Position numbers and translations under genes: made by a program
Part shown: piece after piece, positions 1 through 42,192 of the stretch
How the letters are laid out: every line of letters begins with the position of its first letter
Numbering within the stretch: position 1 is the stretch's first letter
The notes under the pieces: generated by a model
Seen by the model: only the letters and a program-made list of their open reading frames with translations
What the model was told of the DNA's origin: nothing
Database searches by the model: none
IMG/VR virus record: IMGVR_UViG_3300045988_149535
Span: 1 to 42,192 of that record
Reading direction: 5' to 3' (one strand)
Source of the DNA: a virus
DNA: 42,192 nucleotides

Positions 1-55
1 TATTAGAAGCTTTAGATAATAAGATAATAGAAGCGGGGCAAGTTAAGCAAGAAAC
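1..55. repeat. Terminal direct repeat copy 1 (identical to 42138-42192)
   Basis: Read directly: tattagaagctttagataataagataatagaagcggggcaagttaagcaagaaac occurs at both ends of the window. Confidence 0.97.
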
Positions 56-2309
56 CGAAGAATTAATAGAAAGTGGAGGAGCTGCTAAGAAAGAAGATAT
101 TATAAATATTAATGCGTCATTGGAACAAATTGATGACAAGAGTTCACAAGCTTTAGGAAAAGCAGAAAATCCACTTGGTGCATTGCGTGAAGCAGGATAT
201 AAAGTTGAAAAGCAAGATTTATCTGAATCTTTATTAAGTGAGATTCAGCAAGCAAATATAACAATTTCTAAAGGGCTATTGAATAATAAAGGAGTTGACT
301 ATCCTTTAAAAGCAGTTACAAGGAATAATGAAATAACACAGATAAATGAGATTTTAAAAAAGGCTATATTAGATGTAAAAGTAATTGGAGCTAAAAAAGG
401 TAAGATTTATCGAATACAATATATAGGAAATGGAACTACAGCATGGGGAGATCCATACTATGGAATTGTTGTTTACGAACATGATAAAGTAAGATTTTCA
501 AGTGATAGCAATGCTAGTATAAAAGCTATAATTAGCAGAGAAGGTAATTATAAAGAGAAGCCAATTGGAATAACAACATGGATATTTAGAAATGATATAG
601 AAGATATAACAGTAAACATAACAATAGATTTTTCATTATTAACTAGAGATAGGTATAATTTAGATGATAAGACAATAGGTTATAGTGCGATAATAGATGA
701 GAGCTGTTATGTTATGACTAACGGAGAGATGATAAACTCAATTTTCATTAATAAAGGTAAAGAGTTTCCATTTAAAACAGTTGATAAAAATGGGGAGTTT
801 TTACCACTTAAAAATGAAGTTAAAATGGGAGTGTTAGATATAAAAGTTATAAATGCTAAAAAAGATAAGTATTATAAAATTGACTGGATAGGAAATGGAA
901 CTACAGCGTGGGGAGAACCTGAATATGCTATTTACTTACAAGAAATTAGTAAGGATTTCTCAAATGTTGTACAAGTTTTTAGTAGATACAATGCTCATTT
1001 AGATGCACCAACTGATACAATATGTACAAGAATAATAACTGCACCTAAAACAGATATAGTACTATCAATAACTATAGATTATAATGAATTAAAATCTGAA
1101 AGTTATACCATGAATAGTACAAATTCATATGGATATAGCACTATAATAGATGAGAGTTGTTATATTTATAAAACGGATAATGATGTAGATAAAACAAAGA
1201 TGACTTTAAGTAAAAAAGGAGATAATTATTTTATAAAGTCACCTTATGATGATGAAAAAAATATAGTTTGGAAGTTCAGTAGTCTGGGTATAAACGAAGT
1301 TTTGCATCCGACAGCAATATATTTTCAACCTATAGATAGTGTTGAGTTTTATGACTTGGAGTTGTTTCAAGCTATAAGTACAGATTGGATTAGTCCATAT
1401 AATTTTAGTGCAAAAAATAATACTGTGAATACTTCTATGATAACCACAGGTGGAAACCATGGTACTAATAGTGGGGCAGGTTTTAGAACTGCATATCCAG
1501 AATTTAAAAAATGTTATATAGATAATAACGAAATAGTGGATGATGGTGTATATTCTAATATAGATTGTATCGTATTAGAAGCTAAAACAAATGTAGCTAG
1601 TTCTAATGTTATTAATTTAGAAACAGGGGAAGGTTTTAGGGGGGTTATAACTGAATTTTTAACATATACAATAACTCCTAGAACCATAAAGGCAATAGTG
1701 ACTATTTTATGTAACGAAAATGTTGTTTTTAGAACATATGCAGGGCCACAAATAAGTGGACTTGCAAACCCATATAAAAATATTTCTTTTGGTGGTGATT
1801 TAAACCCACAAAAATTTGATACTTTCCCATTAAGTTATAGAACATCATCAAAAAATGATGGTGCTTTTGTAGATAGATTTGTATGCGAACATGATAATGG
1901 TTATGTTGTAGCATATAAAGAAAAAGAAGTTGATATAAATGATTTAAGGTATTTTGATGATAACACTGGAATAGGTCAAATAAGTGGTAGTAAAGCTTAT
2001 ATGAAGAACTTCGAAAATAAACCAACAGATTTCAATCAAGGTGATACTTTCTCCTATAACTGTATTTATAGTTTTAATAAAAAATACGAGTGTGAAGGTA
2101 GTATGAGAGCTTATAAAGTTGATGATATTTATATAGCTGACTTTGATAAAAGTAGTTCAAATACTTTCTTTAAAATTGATAAAGAAGATATAAATAAAAA
2201 AGTTGAGGTAATAGATTCTAGTAATGTAAGTATAGATAATTATTCATCTAGCTTGGGAGTCAAATTAACTGCTGCTGATAAAGGGTGGATTAAATTTAGG
2301 TTAATTTAG
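1..2309 (+). CDS. Tail fibre / receptor-binding protein, 3' part of the junction-spanning gene (first full codon at base 3)
   Basis: Frame is open from base 3 to TAA 2307-2309 and is in phase with 41762-42137. The TTG at 120 in the ORF track is therefore not the real start. It is the last gene of the tail module, directly before the lysis cassette. Confidence 0.85.
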   Translation, partial: LEALDNKIIEAGQVKQETEELIESGGAAKKEDIININASLEQIDDKSSQALGKAENPLGALREAGYKVEKQDLSESLLSEIQQANITISKGLLNNKGVDYPLKAVTRNNEITQINEILKKAILDVKVIGAKKGKIYRIQYIGNGTTAWGDPYYGIVVYEHDKVRFSSDSNASIKAIISREGNYKEKPIGITTWIFRNDIEDITVNITIDFSLLTRDRYNLDDKTIGYSAIIDESCYVMTNGEMINSIFINKGKEFPFKTVDKNGEFLPLKNEVKMGVLDIKVINAKKDKYYKIDWIGNGTTAWGEPEYAIYLQEISKDFSNVVQVFSRYNAHLDAPTDTICTRIITAPKTDIVLSITIDYNELKSESYTMNSTNSYGYSTIIDESCYIYKTDNDVDKTKMTLSKKGDNYFIKSPYDDEKNIVWKFSSLGINEVLHPTAIYFQPIDSVEFYDLELFQAISTDWISPYNFSAKNNTVNTSMITTGGNHGTNSGAGFRTAYPEFKKCYIDNNEIVDDGVYSNIDCIVLEAKTNVASSNVINLETGEGFRGVITEFLTYTITPRTIKAIVTILCNENVVFRTYAGPQISGLANPYKNISFGGDLNPQKFDTFPLSYRTSSKNDGAFVDRFVCEHDNGYVVAYKEKEVDINDLRYFDDNTGIGQISGSKAYMKNFENKPTDFNQGDTFSYNCIYSFNKKYECEGSMRAYKVDDIYIADFDKSSSNTFFKIDKEDINKKVEVIDSSNVSIDNYSSSLGVKLTAADKGWIKFRLI
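264..1169 (+). repeat. Internal tandem duplication of a ~150-aa domain within the tail fibre
   Basis: Unit 1 (264-716) and unit 2 (735-1169) share LDVKVIGAKKGKIYRIQYIGNGTTAWGDPYYGI / LDIKVINAKKDKYYKIDWIGNGTTAWGEPEYAI. Both end in GYSxIIDESCY. Confidence 0.85.
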
Positions 2310-2330
2310 AATAGAATAATGAGAATTTCA

Positions 2331-2357
2331 AGAGTAGTGAAAGCTAGTCTTTTTTTT
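2331..2357 (+). terminator. Weak intrinsic terminator after the tail fibre gene
   Basis: Imperfect hairpin agagtag/ctagtct (one G-G mismatch) followed by a T8 run. Confidence 0.4.
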
Positions 2358-2387
2358 ATATAAAAATTTAAGGAAAGGAGGAAATTT

Positions 2388-2621
2388 ATGAATGACGAAT
2401 TAATAAAACATCAACTTGAAACACATAACAGAAGATTAAATAATCATTCAGAGAGATTAGATGAATTAGAGAGAGGAAGAGCTGCAACTGATGTTAAAAT
2501 GGATAATCTTTGTGAAAAGCTTGAAGCACAAACAAAGAGTATAAATTGGCTTATAGGAATAATGGCAAGCAGTTTAATAGGGTTCTTTTTTTATGTAATT
2601 CAAACAGGAATATTTAAATAA
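2388..2621 (+). CDS. xhlA: XhlA-like lysis-associated membrane protein
   Basis: 77 aa with an N-terminal coiled coil (RLNNHSERLDELERGR) and a single C-terminal TM segment (WLIGIMASSLIGFFFYVI). AGGAGG RBS. Lies directly upstream of the holin and endolysin, as in PBSX-type lysis cassettes. Confidence 0.7.
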   Translation: MNDELIKHQLETHNRRLNNHSERLDELERGRAATDVKMDNLCEKLEAQTKSINWLIGIMASSLIGFFFYVIQTGIFK

Positions 2622-2641
2622 GAAAGGTGAAGTGAATAAAA

Positions 2642-2893
2642 ATGAGTAAAGTATTAAAATCTATCGTAACAAGATTAAATAATAAAGGGACTATATTATC
2701 TTTAGCAGCATTAATAGTAAGCCTATTAGTGCAATTTGGATTAAATATAGATTCAGAAAAAATTACAGGAATTATAAATACTATATGTAGTATTTTAATT
2801 TTACTAGGAGTATTAAATGATCCAACACAAAATACAAAAGCTTATATACCAGGTATAAGTGATAAATTAATAGAAACTAAGGAGCAGGAGTAA
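2642..2893 (+). CDS. Holin (two predicted TM helices)
   Basis: 83 aa with hydrophobic segments ILSLAALIVSLLVQFGL and IINTICSILILLGVL and a polar C-terminus. Lies immediately upstream of the endolysin. Confidence 0.75.
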   Translation: MSKVLKSIVTRLNNKGTILSLAALIVSLLVQFGLNIDSEKITGIINTICSILILLGVLNDPTQNTKAYIPGISDKLIETKEQE

Positions 2894-2948
2894 TATCTTG
2901 CTCCTTTTAATTTATAAAAGTTTTAAATATGAAAGGTGGAATTTTTAA

Positions 2949-3716
2949 ATGGCGTTAATTAAAAATTTAATACCAGGAAGTCAATACTCAACTAAGTGTC
3001 CTTATTTAATGACACCGAAAGGAATCTGTATTCATAATACAGCAAATGATGCTCCAGCTATAAATGAAAGAAATTATATGGCTAGAGCAGATAATCAAAA
3101 TGAAGTATCATTTCACATAGCAGTAGATGACAATCAAGCTATACAATGTATTCCATTAAATAGAAACGCTTGGCATGCAGGAGATGGAGGAAGTGGACAA
3201 GGAAATAGAAATTATATAGCAGTAGAAATTTGTTATTCAAGATCTGGTGGAGAGAGATTTATAAAAGCAGAGCAAAGAGCAGCAAAAGAAGTAGCAGCAT
3301 TATTAAAAGAATATGGATGGAATATTAATAATGTAAAAAAACATCAAGATTTTAGTAATAAATATTGTCCTCATAGAACATTAGATATGGGATGGCAAAG
3401 ATTCTTAAACATGGTTCAAATAGAATTAAATAATTTAAATATTAATCAATATATTAAGGAGGAAATTAAAGTGGATTATATAATTCAATATTCAAATTCA
3501 ACAGATCAGGCTATAGCGGAGATAATGGCAGATAGATTAAATTGTCCTACTATTAATTGTTTAAGACCATATGCTTTCTATGGACAATATAAAACAGTAA
3601 TTGCAGTAGGAGAGGCTAAGAATAAAAGTGGATATACTAATGTAGAAATAAAGGGAGCTAATAGAAAAGAAACATTAGATAAAGCTATAGAGTATTGTGA
3701 AAAATTAGGAAAGTAG
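2949..3716 (+). CDS. Endolysin: N-acetylmuramoyl-L-alanine amidase (Amidase_2/PGRP fold) with a clostridial-type C-terminal domain
   Basis: Motifs CIHNTAN, SFHIAVDD, NAWHAGDG, YIAVEICY and KKHQDFSNKYCPHR are typical of zinc amidases of the T7-lysozyme/PGRP family. Confidence 0.92.
   Translation: MALIKNLIPGSQYSTKCPYLMTPKGICIHNTANDAPAINERNYMARADNQNEVSFHIAVDDNQAIQCIPLNRNAWHAGDGGSGQGNRNYIAVEICYSRSGGERFIKAEQRAAKEVAALLKEYGWNINNVKKHQDFSNKYCPHRTLDMGWQRFLNMVQIELNNLNINQYIKEEIKVDYIIQYSNSTDQAIAEIMADRLNCPTINCLRPYAFYGQYKTVIAVGEAKNKSGYTNVEIKGANRKETLDKAIEYCEKLGK
3456..3473 (+). promoter_or_regulatory. Internal in-frame Shine-Dalgarno plus GTG inside the endolysin gene (possible secondary translation start for the C-terminal domain, 3471-3716)
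   Basis: AAGGAGG (3456-3462), an 8-nt spacer, then GTG 3471, in frame with the endolysin (codon 175) at the interdomain linker. Confidence 0.5.
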
Positions 3717-3724
3717 TTATTAAG

Positions 3725-3767
3725 GCTAGTAAGTGAGGAATATAACCTTACTTACTAGCTTTTTTTA
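3725..3767 (+). terminator. Strong intrinsic terminator after the lysis cassette
   Basis: 14-bp stem gctagtaagtgagg/ccttacttactagc, 7-nt loop, T8 run. Confidence 0.88.
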
Positions 3768-3920
3768 TTTATGGACAAACTTACCAAAAATATTGTAAAA
3801 TAAAAGAAAGCACTTCCACTCGAATGGAAAAATGCTTTCAAGTATAATAAAGTATTCGATTTATATACTCTTATTATACTTGGTTTATTTATAAAAAACA
3901 AGAGATAATGGAGTGTTAAA

Positions 3921-5948
3921 ATGAATATTAAGTCTAATATTACTAATGTTACAAACAAAAGCATAAAAAAGCTTATAACAATAAACAACTATAAAGAAGG
4001 TATATGCGAATATATATGGAATAGTTTTGATGCAGAAGCTACGGTAGTTGATATAAAATTTATTTATAATGAACTACATGAAATTGAGTCAATTATAATA
4101 TCTGACAATGGAATAGGTATTAATCGTAAAAGTTTAGACAAAACATTTGGGAGCTTGCTTGAATCTATTAAAGAGAATAAAACAAAAGATTTAGATAGTA
4201 ATGTACATGGGCATAAAGGAAAAGGAAGATATTCATTTATTAAGTTTTCAGAAGAAGCTATTTGGAGTACAATATACAACTCAGGATTAAAGAATATGAA
4301 ATACGAAATAAAAATAACAAGGGATAATTGTATAGAGTATATACCAACTGATGAAGAAAAAACATCTGAACATACTGGAACTAAAGTTATATTAAATAAA
4401 GTTAGTTCTATTAATAAAGAAGATTTAAATGGAAAATTTCAAGAATATTTATCAAATAGATTTGCATGGTTTTTATACTTAAAAAAAGGAAAATCAAGCG
4501 AAAGTAAAATAATAGTAAATGGCAAAGAAATAGATTATTTAAAAAATATTGATAGAAATTTTTCAGAGCAAATTATAGAAGTAATAAATGATAATATATT
4601 TACTATTGATGTGATTAAATGGAATCATAAACAAAATGAGTATTTTCATTCTTTCTTTTTAGATGAAAATTTAAATCAAGTATATAAAAATACGACAGGA
4701 TTTAATAATAAATCTTATGCATTTCCACATAATATATACATCAAATCTAATTACTTTAACGATTTTGTTCCAGCCTTACAGAATAATGATGGTCAAGAAG
4801 TATTTAATTTAGATAAAAATCCTAATGATAAAACTTTTATAGAATTAGAGAAAACAATCTATAAATTATTAGAAAGAAAGACTAAAGAGTTTTTGAAATA
4901 TAATGCTAAAAATAAAATAGTTAATCTTGAAGAAAAAGGATACATGCCTAAGTTTAAAGATAATAAATATGAAAAAATTAGGAAGGACGATTTTATAGAG
5001 GTTTTAGAGGAATTACTAGTAATAAAGCCTGATTTATTTAATAGTAAAAAGAGTGATACTAAACTTATATTAGAATTTATTAATTTGATTCTTGATACTG
5101 ATGAAAGGGAGGGAATATTGAATATTATGGATGATTTAATTAAATTAACTCCTGAAGAAAGAGAAAATCTATATAAGGTTTTAAAGAAAACTACATTAAA
5201 GAAAATAATAAGAACAGTTTCATCTATTCAAGACAGACTACAAGTGATTAATATACTTAAAATGTTAGTGTACGAATATGATAAATTTACTAATGAAAGA
5301 GATCATATTCAAGTAATTATTGAAAATAATTATTGGTTATTTGGAGAAGAATATAATATGGTATCTGCTGATAGAGATTTCAATTATTGTAGACAAAAGT
5401 ATCTTGAAATTACGGAAGGGTTTACAAATGAAATAGATAAAAATAAAAATCCTTCTTATAGAAGAAGACCAGATATTTTCATAACAAGAAAAAGACTTGT
5501 TGGATATGCAGAAAGTACTATGAATGAAGAAAATATTATAGTGGAGTTAAAAGCTCCAAATGTTATCATTAATAAGACTATATATAGACAAATCGAAGAT
5601 TATATGGACATTATATCAACAGATGATAAATTCAATAGTCAAATAAGAATTTGGAAATTTATTATAGTAGGAAAAACTTTAGATGAAAACATAAAGAAAG
5701 AGCATAGCAATTGGAGTGATAAAGGGAAACGATTTTTAGTTAAAAAATCAGGTAATTACGAAATATATGCTATGACATGGGACGATTTATTTAAATCATT
5801 TGAATTGAATAATAGATATATTTTAGAAAACTTAGATATTGATACTGAAAAATTGTCTCTAGAAATAGGTGATAATAAAATAAAGGATAAAGAGTTTGTT
5901 GATTCATTGGTTAAAGATATTATAGATATGAAGAATGAGTTAGTATAG
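3921..5948 (+). CDS. GHKL (Bergerat-fold) ATPase fused to a DUF4263/Shedu(SduA)-like PD-(D/E)XK nuclease domain; candidate prophage-encoded defence protein
   Basis: N-terminal motifs: EYIWNSFDAEA (N box ExxxNxxDA, aa 30-40), SDNGIGI (DxGxG, aa 61-67) and GHKGKGRYSF (G2 box, aa 97-106). C-terminal motifs: NYWLFGEEY (aa 470-478), RRRPD518IFI, IIVE542LK544AP and RQIEDY, which is the layout of a D...ExK nuclease core. GGAG RBS. Confidence 0.8.
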   Translation: MNIKSNITNVTNKSIKKLITINNYKEGICEYIWNSFDAEATVVDIKFIYNELHEIESIIISDNGIGINRKSLDKTFGSLLESIKENKTKDLDSNVHGHKGKGRYSFIKFSEEAIWSTIYNSGLKNMKYEIKITRDNCIEYIPTDEEKTSEHTGTKVILNKVSSINKEDLNGKFQEYLSNRFAWFLYLKKGKSSESKIIVNGKEIDYLKNIDRNFSEQIIEVINDNIFTIDVIKWNHKQNEYFHSFFLDENLNQVYKNTTGFNNKSYAFPHNIYIKSNYFNDFVPALQNNDGQEVFNLDKNPNDKTFIELEKTIYKLLERKTKEFLKYNAKNKIVNLEEKGYMPKFKDNKYEKIRKDDFIEVLEELLVIKPDLFNSKKSDTKLILEFINLILDTDEREGILNIMDDLIKLTPEERENLYKVLKKTTLKKIIRTVSSIQDRLQVINILKMLVYEYDKFTNERDHIQVIIENNYWLFGEEYNMVSADRDFNYCRQKYLEITEGFTNEIDKNKNPSYRRRPDIFITRKRLVGYAESTMNEENIIVELKAPNVIINKTIYRQIEDYMDIISTDDKFNSQIRIWKFIIVGKTLDENIKKEHSNWSDKGKRFLVKKSGNYEIYAMTWDDLFKSFELNNRYILENLDIDTEKLSLEIGDNKIKDKEFVDSLVKDIIDMKNELV

Positions 5949-5970
5949 AGCATATTGAGTTAGTTATAGT

Positions 5971-6000
5971 AAAGCACCCAGAGCAATCTAGGTGCTTTTT
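5971..6000 (+). terminator. Intrinsic terminator of the GHKL-nuclease gene
   Basis: Stem gcaccCag/ctaggtgc (one C-A mismatch), loop agcaat, T5 run. It is a near-identical copy of the terminator at 6159-6185. Confidence 0.85.
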
Positions 6001-6045
6001 GTATTAATAAGGATATAAATAGAGATAAAAAATGCATAAAATAAA

Positions 6046-6074
6046 TTGACACCAATTAAAGGAATAAATATAAT
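6046..6074 (+). promoter_or_regulatory. Perfect-consensus sigma-A type promoter (TTGACA-17-TATAAT)
   Basis: TTGACA 6046-6051, 17-nt spacer, TATAAT 6069-6074. No ORF longer than 3 codons follows. Confidence 0.7.
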
Positions 6075-6080
6075 GAAATG

Positions 6081-6185
6081 GTAATACTTGTTAATAAATC
6101 CATAAAAGCCAGCGGTTAACCTAATACTAAGCTTAACAAGTGTTATATAATTCCCAATAGCACCTAGAGCAATCTAGGTGCTTTT
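6081..6185 (+). ncRNA. Candidate ~105-nt structured small RNA (sRNA-A); 5' end approximate
   Basis: Bounded by the consensus promoter and a terminator. A long stem pairs 6081-6094 with 6133-6146 (core acttgttaa/ttaacaagt). The only ORF is ATG-AAA-TGG-TAA. Confidence 0.55.
6159..6185 (+). terminator. Intrinsic terminator of sRNA-A (27-nt copy of 5973-5999 with 1 mismatch)
   Basis: Perfect 9-bp stem agcacctag/ctaggtgct, loop agcaat, T run. Confidence 0.88.
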
Positions 6186-6211
6186 ATAATGTTAAAAATG
6201 TATAAAAAGTA

Positions 6212-6240
6212 TTGAAAACTAATAAAAGAAAAGATAAAAT
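6212..6240 (+). promoter_or_regulatory. Promoter-like element TTGAAA-17-TAAAAT
   Basis: TTGAAA 6212-6217, 17-nt spacer, TAAAAT 6235-6240. AT-rich context, so it could be a chance match. Confidence 0.4.
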
Positions 6241-6289
6241 ATAAATGAAGGTTGAAGGCTTCGTATAAGATTATTATTATTACTAAATG

Positions 6290-6326
6290 AAATATCACTT
6301 AGTTTACAAGAATTAAGTGATATTTT
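6290..6326 (+). terminator. AT-rich 12-bp hairpin with a short T tail (possible end of an ~80-nt transcript, sRNA-B)
   Basis: aaatatcactta / taagtgatattt with a 12-nt loop, followed by ttttg. Confidence 0.4.
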
Positions 6327-6359
6327 GTCGTATATAAGAATAAAATTTGTAGAAAAATA

Positions 6360-6388
6360 TTGACTATAAAAATTAAATAAAATATAAT
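6360..6388 (+). promoter_or_regulatory. Near-consensus promoter TTGACT-17-TATAAT
   Basis: TTGACT 6360-6365, 17-nt spacer, TATAAT 6383-6388. Confidence 0.6.
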
Positions 6389-6394
6389 TTAAGA

Positions 6395-6507
6395 GTATAT
6401 TCGGTATATATTTGGTATATATATTCTCTCTTATAAGGTTAATATTATTTGAATTCTTTAAAATCACTTTGAAATAACACTCAATTTATGTTGGGTGTTA
6501 TTTTTTT
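6395..6507 (+). ncRNA. Candidate ~110-nt small RNA (sRNA-C); 5' end approximate
   Basis: Promoter at 6360-6388 and terminator at 6473-6507. No credible ORF. Contains the direct repeat ggtatatat twice (6403-6420). Confidence 0.45.
6473..6507 (+). terminator. Intrinsic terminator (+ strand)
   Basis: 12-bp stem aataacactcaa/ttgggtgttatt (one G-U pair), loop tttatg, T7 run. Confidence 0.82.
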
Positions 6508-6513
6508 GTATAA

Positions 6514-6541
6514 AGCAAAAAAAGTCGTCCTAAGACGACTT
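6514..6541 (-). terminator. Intrinsic terminator (minus strand), back-to-back with 6473-6507
   Basis: 8-bp stem aagtcgtc/gacgactt with a 4-nt loop. The A7 run on the + strand is a T run on the minus-strand transcript. Confidence 0.7.
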
Positions 6542-6575
6542 ATACATATAATAAAACCTTATATAACCCAAGGAC

Positions 6576-6604
6576 AGAATAGCATTAAAGATTGTAGGTG
6601 TCAA
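6576..6604 (-). promoter_or_regulatory. Minus-strand promoter-like element TTGACA-17-TATTCT
   Basis: The reverse complement reads TTGACA (6604-6599), a 17-nt spacer, then TATTCT (6581-6576). It would give a ~55-nt transcript ending at the 6514-6541 terminator. Confidence 0.35.
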
Positions 6605-6643
6605 TTATTTCTCTTTTTTTGAATTTCAGTAATAAAAAACAGA

Positions 6644-6672
6644 TTGATGTAAGAACATTTGTTTGGTATAAT
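6644..6672 (+). promoter_or_regulatory. Promoter with extended -10 (TTGATG-17-TGgTATAAT)
   Basis: TTGATG 6644-6649, TG at 6664-6665, TATAAT 6667-6672. Points toward the micro-ORFs and the end of int. Confidence 0.6.
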
Positions 6673-6720
6673 TTTCTTGTAAATTGACTTATCACAAGTG
6701 ACAAAAAGGGGAGATATAGA

Positions 6721-6786
6721 ATGAGTAAAGCAGAAAAAGAGCTATATACAATATTATCAAAGGTTTTAAGTAAAAAACATATATAA
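6721..6786 (+). CDS. Micro-ORF, 21 aa (MSKAEKELYTILSKVLSKKHI), paralogue of 9453-9503
   Basis: GGGGAG RBS 7 nt upstream. The first nine codons nearly match the micro-ORF that follows cro. Confidence 0.45.
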   Translation: MSKAEKELYTILSKVLSKKHI

Positions 6787-6854
6787 AAATTTTAATATTT
6801 TTGATATACTCTTATGTGTTAAATTAAATTACTTGTTTAAATGGAGGTATATAA

Positions 6855-6953
6855 ATGATTAAGAATTTTGATAATAAATCTCTTGAAGAGTTAAAAATAG
6901 AAGGAGAAAATAAACTCTTCTTTATTCATACGTTCGGATGTCCGTTAGTATAA
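6855..6953 (+). CDS. Micro-ORF, 32 aa (MIKNFDNKSLEELKIEGENKLFFIHTFGCPLV); looks like a truncated N-terminus of a Cys-motif protein
   Basis: GGAGG RBS. The ORF stops right after GCPLV. It converges on the end of int and overlaps the candidate attP core. Confidence 0.4.
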   Translation: MIKNFDNKSLEELKIEGENKLFFIHTFGCPLV

Positions 6954-6955
6954 AA
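6924..6955. other. Candidate attP core for the serine integrase (imperfect inverted repeat around the central TG at 6939-6940)
   Basis: The left arm attcatacgttcgga and the reverse complement of the right arm tccgttagtataaaa match at 10 of 15 positions, with the cgga/tccg core perfect. Lies immediately downstream of int. Confidence 0.25.
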
Positions 6956-6985
6956 AAAGAGGATTTTCTTTAATAAGAAAACCCT
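6951..6985 (-). terminator. Intrinsic terminator of the integrase gene (minus strand)
   Basis: Minus-strand hairpin agggttttc/gaaaatcct (one G-U pair) that includes the int stop codon, followed by a T7 run. Confidence 0.7.
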
Positions 6986-8583
6986 ATATTTAAGCCATTC
7001 TTGAATGTGATAGATGTTATTTTTTTATCTAATATATAAATTTCTTTAATAAATGAATTAAAAAATTCTTTTAAAGATTCTCTTTTTAATAATTTAATGG
7101 CGGTTTTGTTATCTACGTTTTTTAAGATTATTTCATTCAAAACTGTATTTAATAATATGGTATCTAATTTTATTTCTTCACTATCTTTATTTTCTAATTT
7201 CATTTCTTCATTTATTTTATTTATATTATCCTGTATTTCTTTTTTCTTTAAAACATAGTCTTTGCTAGACATACTATCTTCATCAAACAAATATAATTCT
7301 TCTAATCTTTTTAAAGCTCTTTTATATTTTTCTAATTCTTTAATTTTTAAATCTAAATTAGAACTTTTGTTGTAATTTTTATTATTAAATGAATAGAAAC
7401 CATGCTTTTTATTTATCATAATATCAAATAAATCTTCACATTTTATTTCCTTAACTCCTAGATTTCTAGAAAGTAAATCGATAAATTCTAAATAATCTAT
7501 TCTATTTTTGCTGTTTATAGAACTTATATTTCTAAGTAACGATGTTATAAAATTATATATAATTTTTTCACTAACAGTTTTCTCTTCACAATTATTTTTA
7601 TTATATCTATTGCTACATACGTATAAAGAGGGCCTAAAACCATCTAAGTGAGGTTTATCTTGTTTAGCATAATAATTCCCCATACAAGAACCACATTTTA
7701 TTAAACCAGCAAATATATGTGTTTTCCCATTAGCTCTAAATTTAGAATTACTTCTTAAAGAATTTCTATCCATTATGTCATTACATTTATTGAAAATCTC
7801 TTTAGAAATTATTGGGGGGTGATTATCTTCTAGCACTACCCATTCATCTTCACTTTTCTTCTTGCCTCTAGCAGATTCTCTGTAATTATACCTATAAGTA
7901 CCTATATAGAATGGATTTCTAATTATATCTGTTATAGTTTTAGTAGTCCATCTTCCATTTCTTTTTGTTTTTATATTATTAGCATTTAAAATATTTCTAA
8001 CTATAGAAGTGGATTCTTCTGTTAAATAAGTATTAAATATAAGTTCTATTGTATTTTTTTCTTCTTTGTTTATAATTGGAAACTTAATTTTGCTATCCCA
8101 TTTATAACCTAATGGTATAGGAGAACCGTTCCACATACCTTTACTAGCTCTATCTAACATTACTGATTTAACTCTTTCGCCAGTAAGTTTTCTTTCTAAT
8201 TCAGCAAATACTAATATTATCTTAAGCATAGCTTCACCCATTGCAGAGGAAGTGTCAAATTGTTCATTCTTACTTACAAAGATGCAATTGCATCTTTTTA
8301 ATTCTTCATACATATCACAAAAATCTAATAAATTTCTTGAAATTCTATCTATTTTCCATACTAATAAATGTGAAAACTCGCCAGCTTTTATTCTTTTTAT
8401 CATATCTTGAAAAGCCGGTCTATCTGTATTTTTACCAGAATATCCTGCATCTTCAAAAACCTCATAATTATTTGTATTTAAAATATACTTAGAATAGTTT
8501 ATAAGCTCTTCTCGCTGTAATGGTAAAGAATCCTTATCAATTTGATGATGAGTTGAAACTCTAGTGTAAATTGCTACTTTCAT
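6970..8583 (-). CDS. int: Large serine recombinase (phage integrase)
   Basis: The N-terminus MKVAIYTRVSTHHQ...SLPLQ is a resolvase catalytic domain. This is followed by a recombinase domain, a zinc ribbon (CGSCMGNYY...YVCSNRYNKNNC) and a C-terminal coiled coil. 537 aa. Confidence 0.95.
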   Translation of the reverse strand: MKVAIYTRVSTHHQIDKDSLPLQREELINYSKYILNTNNYEVFEDAGYSGKNTDRPAFQDMIKRIKAGEFSHLLVWKIDRISRNLLDFCDMYEELKRCNCIFVSKNEQFDTSSAMGEAMLKIILVFAELERKLTGERVKSVMLDRASKGMWNGSPIPLGYKWDSKIKFPIINKEEKNTIELIFNTYLTEESTSIVRNILNANNIKTKRNGRWTTKTITDIIRNPFYIGTYRYNYRESARGKKKSEDEWVVLEDNHPPIISKEIFNKCNDIMDRNSLRSNSKFRANGKTHIFAGLIKCGSCMGNYYAKQDKPHLDGFRPSLYVCSNRYNKNNCEEKTVSEKIIYNFITSLLRNISSINSKNRIDYLEFIDLLSRNLGVKEIKCEDLFDIMINKKHGFYSFNNKNYNKSSNLDLKIKELEKYKRALKRLEELYLFDEDSMSSKDYVLKKKEIQDNINKINEEMKLENKDSEEIKLDTILLNTVLNEIILKNVDNKTAIKLLKRESLKEFFNSFIKEIYILDKKITSITFKNGLNIGFSY

Positions 8584-8619
8584 TTTTAAATACCTCCCAT
8601 ATATAAAAGAAAGATGAGA

Positions 8620-9018
8620 TTACTCATCTTCCTCATTTGGTTGAATTATGTAACTTAAATCTGCTTTGATTGCTGCTATAAATAAAGTTTCAGCAACATT
8701 TTTAGGCTCATAATCCTTAAATAAAGAATCTAGGTCATTAACCAGTTTAAGCTCTTTAATTTGTTCAATTACAGTTCTAGTAGATTTTGCAATATCTCTA
8801 GTTTTTCTATATTCTTCATCACTGATTCCATATAACCAATATTCTTCTGGTTTACCTGAATCAGCAACTAGAGAATAAAGAAATTTTTTACTAGGTTTTC
8901 TACTGCCGTTTTCAACCATAGTATAAGCACTAGGAAGAACTTCTAATCTACTAGCCATTTCTTTTTTGTTTAGATTTAACCCTTCTCTATATTCGGTTAA
9001 TCTTTCTGTAAAGTTCAT
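8620..9018 (-). CDS. CI-like repressor (XRE-family HTH, no S24 peptidase domain)
   Basis: ATG at 9018 with a GAGGTG RBS. HTH region: LNLNKKEMASRLEVLPSAYTMVENGSRKPS. Divergent from the cro-like gene. The upstream extension in the ORF track (to 9192) runs through the operators and is rejected. Confidence 0.85.
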   Translation of the reverse strand: MNFTERLTEYREGLNLNKKEMASRLEVLPSAYTMVENGSRKPSKKFLYSLVADSGKPEEYWLYGISDEEYRKTRDIAKSTRTVIEQIKELKLVNDLDSLFKDYEPKNVAETLFIAAIKADLSYIIQPNEEDE

Positions 9019-9036
9019 ATTCAACACCTCGTATTC

Positions 9037-9065
9037 ATTATATAATAACTTCACATTTTTGTAAA
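9037..9065 (-). promoter_or_regulatory. Repressor promoter (minus strand) TTTACA-17-TATAAT
   Basis: The reverse complement reads TTTACA (9065-9060), a 17-nt spacer, then TATAAT (9042-9037), just upstream of the cI RBS. Confidence 0.6.
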
Positions 9066-9068
9066 GCA

Positions 9069-9088
9069 AATTCACAAAATAGTACATT
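9069..9088. promoter_or_regulatory. Operator O1 (imperfect): AATTCAC-N6-GTACATT
   Basis: Shares gcaaattcacaaaa with O3. The right half-site has 2 mismatches. Abuts the -35 of the repressor promoter. Confidence 0.55.
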
Positions 9089-9112
9089 CTAATACTGAAA
9101 ATGGTTCGACGA

Positions 9113-9132
9113 AATTCACGGAAACGTGAATT
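9113..9132. promoter_or_regulatory. Operator O2: perfect palindrome AATTCAC-ggaaac-GTGAATT
   Basis: Perfect 7+7 inverted repeat with a 6-nt spacer in the cI/cro intergenic region. Confidence 0.75.
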
Positions 9133-9209
9133 AATTTGAAGAAATTTAAAGGAAAACCAAGTAAAATAAGAATATATTGCTATTTTGAGCAAATATGATT
9201 AAAAAAGCA

Positions 9210-9229
9210 AATTCACAAAAGTGTGAATT
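9210..9229. promoter_or_regulatory. Operator O3: perfect palindrome AATTCAC-aaaagt-GTGAATT
   Basis: Same half-sites as O2. Overlaps the -35 and spacer of the cro promoter. Confidence 0.75.
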
Positions 9230-9240
9230 GGTGATATTAT
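9212..9240 (+). promoter_or_regulatory. Early rightward promoter TTCACA-17-TGaTATTAT
   Basis: TTCACA 9212-9217 and TATTAT 9235-9240, with a TG extended -10 at 9232-9233. Drives cro and the early operon. Confidence 0.6.
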
Positions 9241-9263
9241 GAATGTGCGAGGAGGTGAAGGGG

Positions 9264-9452
9264 ATGACACTTAAGGAAATGCGATTAGAAAGTGGTCTTA
9301 AAGCTAATAAGATAGCTGAGAAATTAAACATTTCCAGAAGGCAACTTGTTAATTTAGAACAAAAGAAATTCAAGCTTTCGGAAGATAAAGTTGAAATTCT
9401 ATCAAAACTTTATGAGAAAGATAAAGAAGAGATAAGAAAGGCTGGAAAGTAA
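9264..9452 (+). CDS. Cro-like XRE-family HTH regulator
   Basis: ATG 9264 preceded by GAGGAGGTGAAGGGG, which favours it over ATG 9243. HTH region: LKANKIAEKLNISRRQLVNLEQ. Confidence 0.85.
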   Translation: MTLKEMRLESGLKANKIAEKLNISRRQLVNLEQKKFKLSEDKVEILSKLYEKDKEEIRKAGK

Positions 9453-9503
9453 ATGAGTGAAGCAGAAAGAAAATTATATGAATTATTAAAGAAGGTGGCT
9501 TAA
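9453..9503 (+). CDS. Micro-ORF, 16 aa (MSEAERKLYELLKKVA), paralogue of 6721-6786
   Basis: Starts 1 nt after the cro stop and ends where the next ORF starts. Confidence 0.4.
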   Translation: MSEAERKLYELLKKVA

Positions 9504-9641
9504 ATGGATATGAAAGCAATAGAAGGTTTTCTGATAAATATATGTGGTTATAAATCTATTGAAGATGCCAAGGAAAATTATAAGCCTTTAAATTTTTATC
9601 CTTTAATAGGAGAAATTGATTTTAAAAAGGAGGAGAAGTAA
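9504..9641 (+). CDS. Hypothetical protein, 45 aa
   Basis: ATG 9504 abuts the preceding stop. Its TAA overlaps the ATG of the next gene (TAATG). Too short to appear in the ORF track. Confidence 0.5.
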   Translation: MDMKAIEGFLINICGYKSIEDAKENYKPLNFYPLIGEIDFKKEEK

Positions 9642-10414
9642 TGAATAATTTAATAAAAATTAATGGATTAGTAAATATTGAAGGAATGCAATTCCATAAC
9701 ATAGAAGGTGGATTTGGTAAAGGTAAGAAAGCAATGTTAGCTAAAGAAATTGCTGAAATACACGGAAGAGAGCTAAAGTTTATAAATCAAAATATTAATA
9801 GAAATATAAAAAGATTTACAGAAGGGCTTGATATTGTTGATTTAAAAGGAACTCAATTCGAGGTAACTTTGAGCAACCACGGAATTTATACTCAAAATTC
9901 AATAAATGCAAGTAATAATATCTATTTATTATCAGAAAGAGGATACTCAAAACTTCTTAAAATTTTAGAAGATGATGTTGCTTGGGAGCAATATGAAAAG
10001 TTGGTTGATGGATATTTTAATATGAGGGGACAAGCCTTAAATACATCTAAATTATCTAAAGAACTTCAAGCAATATTAATGTTAGATGAGAAAACTGTTG
10101 AAATGGATAATAGAATAACAACTCTAGAAGAAAGAATGACAATAGAAACAGGAGCGCAAAAAGTTTTGCAAGATTTAGTTAATAAAAAGGTAATGGCTAT
10201 ATTAGGTGGTAAAGATAGTCCAGCTTATAAGGAGTTAGGTAATAAGACATTTAGACAATGTTGGAAGAACTTTAAAGATATTTTACAAGTAGCTTCTTAT
10301 AAAGATACACCAGTAAAGGACTTTGATTTAGCAAAGAAAACAATAATAGATTGGCAACCTAATAGAGAGCTAGAGTTGATGATAATGGGTTGTAATGCTC
10401 AAATAAGAATGTAG
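9641..10414 (+). CDS. ORF6N/ORF6C-domain protein (antirepressor-like)
   Basis: The N-terminus LIKINGLVNIEGMQFHNIEGGFGKGKKAMLAKEIAEIHGRELKFINQNINRN is typical of the ORF6N domain. The C-terminal part resembles ORF6C. AGGAGGAG RBS. Confidence 0.8.
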   Translation: MNNLIKINGLVNIEGMQFHNIEGGFGKGKKAMLAKEIAEIHGRELKFINQNINRNIKRFTEGLDIVDLKGTQFEVTLSNHGIYTQNSINASNNIYLLSERGYSKLLKILEDDVAWEQYEKLVDGYFNMRGQALNTSKLSKELQAILMLDEKTVEMDNRITTLEERMTIETGAQKVLQDLVNKKVMAILGGKDSPAYKELGNKTFRQCWKNFKDILQVASYKDTPVKDFDLAKKTIIDWQPNRELELMIMGCNAQIRM

Positions 10415-10426
10415 GAGGAATTTGAA

Positions 10427-10645
10427 ATGACAAATAAAGGAATGAAAGAAATATTAGAAAGAAAGTTAATTTTTTTATCAGATATGCTTGAAGTTTGTGA
10501 GGAGGAACATATAGAAAGTATTACTAGATCTATGCTAATGATTTATGAAACTTTAAATAATGGACAAGTAACAGAAATAAGAACAGCAATAGACGGAAAT
10601 ATTATTGCAGATTTTATAAAGGGAGGAAAAAATAAAAATGGATAA
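10427..10645 (+). CDS. Hypothetical protein
   Basis: AGGAGG RBS. Early operon. No recognisable family. Confidence 0.65.
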   Translation: MTNKGMKEILERKLIFLSDMLEVCEEEHIESITRSMLMIYETLNNGQVTEIRTAIDGNIIADFIKGGKNKNG

Positions 10646-10784
10646 ATTAAAGAATATTTCGACTAAGGAGTTAGTTGAGGAATTAATAAAAAGAGAAGGA
10701 GTATATGCTCAAGAAGTAAAGCCACATACAGCAGACGAGTTTTTAATAGACGGTCCAGCAACAGTATTAACAGTAATTGATTAA
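10638..10784 (+). CDS. Small protein, 48 aa, BC1881-like (MDKLKNISTKELVEELIKREGV...)
   Basis: GGGAGG RBS and an 8-nt overlap with the preceding ORF. The STKELVEEL...REGV pattern resembles a small family common in Firmicute phages. Confidence 0.55.
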   Translation: MDKLKNISTKELVEELIKREGVYAQEVKPHTADEFLIDGPATVLTVID

Positions 10785-10816
10785 AAAAATATATGAATTT
10801 TTAGGAGGAATTTAAA

Positions 10817-11236
10817 ATGGAACAATGTCCAAGATGTGGAAATGAACAATTAAAAGAAGAATATAATTACTGTCCAATATGTGGGAGTCTTTTAGATCAT
10901 GAGATAGCAGAAGAAGCATTGAAAATATTAAATACTTTACTAGATAAATATAAAACATATGAGTGTAGAGATGATGAAGAAAAACAATTTAGAGCATTGA
11001 TAGTAGGTGCTTTAAGTATTGCAATTAAAGAACTAGAAAGAACTAGTCAAGAAGTAGCAGCTCAAAAGAGTGAAGAATTGCTTAATGAAGAAACAGCACT
11101 AAGAATAGCTCCATTAGTTAGAGTGATTATAGGTTATGCTACACGTAAAGAAATAAGCTTAGATGAATTAGAAATAGCTTTCAAAATGGCTAAGGAGGAT
11201 TACATTCTAATTCATAATAACAAAAATAAAAGTTAA
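10817..11236 (+). CDS. Hypothetical protein with an N-terminal zinc ribbon
   Basis: CPRCG...CPICG in the first 25 aa. AGGAGG RBS. Confidence 0.65.
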   Translation: MEQCPRCGNEQLKEEYNYCPICGSLLDHEIAEEALKILNTLLDKYKTYECRDDEEKQFRALIVGALSIAIKELERTSQEVAAQKSEELLNEETALRIAPLVRVIIGYATRKEISLDELEIAFKMAKEDYILIHNNKNKS

Positions 11237-11311
11237 ATTATCAACAAAAACTGTTAATAACTTGTGGATAAGCTGTATATAAGTTGTTGATATGTAAGAA
11301 AGGAGAAAAAT

Positions 11312-11860
11312 ATGGTTAAAACTGAAGATCATTTAGGCTTAGCTAGAAAAGTAGCTTTTGAATATTATAGACATTCAAAAGGTAAATACACATATGATGA
11401 ATTAGAATCAACTGCATATATGGGTTTAATTAAAGCTGCGAATAACTTTGATGAATCTAAGGGATTTACGTTTGCAACTTATGCAATGTCAACAATAATA
11501 GGCGAAGTTAAAAGGATGTTTAGAGACGATAAATGGTATTTTGTAAAACGTAATGTACCTCAAAAAATGCTTTCTTTAAATTTTGTAATAGATAATACAA
11601 ACAATATAGAAATGCAAGAAACATTAATAGATGAAGGAAATGTTGAGGAGAATTTAATTAACTCAGTATTAGTTTCTGAGCTCTTTAAGTTACTAACTCC
11701 AAGAGAAAAGCAAGTGATTTATTTATATTATTATATGGACTTAAGTCAATCTGAGATTTCAAAGAATACAGGGATGTCTCAACCTAATATAAGTAGAACA
11801 ATTAAAAACTCATTAAAGAAAATGAGGAATGAATTATATAATGATAAATTTTTAGCTTAA
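11312..11860 (+). CDS. Sigma-70 family RNA polymerase sigma factor (regions 2 and 4)
   Basis: Region 2-like: YMGLIKAANNFDESKGFTFATYAMSTIIGEVKRMFRD. Region 4 HTH: LTPREKQVIYLYYYMDLSQSEISKNTGMSQPNISRTIKNSLKKMR. Confidence 0.88.
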   Translation: MVKTEDHLGLARKVAFEYYRHSKGKYTYDELESTAYMGLIKAANNFDESKGFTFATYAMSTIIGEVKRMFRDDKWYFVKRNVPQKMLSLNFVIDNTNNIEMQETLIDEGNVEENLINSVLVSELFKLLTPREKQVIYLYYYMDLSQSEISKNTGMSQPNISRTIKNSLKKMRNELYNDKFLA

Positions 11861-11874
11861 TTGGAAGGAATTAA

Positions 11875-12024
11875 ATGATAGGTAATTTAGTGTGCGTAGT
11901 AATACCATATAAAACGTTTAAAGAAAAAATAAGAATAACAAAGAAGTATCAAAAGCATAAAATTGAAATTCATAAAAATTTTATTTTAGTAATCAATAAA
12001 GATTTAGGAGGAAGTAATGTATAG
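11875..12024 (+). CDS. Hypothetical small protein, 49 aa
   Basis: Short ORF with a GGAAGG RBS that fills the gap after the sigma gene. Confidence 0.4.
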   Translation: MIGNLVCVVIPYKTFKEKIRITKKYQKHKIEIHKNFILVINKDLGGSNV

Positions 12025-12175
12025 CTTAATACAAATAAGTATGATTATATTTCTAATGCTTTTATATGCCTTAATTGGAGCAATTCTAGTAGTGTCAATA
12101 ATGGCTATTATAACTTATTTAAAGAGAGATAAGGCTTATTTTAGAAGGAAAATAGATAAGTTTATAAAGGAGTGA
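12017..12175 (+). CDS. Hypothetical small membrane protein, 52 aa
   Basis: AGGAGG RBS. One TM segment (ISMIIFLMLLYALIGAILVVSIMAII) followed by a basic tail. Confidence 0.5.
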   Translation: MYSLIQISMIIFLMLLYALIGAILVVSIMAIITYLKRDKAYFRRKIDKFIKE

Positions 12176-12181
12176 TGGAAT

Positions 12182-12439
12182 ATGGGATTAATATTAGACA
12201 TTGTAAATAATGTTGTACCAAAAGTACAAGAAAGAGTAAGTAAAGGCGAAGGACTTAAAAAGGTCTTGTATGAGGAATTGGAAAAAGAAATAGCTCATTC
12301 CCTAACCAACCAAAGTATAGGGAATAAGCGTTGTAAAAACAATGTTAATAATATTATAACAGATAAAGAAGATATAGACAATGGAGAAGTTTATGACATA
12401 GAGAGTGGACAAACTATAAGAGATTTAGGAGGGTTTTAG
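12182..12439 (+). CDS. Hypothetical protein
   Basis: AAGGAG RBS. Early operon. Confidence 0.65.
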   Translation: MGLILDIVNNVVPKVQERVSKGEGLKKVLYEELEKEIAHSLTNQSIGNKRCKNNVNNIITDKEDIDNGEVYDIESGQTIRDLGGF

Positions 12440-12440
12440 A

Positions 12441-13121
12441 GTGGCAGAAGAAATAAAAATTATTAATATATATCAAAAATTACAAAAAAGTAGGGTTGAG
12501 CTACAAGCTAAGAATTTAAAAAAGAGTGGTAAAAACTCATATAGTAACTATGAATATTTTGAACTAGGAGATTTTCTTCCAGGAGTAAATGAAGTTTGTA
12601 ATAATAATGGACTAGCTACAATATTTCACTTTGAAAAAGAGATTGCTACATTAACAATTATAGATGTAGATAATCCGGAAAGCATAATAAAGTTTGAAAC
12701 GCCAATAGAAATGGCAGCTATTAAAGGAAGTTCAACTATACAGCAAATAGGAGGTACACAAACATATGCAAGAAGATATTTGTATATGATGGCTTTTGAG
12801 ATAGCTGAAACAGATATTGTTGATAAAAGTGAGGTTGATCTAGAGAAGCAAGAAGGAGAACAGAGAATAGGAACAGTTTATTTAAATGTTATAAGAAAGC
12901 TTATAGATGAAACTGAAACAGAAATAACAAGTTTCTTAAAATATGCAGGAGTTGAAAAGTTAGAAGATATAAAAAATAAAGATTATCCAGAGTTATTAAA
13001 GCTATTAGAGAAGAAAAAACAAGATTATAAAAGGAAGCAAGAAAATGCAAGAAAGCTAAAAGAACAACAAGAGCAGTATCAAAAAGAGTTAGAAGCTAAA
13101 CAAGAGAATTTTGAATTTTAG
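12441..13121 (+). CDS. erf: Erf-family single-strand annealing recombinase
   Basis: GTG start with an AGGAGGG RBS. The motifs KNSYSNYEYFELGDFLPGVNEV and GGTQTYARRYLYMMAFEI are characteristic of Erf. Confidence 0.85.
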   Translation: MAEEIKIINIYQKLQKSRVELQAKNLKKSGKNSYSNYEYFELGDFLPGVNEVCNNNGLATIFHFEKEIATLTIIDVDNPESIIKFETPIEMAAIKGSSTIQQIGGTQTYARRYLYMMAFEIAETDIVDKSEVDLEKQEGEQRIGTVYLNVIRKLIDETETEITSFLKYAGVEKLEDIKNKDYPELLKLLEKKKQDYKRKQENARKLKEQQEQYQKELEAKQENFEF

Positions 13122-13133
13122 GAGGATATGAGA

Positions 13134-14024
13134 ATGAAAGAGATAGTTGTAAATACACAGTTACCAGTTATAAGCATGAATTATGAGGAAGTTAAATTAT
13201 CTATTGAAGAAAGTCTTAAGAAATATAAAGGAATAGTTGTTACAGAAGCAGGACTTCAAGACTGTAAATCTACTCAAAAAGAGTTAGCGGGATTAAGAAG
13301 AAAAATAGATGACTATAGAAAAACGGTAAAAAGAGAAATGGAAATTCCAATAAAAGAGTTTGAGGGTAAATGTAAAGAACTAGTTACTCTTGTAGATCAA
13401 GTTGAAAAACCAATAAAAGAAGGAATTGTAGAGTTTGATAATAAGCGTAGGGAAGAAAAGAGAATTAAAGCTTTAACATTCATTCAAATAGCAATAGAGG
13501 AAAATGATTTGGAAGAAAAGTATTCTAGTCAACTAACAGTAATAGATAAATATTTAAACCTATCAGCGACAGAAAAAAGTGTTGTAGAAGATATTAACCA
13601 AAGAGCAGATATGTTAAAGCAACAACAAAATATGGATAAGGCTAAGTATGAATTACTTAAAGGATCAATAGAAAGTACTTTAGAAACAGTAAACACAACT
13701 ATTAAAACACAATTAAAGTATTCAGATTTTGAAAAGTATATAGAAATGGGTTGGGATGCGGCAAGAATAATTCGTGAGATAAATGATAAAGCAAGAATGA
13801 TTCGAGAAGCTGAAAAAATAGTTGAAGAACCTAAACAAGAAATAGAGTTACCTGCAGATTTAAAACCAAAAGCACCAGAAGTGAAAGAGATAAAGAAAGA
13901 TGAACCATCATATTTTGTAGATGTTTATGTAGAACATAACTTTGAAGCTATACAAGCTTTAAGTAAGTTCTTAAAAGATAACGGATATAAATATGAGGTC
14001 CATAATAAAGGAAAAGTTAAATAA
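13134..14024 (+). CDS. DUF1351-family protein (usual partner of Erf/SSB modules)
   Basis: ATG 13134 is 8 nt from AGGAGG, whereas ATG 13128 is only 2 nt away. The N-terminus VNTQLPVISMNYEEVKLSIEESLKKYKG is typical of DUF1351. Confidence 0.75.
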   Translation: MKEIVVNTQLPVISMNYEEVKLSIEESLKKYKGIVVTEAGLQDCKSTQKELAGLRRKIDDYRKTVKREMEIPIKEFEGKCKELVTLVDQVEKPIKEGIVEFDNKRREEKRIKALTFIQIAIEENDLEEKYSSQLTVIDKYLNLSATEKSVVEDINQRADMLKQQQNMDKAKYELLKGSIESTLETVNTTIKTQLKYSDFEKYIEMGWDAARIIREINDKARMIREAEKIVEEPKQEIELPADLKPKAPEVKEIKKDEPSYFVDVYVEHNFEAIQALSKFLKDNGYKYEVHNKGKVK

Positions 14025-14042
14025 ATCTTTTAGGAGGTAGGC

Positions 14043-14837
14043 ATGGATAAGGAATCTAAAGGATTTATAAAGCTAGATAGAAACATCTTTGACCATTGGA
14101 TATTCCAGGATGCTGAAAAGTTTAGAGCATTTGTGGACCTTATCCAATTAGCCAGATGGAAAGATGAAAAATTATTAATAGGAAATGATGTTGTAACAGT
14201 TCCAAGGGGGAGTTATTATACCTCAGAATTGAAATTAGCAGAGCGTTGGAAGTGGGGAAGAGATAAGACAAGAAGCTTTTTAAGCCTATTAGAAAAGGAA
14301 AAAATGATAAGAAAAAAAGGCACACCAAAAGGCACAATGATTACAATAAGTAACTACAGAGAATACCAAGATATTAACCCAACAAATACAACAACCCAAA
14401 GCCTTGTAAATACTAGCTTTGACAACTATTCACCCACAACACATAACACAACAAACCAACAACAAACCAACAACGAACCAACAACACACCCGACAGCAGA
14501 CCAACATCAAACCAACATCAAACCCGACACAAAAGAAGAAATTAAAGAAATTAAAGAAATTAAAGAAATTAAAGAAAGGGAAGAAGGAGAAGAAAAAGCA
14601 ACTGTACTTCCACCCCTTTCATTCCAGAATAATATACATGAATTAATTTTTAATAGATTAGGTGAAGTTACTTATAGAACATGGTTTATAGATACAGAAA
14701 TAAATGAAGCTGAAAAAGAAATAGTAATTACAGCTAAGGATAGTTTTAAGAGGCAGATTATAGAAAGTAAGTTTAAAGATAATTTAAAAATGCTTACTAG
14801 AAAAGACATTGTTGTTAGGGAGGTAGAGAATGGATGA
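14043..14837 (+). CDS. Replisome organiser / replication initiator-like protein (winged-helix N-terminus, low-complexity linker, DnaA-N-like C-terminus)
   Basis: The N-terminus FIKLDRNIFDHWIFQD...VTVPRGSYYTSELKLAERWKWGRDKTRSFLSLLEKEKMI is typical of phage replication proteins. The C-terminus YRTWFIDTEINEAEKEIVITAKDSFKRQIIESKFKDNL resembles DnaA domain I. Confidence 0.75.
   Translation: MDKESKGFIKLDRNIFDHWIFQDAEKFRAFVDLIQLARWKDEKLLIGNDVVTVPRGSYYTSELKLAERWKWGRDKTRSFLSLLEKEKMIRKKGTPKGTMITISNYREYQDINPTNTTTQSLVNTSFDNYSPTTHNTTNQQQTNNEPTTHPTADQHQTNIKPDTKEEIKEIKEIKEIKEREEGEEKATVLPPLSFQNNIHELIFNRLGEVTYRTWFIDTEINEAEKEIVITAKDSFKRQIIESKFKDNLKMLTRKDIVVREVENG
14451..14483 (+). repeat. Three tandem 11-bp repeats (acaaaccaaca, acaaaccaaca, acgaaccaaca)
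   Basis: Read directly. The 11-bp period is not a multiple of 3, so the repeat exists at the DNA level and not the peptide level. Confidence 0.9.
14500..14521 (+). repeat. Two perfect tandem 11-bp repeats (accaacatcaa x2)
   Basis: Read directly. Flanked by acccgaca on both sides. Confidence 0.9.
14538..14573 (+). repeat. Four perfect tandem 9-bp repeats (gaaattaaa x4, encoding EIK x4)
   Basis: Read directly. Confidence 0.95.
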
Positions 14838-15216
14838 AATAAAGTTTTGTAAAGTATGCGGTACAAGCTATGGAGTTGAATTACATCATAGAGTATATAG
14901 GTCAGAATGTAAGCCGCTAGAGAATTGTAAATTAAATCATACTTACCTATGTAATAAGCACCATAGAGATCATAAAGTAGGAGTACATTTTAATAAGAAA
15001 TTTGATAGAGAAATTAAATTAGAGTTTCAGAATTGGCTAGAAATATTATTTAATAAACCATATTTAACTAGAGAAGAAATAAAAGAAGTTTTAGAGATAG
15101 CAGATAAGCCATTAAATAAGCTTTTAAAGCCTTTAACATTACAGAGGGGTAAATATGTTAGTGAGGATGTAATAAGGCAATGCATGGGTGGTAGATTGAT
15201 ACTGGAGGGTGAATAA
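14830..15216 (+). CDS. Hypothetical Cys/His-rich protein (possible HNH-like or zinc-binding)
   Basis: CKVCG...ELHHRVYRS...CNKHHRDHKVGVH. GGGAGG RBS. The family is not securely recognised. Confidence 0.6.
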   Translation: MDEIKFCKVCGTSYGVELHHRVYRSECKPLENCKLNHTYLCNKHHRDHKVGVHFNKKFDREIKLEFQNWLEILFNKPYLTREEIKEVLEIADKPLNKLLKPLTLQRGKYVSEDVIRQCMGGRLILEGE

Positions 15217-15395
15217 TGAAAAGATATATGCCTAAGAAAAAAGATAGAAAAGCTTTAAGGGTAGCAAGATGGAAGAAAAGAAATTGTTGTCCTGAATGTA
15301 GATGTGTATATAGTCAAGACTATTTAAGAAAATGGGGAATGTGTATGGAGTGTTACATGCATGATGTAGGTATGAGTTGGAGAGATTTTATATGA
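15216..15395 (+). CDS. Hypothetical small Cys-rich protein, 59 aa
   Basis: TAATG overlap with the preceding gene. CCPEC...CMEC zinc-ribbon pattern. Too short to appear in the ORF track. Confidence 0.5.
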   Translation: MKRYMPKKKDRKALRVARWKKRNCCPECRCVYSQDYLRKWGMCMECYMHDVGMSWRDFI

Positions 15396-15736
15396 ATCCA
15401 CAAATTATAATAGAGCAAATGGAAATAGCAAGACAAGCATTAACTAGAGGTAATACACAATTAAAAACTCTATCTATAAAGAAAGCAGAAGCAGAAAGAA
15501 ATTATAGAGTTGAAGTAAGAAAAGAAATATTAAAACTTAGATTAGAGAAAGTACCGACTACTATAATACATGATCTAGTAAGGGGAAATGAAAAAATAGC
15601 AGAGTTAAGACTTAAAAGAGATATAGCAGAAAGTGATTATTATACTTGTATAAGTGCTATAGAGAATTTAAGACTAGATATAGAGATACTTAGAAGTAAA
15701 TTAACATGGTTAAGAGTAGAGTTAAAAAATAGTTAG
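15392..15736 (+). CDS. Hypothetical coiled-coil protein
   Basis: ATG 15392 overlaps the preceding stop (ATGA). The ORF track begins at TTG 15377. Confidence 0.6.
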   Translation: MNPQIIIEQMEIARQALTRGNTQLKTLSIKKAEAERNYRVEVRKEILKLRLEKVPTTIIHDLVRGNEKIAELRLKRDIAESDYYTCISAIENLRLDIEILRSKLTWLRVELKNS

Positions 15737-15745
15737 GAGGATTAA

Positions 15746-15919
15746 ATGAGTAAATTAACACCTCATGAATTAGCTATTAAAACAGTAATGGATATAGAAA
15801 GAAGAAAATACTTAAGAGAAAAAGGGAAATTAGAAGCAGATAGCTTTTTAGCAGAGAATAGACTAAAGCAAAACAAAAGAATGAGTAGGATAAGATGTAA
15901 GAGTTATAGAGGTAAGTAA
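15746..15919 (+). CDS. Hypothetical small basic protein, 57 aa
   Basis: AGGAGG RBS 5 nt upstream. Confidence 0.5.
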   Translation: MSKLTPHELAIKTVMDIERRKYLREKGKLEADSFLAENRLKQNKRMSRIRCKSYRGK

Positions 15920-15954
15920 TTTGATATTATTATTCGTTAGGTAGTGGTGGATTA

Positions 15955-16080
15955 GTGAATAGATTTATATGTTTTATATTTGGGCATATTCCAGTTAGGC
16001 AACATGAAAAAGATATGTTTGGTTATGAATATATATGGCAAAAGATTTACTGTAAGAGATGTGGCAAAAGGTTAGAATAA
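15955..16080 (+). CDS. Small protein, 41 aa, DUF1660-like (FGHIP...CKRCG)
   Basis: GTG start with a GGTGG RBS. The NRFICFIFGH...YCKRCGK pattern recalls DUF1660 prophage proteins. Confidence 0.4.
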   Translation: MNRFICFIFGHIPVRQHEKDMFGYEYIWQKIYCKRCGKRLE

Positions 16081-16105
16081 ATAACAATTTAAATGAGGTA
16101 ATTTT

Positions 16106-16309
16106 ATGAGGATTATGGATAAATTTAATTGCCAATACTGTGGCAAAGAAGTAATTTTTAAAACAGATAATGATTACGTTGATATAAATAAATATGATGT
16201 AGATTGTGCTTGTAGTGATTGTTACAATGGTATATCAGTACCAATCATGGAGTATGAGTCAACAATCGAAAACGAGTGGTATGAAATGCAAGGTAGTTAT
16301 TTAGGGTAA
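16106..16309 (+). CDS. Hypothetical zinc-ribbon protein
   Basis: CQYCG...CACSDC. GAGG RBS. Confidence 0.6.
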   Translation: MRIMDKFNCQYCGKEVIFKTDNDYVDINKYDVDCACSDCYNGISVPIMEYESTIENEWYEMQGSYLG

Positions 16310-16342
16310 TGAATAATCACATAAAGGTTAGAGAGGTGTAAA

Positions 16343-16552
16343 ATGAAAAGAAATAGATTTATTAAACTTGCTATGTCAGAAGGTATGGATAAAAATGAGG
16401 CTATATTTACTGCTAAATGCTGTATAGACAAATACGGAAGTTATGAGAGAGCGTATAAAGAACTTCATGGATCTCTTAGATTTAGATTCGAATGTTATAT
16501 GTTAGGATATGAAAAAAGACAAAATAAACGCATTAAAAAACTATATTATTAG
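16343..16552 (+). CDS. Hypothetical protein
   Basis: GAGAGGTG RBS. Confidence 0.6.
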   Translation: MKRNRFIKLAMSEGMDKNEAIFTAKCCIDKYGSYERAYKELHGSLRFRFECYMLGYEKRQNKRIKKLYY

Positions 16553-16577
16553 TTATAAAGGAGAGAAAGGGATAAAT

Positions 16578-16847
16578 ATGAATTTACCAATATTAATAGC
16601 AAAAAAAGAGGGAATGAAAATATGTCCAGATGATTATAAGATTGGTTGGTTAATGAAAGATGATTCTCAAGGACTTTGGATGACTTGGGGAAGTTGTAAA
16701 AACTTTAAAACTGCTATGGATTGTGCAAGAGATACTATAAAAGAAAAAGGTGCAAGAGAAGTATATACTGCAAGTGTACCATTACCTAAAAACTTAACTT
16801 TAGAGCAAATATTAAATTTAGAAAATATAACAGCAAGTTTTAAGTAG
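16578..16847 (+). CDS. Hypothetical protein
   Basis: ATG 16578 follows AAAGGAGAGAAAGGG and avoids overlap with 16343-16552. The ORF track start (16509) is less likely. Confidence 0.6.
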   Translation: MNLPILIAKKEGMKICPDDYKIGWLMKDDSQGLWMTWGSCKNFKTAMDCARDTIKEKGAREVYTASVPLPKNLTLEQILNLENITASFK

Positions 16848-16867
16848 CGAACAATTCAAAAATAAAG

Positions 16868-16910
16868 GAGAATAGGAGTAAATTCAACATAGTTATATAT
16901 TCCTATTCTC
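16868..16910 (+). other. Intergenic 10-13 bp hairpin without a T tract
   Basis: gagaatagga / tcctattctc enclosing ~23 nt. A TATAAT lies immediately downstream (16912-16917). Confidence 0.5.
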
Positions 16911-16945
16911 ATATAATAGTCAATTTCAATAAAGAAGGTGAGTAG

Positions 16946-17239
16946 ATGGATAGGAATTATGTAATTGTGTGTAATAGACATAAGAGTATATATGGAGGTT
17001 TATTGTTCTGGGGACAAAAAACAGAAGATAAGGAGAAAAGAAGTTTCGGAGGATATACAGGAGATATCAATAAGTGTGAGAGATATACATTAGAAGAAGC
17101 TATGAATAATGGTTATAACTTTCCCTTATACGGAAAGAGCTGCAACCACGATAATTTTCAAAAATATGATGATTTTGTAATTGAGATAAGAAGGTTAGAA
17201 AGATTGGGATATAGACCTATTACTATATATGTTAGATAA
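16946..17239 (+). CDS. Hypothetical protein
   Basis: GAAGGTGAG RBS. Confidence 0.65.
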   Translation: MDRNYVIVCNRHKSIYGGLLFWGQKTEDKEKRSFGGYTGDINKCERYTLEEAMNNGYNFPLYGKSCNHDNFQKYDDFVIEIRRLERLGYRPITIYVR

Positions 17240-17260
17240 AGAACTAAGAGAGGTGATTAG

Positions 17261-17587
17261 GTGACTAATAGTAAGCAAAAAGGAGCTAGGGGAGAAAGAG
17301 AATTATCTTCTAAGCTAAAAGAATATGGATATAAAACAAGACGAGGACAACAATATTGTGGTGCTAATGGTGATGCAGATGTAGTTGGATTACCTGGAAT
17401 ACACATTGAATGTAAGAGAGTAGAAAGACTTAATATATATGATGCTATAAGCCAAGCTAAAGCAGATAAGAAAGAGAATGAACTGGGAGCAGTATTTCAT
17501 AGGAAAGATAGGTCAGAATGGCTTGTAACAATGACATTAGATGAATGGATGAAATTATATAAGGGGGAGTTACCTAATGAAGATTAA
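17261..17587 (+). CDS. PD-(D/E)XK Holliday-junction-resolvase-like nuclease
   Basis: GTG start with a GAGAGGTG RBS. KQKGARGERELSSKL...GDADVVGLPGIHIECKRVE shows the D...ExK arrangement of Hjc-like or archaeal-type resolvases found in Firmicute phages. Confidence 0.7.
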   Translation: MTNSKQKGARGERELSSKLKEYGYKTRRGQQYCGANGDADVVGLPGIHIECKRVERLNIYDAISQAKADKKENELGAVFHRKDRSEWLVTMTLDEWMKLYKGELPNED

Positions 17588-17885
17588 ACTAGGAGATTAC
17601 TTTATAGAAACAGATGAAAGACAGTTTAAGGTTAAGAAGTATCTAGGTAAAGACAAAGATGGAGAGAAAGATTTATATAAAACATATGCTTATTGCACAA
17701 CACTTTCTACAGCCCTTAAATTCATACCACAACAAGCGATTAGAGATAATGACGATATAAGTGTCGTGATAGATAAACTAACTCAAATAGAGCGTGATAT
17801 TAAGGCTATAGATAAATATATAAAAGAAAATGAAGATTATAAAGAGAGATATGAAGAATTAAATTATGAAAGTGAAGGTGTATAG
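17577..17885 (+). CDS. Hypothetical protein
   Basis: GGGGGAG RBS. Overlaps the preceding gene by 11 nt. Confidence 0.65.
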   Translation: MKIKLGDYFIETDERQFKVKKYLGKDKDGEKDLYKTYAYCTTLSTALKFIPQQAIRDNDDISVVIDKLTQIERDIKAIDKYIKENEDYKERYEELNYESEGV

Positions 17886-17888
17886 ATT

Positions 17889-18068
17889 ATGAAAAGTTAT
17901 GCTTGTAATAAGTGTGGAAGCATAGATGTCTTTATTGATGATAGAGGTAATCAAAAAGCATTAATGTGTGGAGATTGTGGAGCATGGTTAAAGTGGATAG
18001 GTAAAAAGGAAATACCTTTAGTAAAGAGATTTATAGAAAGTAATAAGGAAGTGAATAAGAATGAATAA
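17889..18068 (+). CDS. Hypothetical zinc-ribbon protein, 59 aa
   Basis: CNKCGS...CGDCG. Too short to appear in the ORF track. Its end overlaps the next start. Confidence 0.5.
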   Translation: MKSYACNKCGSIDVFIDDRGNQKALMCGDCGAWLKWIGKKEIPLVKRFIESNKEVNKNE

Positions 18069-18264
18069 AAAAGAGTTTTGCAACTTGTTATTTAGATATA
18101 TAGATGATGGATTTACAATGCTAGACATAGAAACAAATGATTTTATATATGGGTTTGATTTCGAGAAAGATAATTTGTTTTTAGGAAAAGATTATTTTAT
18201 ACCAACGCAAGGATTACAAACTCAAAAAATTTACTATAAAGATGTAAAAAGTATTAGTTGTTAG
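18061..18264 (+). CDS. Hypothetical protein
   Basis: AAGGAAG RBS. Confidence 0.6.
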   Translation: MNKKEFCNLLFRYIDDGFTMLDIETNDFIYGFDFEKDNLFLGKDYFIPTQGLQTQKIYYKDVKSISC

Positions 18265-18273
18265 GAGGAGATT

Positions 18274-18684
18274 ATTATAAATAAGGTAATTTTAATCGGA
18301 AGAATGACAAAGGATCCAGAGCTTAATTTTGCAGCAGGAACTGGAACAGCAGTATGTAGATTTTCTTTAGCAGTAACAAGACCTTTTAAGAAAGATGAAA
18401 CGGATTTTATAAACTGTATAGCATTTAATAAGAGAGCTGAAGCAATAGCACAATATTTAACTAAAGGTAGACAACTAGCAGTAACAGGAAGTATAAGAAC
18501 AGGAAGTTATGATGCTAAAGATGGAACTAAGAGATATACAACTGATATAGTAGTAGATTCATTTGAATTTATAGGACAAGGTAATAACAATAATCAAGGG
18601 AATACACCTCAAAATAACTTTGGTGGGATGAATTTTGAGGATGAAATGACACCGATAGATGATGGGGATATGCCTTTTAATTAA
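18274..18684 (+). CDS. ssb: Single-stranded DNA-binding protein (start inferred at a non-AUG codon, ATT 18274 or ATA 18277)
   Basis: The OB-fold N-terminus NKVILIGRMTKDPEL lies upstream of the first ATG (18304). AGGAGGAG lies at 18263-18270. The acidic tail DDGDMPF is the canonical SSB C-terminus. Confidence 0.8.
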   Translation: MINKVILIGRMTKDPELNFAAGTGTAVCRFSLAVTRPFKKDETDFINCIAFNKRAEAIAQYLTKGRQLAVTGSIRTGSYDAKDGTKRYTTDIVVDSFEFIGQGNNNNQGNTPQNNFGGMNFEDEMTPIDDGDMPFN

Positions 18685-18741
18685 GGAGTTGGTACTCTCC
18701 ATAATCAAAAGTATCTATTATACAAAAGGAGATGGTGAAAG

Positions 18742-19329
18742 GTGGGTTATTCACGTGGAATAAGATGGAGTAGTGAAAAAATAATAAATGAAATACTTGA
18801 AGTAATGAGAGTTTTAGATATAAAAAGAATGCCAAGTAAAAATGAGTGTGATTTAGTAACAGGAAATTATACCTTATCTAATGCAATAAGAAGGTATGGA
18901 GGTTATGAATATTTTTCTCAATATTTAAATCTAGAATCAAAAGAATGTGAAAGCAAGCTCGGTTTAAAAGGTGAACTAAAGATAAAAGAAATTTTAGAGA
19001 ATAAAGGATATAAGGTTGAAAAAATGAGTAATAAACATCCTTATGATCTACTAGTAAATGAGAATATAAAAATAGATGTTAAAACAGCTAGAAAGTATAA
19101 CAGCGATAAAGGGTGGAGTAGCTATTCATTCAACTTAGAAAAATCCAATCCAACGTGTGATATATATGTCTTTATATGCATAGAAGATGAAAAGTATTTG
19201 ATTATACCGAGTAAATTTTTAAGACAAACTCAGCTATGCATTACTGATAAAGAAAGTAAGTATGACGTGTTTAAAGATAGATGGGAGTATGTAGAAGTAT
19301 ATAATAAATTCTACAAATGGCTAAAGTGA
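18742..19329 (+). CDS. Homing-endonuclease-like protein: HNH-associated repeat N-terminus plus PD-(D/E)XK-type C-terminus
   Basis: GTG start with an AAGGAG RBS. The N-terminus WSSEKIINEILEVMRVLDIKRMPSKNE...SNAIRRYGGYEYF resembles the homing endonuclease associated repeat. The C-terminus YDLLVNENIKIDVKTARK...CDIYVFICIEDE resembles intron-type endonucleases. Confidence 0.55.
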   Translation: MGYSRGIRWSSEKIINEILEVMRVLDIKRMPSKNECDLVTGNYTLSNAIRRYGGYEYFSQYLNLESKECESKLGLKGELKIKEILENKGYKVEKMSNKHPYDLLVNENIKIDVKTARKYNSDKGWSSYSFNLEKSNPTCDIYVFICIEDEKYLIIPSKFLRQTQLCITDKESKYDVFKDRWEYVEVYNKFYKWLK

Positions 19330-19502
19330 TGGAGCAACTTGGATTTAGTTTTATTAGATTCAAGGAAGAGTGTACAGAACTTAATAGTAAATTTACTTTA
19401 GGTTCTGTATGGAACTTCTTATTTGAACATGAGAACAATTACATTATAGAACTAGATGGTACTTTTTATGGTCCGTTAAAAGAGCGGTGTGAAAGGTTAT
19501 AG
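19317..19502 (+). CDS. Hypothetical protein
   Basis: ORF only, with no clear RBS. The start is uncertain. Confidence 0.45.
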   Translation: MAKVMEQLGFSFIRFKEECTELNSKFTLGSVWNFLFEHENNYIIELDGTFYGPLKERCERL

Positions 19503-19515
19503 GAGGATATAAAAT

Positions 19516-19812
19516 ATGGCTAAAGTAGGGAAAATAAATTCAGCTTCAGTTATTGCTAGAAATTATATACAAGAAAATATAGATAAGAAAGATGTAAAAG
19601 AAATAATAAATTATCTCGAAGAGACAATTAATTTAAAACTAGAATCTATAGAAAGAATATACAGAGATATAAAATCAGATAGAGATAGAGAAATTAGAGA
19701 AGAGATAAGAGCTAAAACAATGGAAGAGAGAAGTAAAGTTAAATACAAAGGTAGAAAGAGAGAGTTTTTCTATATAGATGATAGCAAATTATGGAGGGCC
19801 ATTAATGGATAA
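19516..19812 (+). CDS. Hypothetical protein
   Basis: AGGAGG RBS. Confidence 0.65.
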   Translation: MAKVGKINSASVIARNYIQENIDKKDVKEIINYLEETINLKLESIERIYRDIKSDRDREIREEIRAKTMEERSKVKYKGRKREFFYIDDSKLWRAING

Positions 19813-20062
19813 ATTAAAAGTAATGGAAAAAGCAATAGACACATTTGGAGAAGGGATGCAGAAGATAGTTGCTATGGAAGAACTTGCGGAACTGCAACAA
19901 GCTTTGTCTAAAGATTTGAGAGGTAAGGAGCATAACGTTGAAGAAGAAATAGCAGATGCAACTATTATGTTAATGCAATTAGAACTTATGTATGATAAGA
20001 GAAAAATTAAAGAATGGATAGATAAAAAGATAGATAGATTAGATAAAAAATTGAGAGGGTAG
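19805..20062 (+). CDS. mazG: MazG-like nucleotide pyrophosphohydrolase
   Basis: GEGMQKIVAMEELAELQQALSK...EEEIADATIMLMQL shows the EExxE...D metal-binding helices. ATG 19805 is preferred over the ORF track start. Confidence 0.75.
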   Translation: MDKLKVMEKAIDTFGEGMQKIVAMEELAELQQALSKDLRGKEHNVEEEIADATIMLMQLELMYDKRKIKEWIDKKIDRLDKKLRG

Positions 20063-20065
20063 CAT

Positions 20066-20152
20066 ATGAAAATAGTGATTATATGGTTAATAGCAGTACT
20101 ATTTTATTGGGCATTGATATATGGAGCTACTAGAAATGATAAAGAAGAGTAA
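20066..20152 (+). CDS. Hypothetical 28-aa membrane peptide
   Basis: GAGAGGG RBS. One TM segment (IVIIWLIAVLFYWALIYGA). Confidence 0.35.
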   Translation: MKIVIIWLIAVLFYWALIYGATRNDKEE

Positions 20153-20186
20153 TTTGTGACTATTGCAAAGGAAGGGATGAAATAAT

Positions 20187-20540
20187 ATGAAGGCTAAAGA
20201 TTTAGTTTTAAAAGTAGTAAATGAAATTGAAGAAGGTAAATTTGAATTTAATGACTTTAAACCATATATGTCATACGAAAGTTTTATCGGTTGCATATTG
20301 GCTGATGCAGAGATATTAAGACCAACAGGACTTAAAGATATAAATGGAAAAGAAATTTATGAAGGACACATAGTAAGAGATAACAGCTTATCTGATGATA
20401 AAGATTATATTTACGAAATTGCTTTTGCAGAAGGAGCATTTATATCAAAATGGTTAGGAAACTTTGATAATTACTTATATGAAGTAAGGGGAGAGTTAGA
20501 AATAATAGGAGATATTTTTAATAATCCAGAATTACTTTAG
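20187..20540 (+). CDS. YopX-family protein (paralogue 1)
   Basis: GLKDINGKEIYEGHIV...LEIIGDIFNNPELL. Confidence 0.8.
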   Translation: MKAKDLVLKVVNEIEEGKFEFNDFKPYMSYESFIGCILADAEILRPTGLKDINGKEIYEGHIVRDNSLSDDKDYIYEIAFAEGAFISKWLGNFDNYLYEVRGELEIIGDIFNNPELL

Positions 20541-20609
20541 TGCGTAATTCAAATATAAGACATATTATGAGTGGATCTTATATGGTCCACTCTATAGGAG
20601 GAATAGAAA

Positions 20610-20885
20610 TTGAGTTTTTGGAATCCAGCAAGAATGAGTGAAGATAGACAATTAGAATTAGATAAAAGAGTTATATTAGGAATAGCAGAAGATAAATTAA
20701 AGAAAGATTTGGAGAAGGTAGAGAAGAAGATTGAAAGTCATAGAAATAAAAATATTAATATAGATGTATTCAGCATCACAAGGAAACAAGGGGCAAACAT
20801 GAATGCAAGAGCAGACAATTTAGCATTTGAAAGAAATGAGATATTAAGAAGGTTAGATTTAATTAAAGAAGCTAAGGAGGGATAG
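20610..20885 (+). CDS. Hypothetical protein
   Basis: TTG start 8 nt after AGGAGG. Confidence 0.6.
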   Translation: MSFWNPARMSEDRQLELDKRVILGIAEDKLKKDLEKVEKKIESHRNKNINIDVFSITRKQGANMNARADNLAFERNEILRRLDLIKEAKEG

Positions 20886-20887
20886 AT

Positions 20888-21235
20888 ATGAGAGAGATTA
20901 AATTTAGAGCATGGAATGAATGGGCTGATAGAAAAGAAATGGTTTATTTCAAAGTAGATGAACCTAAAGCTATTGAAAATACAGCATGGAATGCAGAAAT
21001 AATGCAATATACAGGTCTTAAAGATGAGAATGGGAAAGAAATATATGAAGGAGATATAGTTAAGATTGAAGATGATAAATGCACCATAGAATTTAATAAT
21101 TATGGGTTTGGTGCAAAGAGTTTAGAATATAAAGATTTTATCTTATTTGGTGAAGTTGATATGTTAGACACTCATGTAATAGAAGTGATAGGCAATATAT
21201 ATGAGGACAAGCACTTATTAGAGGAGGAAATATAA
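20888..21235 (+). CDS. YopX-family protein (paralogue 2)
   Basis: MREIKFRAWN...GLKDENGKEIYEGDIV...IEVIGNIYEDKHLLEE. Confidence 0.85.
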   Translation: MREIKFRAWNEWADRKEMVYFKVDEPKAIENTAWNAEIMQYTGLKDENGKEIYEGDIVKIEDDKCTIEFNNYGFGAKSLEYKDFILFGEVDMLDTHVIEVIGNIYEDKHLLEEEI

Positions 21236-21236
21236 A

Positions 21237-21509
21237 ATGAAATATGTTCATCCAAAAGAATATAAAGGTGTAAAGTTTAATACTGAAAGAAATCAAATAA
21301 GAATGAGAGCAATAGTAGAAGAGTATTGTTTAAAATGTGATTTGTTTATGGGAAAAGAGCATGATTTTTCAGAGTGCCGAATGGCTGATAAATGGAAAGA
21401 TGGGAGAGTGATTGCAAAGAAAACTTGTCCTTTTAAGTCTTTGGGGGTACCGATAGATATAGAAACACTTAAATACTCATGCATTAAATATGAGGTTGAG
21501 GAGGAATAG
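21237..21509 (+). CDS. Hypothetical Cys-containing protein
   Basis: GAGGAGG RBS. Confidence 0.6.
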   Translation: MKYVHPKEYKGVKFNTERNQIRMRAIVEEYCLKCDLFMGKEHDFSECRMADKWKDGRVIAKKTCPFKSLGVPIDIETLKYSCIKYEVEEE

Positions 21510-21510
21510 G

Positions 21511-22146
21511 ATGAGATATAAGTTTAAGGAAAAAGAGTTGAAGGAGATACTAAATAAAATTGTGATATTAGTTGATACGAGAGAGCAGGCTAATGAACAT
21601 ATAACAACATGGTTTGATAAGAAAAAGAAAAAGTATGAGTTCCAGGCTTTAGATTATGGAGATTATAGTTGCTATCTACCGGCTGGATCGTTTGAGGGAC
21701 AAACTAGGGATATATATTTTACTGATGATATAGTTATAGAGCGTAAATTCTGTATAGATGAATTAGCTATGAATTTAAAGGATAATAAGACAAATATTAA
21801 TGAGATTACTCAAGAGATAGTTGACTTACTAGGTGAAGAATATTTGAAGAAGGTATTAAAAACTGATTATAACAGGCTTAAATATGAGTTCGCTAATATG
21901 AATAGATATGGAGTTAAGTTTTTCATCTTCATAGAGGATAAGAACTTTGATGAAAATATAAGAAATCAGAATTATAGAGCGCAATATAATCCAGTAAATT
22001 TATATGCTAGATTAAAAGGTTTAGAAAGTGAGTTTGATACTATAATAAGGCCAACAGATAAAACTGCAATGGGAAGCGAGATATATAACACTATTAAATA
22101 TTCTGTAAGAGATGTATTCAAAAATAAGGGATATTTGGAGGAGTAA
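21511..22146 (+). CDS. ERCC4-type (XPF/Mus81-like) nuclease domain protein
   Basis: VILVDTREQ...LDYGDYSC...IVIERKFCIDELAMNL matches the ERCC4 signature (DxRE ... GDY ... ERK..xDL). ATG 21511 follows GAGGAGG. Confidence 0.75.
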   Translation: MRYKFKEKELKEILNKIVILVDTREQANEHITTWFDKKKKKYEFQALDYGDYSCYLPAGSFEGQTRDIYFTDDIVIERKFCIDELAMNLKDNKTNINEITQEIVDLLGEEYLKKVLKTDYNRLKYEFANMNRYGVKFFIFIEDKNFDENIRNQNYRAQYNPVNLYARLKGLESEFDTIIRPTDKTAMGSEIYNTIKYSVRDVFKNKGYLEE

Positions 22147-22147
22147 T

Positions 22148-22357
22148 ATGGATAAAGAAGCGTTGTTAAAAGAACTAGAGATAGCTAAAGCGGATGAAGA
22201 AAAGGACAAGGAGTATATAAGTAAGTTAAAAAGAACTAAGGATAAGGTTAAATATTTAAGGTTAGTTAAAGGATATACCCAAAGAGATACAGCAAGAATG
22301 ATAGGAATTACAGAAAGACATGTACAACGTGTAGATAGAGCGTTAAAAGGTCGTTAA
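22148..22357 (+). CDS. Small HTH protein (sigma region-4-like), candidate late regulator
   Basis: GYTQRDTARMIGITERHVQRVDRALKG. ATG 22148 follows GGAGGAG. Confidence 0.6.
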   Translation: MDKEALLKELEIAKADEEKDKEYISKLKRTKDKVKYLRLVKGYTQRDTARMIGITERHVQRVDRALKGR

Positions 22358-22462
22358 AATGTCATCTAGTAAATGTTTAAAATCATTTATATAATAAACA
22401 TAAGATAAGAAATGTCCAGCCAAACGGTATGGGTGAATTATATCCCAAAGGAGGTGTTTTAG

Positions 22463-22810
22463 TTGTTAGATAAAGAGTTAGTAAGAAGTTTTTACTTAAA
22501 AGGATATAATGCAGTAGAAATAGCTAAGAAAGTAAGCTCAAATACAGAAACAGTAAGAAAATGCATTCAAAGAAACTTCGGAAATCTAAAGCTAAAACAT
22601 GAAATAGGAGTACTACAAAGAAAAGAAGAGTTGAAAGCTACAAATTATGAAGCTAATAGATACATGAGTGATAAATCTTTTGTATTAAAGAATCGCTCAA
22701 TTTATAAAACTCTTCCTAATGGAGATATAGTTATAAATAAAGAAGTGGCTCCGGTTGTTACTTGGGACACACCCAGAAGGTTGGTAAATGAAAATAAATG
22801 TATAGTTTGA
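22463..22810 (+). CDS. HTH protein, candidate late regulator
   Basis: TTG start after AGGAGGTG. N-terminal HTH: FYLKGYNAVEIAKKVSSNTETVRKCIQRN. Confidence 0.6.
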   Translation: MLDKELVRSFYLKGYNAVEIAKKVSSNTETVRKCIQRNFGNLKLKHEIGVLQRKEELKATNYEANRYMSDKSFVLKNRSIYKTLPNGDIVINKEVAPVVTWDTPRRLVNENKCIV

Positions 22811-23137
22811 CTCTCTCATAATTTTAATTGTTTATATAATATTAAGCATCTACCTTTTGGTAGGTGCGACATGGGGATAAAAGACTTGGTACTAGTTTAA
22901 TCTAGAGTAGGTTCGATACCTACTATCTCCAAAGGGGTTAAGTTAATTACCTTCGAGATTATGGAATTAACTTAATTGATAGGTGCTGAGTGTTGTAACC
23001 GTTGTTGATGCAAAATACACTAAAATCTCTCTCATAAATTCTCAATACCCTTTTATAGAAAAGCACTTAGCTAAAATGGTTAAGTGCTTTACATATTTTA
23101 CAGTAGAGTATAAAATTGTAAGTGGGGGTGAGAGAAT
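22811..23137 (+). other. ORF-poor, highly structured 327-bp leader between the regulatory genes and the late region
   Basis: Hairpins at 22846-22867 (9 bp), 22938-22975 (11 bp perfect) and 23060-23090 (10 bp perfect). A tRNA-like acceptor/T-arm mimic lies at 22873-22931. The 11-bp direct repeat ctctctcataa occurs at 22811-22821 and 23027-23037. Confidence 0.6.
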
Positions 23138-23404
23138 ATGCCGAGGAAAAGAGTATCAAAAGGTACTTTAATACCTAATAAAGAGAAAAAATTAGCAGAA
23201 GTGTTTGCTTTACTTAAAGAAGAAAATAATTATGAAGAATTTAAAGAATTGTTTATTAATATGTTCCCTAATGAATGGGAAAGAATTATTAAAAGGTATA
23301 AAGAACATAAAGAGATTAATAAAGGAAATGCAGGGCCAATGCCAGAACCAAATAAATATTTAATAAATGTATATAATAATTATAAGAAGAAGTTAAATCA
23401 ATAA
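23138..23404 (+). CDS. Hypothetical protein
   Basis: GGGGGTGAGAG RBS. Confidence 0.65.
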   Translation: MPRKRVSKGTLIPNKEKKLAEVFALLKEENNYEEFKELFINMFPNEWERIIKRYKEHKEINKGNAGPMPEPNKYLINVYNNYKKKLNQ

Positions 23405-23463
23405 GTAGAAATAGGAGCTCTAGAAATAGGGTTCTTTTATTTTATATAAAATGAGGTGATAAC

Positions 23464-23673
23464 ATGAGTAAGGTAAAGAAAAGACAATATGTATTTCTAA
23501 GTAATTGGACAGGACGAGACTTGAAGTGTGCTTGTTTATTCCATAATCCCTTATGTGAAGAATATAAGAAATGTGAGGAGATAGAACTTACTCTATCACC
23601 TTATGAAGATTTAGAAACTTGCATGAAGGAAAGAAGATATGAACGTAGAAAAGGTGCCTTAAGGCAGAAATAA
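23464..23673 (+). CDS. Hypothetical protein
   Basis: GAGGTG RBS. Confidence 0.6.
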   Translation: MSKVKKRQYVFLSNWTGRDLKCACLFHNPLCEEYKKCEEIELTLSPYEDLETCMKERRYERRKGALRQK

Positions 23674-23724
23674 TTCTGATATCGTGCAAATGAAAGGAGT
23701 GTGTATAATGGTGCTTGATGGAAT

Positions 23725-24417
23725 ATGAAAGATGAAACTATTATTAAATGTGATAGGAATAAATTAAAAGACATATTAGGTATAAGTATTAATGCACTCA
23801 AGCTAGTAGAAAAAAGAGATAATCTAGAATATAGGTTGAGTAAATGTGGTTATGAATTAATAGATAAATATAAGGTTAAAAATAAATATATTTATGTTAT
23901 TAAGAAGAATAACTCAGAGCTAAAGAAGAAAATCGGTAGCATGTATAACACTAATAGAACTGATAAATTCATTAATTATTTTAATATAAGGACCATAGAA
24001 GTACCTAAGACAATAAAAGAGATAGCGGAAGAATCTAAGGTCGCAGAAAAGACAGTAATTAAGTGGGATAATACATTGCAGGATAAAAGAATATTATCAA
24101 AGGATGGCTTTTACTATTTTAAGATAGATAGAAATAGCAATCAGATCACAGAGATAAGCAAGGAGGAATATAAATCCTTCTGGAAAAATAAAGTTTATCT
24201 GAAGGCCTTCGCTGATTTAAGAATGAAATATATCAGGGGAGAAATATCCCTTACAGAATTTCAGTTAACCAGTGGAGATATTGCGGTAATAATAAGCATG
24301 ATAGAGAATAAGCATTGTTTTAAGATTAAAAAGTACAAGGTAAATCGAAATGAGATTTATGAGTACACTAGAAAAATAATAGATGAATATCAAAAGGGTG
24401 TCGTTTTTGAGGGGTAA
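23725..24417 (+). CDS. Hypothetical protein (possible DNA-binding)
   Basis: ATG 23725 has a weak RBS. A 6-codon uORF (23708-23728, MVLDGI) with a strong AAAGGAG RBS ends in an ATGA overlap with it, which suggests translational coupling. Confidence 0.6.
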   Translation: MKDETIIKCDRNKLKDILGISINALKLVEKRDNLEYRLSKCGYELIDKYKVKNKYIYVIKKNNSELKKKIGSMYNTNRTDKFINYFNIRTIEVPKTIKEIAEESKVAEKTVIKWDNTLQDKRILSKDGFYYFKIDRNSNQITEISKEEYKSFWKNKVYLKAFADLRMKYIRGEISLTEFQLTSGDIAVIISMIENKHCFKIKKYKVNRNEIYEYTRKIIDEYQKGVVFEG

Positions 24418-24546
24418 TTACATGCTATATATTATATATATAAGGTGTAATTGTATGCTGAAAATGAAACCTTTTTATCATAGGTTTAGATGTTAAATAT
24501 AATAATAGATTAATGTTAAGGCGTTAAGAGAGTGAGGTGATAGAGC

Positions 24547-24978
24547 ATGGCCAATAAAACATTGAATGATAAGCAGATTAAGGCTATTGAATTATTGGTG
24601 CAAGGTGAGAGTATATCTGATGTTGCGAAGATTATAGGGGCGAGCAGAACTACTGTTTCAACGTGGAAGAACAAAGATGAATTGTTTAAGGCTGAGTTGG
24701 ACAAGTCGCTTCAGGCTCTTAAATCTGATGTAGAAACACAAATAATGAACAATATAAATCCTTTAACTGCTAAGTTAATTAAGATAGCACTAAAAAGCAA
24801 TAGCGATAAAACATCCCTAGATGCCATTATATATACGCTAAATAGAGTGTTAGGAACTCCTACTAATAAGATACAGGATATGAACAACGACAATAGCAAG
24901 AATGAAATAGTGGATATAGACGATATGCTGAATGATATAAGCGATAACAAGGTGATAGAACTACCTAAAGTTAAATAG
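24547..24978 (+). CDS. terS: Terminase small subunit (HTH type)
   Basis: LNDKQIKAIELLVQGESISDVAKIIGASRTTVSTWKNKDELFKAEL is typical of HTH small terminases of Firmicute phages. Lies upstream of terL. Confidence 0.7.
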   Translation: MANKTLNDKQIKAIELLVQGESISDVAKIIGASRTTVSTWKNKDELFKAELDKSLQALKSDVETQIMNNINPLTAKLIKIALKSNSDKTSLDAIIYTLNRVLGTPTNKIQDMNNDNSKNEIVDIDDMLNDISDNKVIELPKVK

Positions 24979-25249
24979 TATTTCGCATTGATACGTACGA
25001 AATGATGGGTTTATTAGTAAAAGTTTATTAATAGTAAACAAAAAATAATAAAACTTAACTCTAAGAATGGCTTAAATAGGTACTTTTACATGACTTCGTG
25101 AAAACAAGATTTAGCGAAATGATTCTCTATAGGAGAATTGCTATCCAAAAGGGTGGGGTAGGTTCTAAATTAGAAATTGCCTTAAGCCTGTCGGCGGACT
25201 CCATAAAATTTTATTATATTTTTTATTCTCAAAGAAAAGAGGTGATAGC

Positions 25250-27010
25250 ATGATTTATTTTGATAATAGATTATTTGAGAAAGAAAACTTATATGAATTA
25301 TATATACTGAAAAAATACCTAACCAAACATTATGATGAAGAAAAGGCTATCGCCTTAATTAAAATGAATTCACATAGGTTAGATGATTTAGCAATGGCAC
25401 TAGGGAAAAATGATATAGAGTTCTTTTGCTTGTATTTTATGAGCGACACTTTTGTTGTTAAGGATAATAATACTGCAAGAGCATTATCTAAGGGACATTA
25501 TGAACTATGGGAACTTGCTAATGATATATTTGTAGCCGATAAATTTGATAAGGCAGCAATAATAGAACCTAGAGGATTTGCTAAAACAACTATATTTGAT
25601 ATGGCGGTTAGTGTATGGCTACATTGTTATAAAAGATCTTTATTTACATTATTAGGTGCTAAAACTGATACTGACGCAACTCAATTCCTTGATTCAATTA
25701 AGAAGGTATTCAACGAAAATCATAAGATAATTAAGTGTTTTGGTAAATTGATAAATGTTAAATCCTACAAAACTAATAACGAAAGATATACAGTAAATGC
25801 TAATGAGGTTGAATTTACTAATGGTACTTATATTAAAACAGTTGGTTCCGGAACTTCTGTTCGTGGTGCTAACTGGGGAGGAATAAGGCCTACTGTATTT
25901 ATTGGTGATGACTTTCAAGACGAAAAGAATATACTTACAGATCCAGCAAGAGAAAAACAATATTCTAAATGGACTAAAGAAATAGAAGAAGTTGGAGATA
26001 AAGCAGTATATAGAAATGGTATCAAGATAAAGGCAGCTACTAAGGTAATCGCTATAGGAACAGTATTGCATGTAGATTGCCTTATGAGTAAATTAAGTAG
26101 GAATAATGATTATTACACTATCTTAAGAAGGGCTATCGTTCTAAATGATGATGAAACTGTAGAAGATATATTCGAAAGCGAATTATGGCGAGAATGTCAT
26201 GATATATATTTTGATGAAAAACTAAATAAGGATGAAAGAAAAATCAAAGCTAAGCAATTCTATGAGGATCACAAGGAAGAAATGCAATTTACAACCTGGT
26301 GGCCCGAAAAATGGGATTGCTTTAATGATTTAGCGGTTAAATATTGGGAGGATAGAAGGTCATTTATGAGTGAATTAATGAATGATGCAACTTCTATTGG
26401 GGAGAAATGGTTTAAATCAGTAGCAACACAAACCAAAGAAGAAATAGAGCAACATGATTTTACTAAAACGATGATGTCTATAGATCCAGCTAGTACAACT
26501 AATAAGAAATCAGATAGTACAAATATAATGGTTGGAAGTAAAGCAACTAATGATTTTACTTATATAAGGGATTTGGTCCATAGAAAACTTACTTTTAGTC
26601 AATATTGCGAAAAGGTTGTTGAGGTTCTAGAAAGAAATCTTGACGTAACTCATATAAACCTTGAAAAAAATACATACCAAGGTGCTGACGTTGAAAAAAT
26701 AAAAGAATTGATAGGAAAAAGCGAAATACTAAAAAGAAAAAAATATATATGGATTAATGAAATGCAAAAGAAAAATAAAGATGAAAAAATCAGCACAATT
26801 GTAGATCAAGTTAATAACGGACAAATAATAATTGTATCTGACGTGGAAGATAGTAAAAAAGCTATTGATGAAATTTTAGAGTTTCAAGGTCAATTATATA
26901 GCGTACATGATGATGCTCCTGATAATCTTGCAGAATTAGAAATAAAACTTAAGACGATAGCAGTTTCAAGTAAAGTAAAAATCCTTGATAGAAGATTATT
27001 AGGGTTATAG
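25250..27010 (+). CDS. terL: Terminase large subunit
   Basis: Walker A-like EPRGFAKTT, Walker B VFIGDDFQDE and a C-terminal nuclease region (MSIDPAS...). 586 aa, upstream of the portal gene. Confidence 0.9.
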   Translation: MIYFDNRLFEKENLYELYILKKYLTKHYDEEKAIALIKMNSHRLDDLAMALGKNDIEFFCLYFMSDTFVVKDNNTARALSKGHYELWELANDIFVADKFDKAAIIEPRGFAKTTIFDMAVSVWLHCYKRSLFTLLGAKTDTDATQFLDSIKKVFNENHKIIKCFGKLINVKSYKTNNERYTVNANEVEFTNGTYIKTVGSGTSVRGANWGGIRPTVFIGDDFQDEKNILTDPAREKQYSKWTKEIEEVGDKAVYRNGIKIKAATKVIAIGTVLHVDCLMSKLSRNNDYYTILRRAIVLNDDETVEDIFESELWRECHDIYFDEKLNKDERKIKAKQFYEDHKEEMQFTTWWPEKWDCFNDLAVKYWEDRRSFMSELMNDATSIGEKWFKSVATQTKEEIEQHDFTKTMMSIDPASTTNKKSDSTNIMVGSKATNDFTYIRDLVHRKLTFSQYCEKVVEVLERNLDVTHINLEKNTYQGADVEKIKELIGKSEILKRKKYIWINEMQKKNKDEKISTIVDQVNNGQIIIVSDVEDSKKAIDEILEFQGQLYSVHDDAPDNLAELEIKLKTIAVSSKVKILDRRLLGL

Positions 27011-27021
27011 GAGGTGATGAT

Positions 27022-28371
27022 TTGAAAATTAGTGACATTGTAAAAAAAATATTCAATAAAGAAATTGGATTAAACTTAAATAACACTGAACATTTAGAAC
27101 TAGTAAAAAAGGCCCATGGCTCATACTATGTCTTTAAAAATATCTATGAAAAAATGTATAGATACTATAAAGGTGATACAGATGCAATAAGGAAATATCT
27201 TTTTATAACCAAAAGGTCTAATTTAAAGATAAATACAAACTATATAAAGAAGTTTATAAAAGAAGAAGTAGCCTACACATTGGGGAATGATATAACTTAC
27301 AAATCAAGAACTGATAACGAAAATATAATAAAAGATATAGAATATTATACAGCTCATTGGAATGAGTTACATGATACTGACCTTATGAAATACTTACTTA
27401 TATTCACAAAAGTATATGAGCTTTATTATATAGATGATAATGCTAATTTTTGCACCAAAATTATTAAACCTACCGAAGGATATGCATACGTTGATAATGC
27501 TTCGGGTAAGGTTTTGTTTTTTATTCATACATTTAAAAATGATTTTGAAACAAATAATAATATTGATGTCTATACTGATGAATATATTTATCACTTTGAC
27601 AACAAATTTAATGAAATAAGTAATCCTACTAAAAATTTATTTGGTGAAGTACCAGTTTCTATAGGCGAGCTAACAGAAGAAGGTTATGACGATAGTTTAT
27701 ACAAAGATTTAAAAGGGATTCAAGATGCTTTTGAAACTAACTTATCTGATATTGGTAATGAAATAAGTGATTTTAGAAATGCTTATATGGTATTTAAAAA
27801 TGCTCAACTTAATGAAGAGGATATACCTAAAATGAAAGAATTGGGTATAATTCAATTTCCGGATTCACCAAATGGTGATGCTGGATGGTTAATTAAGAAC
27901 ATTAACGATACGTTTATACAAAATACTTTAGATAGGTATGAAGATACTATGTATCAATTAGCCTGTCATATAAATCATAATGAAAAGTTACAAAGCAATC
28001 TTAGTGGAATTACTTTAAGGTCTAGATTAATAGTTCTTGAAAATAAATGTAGCTTACAAATAAAAGCTCACAAAAACATAGTTAAAAATAGAATTAGATT
28101 TTTATTTATATATCTAGATTTAAAGAAAAATAAAGTGTATGACTATAAAGATGTAAAAGCTCTTTATACTCCTAATATTCCAACTGATGATTTAGCAACT
28201 GCGCAAATGTTAGCTCAAATACCAGAAGGGGTTATATCAAAAGATACTGCAAGAGGAAGGTTTAGTTTTATAAATAATACGGTTGCTGAAGCTGAAAAAG
28301 TTAAGAAAGAGCAGGAAGAGGAAATGCCACAAGTTGATTTAGATAAAGAATTAGGTGATGAAATTGACTAA
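27022..28371 (+). CDS. Portal protein (SPP1 gp6-like)
   Basis: TTG start after AGGAGGTG. 449 aa, between terL and the head-morphogenesis gene. Acidic C-terminus. Confidence 0.85.
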   Translation: MKISDIVKKIFNKEIGLNLNNTEHLELVKKAHGSYYVFKNIYEKMYRYYKGDTDAIRKYLFITKRSNLKINTNYIKKFIKEEVAYTLGNDITYKSRTDNENIIKDIEYYTAHWNELHDTDLMKYLLIFTKVYELYYIDDNANFCTKIIKPTEGYAYVDNASGKVLFFIHTFKNDFETNNNIDVYTDEYIYHFDNKFNEISNPTKNLFGEVPVSIGELTEEGYDDSLYKDLKGIQDAFETNLSDIGNEISDFRNAYMVFKNAQLNEEDIPKMKELGIIQFPDSPNGDAGWLIKNINDTFIQNTLDRYEDTMYQLACHINHNEKLQSNLSGITLRSRLIVLENKCSLQIKAHKNIVKNRIRFLFIYLDLKKNKVYDYKDVKALYTPNIPTDDLATAQMLAQIPEGVISKDTARGRFSFINNTVAEAEKVKKEQEEEMPQVDLDKELGDEID

Positions 28372-29086
28372 GGAAGAAAAGTTTATAGAAAGTCTTTATA
28401 AACTAGCTGAGAAGCAACTGCAAAAGATTTATAAATTTAAAAGAGTTAGTAGAGATGCAATCTTACAAGAAATAGCTAATGTTTTATTAACTTATACTAT
28501 TGCAAATGATGTTATGGTAATGGATAGAGCAACTATTGAGAAAGAATATAATAAGATGTCTAAATTAGTAAATGATATAGCAAAAGGTGAAGCAGCTTCT
28601 CAAGAAAAAATAATTGAAGAGCTCTTATCAACTGTAGTCAAAGAAACTTTTAGTTTTTATAACTATAATAAAGGATTTAAAGATGTAAAGAAGATTATAG
28701 AAGATAATTTTAAAGGAAAACATTTTTCAGAAAGAATTTGGAGCAACGAAAAAGAGGTTGCTAATCACTTAGATAAAAAAGTGAAAGATTTCCTTAAAGG
28801 AAAGGTAAATGTAAATCAAATTAGAAAAGATATTGAGAAAACATTTAATGCTAGTGCTTATAATTCAAAAAGGTTAGTAGAGACAGAAGTTTCTAGGGTT
28901 TCAAGTAATGCCTTTGATAGGTATTGTGAGGAAACAGGAGTTAAGAAAGTTAGATATAATGCAACTTTAGATAGTAAGTTATGTGATGATTGTGGGAAAT
29001 ATCACGATAAAGTATTCGATATTAAAGATAAGTTAGAAACGCCAAGGCACCCTTGTTGTCGCTGTTTCTACACAATCGAGGAATAA
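28355..29086 (+). CDS. Head morphogenesis / minor capsid protein (SPP1 gp7 / Mu F-like)
   Basis: FSERIWSNEKE...SAYNSKRLVETEVSRV...ATLDSKLCDDCGKYHDKVF...PRHPCCRC. The start is ambiguous (GTG 28355, ATG 28358 or TTG 28364). Confidence 0.85.
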   Translation: MMKLTKEEKFIESLYKLAEKQLQKIYKFKRVSRDAILQEIANVLLTYTIANDVMVMDRATIEKEYNKMSKLVNDIAKGEAASQEKIIEELLSTVVKETFSFYNYNKGFKDVKKIIEDNFKGKHFSERIWSNEKEVANHLDKKVKDFLKGKVNVNQIRKDIEKTFNASAYNSKRLVETEVSRVSSNAFDRYCEETGVKKVRYNATLDSKLCDDCGKYHDKVFDIKDKLETPRHPCCRCFYTIEE

Positions 29087-29101
29087 GGGGAGGATATATA
29101 A

Positions 29102-29308
29102 ATGGAACGATTTGAAGTAGTAGTGAGAATGAAAAGTGGCGATACTCATATATTTCTGACAGATGATAGTGATATATGTGATCGCGTTATTGATGAAGTG
29201 AATTTAGGTAGAGATTTTATATCAATAGAAGGTCATTTGTTAATTAATCTTGATGAATTAGAATCAATTTCAAATAAGCCGATATTAGTAATAAATTCTA
29301 AGTCTTAG
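29102..29308 (+). CDS. Hypothetical protein
   Basis: GGGGAGG RBS. Confidence 0.6.
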   Translation: MERFEVVVRMKSGDTHIFLTDDSDICDRVIDEVNLGRDFISIEGHLLINLDELESISNKPILVINSKS

Positions 29309-29330
29309 GAAACTAAGGCTTTTAATTTTG
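29301..29330 (+). terminator. Weak terminator-like hairpin inside the head module
   Basis: 7-bp stem gtcttag/ctaaggc (one G-U pair), loop gaaa, then ttttaatttt. Confidence 0.4.
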
Positions 29331-29440
29331 CTCTAAATTCGTCTTGTGTGCTTTATGTGTACAAGGGGGATAAATACATTACTAAGTTAAATAATTTTGT
29401 GTCACAAGGCTCATAGAGGTTTGTGGGATAAGGAGGATGT

Positions 29441-30076
29441 ATGTTAAAGAAAGAATTATTAAAATTAATAGAAAAAGCTGGTGATGATGAAAATATAGAT
29501 TCATTACTAGAAAATAGTGATTTAGCTAAGTCACTACAAGCTAGTGGACTTACCTTAGAGGCCTTTAAGGAAAAATTAAAGAATGATAAAGACTTTAAAG
29601 CTTTTATTGATAGCGAAAATGACAAGTATCATAGTAAGGCTTTAAAAACTTGGAAAGAGAATAACTTAGAAAAGGAGCTTGAACCTTTTATTAAGGATAA
29701 GTATCCAGATTTGGTTACGGATCCAGTACAAAAGAAGGTGCTAGAACTAGAAAAGGAATTAGAAAAAGAAAGACAAGCTAATGCGAGAAAAGACCTATTA
29801 ACTCAGGCTATAAAATATGCAGCAGATAAAAAATTACCTGCCAGTGTAGTTGAAAAGTGCTTAGGTGAAGATTTTGATAAAACTAAAGAAGTTATAGATT
29901 CTATAGCTGATGATTGGTCTAAAGGTCTTGAAGCAATAGCTACTGAGAAAATGAAACAATCTAGTTATATACCAGGTAAAGGAGCAGATGGAAAAACAAT
30001 TAGTATTGGAGCTTCTATTGCAGCTCAAAACAATTCAAAATCAAGTGCTCCAAGTAATCCTTGGGGCGATAAATAA
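29441..30076 (+). CDS. Scaffolding protein
   Basis: Helical, charged 211-aa protein immediately upstream of the capsid genes. AAGGAGG RBS. Confidence 0.75.
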   Translation: MLKKELLKLIEKAGDDENIDSLLENSDLAKSLQASGLTLEAFKEKLKNDKDFKAFIDSENDKYHSKALKTWKENNLEKELEPFIKDKYPDLVTDPVQKKVLELEKELEKERQANARKDLLTQAIKYAADKKLPASVVEKCLGEDFDKTKEVIDSIADDWSKGLEAIATEKMKQSSYIPGKGADGKTISIGASIAAQNNSKSSAPSNPWGDK

Positions 30077-30088
30077 GGAGGAAATTTT

Positions 30089-30451
30089 ATGTATTTTAAA
30101 AGATCAAATTATGAAAATGATATGGAGATTTTAGTTACTGAAAAGAATTTAGTTACTTTTTCAGGAACTGTATTAGCTTCAAATGTTACTCAAGCTGATG
30201 AGAATGGAAGAAAGTATGTAAAAGCTGGTTCTTTTATTGATGCTACAGGTGCAGTTGTAAAACCAAGTGGAACAAGCTTTGAAGGTAATCCAATAGGGAT
30301 TCTTTATAAAACAGTAGATGTAACAAACGGAGATGCTCCAGCTTCAATAATAGTTGAAGGTTACTTAAGAGAAGATAGAGTATTTGATGGTTTTGAAGAA
30401 GATGCTAAAACTGCTGCTAAAGCAAAAGTGCCAAATATAAAATTTAGATAG
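30089..30451 (+). CDS. Putative head decoration or other structural protein
   Basis: 120-aa ORF with an AAGGAGG RBS, between the scaffold and major capsid genes. Confidence 0.45.
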   Translation: MYFKRSNYENDMEILVTEKNLVTFSGTVLASNVTQADENGRKYVKAGSFIDATGAVVKPSGTSFEGNPIGILYKTVDVTNGDAPASIIVEGYLREDRVFDGFEEDAKTAAKAKVPNIKFR

Positions 30452-30466
30452 GAAGGTGAATAATAA

Positions 30467-31498
30467 ATGCCAAGATTAGAAGAAGTTTTTAACACAAATG
30501 AATTAGTTAATTATTTTAAAGAAAGAAAGGTTGCTCCTATGTTAGGAGAATCACTTTTCCCAGAAAAAAAAATACAAGATATAGAGTTTGATATGATCTT
30601 AGGAACAGGAGGACTTCCTGTTACTGCTGAGGTACATGCTTTTGATACAGAAACTCAATTAGCTTCAAGAGAAGCTATTGAAAAAGGTGTAGCAAGCTTA
30701 GCTCTTATAAAGAGAAAAATAAAAATAGCAGAAAAAGACATCATAAAGATAAATAATCCAAGAACTGATTCAGAGTTAGCTTTTGTCTTATCTCAACTTT
30801 ATAATGATGCCGAAAAAATGACTGATTCAGTTAAAGTTAGAGTTGAAGCAATGAGAATGGAACTATTATCTACAGGTAAAATTGCTATTAATGAAAATAA
30901 AGTAAAAGTAACAATTGACTATAAAGTTCCATCTGGAAACAAAAAGTCATTTACATGGAACACACCAGATAGTGACACTCCATTAGATGATTTAGCTACA
31001 TTAGCTGATGCGGTGGAAGCTGAAAGTGGATCAAGACCAACTAGAGCATTGACATCTAGAAAAGTTGTTAAAACTATTTGCAATTGCGTTAGTGTAAGAA
31101 AGGCTATTTATGGAGTTAATAGTGATAAAATTGTTACTTTAGCTGCTTTAAATGAATTATTAGCTCAATTGGATTTACCACAAATTGTAGTTTATGAAGG
31201 AAAATATAAAAAGGAAACTGCTAAAGGCTTTGCGACTGCAAGATACTTCCCTGAAAATGTAATTGCTATGTTTGGTGATGAAACTCTAGGCGAAACTATT
31301 TATGGGTTAACCGCTGAAGAAGTTAAGTTAATTGGTGATGGTAAGATGGAATCTGCTGAAATATTAGATAATAAAATTTTTGTTGGAACTTATACATCTA
31401 TAGATCCAGTTGGGGAATTTACTAAAGCTGTTGCTACTGCATTACCAACATTACCTCATGGTGAGGAATTAGGAATAGGAACTGTTACTTTACCCTAA
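30467..31498 (+). CDS. Major capsid protein
   Basis: 343 aa, following the scaffold gene. The N-terminal pattern LFPEKKIQDIEFDMILGTGGLPVTAEVHAFDTE resembles capsid protein E-type families. Confidence 0.85.
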   Translation: MPRLEEVFNTNELVNYFKERKVAPMLGESLFPEKKIQDIEFDMILGTGGLPVTAEVHAFDTETQLASREAIEKGVASLALIKRKIKIAEKDIIKINNPRTDSELAFVLSQLYNDAEKMTDSVKVRVEAMRMELLSTGKIAINENKVKVTIDYKVPSGNKKSFTWNTPDSDTPLDDLATLADAVEAESGSRPTRALTSRKVVKTICNCVSVRKAIYGVNSDKIVTLAALNELLAQLDLPQIVVYEGKYKKETAKGFATARYFPENVIAMFGDETLGETIYGLTAEEVKLIGDGKMESAEILDNKIFVGTYTSIDPVGEFTKAVATALPTLPHGEELGIGTVTLP

Positions 31499-31520
31499 TC
31501 CCGCCCTAGAGACATCTAAA

Positions 31521-31560
31521 GTTGGTAAAGCTAGGGTAGGCAAAGCAAAAGTAGGTAAAG
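31521..31560 (+). repeat. Three 10-nt direct repeats at a 15-nt period (gttggtaaag, gtaggcaaag, gtaggtaaag)
   Basis: Read directly, in the 80-nt gap after the capsid stop. In the +1 frame they encode VGKAR-VGKAK-VGKE. Confidence 0.9.
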
Positions 31561-31578
31561 AATAGGAAGGTGATATAA

Positions 31579-31878
31579 ATGGCATATCAAAAACATACGT
31601 GGCAAGATGGAGAATTAATTACACATGAAAGATTAAATGCTATAGAAAATGGGATAGCAGAAATAGAATTGACTCCTGGGCCACAAGGTCCAACGGGACC
31701 AAAAGGAGATAGAGGGGAAACAGGACCACAAGGCCCTAAAGGCGCAGATGCAGTAATTAATAAATTAAATAAAGTAGATGCTTTAACTGCTGATTCTGCA
31801 ACTACACAGCAAATAGCAACTGCGTTTAATAATTTAATTGCAGATTTAAAAGCGAAAGGATTTATGAATAATCAATAG
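31579..31878 (+). CDS. Small collagen-like repeat protein (8 G-X-Y triplets)
   Basis: GPQGPTGPKGDRGETGPQGPKGAD is encoded at 31678-31749. GAAGGTG RBS. Confidence 0.8.
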   Translation: MAYQKHTWQDGELITHERLNAIENGIAEIELTPGPQGPTGPKGDRGETGPQGPKGADAVINKLNKVDALTADSATTQQIATAFNNLIADLKAKGFMNNQ

Positions 31879-31903
31879 GAGAGTACCTAAGTACTCTCTT
31901 TAA
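31879..31903 (+). terminator. Terminator/attenuator hairpin inside the structural operon
   Basis: Perfect 8-bp stem gagagtac/gtactctc, loop ctaa, then tttaaattt. Confidence 0.6.
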
Positions 31904-31914
31904 ATTTATAAGGA

Positions 31915-32199
31915 GTGGTAATTTTGACTTTAGAAGAGAAAAATGAAGCTAAGGCTATTCTAGTCATTAGAAATTACCTTAATAGAAATTTTAATGACGA
32001 ATATATAAAAAAGAATTATGGCTTAGCTATAGATCAGTTGATAGAAAATGCAAATAAAATCAATGCAACTAAACCAGTAGGGGTAAAATCTATGAGTGAA
32101 GGGAATCAATCTATATCATTTGAAAGTAATTTGGAGGCTTGGGCTATAACTTCTGATGTAAAAGCATTATTACCAGCTCAATATGTTCGGATGTATTAG
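31915..32199 (+). CDS. Head-tail connector (gp6-like)
   Basis: Position and size (94 aa). The start is GTG 31915 or TTG 31924, the latter 8 nt after AAGGAG. Confidence 0.55.
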   Translation: MVILTLEEKNEAKAILVIRNYLNRNFNDEYIKKNYGLAIDQLIENANKINATKPVGVKSMSEGNQSISFESNLEAWAITSDVKALLPAQYVRMY

Positions 32200-32209
32200 A
32201 GGTGATATA

Positions 32210-32620
32210 GTGGCAGTTTTATTTAAAAATTCAGATATAACTATTTTTAATAGATACCATGATAATTCTTTAGGTGCAGATATGTACCAAAGGACCGTTA
32301 TTAAGGGGGTAAATTGGCAGGGTAAAAGGAATGGAACTGTATCAGATAAAGGCTTACTTTTAGCAGATAGTACTCTTATTTTTATAGATAAATTAGAGAA
32401 TTATGTTAGTCCTAAAAGATTTGCTAAGTTATCAGATGAGGATAGAGCAAAATATTTTACATTTGCTCCTGGAGATAAGATTGTTAAAGGTGAAGTGGAA
32501 TTTGAAATAACAGGAGTTAAACCTTATAGAATAGCTGATTTAGATAACGAATTTGATGATGTTATAACAATTAAATCTGTTACTCCCTTATCAAGTCATT
32601 TTGAAATAGAGGGTGTTTAA
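32210..32620 (+). CDS. Head-tail joining / minor capsid protein
   Basis: GTG 32210 after GAGGTG avoids overlap with the preceding gene. The ORF track start is 32183. Confidence 0.55.
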   Translation: MAVLFKNSDITIFNRYHDNSLGADMYQRTVIKGVNWQGKRNGTVSDKGLLLADSTLIFIDKLENYVSPKRFAKLSDEDRAKYFTFAPGDKIVKGEVEFEITGVKPYRIADLDNEFDDVITIKSVTPLSSHFEIEGV

Positions 32621-32981
32621 TATGGCTACTACAGTAAGAATTAAAATGGATAATACTCAAAAAATACTTCTTAAGAGAAGTTTAAATAAAAATGGCCAAG
32701 CTCAAGAATTTTTTACTAAAGAATGTGCTAAATTTATGAATAACTATGTACCTTTTAAGACTGGTAGACTTAAGGATATGATGGTTCAAATAGAAACTAG
32801 TAAAGTTATATATAATGCTCCTTATTCACGAAAACAATACTATACTAATAAAGGCTTGGGAAAACAGGGCACTAGCCTAGGAGGATTGCGCGGAAAACAA
32901 TGGGATCGTAGAATGTGGAACAATAGAGGGGATGAAATAGTTAAATCTGTCGCTCAATTTGTAGGAGGTAGAACTAAATGA
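32613..32981 (+). CDS. Head-tail joining protein (HK97 gp10-like minor capsid protein)
   Basis: QAQEFFTKECAKFMNNYVPFKTGRLKD pattern. Overlapping gene arrangement. Confidence 0.6.
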   Translation: MFNMATTVRIKMDNTQKILLKRSLNKNGQAQEFFTKECAKFMNNYVPFKTGRLKDMMVQIETSKVIYNAPYSRKQYYTNKGLGKQGTSLGGLRGKQWDRRMWNNRGDEIVKSVAQFVGGRTK

Positions 32982-33406
32982 TTATAGATAGTCTTAGAAA
33001 TTACATGAGAAATTTAAAATGTCTAGATACATTTAATAATGCTATAAGAGTTAATGTTAATTATTTAGAATCTGATACAGATACTTATTCTATTGAAGAA
33101 GTTCCTGTAGAGCCTATATTAAAGCAATATGTTAATGGTGATAGTATAAGGCAATATGCTTTTATATTTACATCAAGAGAACCTTATGGAGTTGATGTTT
33201 TAACTAATATTGATAACTCAGGTTTTTATGAAAAATTAGCAGATGAAATTGAAGAAAATAATAATAATGAAAATTTTCCATTACTCGATAATGGATTAGA
33301 ACCTTTGGAAATTAAAGTTACTTCTACTGGATATGCTTTTGCAGTAACAGAAGATACTGCTCAGTATCAAATAAATTTAAGATTAAAATACTTTAAGAAA
33401 GGATGA
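32978..33406 (+). CDS. Head-tail joining / tail terminator-like protein
   Basis: ATGA overlaps on both sides. Position before the major tail gene. Confidence 0.5.
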   Translation: MIIDSLRNYMRNLKCLDTFNNAIRVNVNYLESDTDTYSIEEVPVEPILKQYVNGDSIRQYAFIFTSREPYGVDVLTNIDNSGFYEKLADEIEENNNNENFPLLDNGLEPLEIKVTSTGYAFAVTEDTAQYQINLRLKYFKKG

Positions 33407-33894
33407 TATTAATGGGGATTAGAAAAAGAAAAGTTCAAGCAAACTATTTAAAAGTTGGAGAAACTTTTGAATTATTAGGAACGGGTTTTACAGAATTAAA
33501 TGAAAGTCCTTCAGCACAAACAACTTCAAAAAGATATATAAATCAATCTAGTGCTAGTCAAAGTGTAACTGGATATGAATGGAGTTCAAGTTTCAATGCA
33601 GACCAAATAAAGAGTGAAAAAGCTATAGAATACATTAGAAAAATAGGAGAAATGCAACTTACAGGGGCTGATACTGAAGCAGAATATATAATAGTTGACC
33701 TAGACCAAGAAGCTCAAACTTCAGGGTATAGAGCTAGAAAAATTAATGTTGCAATCGCGGTAGATAGTTTTGATGATAATGATGGTGAATTAGGTATTAG
33801 TGGTACTTTCCTTGGACAAAGTGATCCTATTGAAGGAACTTTTGATACAAGTACTAAATCATTTACTCTAGGCTTTACAGCTAAAGGAGAATAA
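33403..33894 (+). CDS. Major tail protein
   Basis: 163 aa, upstream of the chaperone pair. ANYLKVGETFELLGTGFTELNESPSAQT resembles the N-termini of phi13/TP901-type major tail proteins. Confidence 0.7.
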   Translation: MILMGIRKRKVQANYLKVGETFELLGTGFTELNESPSAQTTSKRYINQSSASQSVTGYEWSSSFNADQIKSEKAIEYIRKIGEMQLTGADTEAEYIIVDLDQEAQTSGYRARKINVAIAVDSFDDNDGELGISGTFLGQSDPIEGTFDTSTKSFTLGFTAKGE

Positions 33895-33910
33895 TAAGGG
33901 GGAATTTTGA

Positions 33911-34255
33911 ATGATAATTAATGGAGTTGAATTAGACGATTTAAACGGACTTGACTACGAAACAGCTCAAAAAGTTGAAAAAGAAATGGAAAAAACTCAA
34001 GGACTTGGAGATAAAGTTCCAAAATTAAAAAATTCAGAAGGTATTAGAGTTATATGTGATACTGTTAATGAAATATTTGATAATATTTTCGGAGAAGGAA
34101 CTTCTGAAAAAGTATTTAAAGGGAAAAAAGACTTAAAAATATCAATGATAGCTTTTGAAGAATTATGTAAAAATTATTATGAAAGTCAAAATTCTATGAA
34201 TGATATGATAAAAAAATACTCTCCTAATAGAGCTGCTAGAAGAAGTAAAAAATAA
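33911..34255 (+). CDS. Tail assembly chaperone (gpG-like)
   Basis: Position between the major tail and tape measure genes. 114 aa. GGGGGA RBS. Confidence 0.6.
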   Translation: MIINGVELDDLNGLDYETAQKVEKEMEKTQGLGDKVPKLKNSEGIRVICDTVNEIFDNIFGEGTSEKVFKGKKDLKISMIAFEELCKNYYESQNSMNDMIKKYSPNRAARRSKK

Positions 34256-34857
34256 TGAATATATTGGTTGATTTATTACCCAAAGAAGTCACTATTAATA
34301 ATAAAAAATATAAAATTAATAGTGATTTTAGAATTTCAATTTTATTTGAAATATTAATGCAAGATAATTCTGTAATAAATGAAGATAAAATAGGGTTAGC
34401 TTTAAATCTTTATTATTATGAAGTTCCTCCTAAAAAATACTGGCAAGAAGCTGTAGAAAAAATGTTATGGTTTTATAGATGTGGTAAAGATATATATTCG
34501 TCAAAAAAAAATGGTAAAGGTAATGGCGCCACTCAAATTTATTCGTTTGAACATGATGATGATTATATTTATGCTGCATTTATGGACCAATATAATTTAG
34601 ACTTGCAAGATATAGACTATTTACATTGGTGGAAGTTTAAAGCTATGTTTAAGAGCCTTAAAGAGGATAATGAAATAGTTAAAATAATGAAATATAGAAG
34701 TATAGATTTGTCTAAAATTAAAGATAAGGAGCAGAAGGCTTATTATAAAGAAATGAAAAACCTTTATAAAATTCCTATTTCTAAAGATGAAGAAATTAAG
34801 CTAAAAGAAATAGAAGAAGCTTTATTAAATGGTGGAGATTTAAGTAAATTATTATAA
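34255..34857 (+). CDS. Gp15-family tail assembly protein (gpT-like position)
   Basis: MNILVDLLPKEVTINNKKYKINSDFRISILFEILMQD is typical of the phage Gp15 family. TAATG overlap with the preceding gene. Confidence 0.65.
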   Translation: MNILVDLLPKEVTINNKKYKINSDFRISILFEILMQDNSVINEDKIGLALNLYYYEVPPKKYWQEAVEKMLWFYRCGKDIYSSKKNGKGNGATQIYSFEHDDDYIYAAFMDQYNLDLQDIDYLHWWKFKAMFKSLKEDNEIVKIMKYRSIDLSKIKDKEQKAYYKEMKNLYKIPISKDEEIKLKEIEEALLNGGDLSKLL

Positions 34858-34882
34858 CCCCCAAAAAAAATATTAATAAAAA

Positions 34883-34911
34883 TTGTAAATTAATATAAAA
34901 AATAGTATTAT
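34883..34911 (+). promoter_or_regulatory. Promoter-like element TTGTAA-17-TATTAT ahead of the tail-module moron
   Basis: Lies in the 90-nt AT-rich gap after the Gp15-family gene. Confidence 0.4.
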
Positions 34912-34947
34912 ATAATTGTATTTTAACTTTTTAAGGGGGGATATGGA

Positions 34948-35169
34948 ATGGGAAATCAAATAGGATGCCCTAAATGTGGAAGTAATAACGTACAAATAGT
35001 AAATGATTCTACTGTAGAAACAAAAGGATTTGGAGCTGGAAAAGGCTGTTTAGGAGCAATATGCTTTGGCCCAATAGGTTTGTTGTGTGGAATGTGTGGA
35101 ATGGGGAAAAGTAAAACAAGCAATAATACATATAGGATGTGTGTAAATTGTGGAGAAAAATTTAAATAA
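34948..35169 (+). CDS. LITAF-like split zinc-ribbon membrane protein (73 aa)
   Basis: CPKCG at the N-terminus and CVNCG at the C-terminus flank a Gly/Cys-rich hydrophobic hairpin (GCLGAICFGPIGLLCGMCGMG). AAGGGGGG RBS. Confidence 0.7.
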   Translation: MGNQIGCPKCGSNNVQIVNDSTVETKGFGAGKGCLGAICFGPIGLLCGMCGMGKSKTSNNTYRMCVNCGEKFK

Positions 35170-35521
35170 ACATTTAAAATTATGGACAAACTTTATGAAG
35201 CTAGGCAGCTACACTTGCCACCAAATTTATGAAAGAAGTTTTTCTTATAGAGGTTATCAATTCCCAATATGTGCTAGATGTACAGGGATTTTTATAGGCC
35301 AAATAATTGGTATTATTCTTATTATTCTAGGATTTAGACTTGAGTTTTTATGGTCTATAGTATTAATTGTCCCTATGTCCATTGATGGATTGATACAATT
35401 AATAAAAATAATGGAATCTAATAATGTCCGCAGATTTATTACTGGTTTTATATCAGGCATAGGATATATGTATTTGTTATTTAATATAGTAGTAATTATT
35501 AAACACTTAGTTTTTGACTAA
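35150..35521 (+). CDS. DUF2085-like polytopic membrane protein
   Basis: CHQIYERSFSYRGYQFPICARCTGIFIGQIIG followed by further TM segments. The start is GTG 35150 or ATG 35195. Confidence 0.7.
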   Translation: MEKNLNKHLKLWTNFMKLGSYTCHQIYERSFSYRGYQFPICARCTGIFIGQIIGIILIILGFRLEFLWSIVLIVPMSIDGLIQLIKIMESNNVRRFITGFISGIGYMYLLFNIVVIIKHLVFD

Positions 35522-35531
35522 GTGTTTTTTT
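35501..35531 (+). terminator. Intrinsic terminator closing the moron
   Basis: Perfect 10-bp stem aaacacttag/ctaagtgttt with a 7-nt loop and a T7 run. Overlaps the stop codon. Confidence 0.85.
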
Positions 35532-35546
35532 ATTTCAAATTAAGAG

Positions 35547-35684
35547 GTGATTGAAATAGAAGATATACGTTGTATAAATTGTAATCAGCTATTATTAAAA
35601 GCTGATTTAGTAAGAGGGGAAATAAAATGCCCTCGCTGTAAAAAAATAAATAAATTAGAAATTGGACGAAAAGACAGAGCTTAG
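35547..35684 (+). CDS. com: Mu Com-like zinc-finger protein (45 aa)
   Basis: IRCINCNQLLLKADLVRGEIKCPRCKKIN closely parallels Mu Com (IRCKNCNKLLFKAD...EIRCPRCK). The start is ambiguous: GTG 35547 overlaps the RBS, and ATA 35556 lies 8 nt after AAGAGG. Confidence 0.65.
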   Translation: MIEIEDIRCINCNQLLLKADLVRGEIKCPRCKKINKLEIGRKDRA

Positions 35685-35753
35685 AGCCACACCTTAGAGT
35701 AGTGAGCCAATGCCTGCTTTTTTTATTTTATAAAGAAAGTAGGTGAGTGGTTA

Positions 35754-38390
35754 ATGAGTGATGGGCGTATAATAATTGACACTGAAATAGATAATAGTGG
35801 TCTTGAAAGTGGTTTAGAGAAAGCTAAGTCAAGTGCTAAATCTCAAGCTGCCAAATTAGCAGCTGAATATAAAAAACAGGGTATGTCAGCTAGCGAAGCA
35901 TTTAAAAAAGCATGGTCTGAAATAGAAAGAGATTCTGATGAAAAATCTAAACAGACATCTGAAAATTGGAAAGCTAATGTTGGTGATAAATTAACTGGAA
36001 TAGCTAAAACTAGTGCCAAAGCTATATCTGGCCTAATAGTTGGAGCAGCAACTGCATTAAGTGGTTTAGCGGCTGCTGCTATAAAAATAGGTTCTGACTT
36101 TGAAGCTCAAATGAGTAGGGTTAAGGCTATATCAGGTGCTACGGCTGATGAGTTTGAAAAATTAAATGAATTAGCAATACAATTAGGTGCTGATACTGCA
36201 TTTAGTGCTTATGAGGCTGCTGAAGGAATGGAAAATCTAGCTTCAGCTGGATTTGATGTTAGTGAAATAATGGATGCTATGCCTGGAATGTTAGATTTAG
36301 CAGCTGCAAGTGGAGAAGATTTAGCAATAAGTTCAGATATAGCGGCTAGTACTCTAAGAGGATTTGGTTTAGCTGCAAGTGAAGCAGGACATGTAGCTGA
36401 TGTTCTTGCCAAAAACGCTGCTGATACAAATGCAGCTGTTTATGATACTGGAGAAGCTATGAAATATGTTGCTCCGGTTGCGGCTTCTTTAGGACTTTCA
36501 TTAGAAGAAGTTACAGCTGCTATAGGTTTAATGGCTAATGCTGGAATACAAGGTTCCCAAGCTGGTACTGCATTAAGAGCTTCTCTTACTAGATTGACTA
36601 AACCTACTGATGCTATGATTACTGCCATGGAAAAAGTAGGTTTTAATGCTTTTGATTCTGAAGGCAAAATGAAAAGCTTAAGCGATATGATTAGTGAGCT
36701 TAAATCTGGAATGGAAGGATGGACTGATGAAGCTAAATCTAATGCTTTAGCTACTATATTCGGAACTGAAGCATTAAGTGGTATGATGGCCTTAATAAAT
36801 GCTGGACCTGAACAAATAGACGCTTTAACTGAAAGTTTAATAAATTCTGATGGAGCTGCTAAAGAATACGCTGAAACTATGCAAGATAATTTAAAAGGTA
36901 ATATTGAAGCTTTAGGTGGTTCTTTAGAAACCTTAGGGATTCAGTTTTATCAAAGTGTTGATACTCCTTTAAATGATATTGTAAGTAGTGCTAATTCTAT
37001 GGTTGATGAATTGTCAAAAGCATTTTCAGAAGGAGGATTTGAAGGATTAGTAAGTCAATTAGGAACTACATTAGCTACTATAGTTACTCAAATTGCAAAT
37101 AGTGCTCCTAAGATGATAGATATTGGAGTAAGTCTGATAAAAAATTTAATAACTGGAATACAAGAAAATCTCCCAGCTATAGCTACTGGTGCTATTGATA
37201 TAGTTATGAGTTTAGTTAATGGAATAATTGAAATACTACCAATGCTTTTAGAGGTAGGATTACAAGCTCTAATAACTTTAGGACAAGGTATTGCTGAATC
37301 CTTACCAACTTTAATTCCAACTTTGGTTAATCTAGTAATATCTATGTGCGATATGATAATAGAAAATTTGCCATTAATATTAGATGTAGCAATAGATATA
37401 ATCTTGGCTTTAGTTCAAGGACTAGTTAATGCTTTACCTACTTTAATTGCAGAAGTACCACGTATTATAAATAGCTTTGCTGATGCTATATATGGAGCAT
37501 TACCAACAATATTAAAGGCTGGTATAGATATAATCGTTATGCTAGTTAAAGGATTGATAGATTCAATCCCTATTATAATTCAGAATTTACCACAAATAAT
37601 AATGGCTATAGTAAATGTATTTACTCTTTTTAATTGGGCTAGTATTGGGAAAAACTTAATTACTGGAATTGGTAATGGTATTAAATCTATGGTATCTAAT
37701 ATAGGAACTATAGCTAAATTTACTGCTGAAAGTGTTATAAATGGAATAAAAGGTATATTTTCGGCAGGTGGAAATATAGGTAAGAATTTAATAAGTTGGA
37801 TTGCTAATGGAGTAAGTAGTTCTTTAGGAAACTTATTGCAAGCAGCTAAAAATGTAGCTATAAGTGCAATTCAAGGTATTAAAAATATTTTAGGATGGAA
37901 TGAGGCTTCAAGTATAGGATCTAATCTTATTAGGGGGATTTGGAGTGGTATTTCTAATATGACTGGCTGGATAATTAACCTTATAGGTGGATTTGCTGGA
38001 AGTGTAATAAGTTCTATAAAAGACTTCTTTGATATACATAGTCCTAGTAGAATTATGGATAAGTTAATTGGGAGAAACCTTGTTAAAGGTATTGGAGTAG
38101 GTATTGATGTTGAAACACCAAATTTAGAAAAAGATATTGATTCTAACATGAGTGATTTAGTTGCTAAAATGAAAGGAACTGTAGATTATGAAACTTCTAT
38201 GACTACAGCTAGAGTTGTTGCTCATAATAATATTTTAAGTAGTGGAACTGATATGGATACTGACAATCCTAAAGAAAATCCTGTAACAGTAATTGCTAAG
38301 TTTATTGTTGATGGTAAAGAATTTGTTCAAGAAGTTGTGGCCCCTAATCAAGATGTATTAAATGATTATTATGAAGGGAGGTTGCCGTAA
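35754..38390 (+). CDS. Tape measure protein
   Basis: 878 aa, Ala/Gly/Ile-rich and helical, with the AFSAYEAAEGMENLASAGF core motif. Lies upstream of the Dit/Tal genes. Confidence 0.92.
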   Translation: MSDGRIIIDTEIDNSGLESGLEKAKSSAKSQAAKLAAEYKKQGMSASEAFKKAWSEIERDSDEKSKQTSENWKANVGDKLTGIAKTSAKAISGLIVGAATALSGLAAAAIKIGSDFEAQMSRVKAISGATADEFEKLNELAIQLGADTAFSAYEAAEGMENLASAGFDVSEIMDAMPGMLDLAAASGEDLAISSDIAASTLRGFGLAASEAGHVADVLAKNAADTNAAVYDTGEAMKYVAPVAASLGLSLEEVTAAIGLMANAGIQGSQAGTALRASLTRLTKPTDAMITAMEKVGFNAFDSEGKMKSLSDMISELKSGMEGWTDEAKSNALATIFGTEALSGMMALINAGPEQIDALTESLINSDGAAKEYAETMQDNLKGNIEALGGSLETLGIQFYQSVDTPLNDIVSSANSMVDELSKAFSEGGFEGLVSQLGTTLATIVTQIANSAPKMIDIGVSLIKNLITGIQENLPAIATGAIDIVMSLVNGIIEILPMLLEVGLQALITLGQGIAESLPTLIPTLVNLVISMCDMIIENLPLILDVAIDIILALVQGLVNALPTLIAEVPRIINSFADAIYGALPTILKAGIDIIVMLVKGLIDSIPIIIQNLPQIIMAIVNVFTLFNWASIGKNLITGIGNGIKSMVSNIGTIAKFTAESVINGIKGIFSAGGNIGKNLISWIANGVSSSLGNLLQAAKNVAISAIQGIKNILGWNEASSIGSNLIRGIWSGISNMTGWIINLIGGFAGSVISSIKDFFDIHSPSRIMDKLIGRNLVKGIGVGIDVETPNLEKDIDSNMSDLVAKMKGTVDYETSMTTARVVAHNNILSSGTDMDTDNPKENPVTVIAKFIVDGKEFVQEVVAPNQDVLNDYYEGRLP

Positions 38391-39101
38391 ATGTTAAAAG
38401 AAGGTGAATTATATTTTAATAGTAATAGAAGCTTGAATTTAAATTTATTTTTAGAAAATTATCCTTCTATTCCAATAACTAATGAGGAGTATGAAGAGAT
38501 CCAAGTTGAAGGTAGAAGTGGTAATTTAATAATAAATAAAGGAACTTATCCTGATAAAAAAATACCTTTTACATTTACTATCTTATCTCCTCAAATCGAA
38601 ATAGATTTTGATAAAATTTATGAATGGCTTACTGAAATAGAAGATAATAGACTTATCTTTGGTAGAGAAGATAGGTGTTATAAGGTTAAAAAGGTTAATT
38701 TTAAAGATATACAAAAGCAATTTAGGACTATAGGAGAATTTGATGTTACTTTTTTATGTGAGCCTTTTACACAAGATCTTGAGAAAACAGTACATGAAAT
38801 AACTTCTAGTGGATATAAAATCTATTACAATGGAAATGCTCCAGGAGATACTTTAATAAAGGTTTATGGAACTGGGAATATACAATTAACTGTAAATAGT
38901 GAAACAATGCAAATTAATAATGTTGCTGACTATGTAGAAATTGATAGTGATTTACTACAAGTTAGAAATAAAGATAAAACCTCCAAGGATGATGATACCT
39001 CGGGGGATTTTATTTTGCTTGAAAAAGGCATAAATGCAATTTCTTATACTGGAAATGTAACAAAAATAATTGTTGAATATACTACAAAATATAAGTGTTA
39101 G
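38391..39101 (+). CDS. Distal tail protein (Dit)
   Basis: Its start codon immediately follows the stop of the tape measure gene. 236 aa, the typical siphophage position. Confidence 0.75.
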   Translation: MLKEGELYFNSNRSLNLNLFLENYPSIPITNEEYEEIQVEGRSGNLIINKGTYPDKKIPFTFTILSPQIEIDFDKIYEWLTEIEDNRLIFGREDRCYKVKKVNFKDIQKQFRTIGEFDVTFLCEPFTQDLEKTVHEITSSGYKIYYNGNAPGDTLIKVYGTGNIQLTVNSETMQINNVADYVEIDSDLLQVRNKDKTSKDDDTSGDFILLEKGINAISYTGNVTKIIVEYTTKYKC

Positions 39102-39112
39102 GAGGGATATAA

Positions 39113-41431
39113 ATGAAAAAACAAATAAAAGTAGCTTATTTCCCTTCTTATACTGAAAAGAATAAAGTATTAGGTAGCAATGGTAAATCTTTAGATAAAT
39201 ATTGTATTAAATGTGAGCCTGATGAAGATTTAAGCTCTGGTAATTATATTTTAGATGCAACTTTCTTAATCGAAGACAATCTTCAGGATTTATTACAAGA
39301 AGAAGTTATTTTAAAAGTTCTAGTGGATTATGGATATGAGATATTTAGAATATCTAAGGTAACAGTTGGAACAAGGTATATAGATGTGGTTGCTAGACAA
39401 ATAACTATAGCTGATTCTTTAACATTATGGCTAGAAGATGTAAGACCTACAAACTTAAATGGTCAAGCCGCTGTAAGTTGGATGTTAGATAATGCGGAAG
39501 GTAGAAAAGAAATACAAATAGTATCAGATATAGATGCTATTGCAACTGCTTATTATCAACGCATGAGCCTATATAAAGCCTTACACGATAATGACAACTC
39601 ATTCTTAAATCGTTGGGGTGGAGAAGTCCAAAGGCGTGGTTATACTATTTATATTAATAAGCGTATTGGAAGAGATAGAGGATTTAGCATAAGAGAAGGT
39701 AAAAATCTTACTGGATTTAAAGGTACTTCTAATATAGATAATCTAGTCACTAGGGCGAGAGGACAAGGTTACAATGGAATATTAGGTAACTATATAGATA
39801 GTTCACTTATAGGCGCTTATAATCGAATATACACCAGCGTAATTAAATATGATGATGTTAAGGTTAAAGATGAATATAATGACGAAGGTTATGATACTTT
39901 AGAGCAGGCTCAAGCTGAATTAGATAGAAGAATAGAAGAAGAGTTTTCTAAAAATGATATAGATAAAATTAAGGCTAGTTACATTATTAATTTTGTTCAA
40001 TTAGAAAAGACAGAGGAATATAAAAACTATGTAGTAGCTGAAAGATTGTTTATAGGTGATACTTCCAGAGTTTATATTCCTAAGTTGAATGTAGATATAA
40101 AAGTAAGGGCTATGAGTAAAAAGTATGATGTATTAGCTCAAAAAACTAAGGAGATTAAGCTAAGTAATTATATAGAGGTTAAGCCTTTAAGTATTAAGCA
40201 AATAGTAGAAAAATTAGAAACTATGGATAGTACAGAAACTATCCTTCAACTAGCTAAAGATAACGCTACTTCTTTAATAAAAGGTGGACTTAAAAATTCT
40301 TATGTAATAGTTAGAGAGAATGAAATTATTATAGGTGATACAAAAGACATAAACACTATGATAAATGTTTGGAGATTTAATAATGGAGGTTTAGGTCACT
40401 CTAAAACAGGTTATTATGGAGAGTTTGGGACTGCTATAACTCAAGATGGACAAATAGTTGCGGATTTTATAACTACAGGTGTATTAAATGCGGGATTAAT
40501 AAAAACTGGATTATTAAAAAGTTTTAATGGTGTTTCGTGGATAAATTTAGATAATGGTACTTTTGACTATGCTAATGGAAATTTATCTTATGATGGTCTT
40601 ACAATGCAAATAATAGGTAAGATAATTAATGTTCTAAACGGCTATGGTGTAGAAATGGATCAAGGTGGTCTTATGTTTGCTACAAATGGAGAAGTGGTTG
40701 GGGGTATAAGAAGTTCTAAATATAATCAAAACAATACTATAAATGGATTATCTATAGTTAATACAAGAGATGGCGATTACATAGATATTGGATTTACCGA
40801 AAGTGAGGATTTTGAAGGTAATACAGATTTTTATCCTGTTTTAAGAATATCTAAAATAGTTAATCAATTGTTAGGAAATTTTAAAGGGATACAACTTCTA
40901 GAGAATACAAGGCTTGCTAACATGAAAACTTTTTATTTAGAATCGAATGACAGTAAATGTCCGCATGAAATTTATAACACAGCTGGTGGACTTTTAGCTT
41001 TATTCGGTGATAACGGAACAATGTTAGGATATATTAAAGGTTCAGAAAAGGTTAAAGTTTTAGAGATTGTAGAAGCTGTTGGTGAAGCTGGGGTTCAAGC
41101 ATATCTGTATAAAAATTTAAGTATGGCAGGTAATAAAATATTAGGTGTATCAGATATCTTCACAGGAACTACATCACATAGATATCATCATGATGGTTGG
41201 TGTGGTTCGATAGAAGCTACAGCAAAGAGAATTAGCAACTTAAATGTATTTTATGATAGTGGTTGGTATGCATATAGCTCTGGCTCTAACGGAGCTCCTT
41301 CAAGCTATGGAGTAATTTTACATTTAAAGTGGGGAGAAACAGATTTTGTACAAATAGCATTTGACTTCGCTAATACTATGTATCAAAGAGCATGGGTTAA
41401 TGGTACTTGGACTAACTGGACACAAAGGTAA
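39113..41431 (+). CDS. Tail-associated lysin / prophage tail endopeptidase-like minor structural protein (Tal)
   Basis: 772 aa, following Dit. The N-terminal region resembles prophage endopeptidase tail family proteins. Confidence 0.75.
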   Translation: MKKQIKVAYFPSYTEKNKVLGSNGKSLDKYCIKCEPDEDLSSGNYILDATFLIEDNLQDLLQEEVILKVLVDYGYEIFRISKVTVGTRYIDVVARQITIADSLTLWLEDVRPTNLNGQAAVSWMLDNAEGRKEIQIVSDIDAIATAYYQRMSLYKALHDNDNSFLNRWGGEVQRRGYTIYINKRIGRDRGFSIREGKNLTGFKGTSNIDNLVTRARGQGYNGILGNYIDSSLIGAYNRIYTSVIKYDDVKVKDEYNDEGYDTLEQAQAELDRRIEEEFSKNDIDKIKASYIINFVQLEKTEEYKNYVVAERLFIGDTSRVYIPKLNVDIKVRAMSKKYDVLAQKTKEIKLSNYIEVKPLSIKQIVEKLETMDSTETILQLAKDNATSLIKGGLKNSYVIVRENEIIIGDTKDINTMINVWRFNNGGLGHSKTGYYGEFGTAITQDGQIVADFITTGVLNAGLIKTGLLKSFNGVSWINLDNGTFDYANGNLSYDGLTMQIIGKIINVLNGYGVEMDQGGLMFATNGEVVGGIRSSKYNQNNTINGLSIVNTRDGDYIDIGFTESEDFEGNTDFYPVLRISKIVNQLLGNFKGIQLLENTRLANMKTFYLESNDSKCPHEIYNTAGGLLALFGDNGTMLGYIKGSEKVKVLEIVEAVGEAGVQAYLYKNLSMAGNKILGVSDIFTGTTSHRYHHDGWCGSIEATAKRISNLNVFYDSGWYAYSSGSNGAPSSYGVILHLKWGETDFVQIAFDFANTMYQRAWVNGTWTNWTQR

Positions 41432-41442
41432 AAGGTGATTAT

Positions 41443-41757
41443 ATGAATAAAGTATTTATAAATAAAGAAACTGATATGGTAGAGCAAATACTAGAGATTA
41501 GAGAAGGAGAGATAATTCCGGATGATTACTTTCCTAACTGCTATGCTATAGAGGATATGGAAGGTAATATCAATGCTTATAATCTTAAATACAATAAAGA
41601 AACTAAAGAGTTTGAAGTTGTAGAAGGATTACCTGCTAAGGAAGAAGGAAGAGTTATAAAGCAACCTACAGTAAAAGATTTTCAAGAGTTAAAAAATGAA
41701 AATGAAAATTTAAAGGTTAGATTAGAAAAGCTTGAACAATTATTAAATGTGAGGTAA
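41443..41757 (+). CDS. Hypothetical tail-module protein with a C-terminal coiled coil
   Basis: AAGGTG RBS. 104 aa. Confidence 0.6.
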   Translation: MNKVFINKETDMVEQILEIREGEIIPDDYFPNCYAIEDMEGNINAYNLKYNKETKEFEVVEGLPAKEEGRVIKQPTVKDFQELKNENENLKVRLEKLEQLLNVR

Positions 41758-41761
41758 AATA

Positions 41762-42192
41762 ATGGCTAGTAAAATAAGTATAGATTTAGATACTTCAAAA
41801 GAAAATTATTTAGTGTCTAAATGTAAGCAAAATGATGATTTAGAGCTAGAGGCATTTATACACGATAAAGGATTAGAATTAGATTTAACTAATAAAGAAA
41901 TAACTATACAAGCTTTAAAAGCGGATAATACTTATATTATTCAGAATACAGATATAGTTAAAGAAAATAATAAAATTACAGCTAATCTCGTAAAAGATTT
42001 TACGAGAGTGCCAGGAGAAACAAAAATAGAAATAGTTTTAGTAGAGAGTAGTAAGCAGAATACTACTTTTTCTTTTTATCTAGAAGTTGTAGGAAGTGTA
42101 ATAAGAGGAGCAGTACAAAGTTCTAATACTGCAACTATATTAGAAGCTTTAGATAATAAGATAATAGAAGCGGGGCAAGTTAAGCAAGAAAC
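41762..42192 (+). CDS. Tail fibre / baseplate upper protein (BppU-like N-terminus), 5' part; continues in frame at base 3 once the 55-bp overlap is collapsed
   Basis: ATG 41762 after GAGG, with no stop before the window end. Joined to 1-2309 it gives one 2685-nt gene (894 aa). MASKISIDLDTSKENY...TFSFYLEV resembles BppU-type N-termini. Confidence 0.8.
   Translation, partial: MASKISIDLDTSKENYLVSKCKQNDDLELEAFIHDKGLELDLTNKEITIQALKADNTYIIQNTDIVKENNKITANLVKDFTRVPGETKIEIVLVESSKQNTTFSFYLEVVGSVIRGAVQSSNTATILEALDNKIIEAGQVKQE
42138..42192. repeat. Terminal direct repeat copy 2 (identical to 1-55)
   Basis: Same 55-mer as bases 1-55. This is either a circular-contig overlap or a terminal redundancy. Confidence 0.97.

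Follow-up and report, generated by a model that had tools for sequence, protein, structure and literature searches.

GHKL ATPase domains joined to a nuclease in a single bacterial polypeptide were described in 2008 by Iyer, Abhiman and Aravind, who named the arrangement of GHKL, S5 and a C-terminal E-D-ExK nuclease paraMORC3 (PMC2292703). The combination of a GHKL (HATPase_c_3) domain, a middle domain and DUF4263 is classified as Shedu type I-D (Gu 2023/2025; 10.1101/2023.08.10.552793; PMC12137116). A GHKL and DUF4263 protein, VcSduA (VC_00276 of V. cholerae A1552), was studied by Adams et al. (Nat Microbiol 2025; PMC12137116). VcSduA defends both E. coli and V. cholerae, protecting against T1-like coliphages and vibriophage X29, and the defence is abolished by the E27A (ATPase) as well as by the K557A (nuclease) substitution (PMC12137116). 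It protects at all MOIs without growth arrest and thus is not abortive; modelling favoured a dimer over a tetramer (PMC12137116). Canonical SduA distinguishes DNA by its ends (10.1101/2023.08.10.552762).

The locus compared here with these systems belongs to a temperate siphovirus of Clostridium tertium with a circular 42-kb genome, which carries the gene in question just before its integration site. The whole stretch of DNA that was analysed, 42,192 nucleotides, is referred to as the window. A preliminary description, made from the sequence alone, had interpreted the gene as an ATP-gated Shedu-like effector and was aware of no functional work on a GHKL-fused form. The latter claim is outdated, since paraMORC3 and Shedu type I-D are already described: the architecture has been known since 2008 (PMC2292703), and VcSduA was tested in 2025 (PMC12137116). 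The gene of the window is a real but fairly ordinary example of this described class.

The gene and its N-terminal ATPase

The 675-aa ORF of the preliminary description is present, starts with ATG and is preceded by a ribosome-binding site:

3921-5948, plus strand: GHKL-ATPase/PD-(D/E)xK nuclease fusion gene, paraMORC3 / Shedu type I-D-like (ORF call)
3910-3914, plus strand: ribosome-binding site GGAGT, with GGAG 7 nt 5' of the ATG (read from the sequence)

The encoded protein is 100% identical to WP_271846227.1, labelled 'ATP-binding protein [Clostridium tertium]', and phrog_6203 is matched along its full length (E=8e-59). The GC content of the gene is 23.6% vs 29.1% for the phage. The protein is divided as follows:

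3996-4400, plus strand: GHKL (Bergerat-fold) ATPase domain, residues ~26-160, motifs I-IV (Pfam HATPase_c_3)
4428-4820, plus strand: alpha/beta middle (transducer-like) domain, residues ~170-300 (AlphaFold2 model, Foldseek)
4821-5330, plus strand: helical linker, residues ~301-470 (AlphaFold2 model)
5331-5840, plus strand: PD-(D/E)xK nuclease domain, residues ~471-640, with E476, D518, E542-x-K544 and Q557 (invariance, weak profiles, model)

The N-terminal GHKL assignment is solid, based on the HATPase_c_3 match and on fold matches to Hsp90/TRAP1 and MutL. HATPase_c_3 (PF13589) matches residues 26-136 with E=1.1e-14 and 55 bits against a cut-off of 25, and it matches all 40 homologs (38-81% identity) of the alignment in which conservation was assessed. 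The three Bergerat ATP-binding boxes recognised in the preliminary description are each found where it had placed them and are invariant in these 40 homologs (E30, N34 and D37 in EYIWNSFDAEA; D62, G64 and G66 in SDNGIGI; G97, G100 and G102 in GHKGKGRYSF), and so is the fourth GHKL motif, G153-T154. A PDB search with the family profile returned PMS1, MLH1, MutL and TopoVI-B. Membership in the MutL, Topo VI-B or MzaB families was rejected, because the scores lie far under the NCBIfam equivalog cut-offs (MutL, 21 vs 180 bits; Top6B, 24.2 vs 274 and 19.4 vs 380.7; MzaB, 13.3 vs 850).

Superposition of the full-length AlphaFold2 model, which is of moderate confidence (pLDDT about 76), by Foldseek extends over 330-450 columns of the N-terminal and middle domains of TRAP1/Hsp90/GRP94 and of the MutL N-terminal fragment (E ~1e-11). 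The middle-domain stretch, and likewise residues 110-280, are modelled with a pLDDT mostly of 80-94, and the GHKL domain would thus be followed by an S5/transducer-type middle domain, as in paraMORC3. The linker is modelled at lower confidence (pLDDT 52-80) as helices 304-338, 349-368, 377-407, 411-451 and 459-469. The two terminal domains had been said to be joined by about 250 helical residues; they are ~310 residues apart, of which the ~170 at 300-470 are indeed helical, whereas residues 170-300 form the alpha/beta middle domain.

The C-terminal nuclease domain and its possible relationship to SduA

The C-terminal domain is a PD-(D/E)xK nuclease, as judged by its invariant residues, the profile matches of its homologs and its fold matches. 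The D...ExK core proposed at D518, E542 and K544 is present at those residues, and in all 40 homologs the invariant positions comprise E476 (NYWLFGEEY), D518 (RRRPDIF), E542 and K544 (VELKAP), and Q557 and Y561 (QIEDY). Among the homologs, matches to the profiles HSDR_N_2, PDDEXK_9 and SduA_C occur. HSDR_N_2 is matched by 24 of the 40 and, weakly (E=0.0028), by the window protein itself.

Full-length Foldseek was dominated by GHKL matches and uninformative on the nuclease; the C-terminal domain was therefore modelled separately, with moderate confidence (pLDDT 75.7). This model matches only restriction-fold nucleases (FokI, Cap4, MspJI, McrC and SduA 8ps5), in agreement with the predicted PD-(D/E)XK fold. 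The E. coli SduA chain 8ps5_A ranks 11th with a non-significant E=0.1 (242 columns, 17% identity); it has the highest query TM-score (0.42), whereas FokI, Cap4 and MspJI are better by E-value.

A specific DUF4263/SduA relationship of the domain is borderline and weakly supported. Five of the 40 homologs (41% identity) match SduA_C from position 5 to position 158 of the 159 in the profile. Their scores are 25-27.7 bits, where the cut-off is 27; one of them, 41% identical, is just over the cut-off at 27.7 and the other four score 25.3-26.7. The SduA profile of PADLOC is matched by 11 of the 40 (best E=0.002). The window protein itself gave no match to PF14082 (SduA_C) at E<=1 and no match of any kind in PADLOC-DB 2.0, so that the DUF4263 arrangement attributed to it is not detectable by direct profile search. 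No SduA chain was found in the PDB by the full-length family profile at E<=1 or by the C-terminal profile at E<=10. Among the plasmid matches of the best SduA_C-scoring C-terminal domain (tblastn, E<=10) none is labelled DUF4263 or Shedu, almost all being 'ATP-binding protein' or unannotated. When 1.84 billion representatives were searched with the C-terminal profile, 1,210 were found, and the 150 matches listed are all GHKL-fused or fragments, which argues that the nuclease domain forms a clade of its own. From the earlier interpretation as an ATP-gated Shedu-like effector the fusion of GHKL with PD-(D/E)xK stands, and the link to Shedu/SduA is retained only as weakly supported (Foldseek E=0.1, TM 0.42).

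A cassette between the lysis genes and the attachment site

The gene lies 3' of XhlA, holin and Amidase_2 endolysin genes and 5' of a large serine recombinase gene (6970-8583, minus strand), and comparison with an integrated copy puts the prophage/host junction at about 6600-6612 of the window. Its assignment to the slot between endolysin and attP/int is upheld by these neighbours and by the mapped junction. ERF, SSB and ERCC4 of the replication/recombination module are encoded at 12-22 kb, away from the cassette gene. No methyltransferase or restriction-modification (R-M) gene was found among the phage ORFs scanned; small ORFs and a few of unknown function might encode one.

The following elements flank the gene:

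3722-3772, plus strand: intrinsic terminator, end of the lysis operon and left insulator of the cassette (scan call and folding)
3772-3801, plus strand: candidate sigma-70-type promoter, TGGACA-18-TAAAAT, 10/12 (consensus match only)
5974-6003, plus strand: post-gene terminator hairpin and right insulator (folding)

The upstream terminator (stem-loop 3722-3762) pairs over 17 bp around a 7-nt loop and has a U-run; it folds at -24 kcal/mol (z=-6.97), a stability equalled by 0 of 200 shuffles. The downstream hairpin (5974-5998, followed by UUUUU) has a 10-bp stem, interrupted by one C/A mismatch, under a GCAA loop, and folds at -14.5 kcal/mol (z=-4.23). Both terminators of the preliminary description are real, and the upstream one is as strong as claimed; the downstream one is weaker than that, given its mismatch and the fact that the consensus terminator scan did not call the hairpin at 5974-5998. 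The gene is transcriptionally insulated from the late lysis operon. Evidence for the promoter is weak, since this AT-rich region has 47 promoter-like sites where 37.5 would be expected, which is no clear enrichment.

A near-identical copy of the downstream hairpin occurs at 6159-6182, and an adjacent small-RNA candidate with a promoter and a terminator spans 6046-6186. Positions 3600-7100 gave no match to any RNA family in Rfam.

Another C. tertium prophage carries the identical cassette behind a different lysin; homology to this second prophage starts at 3702, just 5' of the left terminator. Several C. difficile myovirus prophages have a 43%-identical homolog in the same post-lysin slot (XhlA-holin-Amidase_3-gene-prophage end).

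Distribution of the homologs

The family is wide and patchy in its distribution, and Bacteroidota dominate among the close homologs. Homologs are present in Pasteurella phages, in 34 IMG/VR contigs and on many plasmids, and they are common in non-phage chromosomal and plasmid contexts. Only 2 of 50,697 isolated phage genomes have a match, and most related phages lack the gene. In members from Proteobacteria the identity is only 23-27%; among them, 'ATP-binding proteins' built in this way show full-length collinear homology (E=4e-41). No V. cholerae protein occurs among the 120 matches listed for the window protein, a homolog from a 'Citrobacter' MAG and the homolog of Pasteurella phage Pmp14 as queries.

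At 78 species loci the largest cluster of neighbour genes recurs in only six. The gene is a single-gene system without an obligatory partner, and the stand-alone cassette of the preliminary description is borne out by its own terminators, its position between lysin and attP, and the lack of a conserved partner in the 78 species.

Proposed function

We propose, with a probability of about 0.75, that the gene encodes a single-protein nuclease directed against phages or other foreign DNA, of the paraMORC3 / Shedu type I-D class, carried next to attP as cargo expressed in lysogeny. To judge from the residues, both the GHKL ATP-binding/hydrolysis site and the E-D-ExK nuclease site are intact. By analogy with VcSduA and with the GHKL clamps MutL, MORC, Topo VI-B and Hsp90, the protein would form a homodimer, the N-terminal GHKL gates of which would dimerise on binding ATP. 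The cavity formed by the middle domain and the linker would then close around DNA, and ATP hydrolysis would license or position the C-terminal nuclease to cut the invading molecule. In the lysogen, where the gene is presumably expressed, the cell and hence the prophage would be protected by direct action and not through suicide. Our leading guess for the mark of foreign DNA is the free end, which canonical SduA senses; discrimination by modification is not pointed to, since the phage ORFs scanned include no methyltransferase.

The nuclease might alternatively be an abortive or toxic effector which, once triggered, degrades all DNA including that of the host and kills the infected lysogen. Some members of the Shedu family, such as PD-T4-8, were proposed to be abortive (cited in 10.1101/2023.08.10.552793), and the PD-(D/E)xK domain has no evident sequence-specificity module. 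We consider this decidedly unlikely, as VcSduA, the only tested GHKL-type member, protects regardless of MOI and without arresting growth (PMC12137116), and canonical SduA is able to discriminate by DNA ends (10.1101/2023.08.10.552762). The original proposal for paraMORC proteins, in which the GHKL protein is an accessory motor that loops or translocates DNA for a host-encoded R-M enzyme and does not act alone, rests on their genes being mainly in R-M neighbourhoods (Iyer et al., PMC2292703). It would agree with the homolog on Phaeobacter plasmids, which begins before a type ISP restriction/modification gene has ended. For the gene of the window it is very unlikely: the 78 species loci have no conserved neighbour, the scanned ORFs of the phage yielded neither an R-M gene nor a methyltransferase, terminators stand on both sides, and the protein has an intact nuclease of its own. 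Moreover, VcSduA acts alone in E. coli (PMC12137116), and stand-alone paraMORC3 genes without R-M context were noted by Iyer et al. themselves (PMC2292703).

Least probable of all is a role in the lytic cycle, either as a MutL- or topoisomerase-like helper of repair, recombination or packaging, or as a nuclease breaking down the DNA of the host as a source of nucleotides. GHKL domains are paired with nucleases in MutL and type II topoisomerases, and phages do encode GHKL proteins, e.g. RIIA and topoisomerase subunits. The gene, however, is outside the replication/recombination module, is separated from the late operon by the -24 kcal/mol terminator, and belongs to a cassette swapped between phages with different lysins; it is also absent from most related phages, with its two matches among the isolated genomes, and common outside phages. 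Unlikely too, if less so than the foregoing, is that the GHKL-nuclease clade of Clostridia and Bacteroidota, the window protein among them, is not true Shedu, having arisen by an independent fusion of a MORC-like clamp with a distinct PD-(D/E)xK domain. Such a protein may, driven by ATP and in the manner of MORC, entrap incoming DNA topologically or compact it rather than sense its ends, and the mobile cassette of clostridial prophages, possibly co-regulated with the small-RNA candidate at 6046-6186, might mediate the exclusion of phages by prophages in the gut.

Read as a single-protein defence nuclease, the gene contributes an example from a prophage of a Gram-positive host to a defence class of which only the V. 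cholerae member has been tested. In prophages of C. tertium and C. difficile the class recurs in the cargo slot between lysin and att. Both species are Clostridia of the gut and the clinic, and phage therapy is under consideration for them. There is also an annotation gap: RefSeq labels the protein 'ATP-binding protein', and it escapes both PADLOC-DB 2.0 and the SduA_C threshold of Pfam. The system is therefore probably under-counted where the defences of Clostridia and Bacteroidota are inventoried. The mechanistic question is the same as for VcSduA, namely by what means the nuclease is gated by the GHKL ATPase and what signal is sensed, and none is newly opened here.

Comparison with known systems

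VcSduA resembles the window protein in being a single polypeptide of similar size with N-terminal GHKL motifs I-IV, a clamp-like middle domain and a C-terminal PD-(D/E)xK domain. The two proteins have their motif-I Glu close to residue 30 (E27 in VcSduA, E30 here) and their catalytic Lys close to residue 550 (K557 vs K544), and both genes stand alone on mobile DNA, that of VcSduA on an island. The putative homology of the two is based on the architecture and the motifs that they have in common and not on alignment. They differ in that a DUF4263 match is reported for VcSduA and not obtained for the window protein, in the setting (genomic island vs prophage) and in the host, which here is a Gram-positive anaerobe. 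The layout of Shedu type I-D (HATPase_c-type N-terminus, middle domain N24 and C-terminal nuclease) is present in the window protein, with the reservation that applies to the identity of its nuclease domain.

paraMORC3 shares with the window protein the GHKL domain, an S5-like middle domain and a C-terminal E-D-ExK domain of the restriction-endonuclease fold, and with the family a wide and patchy distribution. In its 2008 description the family is widespread among Proteobacteria and Bacteroidetes and in most cases linked to R-M genes (PMC2292703), whereas the gene described here is found in prophages of Clostridia without such a link.

Canonical SduA (B. cereus B4264; E. coli, 8PS4/8PS5) is likewise a single-protein defence with a variable N-terminal sensor and a helical linker ahead of a C-terminal PD-(D/E)xK domain, and there is a weak fold match between it and the C-terminal 240 residues of the window protein. 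It differs in that its N-terminal domain is small and binds nucleic acid, in lacking an ATPase, in being a tetramer assembled through the nuclease domain, and in sensing DNA ends with no need for ATP; profile searches with the window family do not reach it. The clamps MutL, MORC, Topo VI-B and Hsp90 have a Bergerat ATP site and a middle domain in common with the window protein, and are the source of the model of ATP-driven N-terminal dimerisation. They have other C-terminal domains and no defence role, and the endonuclease of MutL is not of the PD-(D/E)xK type.

The 675-aa gene and its flanking elements

The gene and its terminators lie between the lysis genes and the integration region of the phage.
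Upstream of the gene: XhlA, holin and Amidase_2 endolysin genes
3722-3762, followed by a U-run: upstream terminator, very strong (-24 kcal/mol, z=-7)
3921-5948, + strand: 675-aa ORF (ORF call)
5974-5998, followed by UUUUU: downstream hairpin, moderate (-14.5 kcal/mol, z=-4.2), with one C/A mismatch
Downstream of the gene, minus strand: large serine recombinase gene

The ORF and every motif residue quoted in the preliminary description were recovered at their positions, and these residues do not vary across 40 aligned homologs (38-81% identity to the window protein). The invariant set comprises E30, N34 and D37 (GHKL motif I), D62, G64 and G66 (motif II), G97, G100 and G102 (motif III), G153-T154 of motif IV, which had been missing from the earlier list, and the nuclease residues E476, D518, E542, K544, Q557 and Y561. 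The start codon is preceded by GGAG at 7 nt, the GC content of the gene is 23.6% vs 29.1% for the phage, and the product shares 100% identity with WP_271846227.1 ('ATP-binding protein [Clostridium tertium]') and matches phrog_6203 end to end. Two strong terminators had been proposed; the upstream one deserves the term, whereas the downstream hairpin is real yet moderate and was not called by a consensus terminator scan.

The two hairpins at 5974-5998 and 6159-6182 are near-identical direct repeats (26/27 nt, 185 nt apart). The second, a perfect 10-bp hairpin terminator, closes a structured transcript candidate of ~105 nt (13-14-bp stem, 6081-6094 with 6133-6146; fold -30 kcal/mol, z=-4.9) that follows a perfect sigma-70 promoter match (TTGACA-17-TATAAT, 12/12) within 6046-6186 (+). 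This segment matches no Rfam family and may encode a small RNA located between the GHKL gene and attP. L083, a copy integrated into a C. tertium genome, carries the promoter segment (6026-6100) twice; this and the repeated hairpins point to local duplication or recombination within the intergenic region. The interval from attP to the integrase stop codon holds two tiny ORFs (6722-6787 and 6856-6954, +; 21 and 32 aa); the longer is publicly annotated as a gene (comparison sequence L081, 12935-13033) and has a hairpin (6960-6985) at its end.

The phage is a circular genome assembly of ~42.1 kb, and a circularly permuted version of it occurs as an ENA human-gut contig. Positions 1-55 and 42138-42192 are identical, an assembler overlap marking a circular contig, and the ORF listed at 120-2309 is the 3′ part of a junction-spanning 894-aa tail-fibre-like gene (L081 5705-8389). 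The early region encodes an ERCC4-type (XPF/Mus81-like) nuclease (21490-22146, +) along with ERF, DUF1351, SSB and YopX; a sigma-70-family factor (11312-11860) lies alongside early-region genes.

Domain structure of the protein

The GHKL assignment of the N-terminal half held in the profile check (Pfam HATPase_c_3, 55 bits vs a cut-off of 25), and a family profile picks up PDB chains of PMS1, MLH1, MutL and Topo VI-B. Structural alignments of the AlphaFold2 model (pLDDT 76) cover 330-450 columns (E about 1e-11) and pair it with the N-terminal and middle domains of TRAP1, Hsp90 and GRP94 and with a MutL N-terminal fragment. Instead of the ~250 helical inter-domain residues described earlier, the model has an alpha/beta middle domain (~170-300) and ~170 helical residues. 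Equivalog profiles rejected the protein as a member of MutL, Top6B or MzaB.

The C-terminal domain is firmly identified as a PD-(D/E)xK nuclease. Its catalytic residues are invariant and restriction folds are matched. As to the proposed DUF4263 type, the window protein gives no match to PF14082 at E<=1 or to PADLOC-DB 2.0 and only a sub-threshold one to HSDR_N_2 (E=0.0028). Among the 40 homologs, HSDR_N_2 is matched by 24 (best E 2e-5), the PADLOC SduA model by 11 (all at E>=0.002) and SduA_C by five (best E 3.6e-6; profile positions 5-158 of 159), the latter at 25.3-27.7 bits vs a cut-off of 27, which exactly one passes; proteobacterial relatives match HSDR_N_2 or PDDEXK_9 instead of SduA_C. 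Residues 436-675, modelled separately (pLDDT 75.7), retrieved only restriction-fold nucleases, none strongly, led by FokI (E=3.7e-3) and followed by Cap4, MspJI, EcoO109I and McrC. E. coli SduA (PDB code: 8ps5_A) ranked 11th with a weak E=0.1; it has the top query TM-score (0.42) and identity (17%) among the fold matches, and its alignment of 242 columns is the second-longest among the leading ones. By these tests the link to DUF4263 is remote and borderline. A family C-terminal profile found no PDB chain at E<=10 and no more than 1,210 representatives in a search of 1.84 billion proteins; those listed, 150 in number, are all GHKL-fused proteins of ~650-700 aa, or fragments, and from these sequences the domain appears to be a clade of its own, always coupled to GHKL.

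A recurrent prophage slot and cassette exchange

The slot between endolysin and attP/int was correctly recognized in the preliminary description. L083 shares window 3702-6610 (its 812-3932; gene 99.5% identical, downstream non-coding region 88%) and then runs into host type-IV-pilus genes, so that the attP crossover maps to about 6600-6612. The left end of the shared segment falls within the final few lysin codons, which puts the left recombination boundary of the cassette at the 3′ end of the lysin gene. The lysin preceding it is Amidase_3 in this second C. tertium prophage vs Amidase_2 in the window; an identical cassette after a different lysin indicates that the gene and its two terminators move between phages as a unit. 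Several distinct myovirus-type prophages of C. difficile (L091-L094, gene at 8001-10031) hold a 43%-identical homolog in the identical slot (XhlA, holin, Amidase_3 endolysin, gene, prophage end, host genes); database records place this homolog on dozens of C. difficile contigs, and it is absent among the isolated phage genomes in INPHARED.

Homologs of equal length and architecture are abundant. Two family-specific peptide patterns match >259 species-representative genomes, mostly of Bacteroidota and Clostridia, and the surroundings of two other members comprise >650 and >1,000 clusters at 90% identity. Homologs occur on 39 plasmids (including those of Streptomyces, rhizobia, Salmonella and Psychrobacter), on 34 IMG/VR viral contigs (<=3 kb from the contig end in ~13/29 full-length cases) and in two Pasteurella phages, whose protein is collinear from end to end with the window protein (26% identity, E=4e-41) and keeps the catalytic residues. 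In Pasteurella phage Pmp14 the 652-aa homolog (L084 5932-7890) is inserted among the tail genes, with the tail chaperone region on one side and the tape-measure gene on the other, a moron position different from that in Clostridial phages. A small island containing AntA holds a homolog of 79% identity. On Phaeobacter plasmids, among them P. gallaeciensis pGal_E78 (662-aa homolog, L086 2918-4906), the homolog's first codons overlap the stop of a type ISP R-M gene. Across 78 loci no neighbour gene is conserved (largest neighbour cluster, 6/78), hence the gene behaves as a single-gene system.

Proposed function

We propose, with a probability of about 0.75, that the window protein is an ATP-dependent single-protein nuclease acting against phages and other foreign DNA. 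The model builds on the intact ATP-binding and hydrolysis residues, the middle domain, the helical linker, the intact metal-dependent nuclease site and the transcriptional insulation of the cassette from the late operon. By analogy with GHKL proteins (MutL, MORC, Topo VI-B, Hsp90) and with VcSduA, the GHKL-type Shedu of V. cholerae, the protein would assemble as a homodimer, ATP binding would shut the N-terminal gate into a clamp around DNA, and ATP hydrolysis would license cleavage of invading DNA by the C-terminal nuclease, so protecting the lysogen directly. DNA ends, sensed by canonical SduA (10.1101/2023.08.10.552762), would be our leading guess for the foreign-DNA signal. Any such gating detail is held with less confidence than the nuclease-defence reading itself.

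The remote link to DUF4263 bears on whether the clade is instead an independent MORC-like clamp-nuclease, not Shedu, with a different mode of sensing, which we consider unlikely. A version of the main model in which the protein acts abortively instead of directly is judged improbable; VcSduA protects at all MOIs (PMC12137116). The operonic R-M linkage on pGal_E78 is of the type reported for paraMORCs by Iyer et al., unlike the stand-alone genes of Clostridia; that the protein is the accessory motor of an R-M system seems very improbable, and the phage ORFs scanned yielded no methyltransferase. Least probable, by a little, is a role in the phage's own DNA metabolism.

Comparison with known systems

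This architecture has been known since 2008 under the name paraMORC3, GHKL and S5 followed by a C-terminal RE-fold domain with E-D-ExK (PMC2292703), and the window protein has each feature tested: GHKL, middle domain and C-terminal E-D-ExK nuclease. In a PSI-BLAST census of DUF4263 proteins, Gu et al. recovered fusions to GHKL (HATPase_c_3 and a middle domain 'N24'), assigned them to type 1D Shedu and reported 121 prophage-borne Shedu genes (10.1101/2023.08.10.552793). VcSduA, a GHKL and DUF4263 protein on V. cholerae VSP-II with homologs in ~1.2% of genomes, guards E. coli from T1-like phages and V. cholerae from phage X29, and is confidently modelled as a dimer, not as a tetramer (Adams et al., PMC12137116). 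It is reported with DUF4263 whereas the window protein lacks a PF14082 match, the two being compared by architecture and motifs. The earlier statement that no functional work on a GHKL-fused form was known is outdated by these experiments, in which E27A and K557A each abolished protection (PMC12137116). Relative to these systems, the modestly new elements are a clade missed by standard defence annotation, the recurrent post-lysin, att-adjacent slot in Clostridial prophages and direct evidence of cassette exchange between prophages.

What the first reader, a model, noticed from the sequence alone, without database searches (positions are those of the whole stretch)
6046..6185. Perfect-consensus promoter driving a ~105-nt structured, non-coding transcript next to the defence gene
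TTGACA, exactly 17 nt, then TATAAT (6046-6074) is followed by about 100 nt whose longest ORF is 3 codons. The stretch ends in a textbook terminator (6159-6185). Bases 6081-6094 pair with 6133-6146 to form a ~14-bp stem around a 38-nt loop that contains the palindrome ggttaacc. Even in AT-rich DNA, a full consensus -35/-10 pair is unlikely to arise by chance. The element lies between the GHKL-nuclease gene and the attP/int region, so it would be transcribed in the lysogen. It could be a regulator or antidote of the neighbouring nuclease, a host-targeting sRNA, or an immunity RNA.
Basis: partly seen in the sequence, partly recalled or inferred. Interest (0 to 1): 0.7.

Follow-up and report, generated by a model that had tools for sequence, protein, structure and literature searches.

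The report
Tandem small-RNA cassettes in Clostridium phage
The flagged promoter-hairpin-terminator is real, but it is one of several self-contained small non-coding RNA cassettes lined up at the end of Clostridium tertium prophages; the cassettes occur with or without the neighbouring defence-like gene, are most likely regulatory RNAs made by the prophage, and their target is unknown.

Summary
TTGACA-17-TATAAT (6046-6074), a 14-bp stem (6081-6094/6133-6146) around a 38-nt loop, and an intrinsic terminator (6159-6186) are all present. One detail is wrong: a 13-codon ATG ORF exists, but it is not conserved.

The element is not solitary. It is the first of three same-strand promoter/short transcript/terminator cassettes (A, B, C; 6028-6511). 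Related C. tertium phages and prophages carry two to six such cassettes in at least seven combinations.

Eight cassette types share the 5' hairpin. The 5'-arm core AATACTT is invariant, 92% of cells pair, and three pairs show compensatory changes. Their loops are unrelated (6-85 nt).

Among six cassette-A variants, substitutions concentrate in the loop. Stem, linker (AAUUCCCAAU) and terminator are nearly fixed.

The array follows three different upstream gene sets, or the endolysin directly. GHKL homologues at 79-81% identity lack it. The "antidote of the nuclease" idea is therefore not supported.

There is no Rfam match, no toxin ORF, and no antisense target in the phage itself.

Best reading: horizontally shuffled "RNA morons", meaning trans-acting sRNAs expressed from the prophage. 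Transcription and targets are untested.

The parts
5973..5999 (+). Terminator hairpin T1. It terminates the GHKL gene and marks the left edge of the array. It is a near-copy of the cassette-A terminator.
   Evidence: Direct repeat D3, 96% identical to 6159-6185. The same T1 precedes the array behind other genes in L004, L007, L022 and L036.
6028..6045 (+). A/T-rich conserved stretch upstream of the -35 (UP-element-like).
   Evidence: Direct repeat D2: 6028-6074 versus 6194-6240, 74% identical. Conserved in the cassette-A variants that carry this promoter type.
6046..6074 (+). Promoter of cassette A (TTGACA-17-TATAAT).
   Evidence: 12/12 match. One of only 3 sites in the window within 1 mismatch of consensus. 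Identical or near-identical promoter in L002, L004, L007, L022 and L036.
6081..6094 (+). 5' arm of the scaffold hairpin. It starts at or next to the predicted transcription start.
   Evidence: Folding. The 5'-arm core AATACTT is invariant in 12 hairpins of 8 cassette types.
6095..6132 (+). 38-nt loop, variable, with palindrome GGTTAACC at 6114-6121.
   Evidence: 9 of 38 loop columns vary among six cassette-A variants, against 2 of 65 in the rest of the transcript (Fisher p = 0.002). Loops of other cassette types are unrelated.
6133..6146 (+). 3' arm of the scaffold hairpin.
   Evidence: 15 aligned pairs, 92.1% of cells paired, 3 pairs with changes on both sides, slid controls 33-57%.
6147..6158 (+). 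Single-stranded linker AUAAUUCCCAAU. Candidate seed, because of its unpaired UCCC.
   Evidence: Unpaired in the MFE and centroid structures. Invariant in all six cassette-A variants. The seed role is inferred.
6159..6186 (+). Intrinsic terminator T2 of cassette A.
   Evidence: 10-bp stem, 5 G-C pairs, loop of 4, T-tract. The only variant change (C to T in L002) keeps pairing as U.G.
6194..6332 (+). Cassette B: promoter 6212-6240 (TTGAAA-17-TAAAAT), short unstructured 5' part, 19-bp terminator hairpin 6287-6328.
   Evidence: z = -3.8. Present in L002 and L022. A 1-nt indel between copies rules out the overlapping minus-strand ORF.
6342..6511 (+). Cassette C, a paralogue of B: promoter 6360-6388 (TTGACT-17-TATAAT), terminator 6471-6504 plus T-tract.
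   Evidence: (repeats D5, D7). Present in L002 and L022.
6522..6541 (-). G+C-rich hairpin (minus-strand terminator) closing the array. Homology with prophage L002 ends here.
   Evidence: blastn end-point at window 6541; related hairpin after the array in L010.

Best explanation
Bases 6028-6186 form one cassette ('A') of a tandem array of autonomous promoter/small RNA/terminator cassettes. The array sits in the accessory region between the lysis or moron genes and attP/int of temperate phages of Clostridium tertium.

Each cassette is an 'RNA moron': a housekeeping-sigma promoter, a non-coding transcript of about 90-160 nt, and its own intrinsic terminator.

The predicted cassette-A RNA is about 108 nt, running from roughly 6080 to roughly 6188. 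It has three parts. First, a 5'-terminal 14-15-bp hairpin that at least eight cassette types share as a scaffold; this hairpin probably also protects the 5' end. Second, a conserved unpaired linker, AAUUCCCAAU. Third, a terminator hairpin.

The most likely function is a constitutively expressed, trans-acting regulatory sRNA that base-pairs with host mRNAs, or with mRNAs of competing phages. Pairing would occur through the unpaired pyrimidine-rich linker (UCCC against a Shine-Dalgarno-like GGGA) and/or the loop.

Cassettes are gained, lost and recombined between phages through their shared promoters, 5' arms and terminators.

Shown: the anatomy, conservation of the stem, modular shuffling, independence from the GHKL gene, and absence of conserved coding potential. 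Inferred: transcription, the trans-acting mechanism, and the seed.
For: Promoter and terminator are real and rare in the window. The fold z-score is -5.4.

The window holds three consecutive same-strand cassettes. L022 holds six, each with a promoter-like site scoring at least 10/12 on the + strand.

Seven array combinations were seen:
- T1|A|B|C (window)
- T1|A'|A|B|C (L002)
- T1|A'|A|A''... (L004)
- T1|A|A'''|mini (L007, L035, L037-L043)
- T1|A'|A|A'''|mini (L036, L044)
- T1|A|B|C|D|E|mini (L022)
- A|F (L010)
.

The hairpin is conserved across 8 cassette types: 92.1% of cells paired, compensatory changes at 3 pairs, U-A/U-G alternation, slid controls 33-57%.

Within cassette A, substitutions concentrate in the loop (9/38 columns against 2/65; p = 0.002). 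The linker is invariant, and the one terminator change is a wobble.

No conserved ORF exists: the ATG at 6078 is ATA elsewhere, and an indel breaks the minus-strand ORF.

The host is C. tertium. The array is found in many isolates and metagenomes: the upstream marker protein is on 52 contigs and in 95 index blocks.

As a precedent, prophage sRNA families with a conserved part and a variable part are encoded at moron insertion sites in EHEC (PMC4104026).
Against: There is no expression data, so transcription is inferred from sequence alone.

No target was identified. No complementarity longer than 12 nt exists anywhere in the phage genome. Duplex energies against 75 ribosome-binding regions are no better than for shuffled RNA. 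The host genome could not be searched.

The stem is conserved in sequence, not only in structure. One cassette ('mini') keeps the stem with a loop of only 4-6 nt. Both points fit recognition of the stem by a protein at least as well as they fit base-pairing through a loop.

Covariation support is modest: 12 sequences, related by descent; 10-13 of 500 shuffles reach the observed score.
Confidence: 0.45

Rival explanations
1. Protein-sequestering decoy RNAs. The functional part is the conserved double-stranded stem (core AAUACUU/AAGUAUU). It would be expressed in many copies from several strong promoters to titrate or occupy a hairpin-binding protein of the host, of a defence system, or of a rival phage. 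The loops would be mere spacers.
For: The 5'-arm core is invariant in all 12 hairpins although the loops are non-homologous. The 'mini' cassette keeps the stem with a 4-6-nt loop. Loops evolve faster than stems. Two to four hairpin-bearing cassettes occur per array. No base-pairing target was found.
Against: No candidate binding protein co-occurs with the array, and its neighbours differ in every context. Cassettes B, C and D lack the hairpin yet sit in the same arrays. The invariant single-stranded linker is not explained.
Confidence: 0.2
2. No functional RNA. The region would be a stack of promoters and terminators left over from decayed morons. Alternatively it serves as a transcriptional insulator at the prophage end, stopping late/lysis read-through into the convergent integrase and cI genes.
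For: Five terminator-like hairpins lie within the 4-kb scan of 4500-8500, against 0.6 expected; four of them are between 6159 and 6985. The array sits between convergent gene blocks. Cassettes B, C and D have little structure apart from their terminators.
Against: Insulation needs no consensus promoters. The hairpin is kept by compensatory and wobble changes across 8 cassette types. The linker and stem are under stronger constraint than the loop. The array is nearly identical (0-1 differences in 662 nt) in many independent isolates.
Confidence: 0.15
3. Programmable or mimic RNAs for conflicts between genetic elements. The conserved stem would be a scaffold, and the variable loops would carry specificity against other phages (RNA-based superinfection exclusion) or against host immunity (for example CRISPR-repeat mimics of the Racr type, PMC10651486).
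For: The design is a conserved scaffold with a hypervariable insert, arrays differ between close relatives, and the location is among defence-like accessory genes. The loop palindrome GGTTAACC changes to GATTAATC by two symmetric substitutions.
Against: Loops have no significant match in 50,697 GenBank phages, even at E up to 10, nor in the related phage loci held here. Faster loop change is equally explained by relaxed constraint. No CRISPR-like direct repeats are present. The host CRISPR repeat could not be examined.
Confidence: 0.1
4. RNA antitoxin or regulator of the adjacent GHKL-nuclease gene (type III-like), or the sRNA half of a type I toxin-antitoxin pair.
For: It lies immediately downstream of a GHKL ATPase with a nuclease-like C-terminus. 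Type I pairs are common in clostridial prophages (PMC7699646, listed).
Against: The array is present without the GHKL gene in L004, L007, L010, L022 and L035-L044. The GHKL gene is present without the array in L028-L032. The GHKL family is a widespread stand-alone gene. There is no conserved small hydrophobic ORF on either strand. There are no short tandem repeats preceding a toxin gene under one promoter.
Confidence: 0.04

Closest known systems
Prophage-encoded sRNAs at moron insertion sites, e.g. the anti-sRNAs AgvB/AsxR of EHEC lambdoid prophages (PMC4104026)
   Same: Short non-coding RNAs encoded in the accessory ('moron') region of temperate phages. They form families with a conserved part and a variable part, and are present in varying copies among related prophages.
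   Different: No sequence or structure similarity (no Rfam hit). Here up to six cassettes lie head-to-tail on one strand, each with its own consensus promoter. The conserved part is a 5' stem enclosing the variable part. The host is a Gram-positive clostridium. Expression has not been shown.
Morons as defined for phage genomes (independent promoter-gene-terminator units; PMC3594210)
   Same: Own promoter, own terminator, located between lysis genes and the attachment site, shuffled horizontally among phages.
   Different: The payload is a non-coding RNA instead of a protein, and the units are stacked in an array.
Tandem sibling sRNA genes such as LhrC1-5 of Listeria, and UCCC-motif sRNAs of Firmicutes (Rsa RNAs, PMC2790875; LhrC from my own knowledge)
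   Same: Several related sRNA genes in a row, each with its own promoter and terminator. An unpaired C-rich motif (UUCCC in cassette A) could pair with Shine-Dalgarno sequences.
   Different: In those families the seed is the conserved element shared by the siblings. Here the siblings share the stem, and the linkers differ between cassette types. The seed role of UUCCC is untested.
Type I toxin-antitoxin modules of Clostridioides difficile prophages (PMC7699646)
   Same: Small RNAs with strong promoters in clostridial prophage accessory regions.
   Different: No toxin ORF and no overlapping antisense partner are present here.
RNA anti-CRISPRs (Racrs; PMC10651486)
   Same: Small phage-encoded hairpin RNAs, sometimes in several copies, with their own promoters.
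   Different: Racrs are defined by mimicry of the host CRISPR repeat. That could not be checked here, and nothing in the array looks like a repeat-spacer unit.
ToxI-type (type III) antitoxin RNA arrays (my own knowledge)
   Same: Repeated RNA units next to a gene with a nuclease domain.
   Different: ToxI consists of short (about 36-nt) tandem repeats under one promoter, directly upstream of its endoribonuclease, and is processed by it. Here each unit has its own promoter and terminator, lies downstream of the gene, and is dissociated from it.

Membership tests
Any Rfam 15 family | Score at or above the family's gathering threshold | tested here: not met
   No matches at gathering threshold in the window or in L002, L004, L007, L010, L036. 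Best sub-threshold hit was 23 bits against a 43-bit threshold, and it covers only the terminator.
Moron (autonomous transcription unit in a phage accessory region) | Own promoter upstream and own intrinsic terminator downstream | tested here: met
   12/12 consensus promoter and a terminator hairpin. A separate terminator T1 insulates it from the upstream gene.
Moron (autonomous transcription unit in a phage accessory region) | Present or absent as a unit among otherwise related phages | tested here: met
   Seven cassette combinations. L009 and L010 share the upstream gene, but only L010 has cassettes.
Bacterial trans-acting sRNA gene | No conserved coding potential | tested here: met
   The 13-codon ORF loses its ATG in all five other variants. 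The minus-strand ORFs are broken by an indel and start inside terminator stems.
Bacterial trans-acting sRNA gene | A discrete stable transcript is detected | not testable with these tools
   No expression data are available.
Bacterial trans-acting sRNA gene | Conserved unpaired seed complementary to target mRNAs | tested here: inconclusive
   The linker AUAAUUCCCAAU is unpaired and invariant. No target stands out in the phage. The host genome was not searchable.
Structured RNA with a conserved helix | Helix maintained by compensatory or wobble changes | tested here: met
   15 pairs, 92.1% of cells paired, 3 pairs with changes on both sides, U-A/U-G split 6:6 at one pair, slid controls 33-57%. 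Only 10-13 of 500 shuffles reach the observed values, so support is modest.
Type I toxin-antitoxin | Small hydrophobic toxin ORF overlapping or adjacent to the sRNA | tested here: not met
   No conserved small ORF in cassettes A-C on either strand. Only cassette D of L022 has a 22-codon ORF, known from a single copy.
Type III (ToxIN-like) toxin-antitoxin | Short tandem RNA repeats co-transcribed with, and always accompanying, the toxin gene | tested here: not met
   Units have separate promoters and terminators. The array and the GHKL gene occur independently of each other.
RNA anti-CRISPR (Racr) | Sequence and structure mimicry of the host CRISPR repeat | not tested
Operator sites of the phage repressor | Same motif as in the cI/cro control region | tested here: not met
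   The cI/cro region carries AATTCAC...GTGAATT repeats unrelated to TAATACTTGTTA. The stem motif is not enriched elsewhere in the window.

The most novel reading that the evidence does not exclude
The cassettes form a recombination-shuffled repertoire of scaffolded RNAs. A sequence-conserved 5' stem would be recognised by a common, still unknown protein. It encloses a hypervariable insert that gives each cassette a different specificity. Temperate phages of C. tertium would use the repertoire for RNA-based exclusion of rival phages or for disarming host immunity. That would make it a promoter-per-unit, CRISPR-independent analogue of guide or decoy RNA arrays.
Probability: 0.1. Interest if true: 0.8.

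Novelty: new variant of a known kind. Interest (0 to 1): 0.45.

Why it matters
Phage-borne regulatory RNAs are well studied in enterobacterial prophages. To my knowledge, and judging by two full-text literature searches here, they are little described in gut clostridia.

If the cassettes are expressed, C. tertium prophages would carry up to six small RNAs that can be swapped like genes. C. tertium is a common gut commensal and occasional pathogen. This gives a tractable case for studying how new sRNAs arise, duplicate and are exchanged among phages.

The conserved-stem, variable-insert design also raises the possibility of a shared protein partner.

The finding also removes a tempting but wrong link between the RNA and the neighbouring GHKL-nuclease gene.

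Tried and rejected
1. Antidote of the GHKL gene: rejected by the double dissociation.

2. 3' UTR of the upstream gene: rejected. Terminator T1 lies in between, and the cassette follows different genes elsewhere.

3. Known RNA family: none in Rfam.

4. Type I toxin-antitoxin: no conserved ORF.

5. Repressor operators: the motif differs from the cI/cro operators.

6. Invertible promoter: the inverted repeats lie downstream of the promoter and enclose as little as 6 bp. Rejected by reasoning.

7. Antisense target in the phage itself: none found by blastn-short or duplex energies. A first genome-wide duplex scan timed out.

8. Loop matches in GenBank phages: none.

9. Array homologues in GenBank phages and plasmids: only terminator-sized hits.

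10. Pattern scans:
   - IMG/VR held only one true relative, L004. L011-L015 are chance hits in coding DNA.
   - Species-representative genomes gave only a chance hit, L005.
   - Metagenome contigs gave one true relative (L007) and one chance hit (L006).

11. Integrase homologues as anchors: they sit in integrated prophages, where the array is at the other end.

12. More distant relatives of the upstream membrane protein (66-77% identity; the 66% group is named C. cadaveris by its source): no hairpin cassettes.

13. A covariance model of the hairpin found no extra copies beyond those already seen by eye.

Full report
WHAT IS IN THE WINDOW

The window is a 42-kb temperate phage genome assembled from a human gut metagenome (ENA ERZ915976, contig k127_630). 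The gene order around the finding is:
- tail genes
- XhlA (2388-2621), holin (2642-2893), amidase (2949-3716)
- a 675-aa GHKL ATPase with a nuclease-like C-terminus (3921-5948)
- about 1 kb without credible genes (5949-6969)
- on the other strand, a large serine integrase (6970-8583) and a cI-like repressor

The host is Clostridium tertium. A prophage carrying the identical GHKL protein lies next to pilus genes whose products are exact matches to C. tertium PilC and PilM.

CHECK OF THE OBSERVATION

- Promoter: TTGACA-17-TATAAT at 6046-6074, a 12/12 match.
- Stem: 6081-6094 pairs with 6133-6146, enclosing 38 nt that include GGTTAACC at 6114-6121.
- Terminator: hairpin 6159-6182 followed by TTTT.
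- Fold: the predicted RNA folds far better than shuffled sequence (-29.6 kcal/mol, z = -5.4).

The promoter is not an accident of A+T-rich DNA. Only three sites in the 42 kb come within one mismatch of the full consensus. Two are in this intergenic region (6046, 6360). The third is in the cI/cro control region.

One detail is wrong. There is a 13-codon ATG ORF at 6078-6119, not only a 3-codon one. Its ATG reads ATA in all five other variants of the cassette, and it lies at or before the likely start site. The unit is still best called non-coding.

THE ELEMENT IS ONE UNIT OF AN ARRAY

The same strand carries two further promoter/short transcript/terminator units.
- Cassette B: promoter 6212-6240, 19-bp terminator hairpin 6287-6328.
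- Cassette C: promoter 6360-6388, terminator 6471-6504.

B and C are paralogues. The regions upstream of the A and B promoters are related. The cassette-A terminator is a 96% copy of the hairpin at 5973-5999 that ends the GHKL gene. A G+C-rich hairpin at 6522-6541 closes the array.

RELATIVES

Pattern scans and look-ups of neighbouring proteins recovered the array in several other places:
- a viral contig (L004)
- metagenome contigs (L007, L010, L022, L036 and others)
- several C. tertium isolate assemblies (L002, L035, L038, L039, L042)

Seven cassette combinations were seen:

| Combination | Where |
|---|---|
| T1, A, B, C | window |
| T1, A', A, B, C | L002 |
| T1, A', A, A''... | L004 |
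| T1, A, A''', mini | L007, L035, L037-L043 (0-1 differences over 662 nt) |
| T1, A', A, A''', mini | L036, L044 |
| T1, A, B, C, D, E, mini | L022 |
| A, F | L010 |

In L022, six promoter-like sites scoring at least 10/12 lie on the + strand at intervals of about 150-240 nt.

In the window, cassette A carries the promoter that belongs to cassette A' in L002, L004 and L036. That is what a deletion by recombination within the shared 5' arm would produce. The cassettes therefore behave as exchangeable modules.

THE HAIRPIN

Cassettes A, A', A'', A''', E, F and mini all begin with the same stem, though their loops are unrelated and range from 6 to 85 nt.

In an alignment of 12 hairpins the results are:
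- The 5'-arm core AATACTT is invariant.
- 15 pairs can be drawn, and 92.1% of cells pair. With the 3' partner slid by 1-3 columns only 33-57% pair.
- Three pairs show changes on both sides: G-C or G-U to A-U to U-A at the base of the stem, U-A to A-U, and G-C to A-U.
- One pair alternates U-A and U-G, six sequences each.

The wobble pairs argue for selection on RNA rather than on a DNA inverted repeat. The support is real but modest. The sequences are few and related, and 10-13 of 500 column shuffles reach the observed values.

Among six distinct variants of cassette A, 9 of 38 loop columns vary, against 2 of 65 in the rest of the transcript (p = 0.002). The unpaired linker AUAAUUCCCAAU is invariant. 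The single change in the terminator keeps pairing as U.G.

Two of the loop substitutions convert GGTTAACC to GATTAATC. This preserves the palindrome, which hints at loop-loop dimerisation. One variant (GATTAACC) breaks it.

WHAT IT IS NOT

Not the 3' UTR of the GHKL gene. A terminator lies in between. The array also follows a membrane-protein moron (L007, L022, L035-L044), an unrelated 122-aa gene (L010), or the endolysin directly (L004).

Not tied to the GHKL gene. GHKL homologues at 79-81% identity are followed by protein-coding genes and carry no array (L028-L032). The GHKL family is a widespread stand-alone gene found in clostridia and Bacteroidota.

Not a known RNA family.

Not a type I toxin-antitoxin pair. 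There is no conserved small ORF, and a 1-nt indel breaks the only hydrophobic minus-strand ORF.

Not the repressor's operator.

Not a regulator of this phage's own genes, as far as base-pairing can tell. No complementarity beyond 12 nt exists in the phage genome or in the related loci. Duplex energies with 75 ribosome-binding regions equal those of shuffled RNA: the cassette-A loop gives -20.2 against -19.7 +/- 2.2.

The loops do not match any GenBank phage.

MOST LIKELY MECHANISM

Each cassette is an autonomous 'RNA moron'. It would be transcribed from a housekeeping-type promoter with no repressor operator, and so probably expressed in the lysogen. Transcription would end at the cassette's own terminator.

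For cassette A, the 5'-terminal stem would stabilise the RNA and present the loop. The conserved unpaired UUCCC linker is the best candidate for a seed that pairs with Shine-Dalgarno-like GGGA sequences, as in C-rich sRNAs of Firmicutes (PMC2790875). Targets would be host mRNAs or mRNAs of incoming phages.

The nearest precedent is the family of short sRNAs encoded at moron insertion sites of EHEC prophages. Those also combine a conserved part with a variable part (PMC4104026).

This mechanism is inferred. I put it at about 0.45.

The main rival (about 0.2) is that the conserved stem is a decoy for a hairpin-binding protein. This would explain why the stem is conserved in sequence, and why the mini cassette dispenses with the loop.

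A purely DNA-level role as stacked terminators or decayed morons (about 0.15) does not explain the consensus promoters or the pattern of constraint.

DISTRIBUTION AND NOVELTY

The hairpin cassettes were found only in C. tertium phages and prophages. They are common there: the marker protein upstream of the commonest array is on 52 contigs and in 95 index blocks.

They were absent from:
- more distant relatives of that marker protein
- IMG/VR apart from one contig
- GenBank phages and plasmids
- species-representative genomes

Two full-text literature searches turned up no description of such arrays.

I class it as a new variant of a known kind, namely prophage-encoded sRNAs or morons. The new features are the head-to-tail array, with one promoter and one terminator per unit, and the shared stem around a hypervariable insert.

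Interest is moderate. The anatomy is unusual and well supported by comparison. Expression, partners and phenotype are all still to be shown.

Noticed in passing
window 3921-5948 (+): The 'GHKL-nuclease' belongs to a widespread family of about 670-aa stand-alone proteins found in Clostridium, C. difficile and Bacteroidota. Several homologues carry a precomputed PF14082 hit, which from memory is the Shedu/DUF4263 nuclease domain. The window protein itself shows only HATPase_c_3 plus a weak HSDR_N_2 hit, and it matches no PADLOC model.
   Followed up: partly
window 5973-5999 and 6159-6185; L033 1501-1542; L034 1001-1055: The terminator hairpin AGCACCTAGAGCAATCTAGGTGCT recurs at 85-90% identity as a gene-end hairpin in Streptococcus phages MissE2 and Javan502 and in a Clostridium butyricum megaplasmid prophage. 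It is unclear whether this reflects convergence or a mobile terminator module.
   Followed up: partly
L002 3861-4628; L050 4027-4485; L052 3253-3711; L035-L043 about 4427-4912: Integration sites lie inside genes. The L002 prophage, and the prophages in L050 and L052, abut a truncated pilB-type (T2SSE) ATPase gene just upstream of pilC, pilA and pilM. The commonest array-bearing prophage abuts a truncated GIDA-family gene.
   Followed up: no
L022 10471-10539 (+): Cassette D starts with a possible leaderless 22-codon ORF, MEWELASFFLLIMCMYQLRNST, whose ATG lies 6 nt after the -10 box. It is hydrophobic like a type I toxin. Only one copy is known, so conservation could not be judged.
   Followed up: partly
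window 6114-6121: The loop palindrome GGTTAACC becomes GATTAATC in L002 and L010 through two symmetric substitutions. It is AGTTAACC in L004 and GATTAACC in L007. This may indicate a loop-loop dimerisation site, or pairing with AAGGUUAAU in cassette C, which also changes in L002.
   Followed up: partly
window 6721-6786 and 6855-6953 (+): Two small ORFs (21 and 32 aa) with nearby GGAG motifs lie between the array and the integrase gene. The 32-aa one is called as a gene in the source assemblies.
   Followed up: no
window 9040-9235: The cI/cro intergenic region holds several copies of AATTCAC(N)GTGAATT-type inverted repeats, which are likely repressor operators. It also holds the only other near-consensus promoter of the window, at 9037-9065 on the minus strand.
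   Followed up: no
window 6394-6470 versus the ORF start near 34948: The 5' part of cassette C gave a duplex energy of -31.9 kcal/mol with one ribosome-binding region, against -25.8 +/- 1.9 for shuffles. It may be an artefact of TATATA-rich sequence.
   Followed up: no
window 11312-11860 (+): The early region encodes a sigma-70-family (ECF-like) sigma factor, according to Pfam annotation of the identical gene in L001.
   Followed up: no

What the first reader, a model, noticed from the sequence alone, without database searches (positions are those of the whole stretch)
34858..35531. Promoter/terminator-bounded moron inside the tail module: LITAF-like zinc-ribbon membrane protein plus DUF2085 membrane protein
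Between the tail chaperone genes and the tape measure gene, where siphophages are normally contiguous, there is:
- A 90-bp AT-rich gap with TTGTAA-17-TATTAT.
- A 73-aa protein whose two CxxC halves (CPKC, CVNC) flank a Gly/Cys-rich hydrophobic hairpin. This is the LITAF/SIMPLE-like topology of a zinc ribbon with an in-plane membrane anchor.
- An overlapping DUF2085-type polytopic membrane protein (CHQ...CARC).
- A perfect 10-bp terminator (35501-35531).

This is a textbook moron, probably expressed from the prophage. Two membrane proteins with metal-binding motifs suggest a superinfection-exclusion or abortive-infection pair acting at the membrane, for example by blocking DNA injection. I know of no characterised system with this composition.
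Basis: partly seen in the sequence, partly recalled or inferred. Interest (0 to 1): 0.65.

Follow-up and report, generated by a model that had tools for sequence, protein, structure and literature searches.

The report
Two-gene membrane cargo in phage tail
A temperate Clostridium phage carries, between two tail genes, a self-contained cassette of two small membrane proteins of unknown function; the same pair is always adjacent in many bacteria and turns up repeatedly in phages.

Summary
Between the Gp15-type tail gene and the tape measure gene lie:
- a 73-aa zinc-ribbon protein with a Gly/Cys-rich hydrophobic hairpin (a LITAF-like layout, but below Pfam's cut-off);
- an overlapping DUF2085 protein (Pfam E 2e-31);
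- a 12-bp hairpin followed by a T run.

New findings:
- The two genes are a strict pair. In 78 of 80 genomes where the small gene was found, DUF2085 follows on the same strand. In the other two, the contig ends right after the small gene in one and the order is reversed in the other. The genomes span Clostridia, Paenibacillus, Treponema, Saccharibacteria and others, and the other neighbours vary.
- Phages carry the pair at several positions. In this slot it occurs in at least four separate lineages of the pair.
- A decayed prophage next to a tRNA-Leu gene keeps only this cassette intact, with the same upstream region and terminator. That argues for autonomous expression and a benefit to the host.
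- dN/dS is 0.04-0.31.

"Moron" is supported. Superinfection exclusion or abortive infection is not: there are no PADLOC hits, the chromosomal neighbours are housekeeping genes, and there is no literature on the pair. The promoter match alone is no better than chance. The slot also holds unrelated cargo in related phages. The biochemical function remains unknown; a complex at the cytoplasmic face of the membrane is the most likely reading.

The parts
34858..34947 (+). Upstream non-coding region of the cassette. It holds a sigma-A-like TTGTAA (34883-34888), a 17-nt spacer and TATTAT (34906-34911), with an overlapping TATAAT at 34911, and an SD AAGGGGGG at 34933-34940.
   Evidence: The motif alone is at chance level. 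About 75 nt including both hexamers are conserved in related phages and in the prophage remnant L106/L107. In the L005 group a deletion leaves TTGTAA-18-TATAAT.
34948..35169 (+). 73-aa zinc-ribbon protein with a Gly/Cys-rich re-entrant hydrophobic hairpin (LITAF-like layout).
   Evidence: Invariant residues: C7, C10, G11, G36, G41, P42, G44, C47, G48, G51, G53, C65, C68, G69. dN/dS is 0.04-0.12.
35150..35521 (+). DUF2085 membrane protein of 123 aa from GTG 35150 (108 aa from ATG 35195). It has a CHQ...CARC motif and three transmembrane helices, and overlaps the small gene by 20 nt.
   Evidence: Pfam E 2.3e-31. The AF2 model has pLDDT 92 and pTM 0.81. Invariant residues: C23, H24, R29, S30, P39, C41, A42, R43, C44, T45, G46, D79, Q83, S90, N92, R95, T98, G99, G103. 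dN/dS is 0.18-0.31.
35501..35534 (+). Intrinsic-terminator-like hairpin (12-bp stem 35501-35527, loop TTT) followed by a T run. The stem spans the DUF2085 stop codon.
   Evidence: dG -12.3, z -5.2; 100% of cells paired, 2 pairs with compensatory changes. It is conserved in the remnant L106.
34255..34857 (+).
   Evidence: PF06854 E 1.7e-57.
35547..35684 (+). Com-like zinc-ribbon ORF between the cassette and the tape measure gene. It is context, not part of the conserved pair.
   Evidence: PF10122 29.1 bits. PHROG 'translational regulator'. Absent in L018/L098, and its start is disrupted in L005/L008/L009/L102.
35754..38390 (+). Right flank: the tape measure protein gene.
   Evidence: PF10145 E 1.3e-56.

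Best explanation
This is a host-derived, self-contained transcription unit (a moron) in the cargo slot between the Gp15-type gene and the tape measure gene of a temperate Clostridium siphophage. It encodes two proteins that work together in the cytoplasmic membrane.

The first is a 73-aa zinc ribbon. Its two CxxC knuckles stay in the cytoplasm, and its Gly/Cys-rich hairpin dips into the inner leaflet. The second is its obligate partner, a DUF2085 protein with three transmembrane helices. Its conserved CH...CxRC knuckle, D79/Q83 and the ESNNxRRxxTG loop also face the cytoplasm.

The overlapping reading frames give coupled translation. The most likely product is a metal-dependent hetero-complex at the cytoplasmic face of the membrane. 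The cassette is transcribed from its own sigma-A-type promoter in the lysogen and ends at its own terminator. Late transcription has to read through that terminator to reach the tape measure gene.

The same pair is a conserved cellular module in many bacteria. The phage copy therefore most likely supplies that same membrane activity, still uncharacterised, to the lysogen as lysogenic conversion, rather than a phage-specific function.

Shown: the anatomy, the strict pairing, repeated carriage by phages, purifying selection, and retention in a decayed prophage.
Inferred: the topology, complex formation, metal binding, expression in the lysogen, and any phenotype.
For: - Strict pairing. In 78 of 80 genome loci found through the small protein alone, DUF2085 follows on the same strand, adjacent or overlapping. 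In the other two, the contig ends in L035 and the order is reversed in L059. The genomes include Clostridium, Paenibacillus, Lachnospiraceae, Treponema, Saccharibacteria, Omnitrophota, Planctomycetota and Mycoplasmatales.
- No third partner. Other neighbours vary, with only lineage-level conserved gene order, for example QueH-pair-FeoAB.
- Phage carriage at several sites. These are the Gp15-TMP slot in the window clade and in L111, L112 and L121; TerL-portal in L101; before the terminase in L110; and next to integrases.
- Origin. The pair tree puts the window clade next to the chromosomal Clostridium copies, and the slot copies fall in several separate lineages.
- Relic. L106/L107 keep a broken Gp15 fragment plus an intact upstream region, both genes and the terminator, next to tRNA-Leu.
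- Selection. dN/dS is 0.04-0.31, similar to Gp15.
- Terminator. It is thermodynamically strong and keeps its pairing through compensatory changes.
- Structure. The DUF2085 model is confident and shows three transmembrane helices.
- Absent from the same slot in phiCD38-2 and the C. perfringens phages, which carry other genes there.
Against: - No transcript data exist.
- The promoter match is 9/12 and at chance level for AT-rich DNA.
- Cassette GC (0.301) does not differ from the genome (0.291), so there is no compositional sign of foreign origin.
- The small-protein model is poor (pLDDT 59), and no complex could be modelled.
- No structural or sequence relative with a known function was found, so the biochemical activity is open.
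- Integrase-adjacent copies could be host flank rather than phage cargo.
- Recurrence in the same tail slot could instead mean a role in the lytic cycle.
Confidence: 0.6

Rival explanations
1. This is a superinfection-exclusion or abortive-infection pair. The two membrane proteins, expressed from the prophage, would block DNA entry of incoming phages or kill the infected cell.
For: - Both proteins are predicted to be membrane proteins.
- The cassette sits at typical cargo positions in temperate phages, including next to integrases.
- It is retained in a decayed prophage.
- The Gly-zipper hairpin could oligomerise; this is inference.
Against: - There is no hit to any PADLOC model and no literature on the pair.
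- Chromosomal copies lie among housekeeping genes in a gene order conserved across genera, not in defence islands.
- The pair is present in reduced genomes such as Saccharibacteria and Mycoplasmatales.
- The sequence is very strongly conserved (dN/dS 0.04-0.12), not the diversifying pattern common in defence genes.
Confidence: 0.2
2. This is a toxin-antitoxin-like addiction module. The small hydrophobic zinc-ribbon protein would be a membrane-damaging toxin and DUF2085 its membrane antidote, or the reverse, stabilising the prophage.
For: - The two genes are small and overlapping.
- One is a short Gly-zipper membrane peptide.
- The pair occurs on mobile elements.
Against: - It is a single, positionally stable chromosomal pair in many genera.
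- It is retained in reduced genomes.
- Both partners are under similar purifying selection.
- The LITAF-like domain also occurs fused into many larger proteins.
- There are no PADLOC hits.
Confidence: 0.08
3. This is a lytic-cycle accessory of the tail module. The pair would be co-transcribed with the late genes and help tail or tape-measure assembly at the membrane, or adjust the membrane before lysis.
For: The pair lies in the same Gp15-TMP slot in four phage lineages whose Gp15 proteins are only 26-51% identical. It is on the same strand as the late operon.
Against: - The same pair is a cellular gene pair with no phage genes nearby.
- It sits at other positions in other phages.
- It is absent from close tail-module relatives, which carry unrelated genes in the slot.
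- It has its own terminator.
- It survives alone in a decayed prophage.
- The slot copies fall in several separate lineages of the pair.
Confidence: 0.07
4. This is a metal- or thiol-handling membrane module (Zn, Fe, Cu or redox). The many conserved Cys and His residues of both proteins would bind or sense a metal at the membrane, and the phage copy would alter host metal homeostasis. This specifies the function within the best explanation rather than competing with it.
For: - The small protein has six conserved cysteines, and DUF2085 has a conserved C, H, C, C set.
- In about 20 Lachnospiraceae genomes the pair lies directly upstream of feoA-feoB and downstream of queH.
Against: - The Feo/QueH neighbourhood is confined to one lineage and could simply be inherited gene order.
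- No metal-responsive riboswitch or other Rfam element lies upstream.
- CxxC knuckles are usually structural zinc sites.
Confidence: 0.25

Closest known systems
Morons of temperate phages (extra genes with their own promoter and terminator inside late operons, e.g. lambda bor/lom and the HK97/HK022 morons; from my own knowledge of Juhala et al. 2000 and Hendrix et al. 2000)
   Same: - The extra genes lie between two conserved tail genes.
- They are absent at that position in relatives.
- A promoter-like site lies upstream and a strong terminator downstream.
- They are on the same strand as the late operon.
- They survive as the only intact unit in a decayed prophage.
   Different: - The composition does not deviate from the rest of the genome.
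- The cargo is a two-gene cellular module of unknown function.
- Expression in the lysogen has not been shown.
Eukaryotic LITAF/SIMPLE-like domain (Pfam PF10601)
   Same: Two CxxC knuckles are split by a hydrophobic stretch of about 25 residues, too short to cross the membrane twice. Family members reach E 2.3e-7 against PF10601.
   Different: - The window protein scores below Pfam's cut-off (17.1 against 23.8 bits).
- The hairpin is a Gly-zipper (GxxxG-rich, FGPIGLLCG) rather than the Leu/Cys-rich LITAF hairpin.
- It always has a DUF2085 partner, which LITAF does not.
- Zinc binding and monotopic insertion are untested.
Pfam PF09858 DUF2085 (predicted membrane protein, uncharacterised)
   Same: There is a full-length match (E 2.3e-31) with the conserved CHQ...CARCTG and SNNxRRxxTG motifs.
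   Different: Nothing is known about the family's function, and only 3 papers mention it, none on function. DUF2085 also occurs without the small partner, for example beside TypA/BipA in L119-L129.
Cargo genes in the same slot of related phages (phiCD38-2 gp15 with DUF4236; C. perfringens phages BG3P_19 and phiCPE_00022)
   Same: They occupy the same position between the Gp15 family gene and the tape measure gene. The C. perfringens proteins carry a similar GDILFGPVGALLGG glycine-zipper motif.
   Different: They are single, unrelated genes with no zinc ribbon, no DUF2085 and no Pfam hit.

Membership tests
Pfam PF09858 DUF2085 | The HMM score is at or above the gathering cut-off (25 bits). | tested here: met
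   108.5 bits, E 2.3e-31, covering profile positions 1-89 of 90.
Pfam PF09858 DUF2085 | A polytopic membrane protein with the conserved N-terminal Cys/His motif. | tested here: met
   C23, H24, C41 and C44 are invariant in 31 sequences. The AF2 model (pLDDT 92) has helices at 42-59, 66-84 and 92-122.
LITAF-like zinc ribbon (PF10601) | An N-terminal CxxC and a C-terminal CxxC knuckle. | tested here: met
   C7xxC10 and C65xxC68 are invariant in 19 sequences.
LITAF-like zinc ribbon (PF10601) | A hydrophobic insert of about 20-27 residues between the knuckles, too short for two membrane passes. | tested here: met
   Residues 27-53, GFGAGKGCLGAICFGPIGLLCGMCGMG, are flanked by Lys on both sides.
LITAF-like zinc ribbon (PF10601) | The HMM score is at or above the gathering cut-off (23.8 bits). 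| tested here: inconclusive
   The window protein scores 17.1 bits, E 0.006. Nine of 19 homologues hit at E <= 0.01, best 2.3e-7. P0020 and P0022 carry precomputed PF10601 hits.
LITAF-like zinc ribbon (PF10601) | Zinc binding and monotopic (in-plane) membrane insertion. | not testable with these tools
   The AF2 model of the small protein is poor (pLDDT 59), and there is no solved relative.
Phage moron | Present in this phage and absent at the same junction in related phages. | tested here: met
   phiCD38-2 and the C. perfringens phages have unrelated genes between Gp15 and TMP.
Phage moron | Its own terminator downstream. | tested here: met
Phage moron | Its own promoter upstream. | tested here: inconclusive
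   The 9/12 match is at chance level. The region is nevertheless conserved in phages and in the remnant, where it is the only upstream candidate.
Phage moron | Nucleotide composition different from the neighbouring genes. | tested here: not met
   GC is 0.301 against 0.291 for the genome. This feature is common but not obligatory.
Phage moron | Expression from the repressed prophage. | not testable with these tools
   The only support is indirect: the cassette stays intact inside a decayed prophage.
Known anti-phage defence or exclusion systems (PADLOC-DB) | A match to a model of a known or candidate defence protein. | tested here: not met
   No hits at E <= 1 for all three small proteins.
Known anti-phage defence or exclusion systems (PADLOC-DB) | Residence in variable defence islands. 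| tested here: not met
   The chromosomal neighbours are housekeeping or transport genes with lineage-level conserved gene order.
Mu Com zinc ribbon (PF10122), for the adjacent ORF 35547-35684 | The HMM score is at or above the gathering cut-off (22.9 bits). | tested here: met
   29.1 bits, E 6.5e-7. phrog_6417 and phrog_13819 also hit.

The most novel reading that the evidence does not exclude
The LITAF-like zinc-ribbon protein and DUF2085 form a previously unrecognised, widely conserved two-component membrane machine of bacteria. Temperate phages capture it repeatedly because its activity changes the cell envelope to the prophage's advantage. That could be by blocking DNA entry of competing phages or by protecting the membrane. 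The machine would also be the prokaryotic counterpart or ancestor of the eukaryotic LITAF membrane anchor.
Probability: 0.3. Interest if true: 0.75.

Novelty: new variant of a known kind. Interest (0 to 1): 0.5.

Why it matters
- It gives DUF2085, a large family with no known function, an obligate partner and therefore a handle for experiments.
- It shows that a LITAF-type membrane-inserted zinc ribbon is common in bacteria and phages: about 1,900 cluster representatives in many domain architectures.
- It identifies a cassette that temperate phages of Bacillota pick up repeatedly and that hosts keep after the prophage decays. That is the signature of a lysogenic-conversion function.
- If the function is phage exclusion or membrane protection, it would be a new class. 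If it is housekeeping, it is still an uncharacterised conserved membrane module that is retained even in Saccharibacteria.

Tried and rejected
- Fold and sequence searches. Foldseek of the confident DUF2085 model against the PDB gave nothing (best E 0.74, generic helical bundles). Sequence-profile searches of both proteins against the PDB gave only generic zinc ribbons.
- Family libraries. PADLOC and NCBIfam gave no hits for the pair.
- Regulatory RNA. Rfam found nothing upstream of the pair, in the window or in six loci. The only hit was an unrelated guanidine-I riboswitch in L012.
- Literature. DUF2085 appears in 3 incidental mentions. COG3815 and 'LITAF domain' with 'prokaryotes' returned no papers. 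'LITAF-like' returned only eukaryotic papers among the 25 listed.
- A third conserved gene. Clustering the neighbours across 80 loci gave only lineage-specific gene order.
- L106/L107. I first read this locus as a chromosomal donor of the cassette. I rejected that after finding the broken Gp15 fragment upstream; it is a prophage remnant.
- Compositional anomaly. None was found.
- Small-protein model. It was too poor to use for fold search.
- Complex prediction. It is not possible with the available tool.

Full report
**1. What is in the sequence**

The window is a complete temperate siphophage genome of low GC (0.29). It encodes:
- an endolysin amidase;
- a serine recombinase;
- a CI-like repressor;
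- an ORF6N/ORF6C domain protein, read here as an antirepressor;
- a Sipho_tail-domain tail protein (SPP1_Dit in relatives);
- a Prophage_tail-domain tail protein.

In the tail module, a DUF6673 gene (33911-34255) and a Phage_Gp15 gene (34255-34857) are followed by a 90-bp gap of 19% GC. Next come, in order:
- a 73-aa ORF (34948-35169);
- a DUF2085 ORF (35150 or 35195 to 35521);
- a hairpin with a T run (35501-35534);
- a 45-aa Com-like zinc-ribbon ORF (35547-35684);
- the tape measure gene (35754-38390).

Three refinements apply:
- The promoter-like TTGTAA-17-TATTAT is a 9/12 match, and such matches are as frequent in shuffled sequence (19 found, 20.2 expected).
- The terminator stem is 12 bp. 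It has dG -12.3 kcal/mol, z -5.2, and none of 200 shuffles folds as well.
- The LITAF-like Pfam match of the 73-aa protein is below the curated cut-off (17.1 against 23.8 bits). Nine of 19 homologues match at E <= 0.01, best 2.3e-7.

DUF2085 is unambiguous (E 2.3e-31). The GTG start at 35150 is supported by an N-terminal K..W...M pattern shared with distant homologues, so the two genes overlap by 20 nt.

**2. The two genes are an obligate pair**

Homologues of the small protein in five independent contexts were each followed by DUF2085. I then scanned one genome per species with the small-protein alignment alone, which returned 80 loci.
- A local HMM search found a DUF2085 ORF immediately downstream on the same strand in 78 of them.
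- Of the other two, the contig ends right after the small gene in one (L035), and the order is reversed in the other (L059).

The taxa include Clostridium, Paenibacillus, many Lachnospiraceae, Treponema, Saccharibacteria, Omnitrophota, Planctomycetota, Propionibacteriaceae and Mycoplasmatales.

Clustering all neighbouring ORFs showed no third conserved partner. There is only lineage-level conserved gene order:
- queH-pair-feoAB in about 20 Lachnospiraceae;
- an ECF sigma factor downstream in Anaerocolumna;
- ABC transporter-pair-MCP in the C. beijerinckii group.

The small domain also occurs inside longer proteins. These carry extra N-terminal zinc ribbons or C-terminal transmembrane helices, and DUF2085 still follows them. 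As a domain it is widespread, with 1,942 cluster representatives at E <= 0.001. DUF2085 can occur without the partner, for example beside TypA/BipA at prophage borders.

**3. Phages carry the pair repeatedly**

Viral contigs and metagenomic relatives show the pair at several positions:
- in the Gp15-TMP slot of the window's clade and of three more distant phages, whose Gp15 proteins are 50%, 51% and 26% identical to the window's;
- between the large terminase and the portal (L101);
- upstream of the terminase (L110);
- next to tyrosine or serine integrases.

The integrase-adjacent cases could be host flank. The others are clearly phage cargo.

I built a neighbour-joining tree of the concatenated pair. 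The window clade sits beside the chromosomal Clostridium copies. The slot copies fall into at least four separate lineages. This favours repeated capture into a permissive slot.

The tree rests on short sequences and is only indicative. Related phages without the pair carry other genes in the same slot: DUF4236 in phiCD38-2, and a 168-aa protein with a similar glycine zipper in the C. perfringens phages. The slot is therefore a cargo hot spot, not a normally contiguous junction.

**4. Evidence for an autonomous, selected unit**

L106 and L107 are chromosomal loci next to a tRNA-Leu gene (found in L106; in L107 another prophage occupies that side).
- They contain a broken Gp15 fragment (window 34454-34599, 76% identity, with the segment 34600-34821 deleted).
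- It is followed by an intact copy of window 34822-35556 at 83.5% identity. That copy holds the upstream region with both hexamers, the SD, both genes and the terminator.
- Homology stops just after the terminator.

So in a decayed prophage the cassette is the only part that has stayed intact, and it brings its own flanking signals. This is the best available indirect evidence that it is expressed on its own and is useful to the cell.

Further support:
- dN/dS is 0.04-0.12 for the small gene and 0.18-0.31 for DUF2085. The neighbouring Gp15 gene gives 0.15-0.25.
- The terminator keeps 100% pairing in five distinct sequences, with two pairs changed on both sides.
- In the L005 group a deletion removed the original -35 region, yet it leaves TTGTAA-18-TATAAT.

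**5. How it probably works**

The DUF2085 model is confident (pLDDT 92, pTM 0.81). It shows an N-terminal helix, a small beta hairpin between C23-H24 and C41-x-x-C44, and then three transmembrane helices.

By the positive-inside rule (my inference), the N-terminus, the Cys/His knuckle, D79/Q83 and the invariant S90-N92-R95-T98-G99 loop face the cytoplasm.

The small protein has no signal peptide. It has two CxxC knuckles and lysines on both sides of a 27-residue Gly/Cys-rich stretch. This fits a cytoplasmic zinc ribbon with a re-entrant hairpin. Its model is weak (pLDDT 59), with only the ribbon strands moderately confident.

Strict adjacency, frequent overlap and comparable purifying selection argue for a stoichiometric complex at the cytoplasmic membrane face. 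Metal binding and complex formation are inferred, not shown.

No solved structure, defence model, curated family or paper gives a function.

**6. Verdict on the interpretation**

"Moron" is supported, apart from composition (GC 0.301 against 0.291) and the lack of direct expression data.

Superinfection exclusion or abortive infection remains possible, but nothing found here supports it. The pair's conservation at fixed chromosomal positions among housekeeping genes, and its presence in reduced genomes, fit a general membrane function that phages borrow.

I put about 0.6 on the host-derived membrane-complex moron and 0.2 on exclusion or abortive infection. Addiction-module and lytic-accessory readings get less. 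A metal- or thiol-handling role is a plausible specification of the function.

**7. Side observation**

Directly after the Com-like ORF lies a 15-bp hairpin (35712-35744). Its 3' arm covers the tape measure SD (AGGTGAG at 35741). The 35680-35755 segment containing it folds at -22.8 kcal/mol with z -3.8.

This resembles the Mu com/mom arrangement, in which Com opens a structure that blocks translation (my own knowledge). However, the Com start is disrupted in several relatives, and the ORF is absent in L018/L098.

Noticed in passing
window 35547-35684 and 35712-35744: A Com-like zinc-ribbon ORF (PF10122; PHROG 'translational regulator') is followed by a 15-bp hairpin whose 3' arm covers the tape measure SD (AGGTGAG at 35741). 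The layout recalls Mu com/mom translational control. In L005/L008/L009/L102 the GTG start is followed by an in-frame TAA (an ATA start was called in L102). The region is absent in L018/L098.
   Followed up: partly
window 3921-5948: A 675-aa protein with a GHKL-type ATPase domain (HATPase_c_3) lies between the endolysin amidase and the serine integrase. This is a typical cargo or defence position at the prophage end.
   Followed up: no
L106 5480-6340 and L107 (same region plus 6939-10623): A prophage remnant lies next to tRNA-Leu (L106 6784-6867, minus strand). It holds a broken Gp15 fragment plus the intact cassette. In L107 a different prophage (tyrosine integrase, repressors, an ORF6N/ORF6C domain protein) is integrated right beside it.
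   Followed up: yes
L004 5752-6387; L008 1239-2009; L103 3037-3807: Related phages carry homing-endonuclease genes. A NUMOD3 gene splits the tape measure region in L004. A GIY-YIG/NUMOD3 gene sits among the head-tail genes in L008 and L103.
   Followed up: no
L001 3677-4180; L003 3610-4125: The gene occupying the same Gp15-TMP slot in the C. perfringens phages has no Pfam hit. It contains a GDILFGPVGALLGG glycine-zipper motif resembling the hairpin of the 73-aa protein.
   Followed up: partly
L040 5826-6380: In one Lachnoclostridium genome the pair is followed by an ECF sigma factor. After that comes a 185-aa protein with several zinc ribbons and a second, divergent copy of the hairpin zinc-ribbon domain. 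It may be an anti-sigma factor.
   Followed up: no
L119-L129 (e.g. L119 2833-3183): DUF2085 genes without the small partner lie between TypA/BipA and a Bacteroidetes-type integrase. They are probably host flank included in 'viral' contigs.
   Followed up: partly
L012 7208-7302: A guanidine-I riboswitch (77 bits) lies about 3 kb downstream of a chromosomal copy of the pair and is unrelated to it.
   Followed up: no
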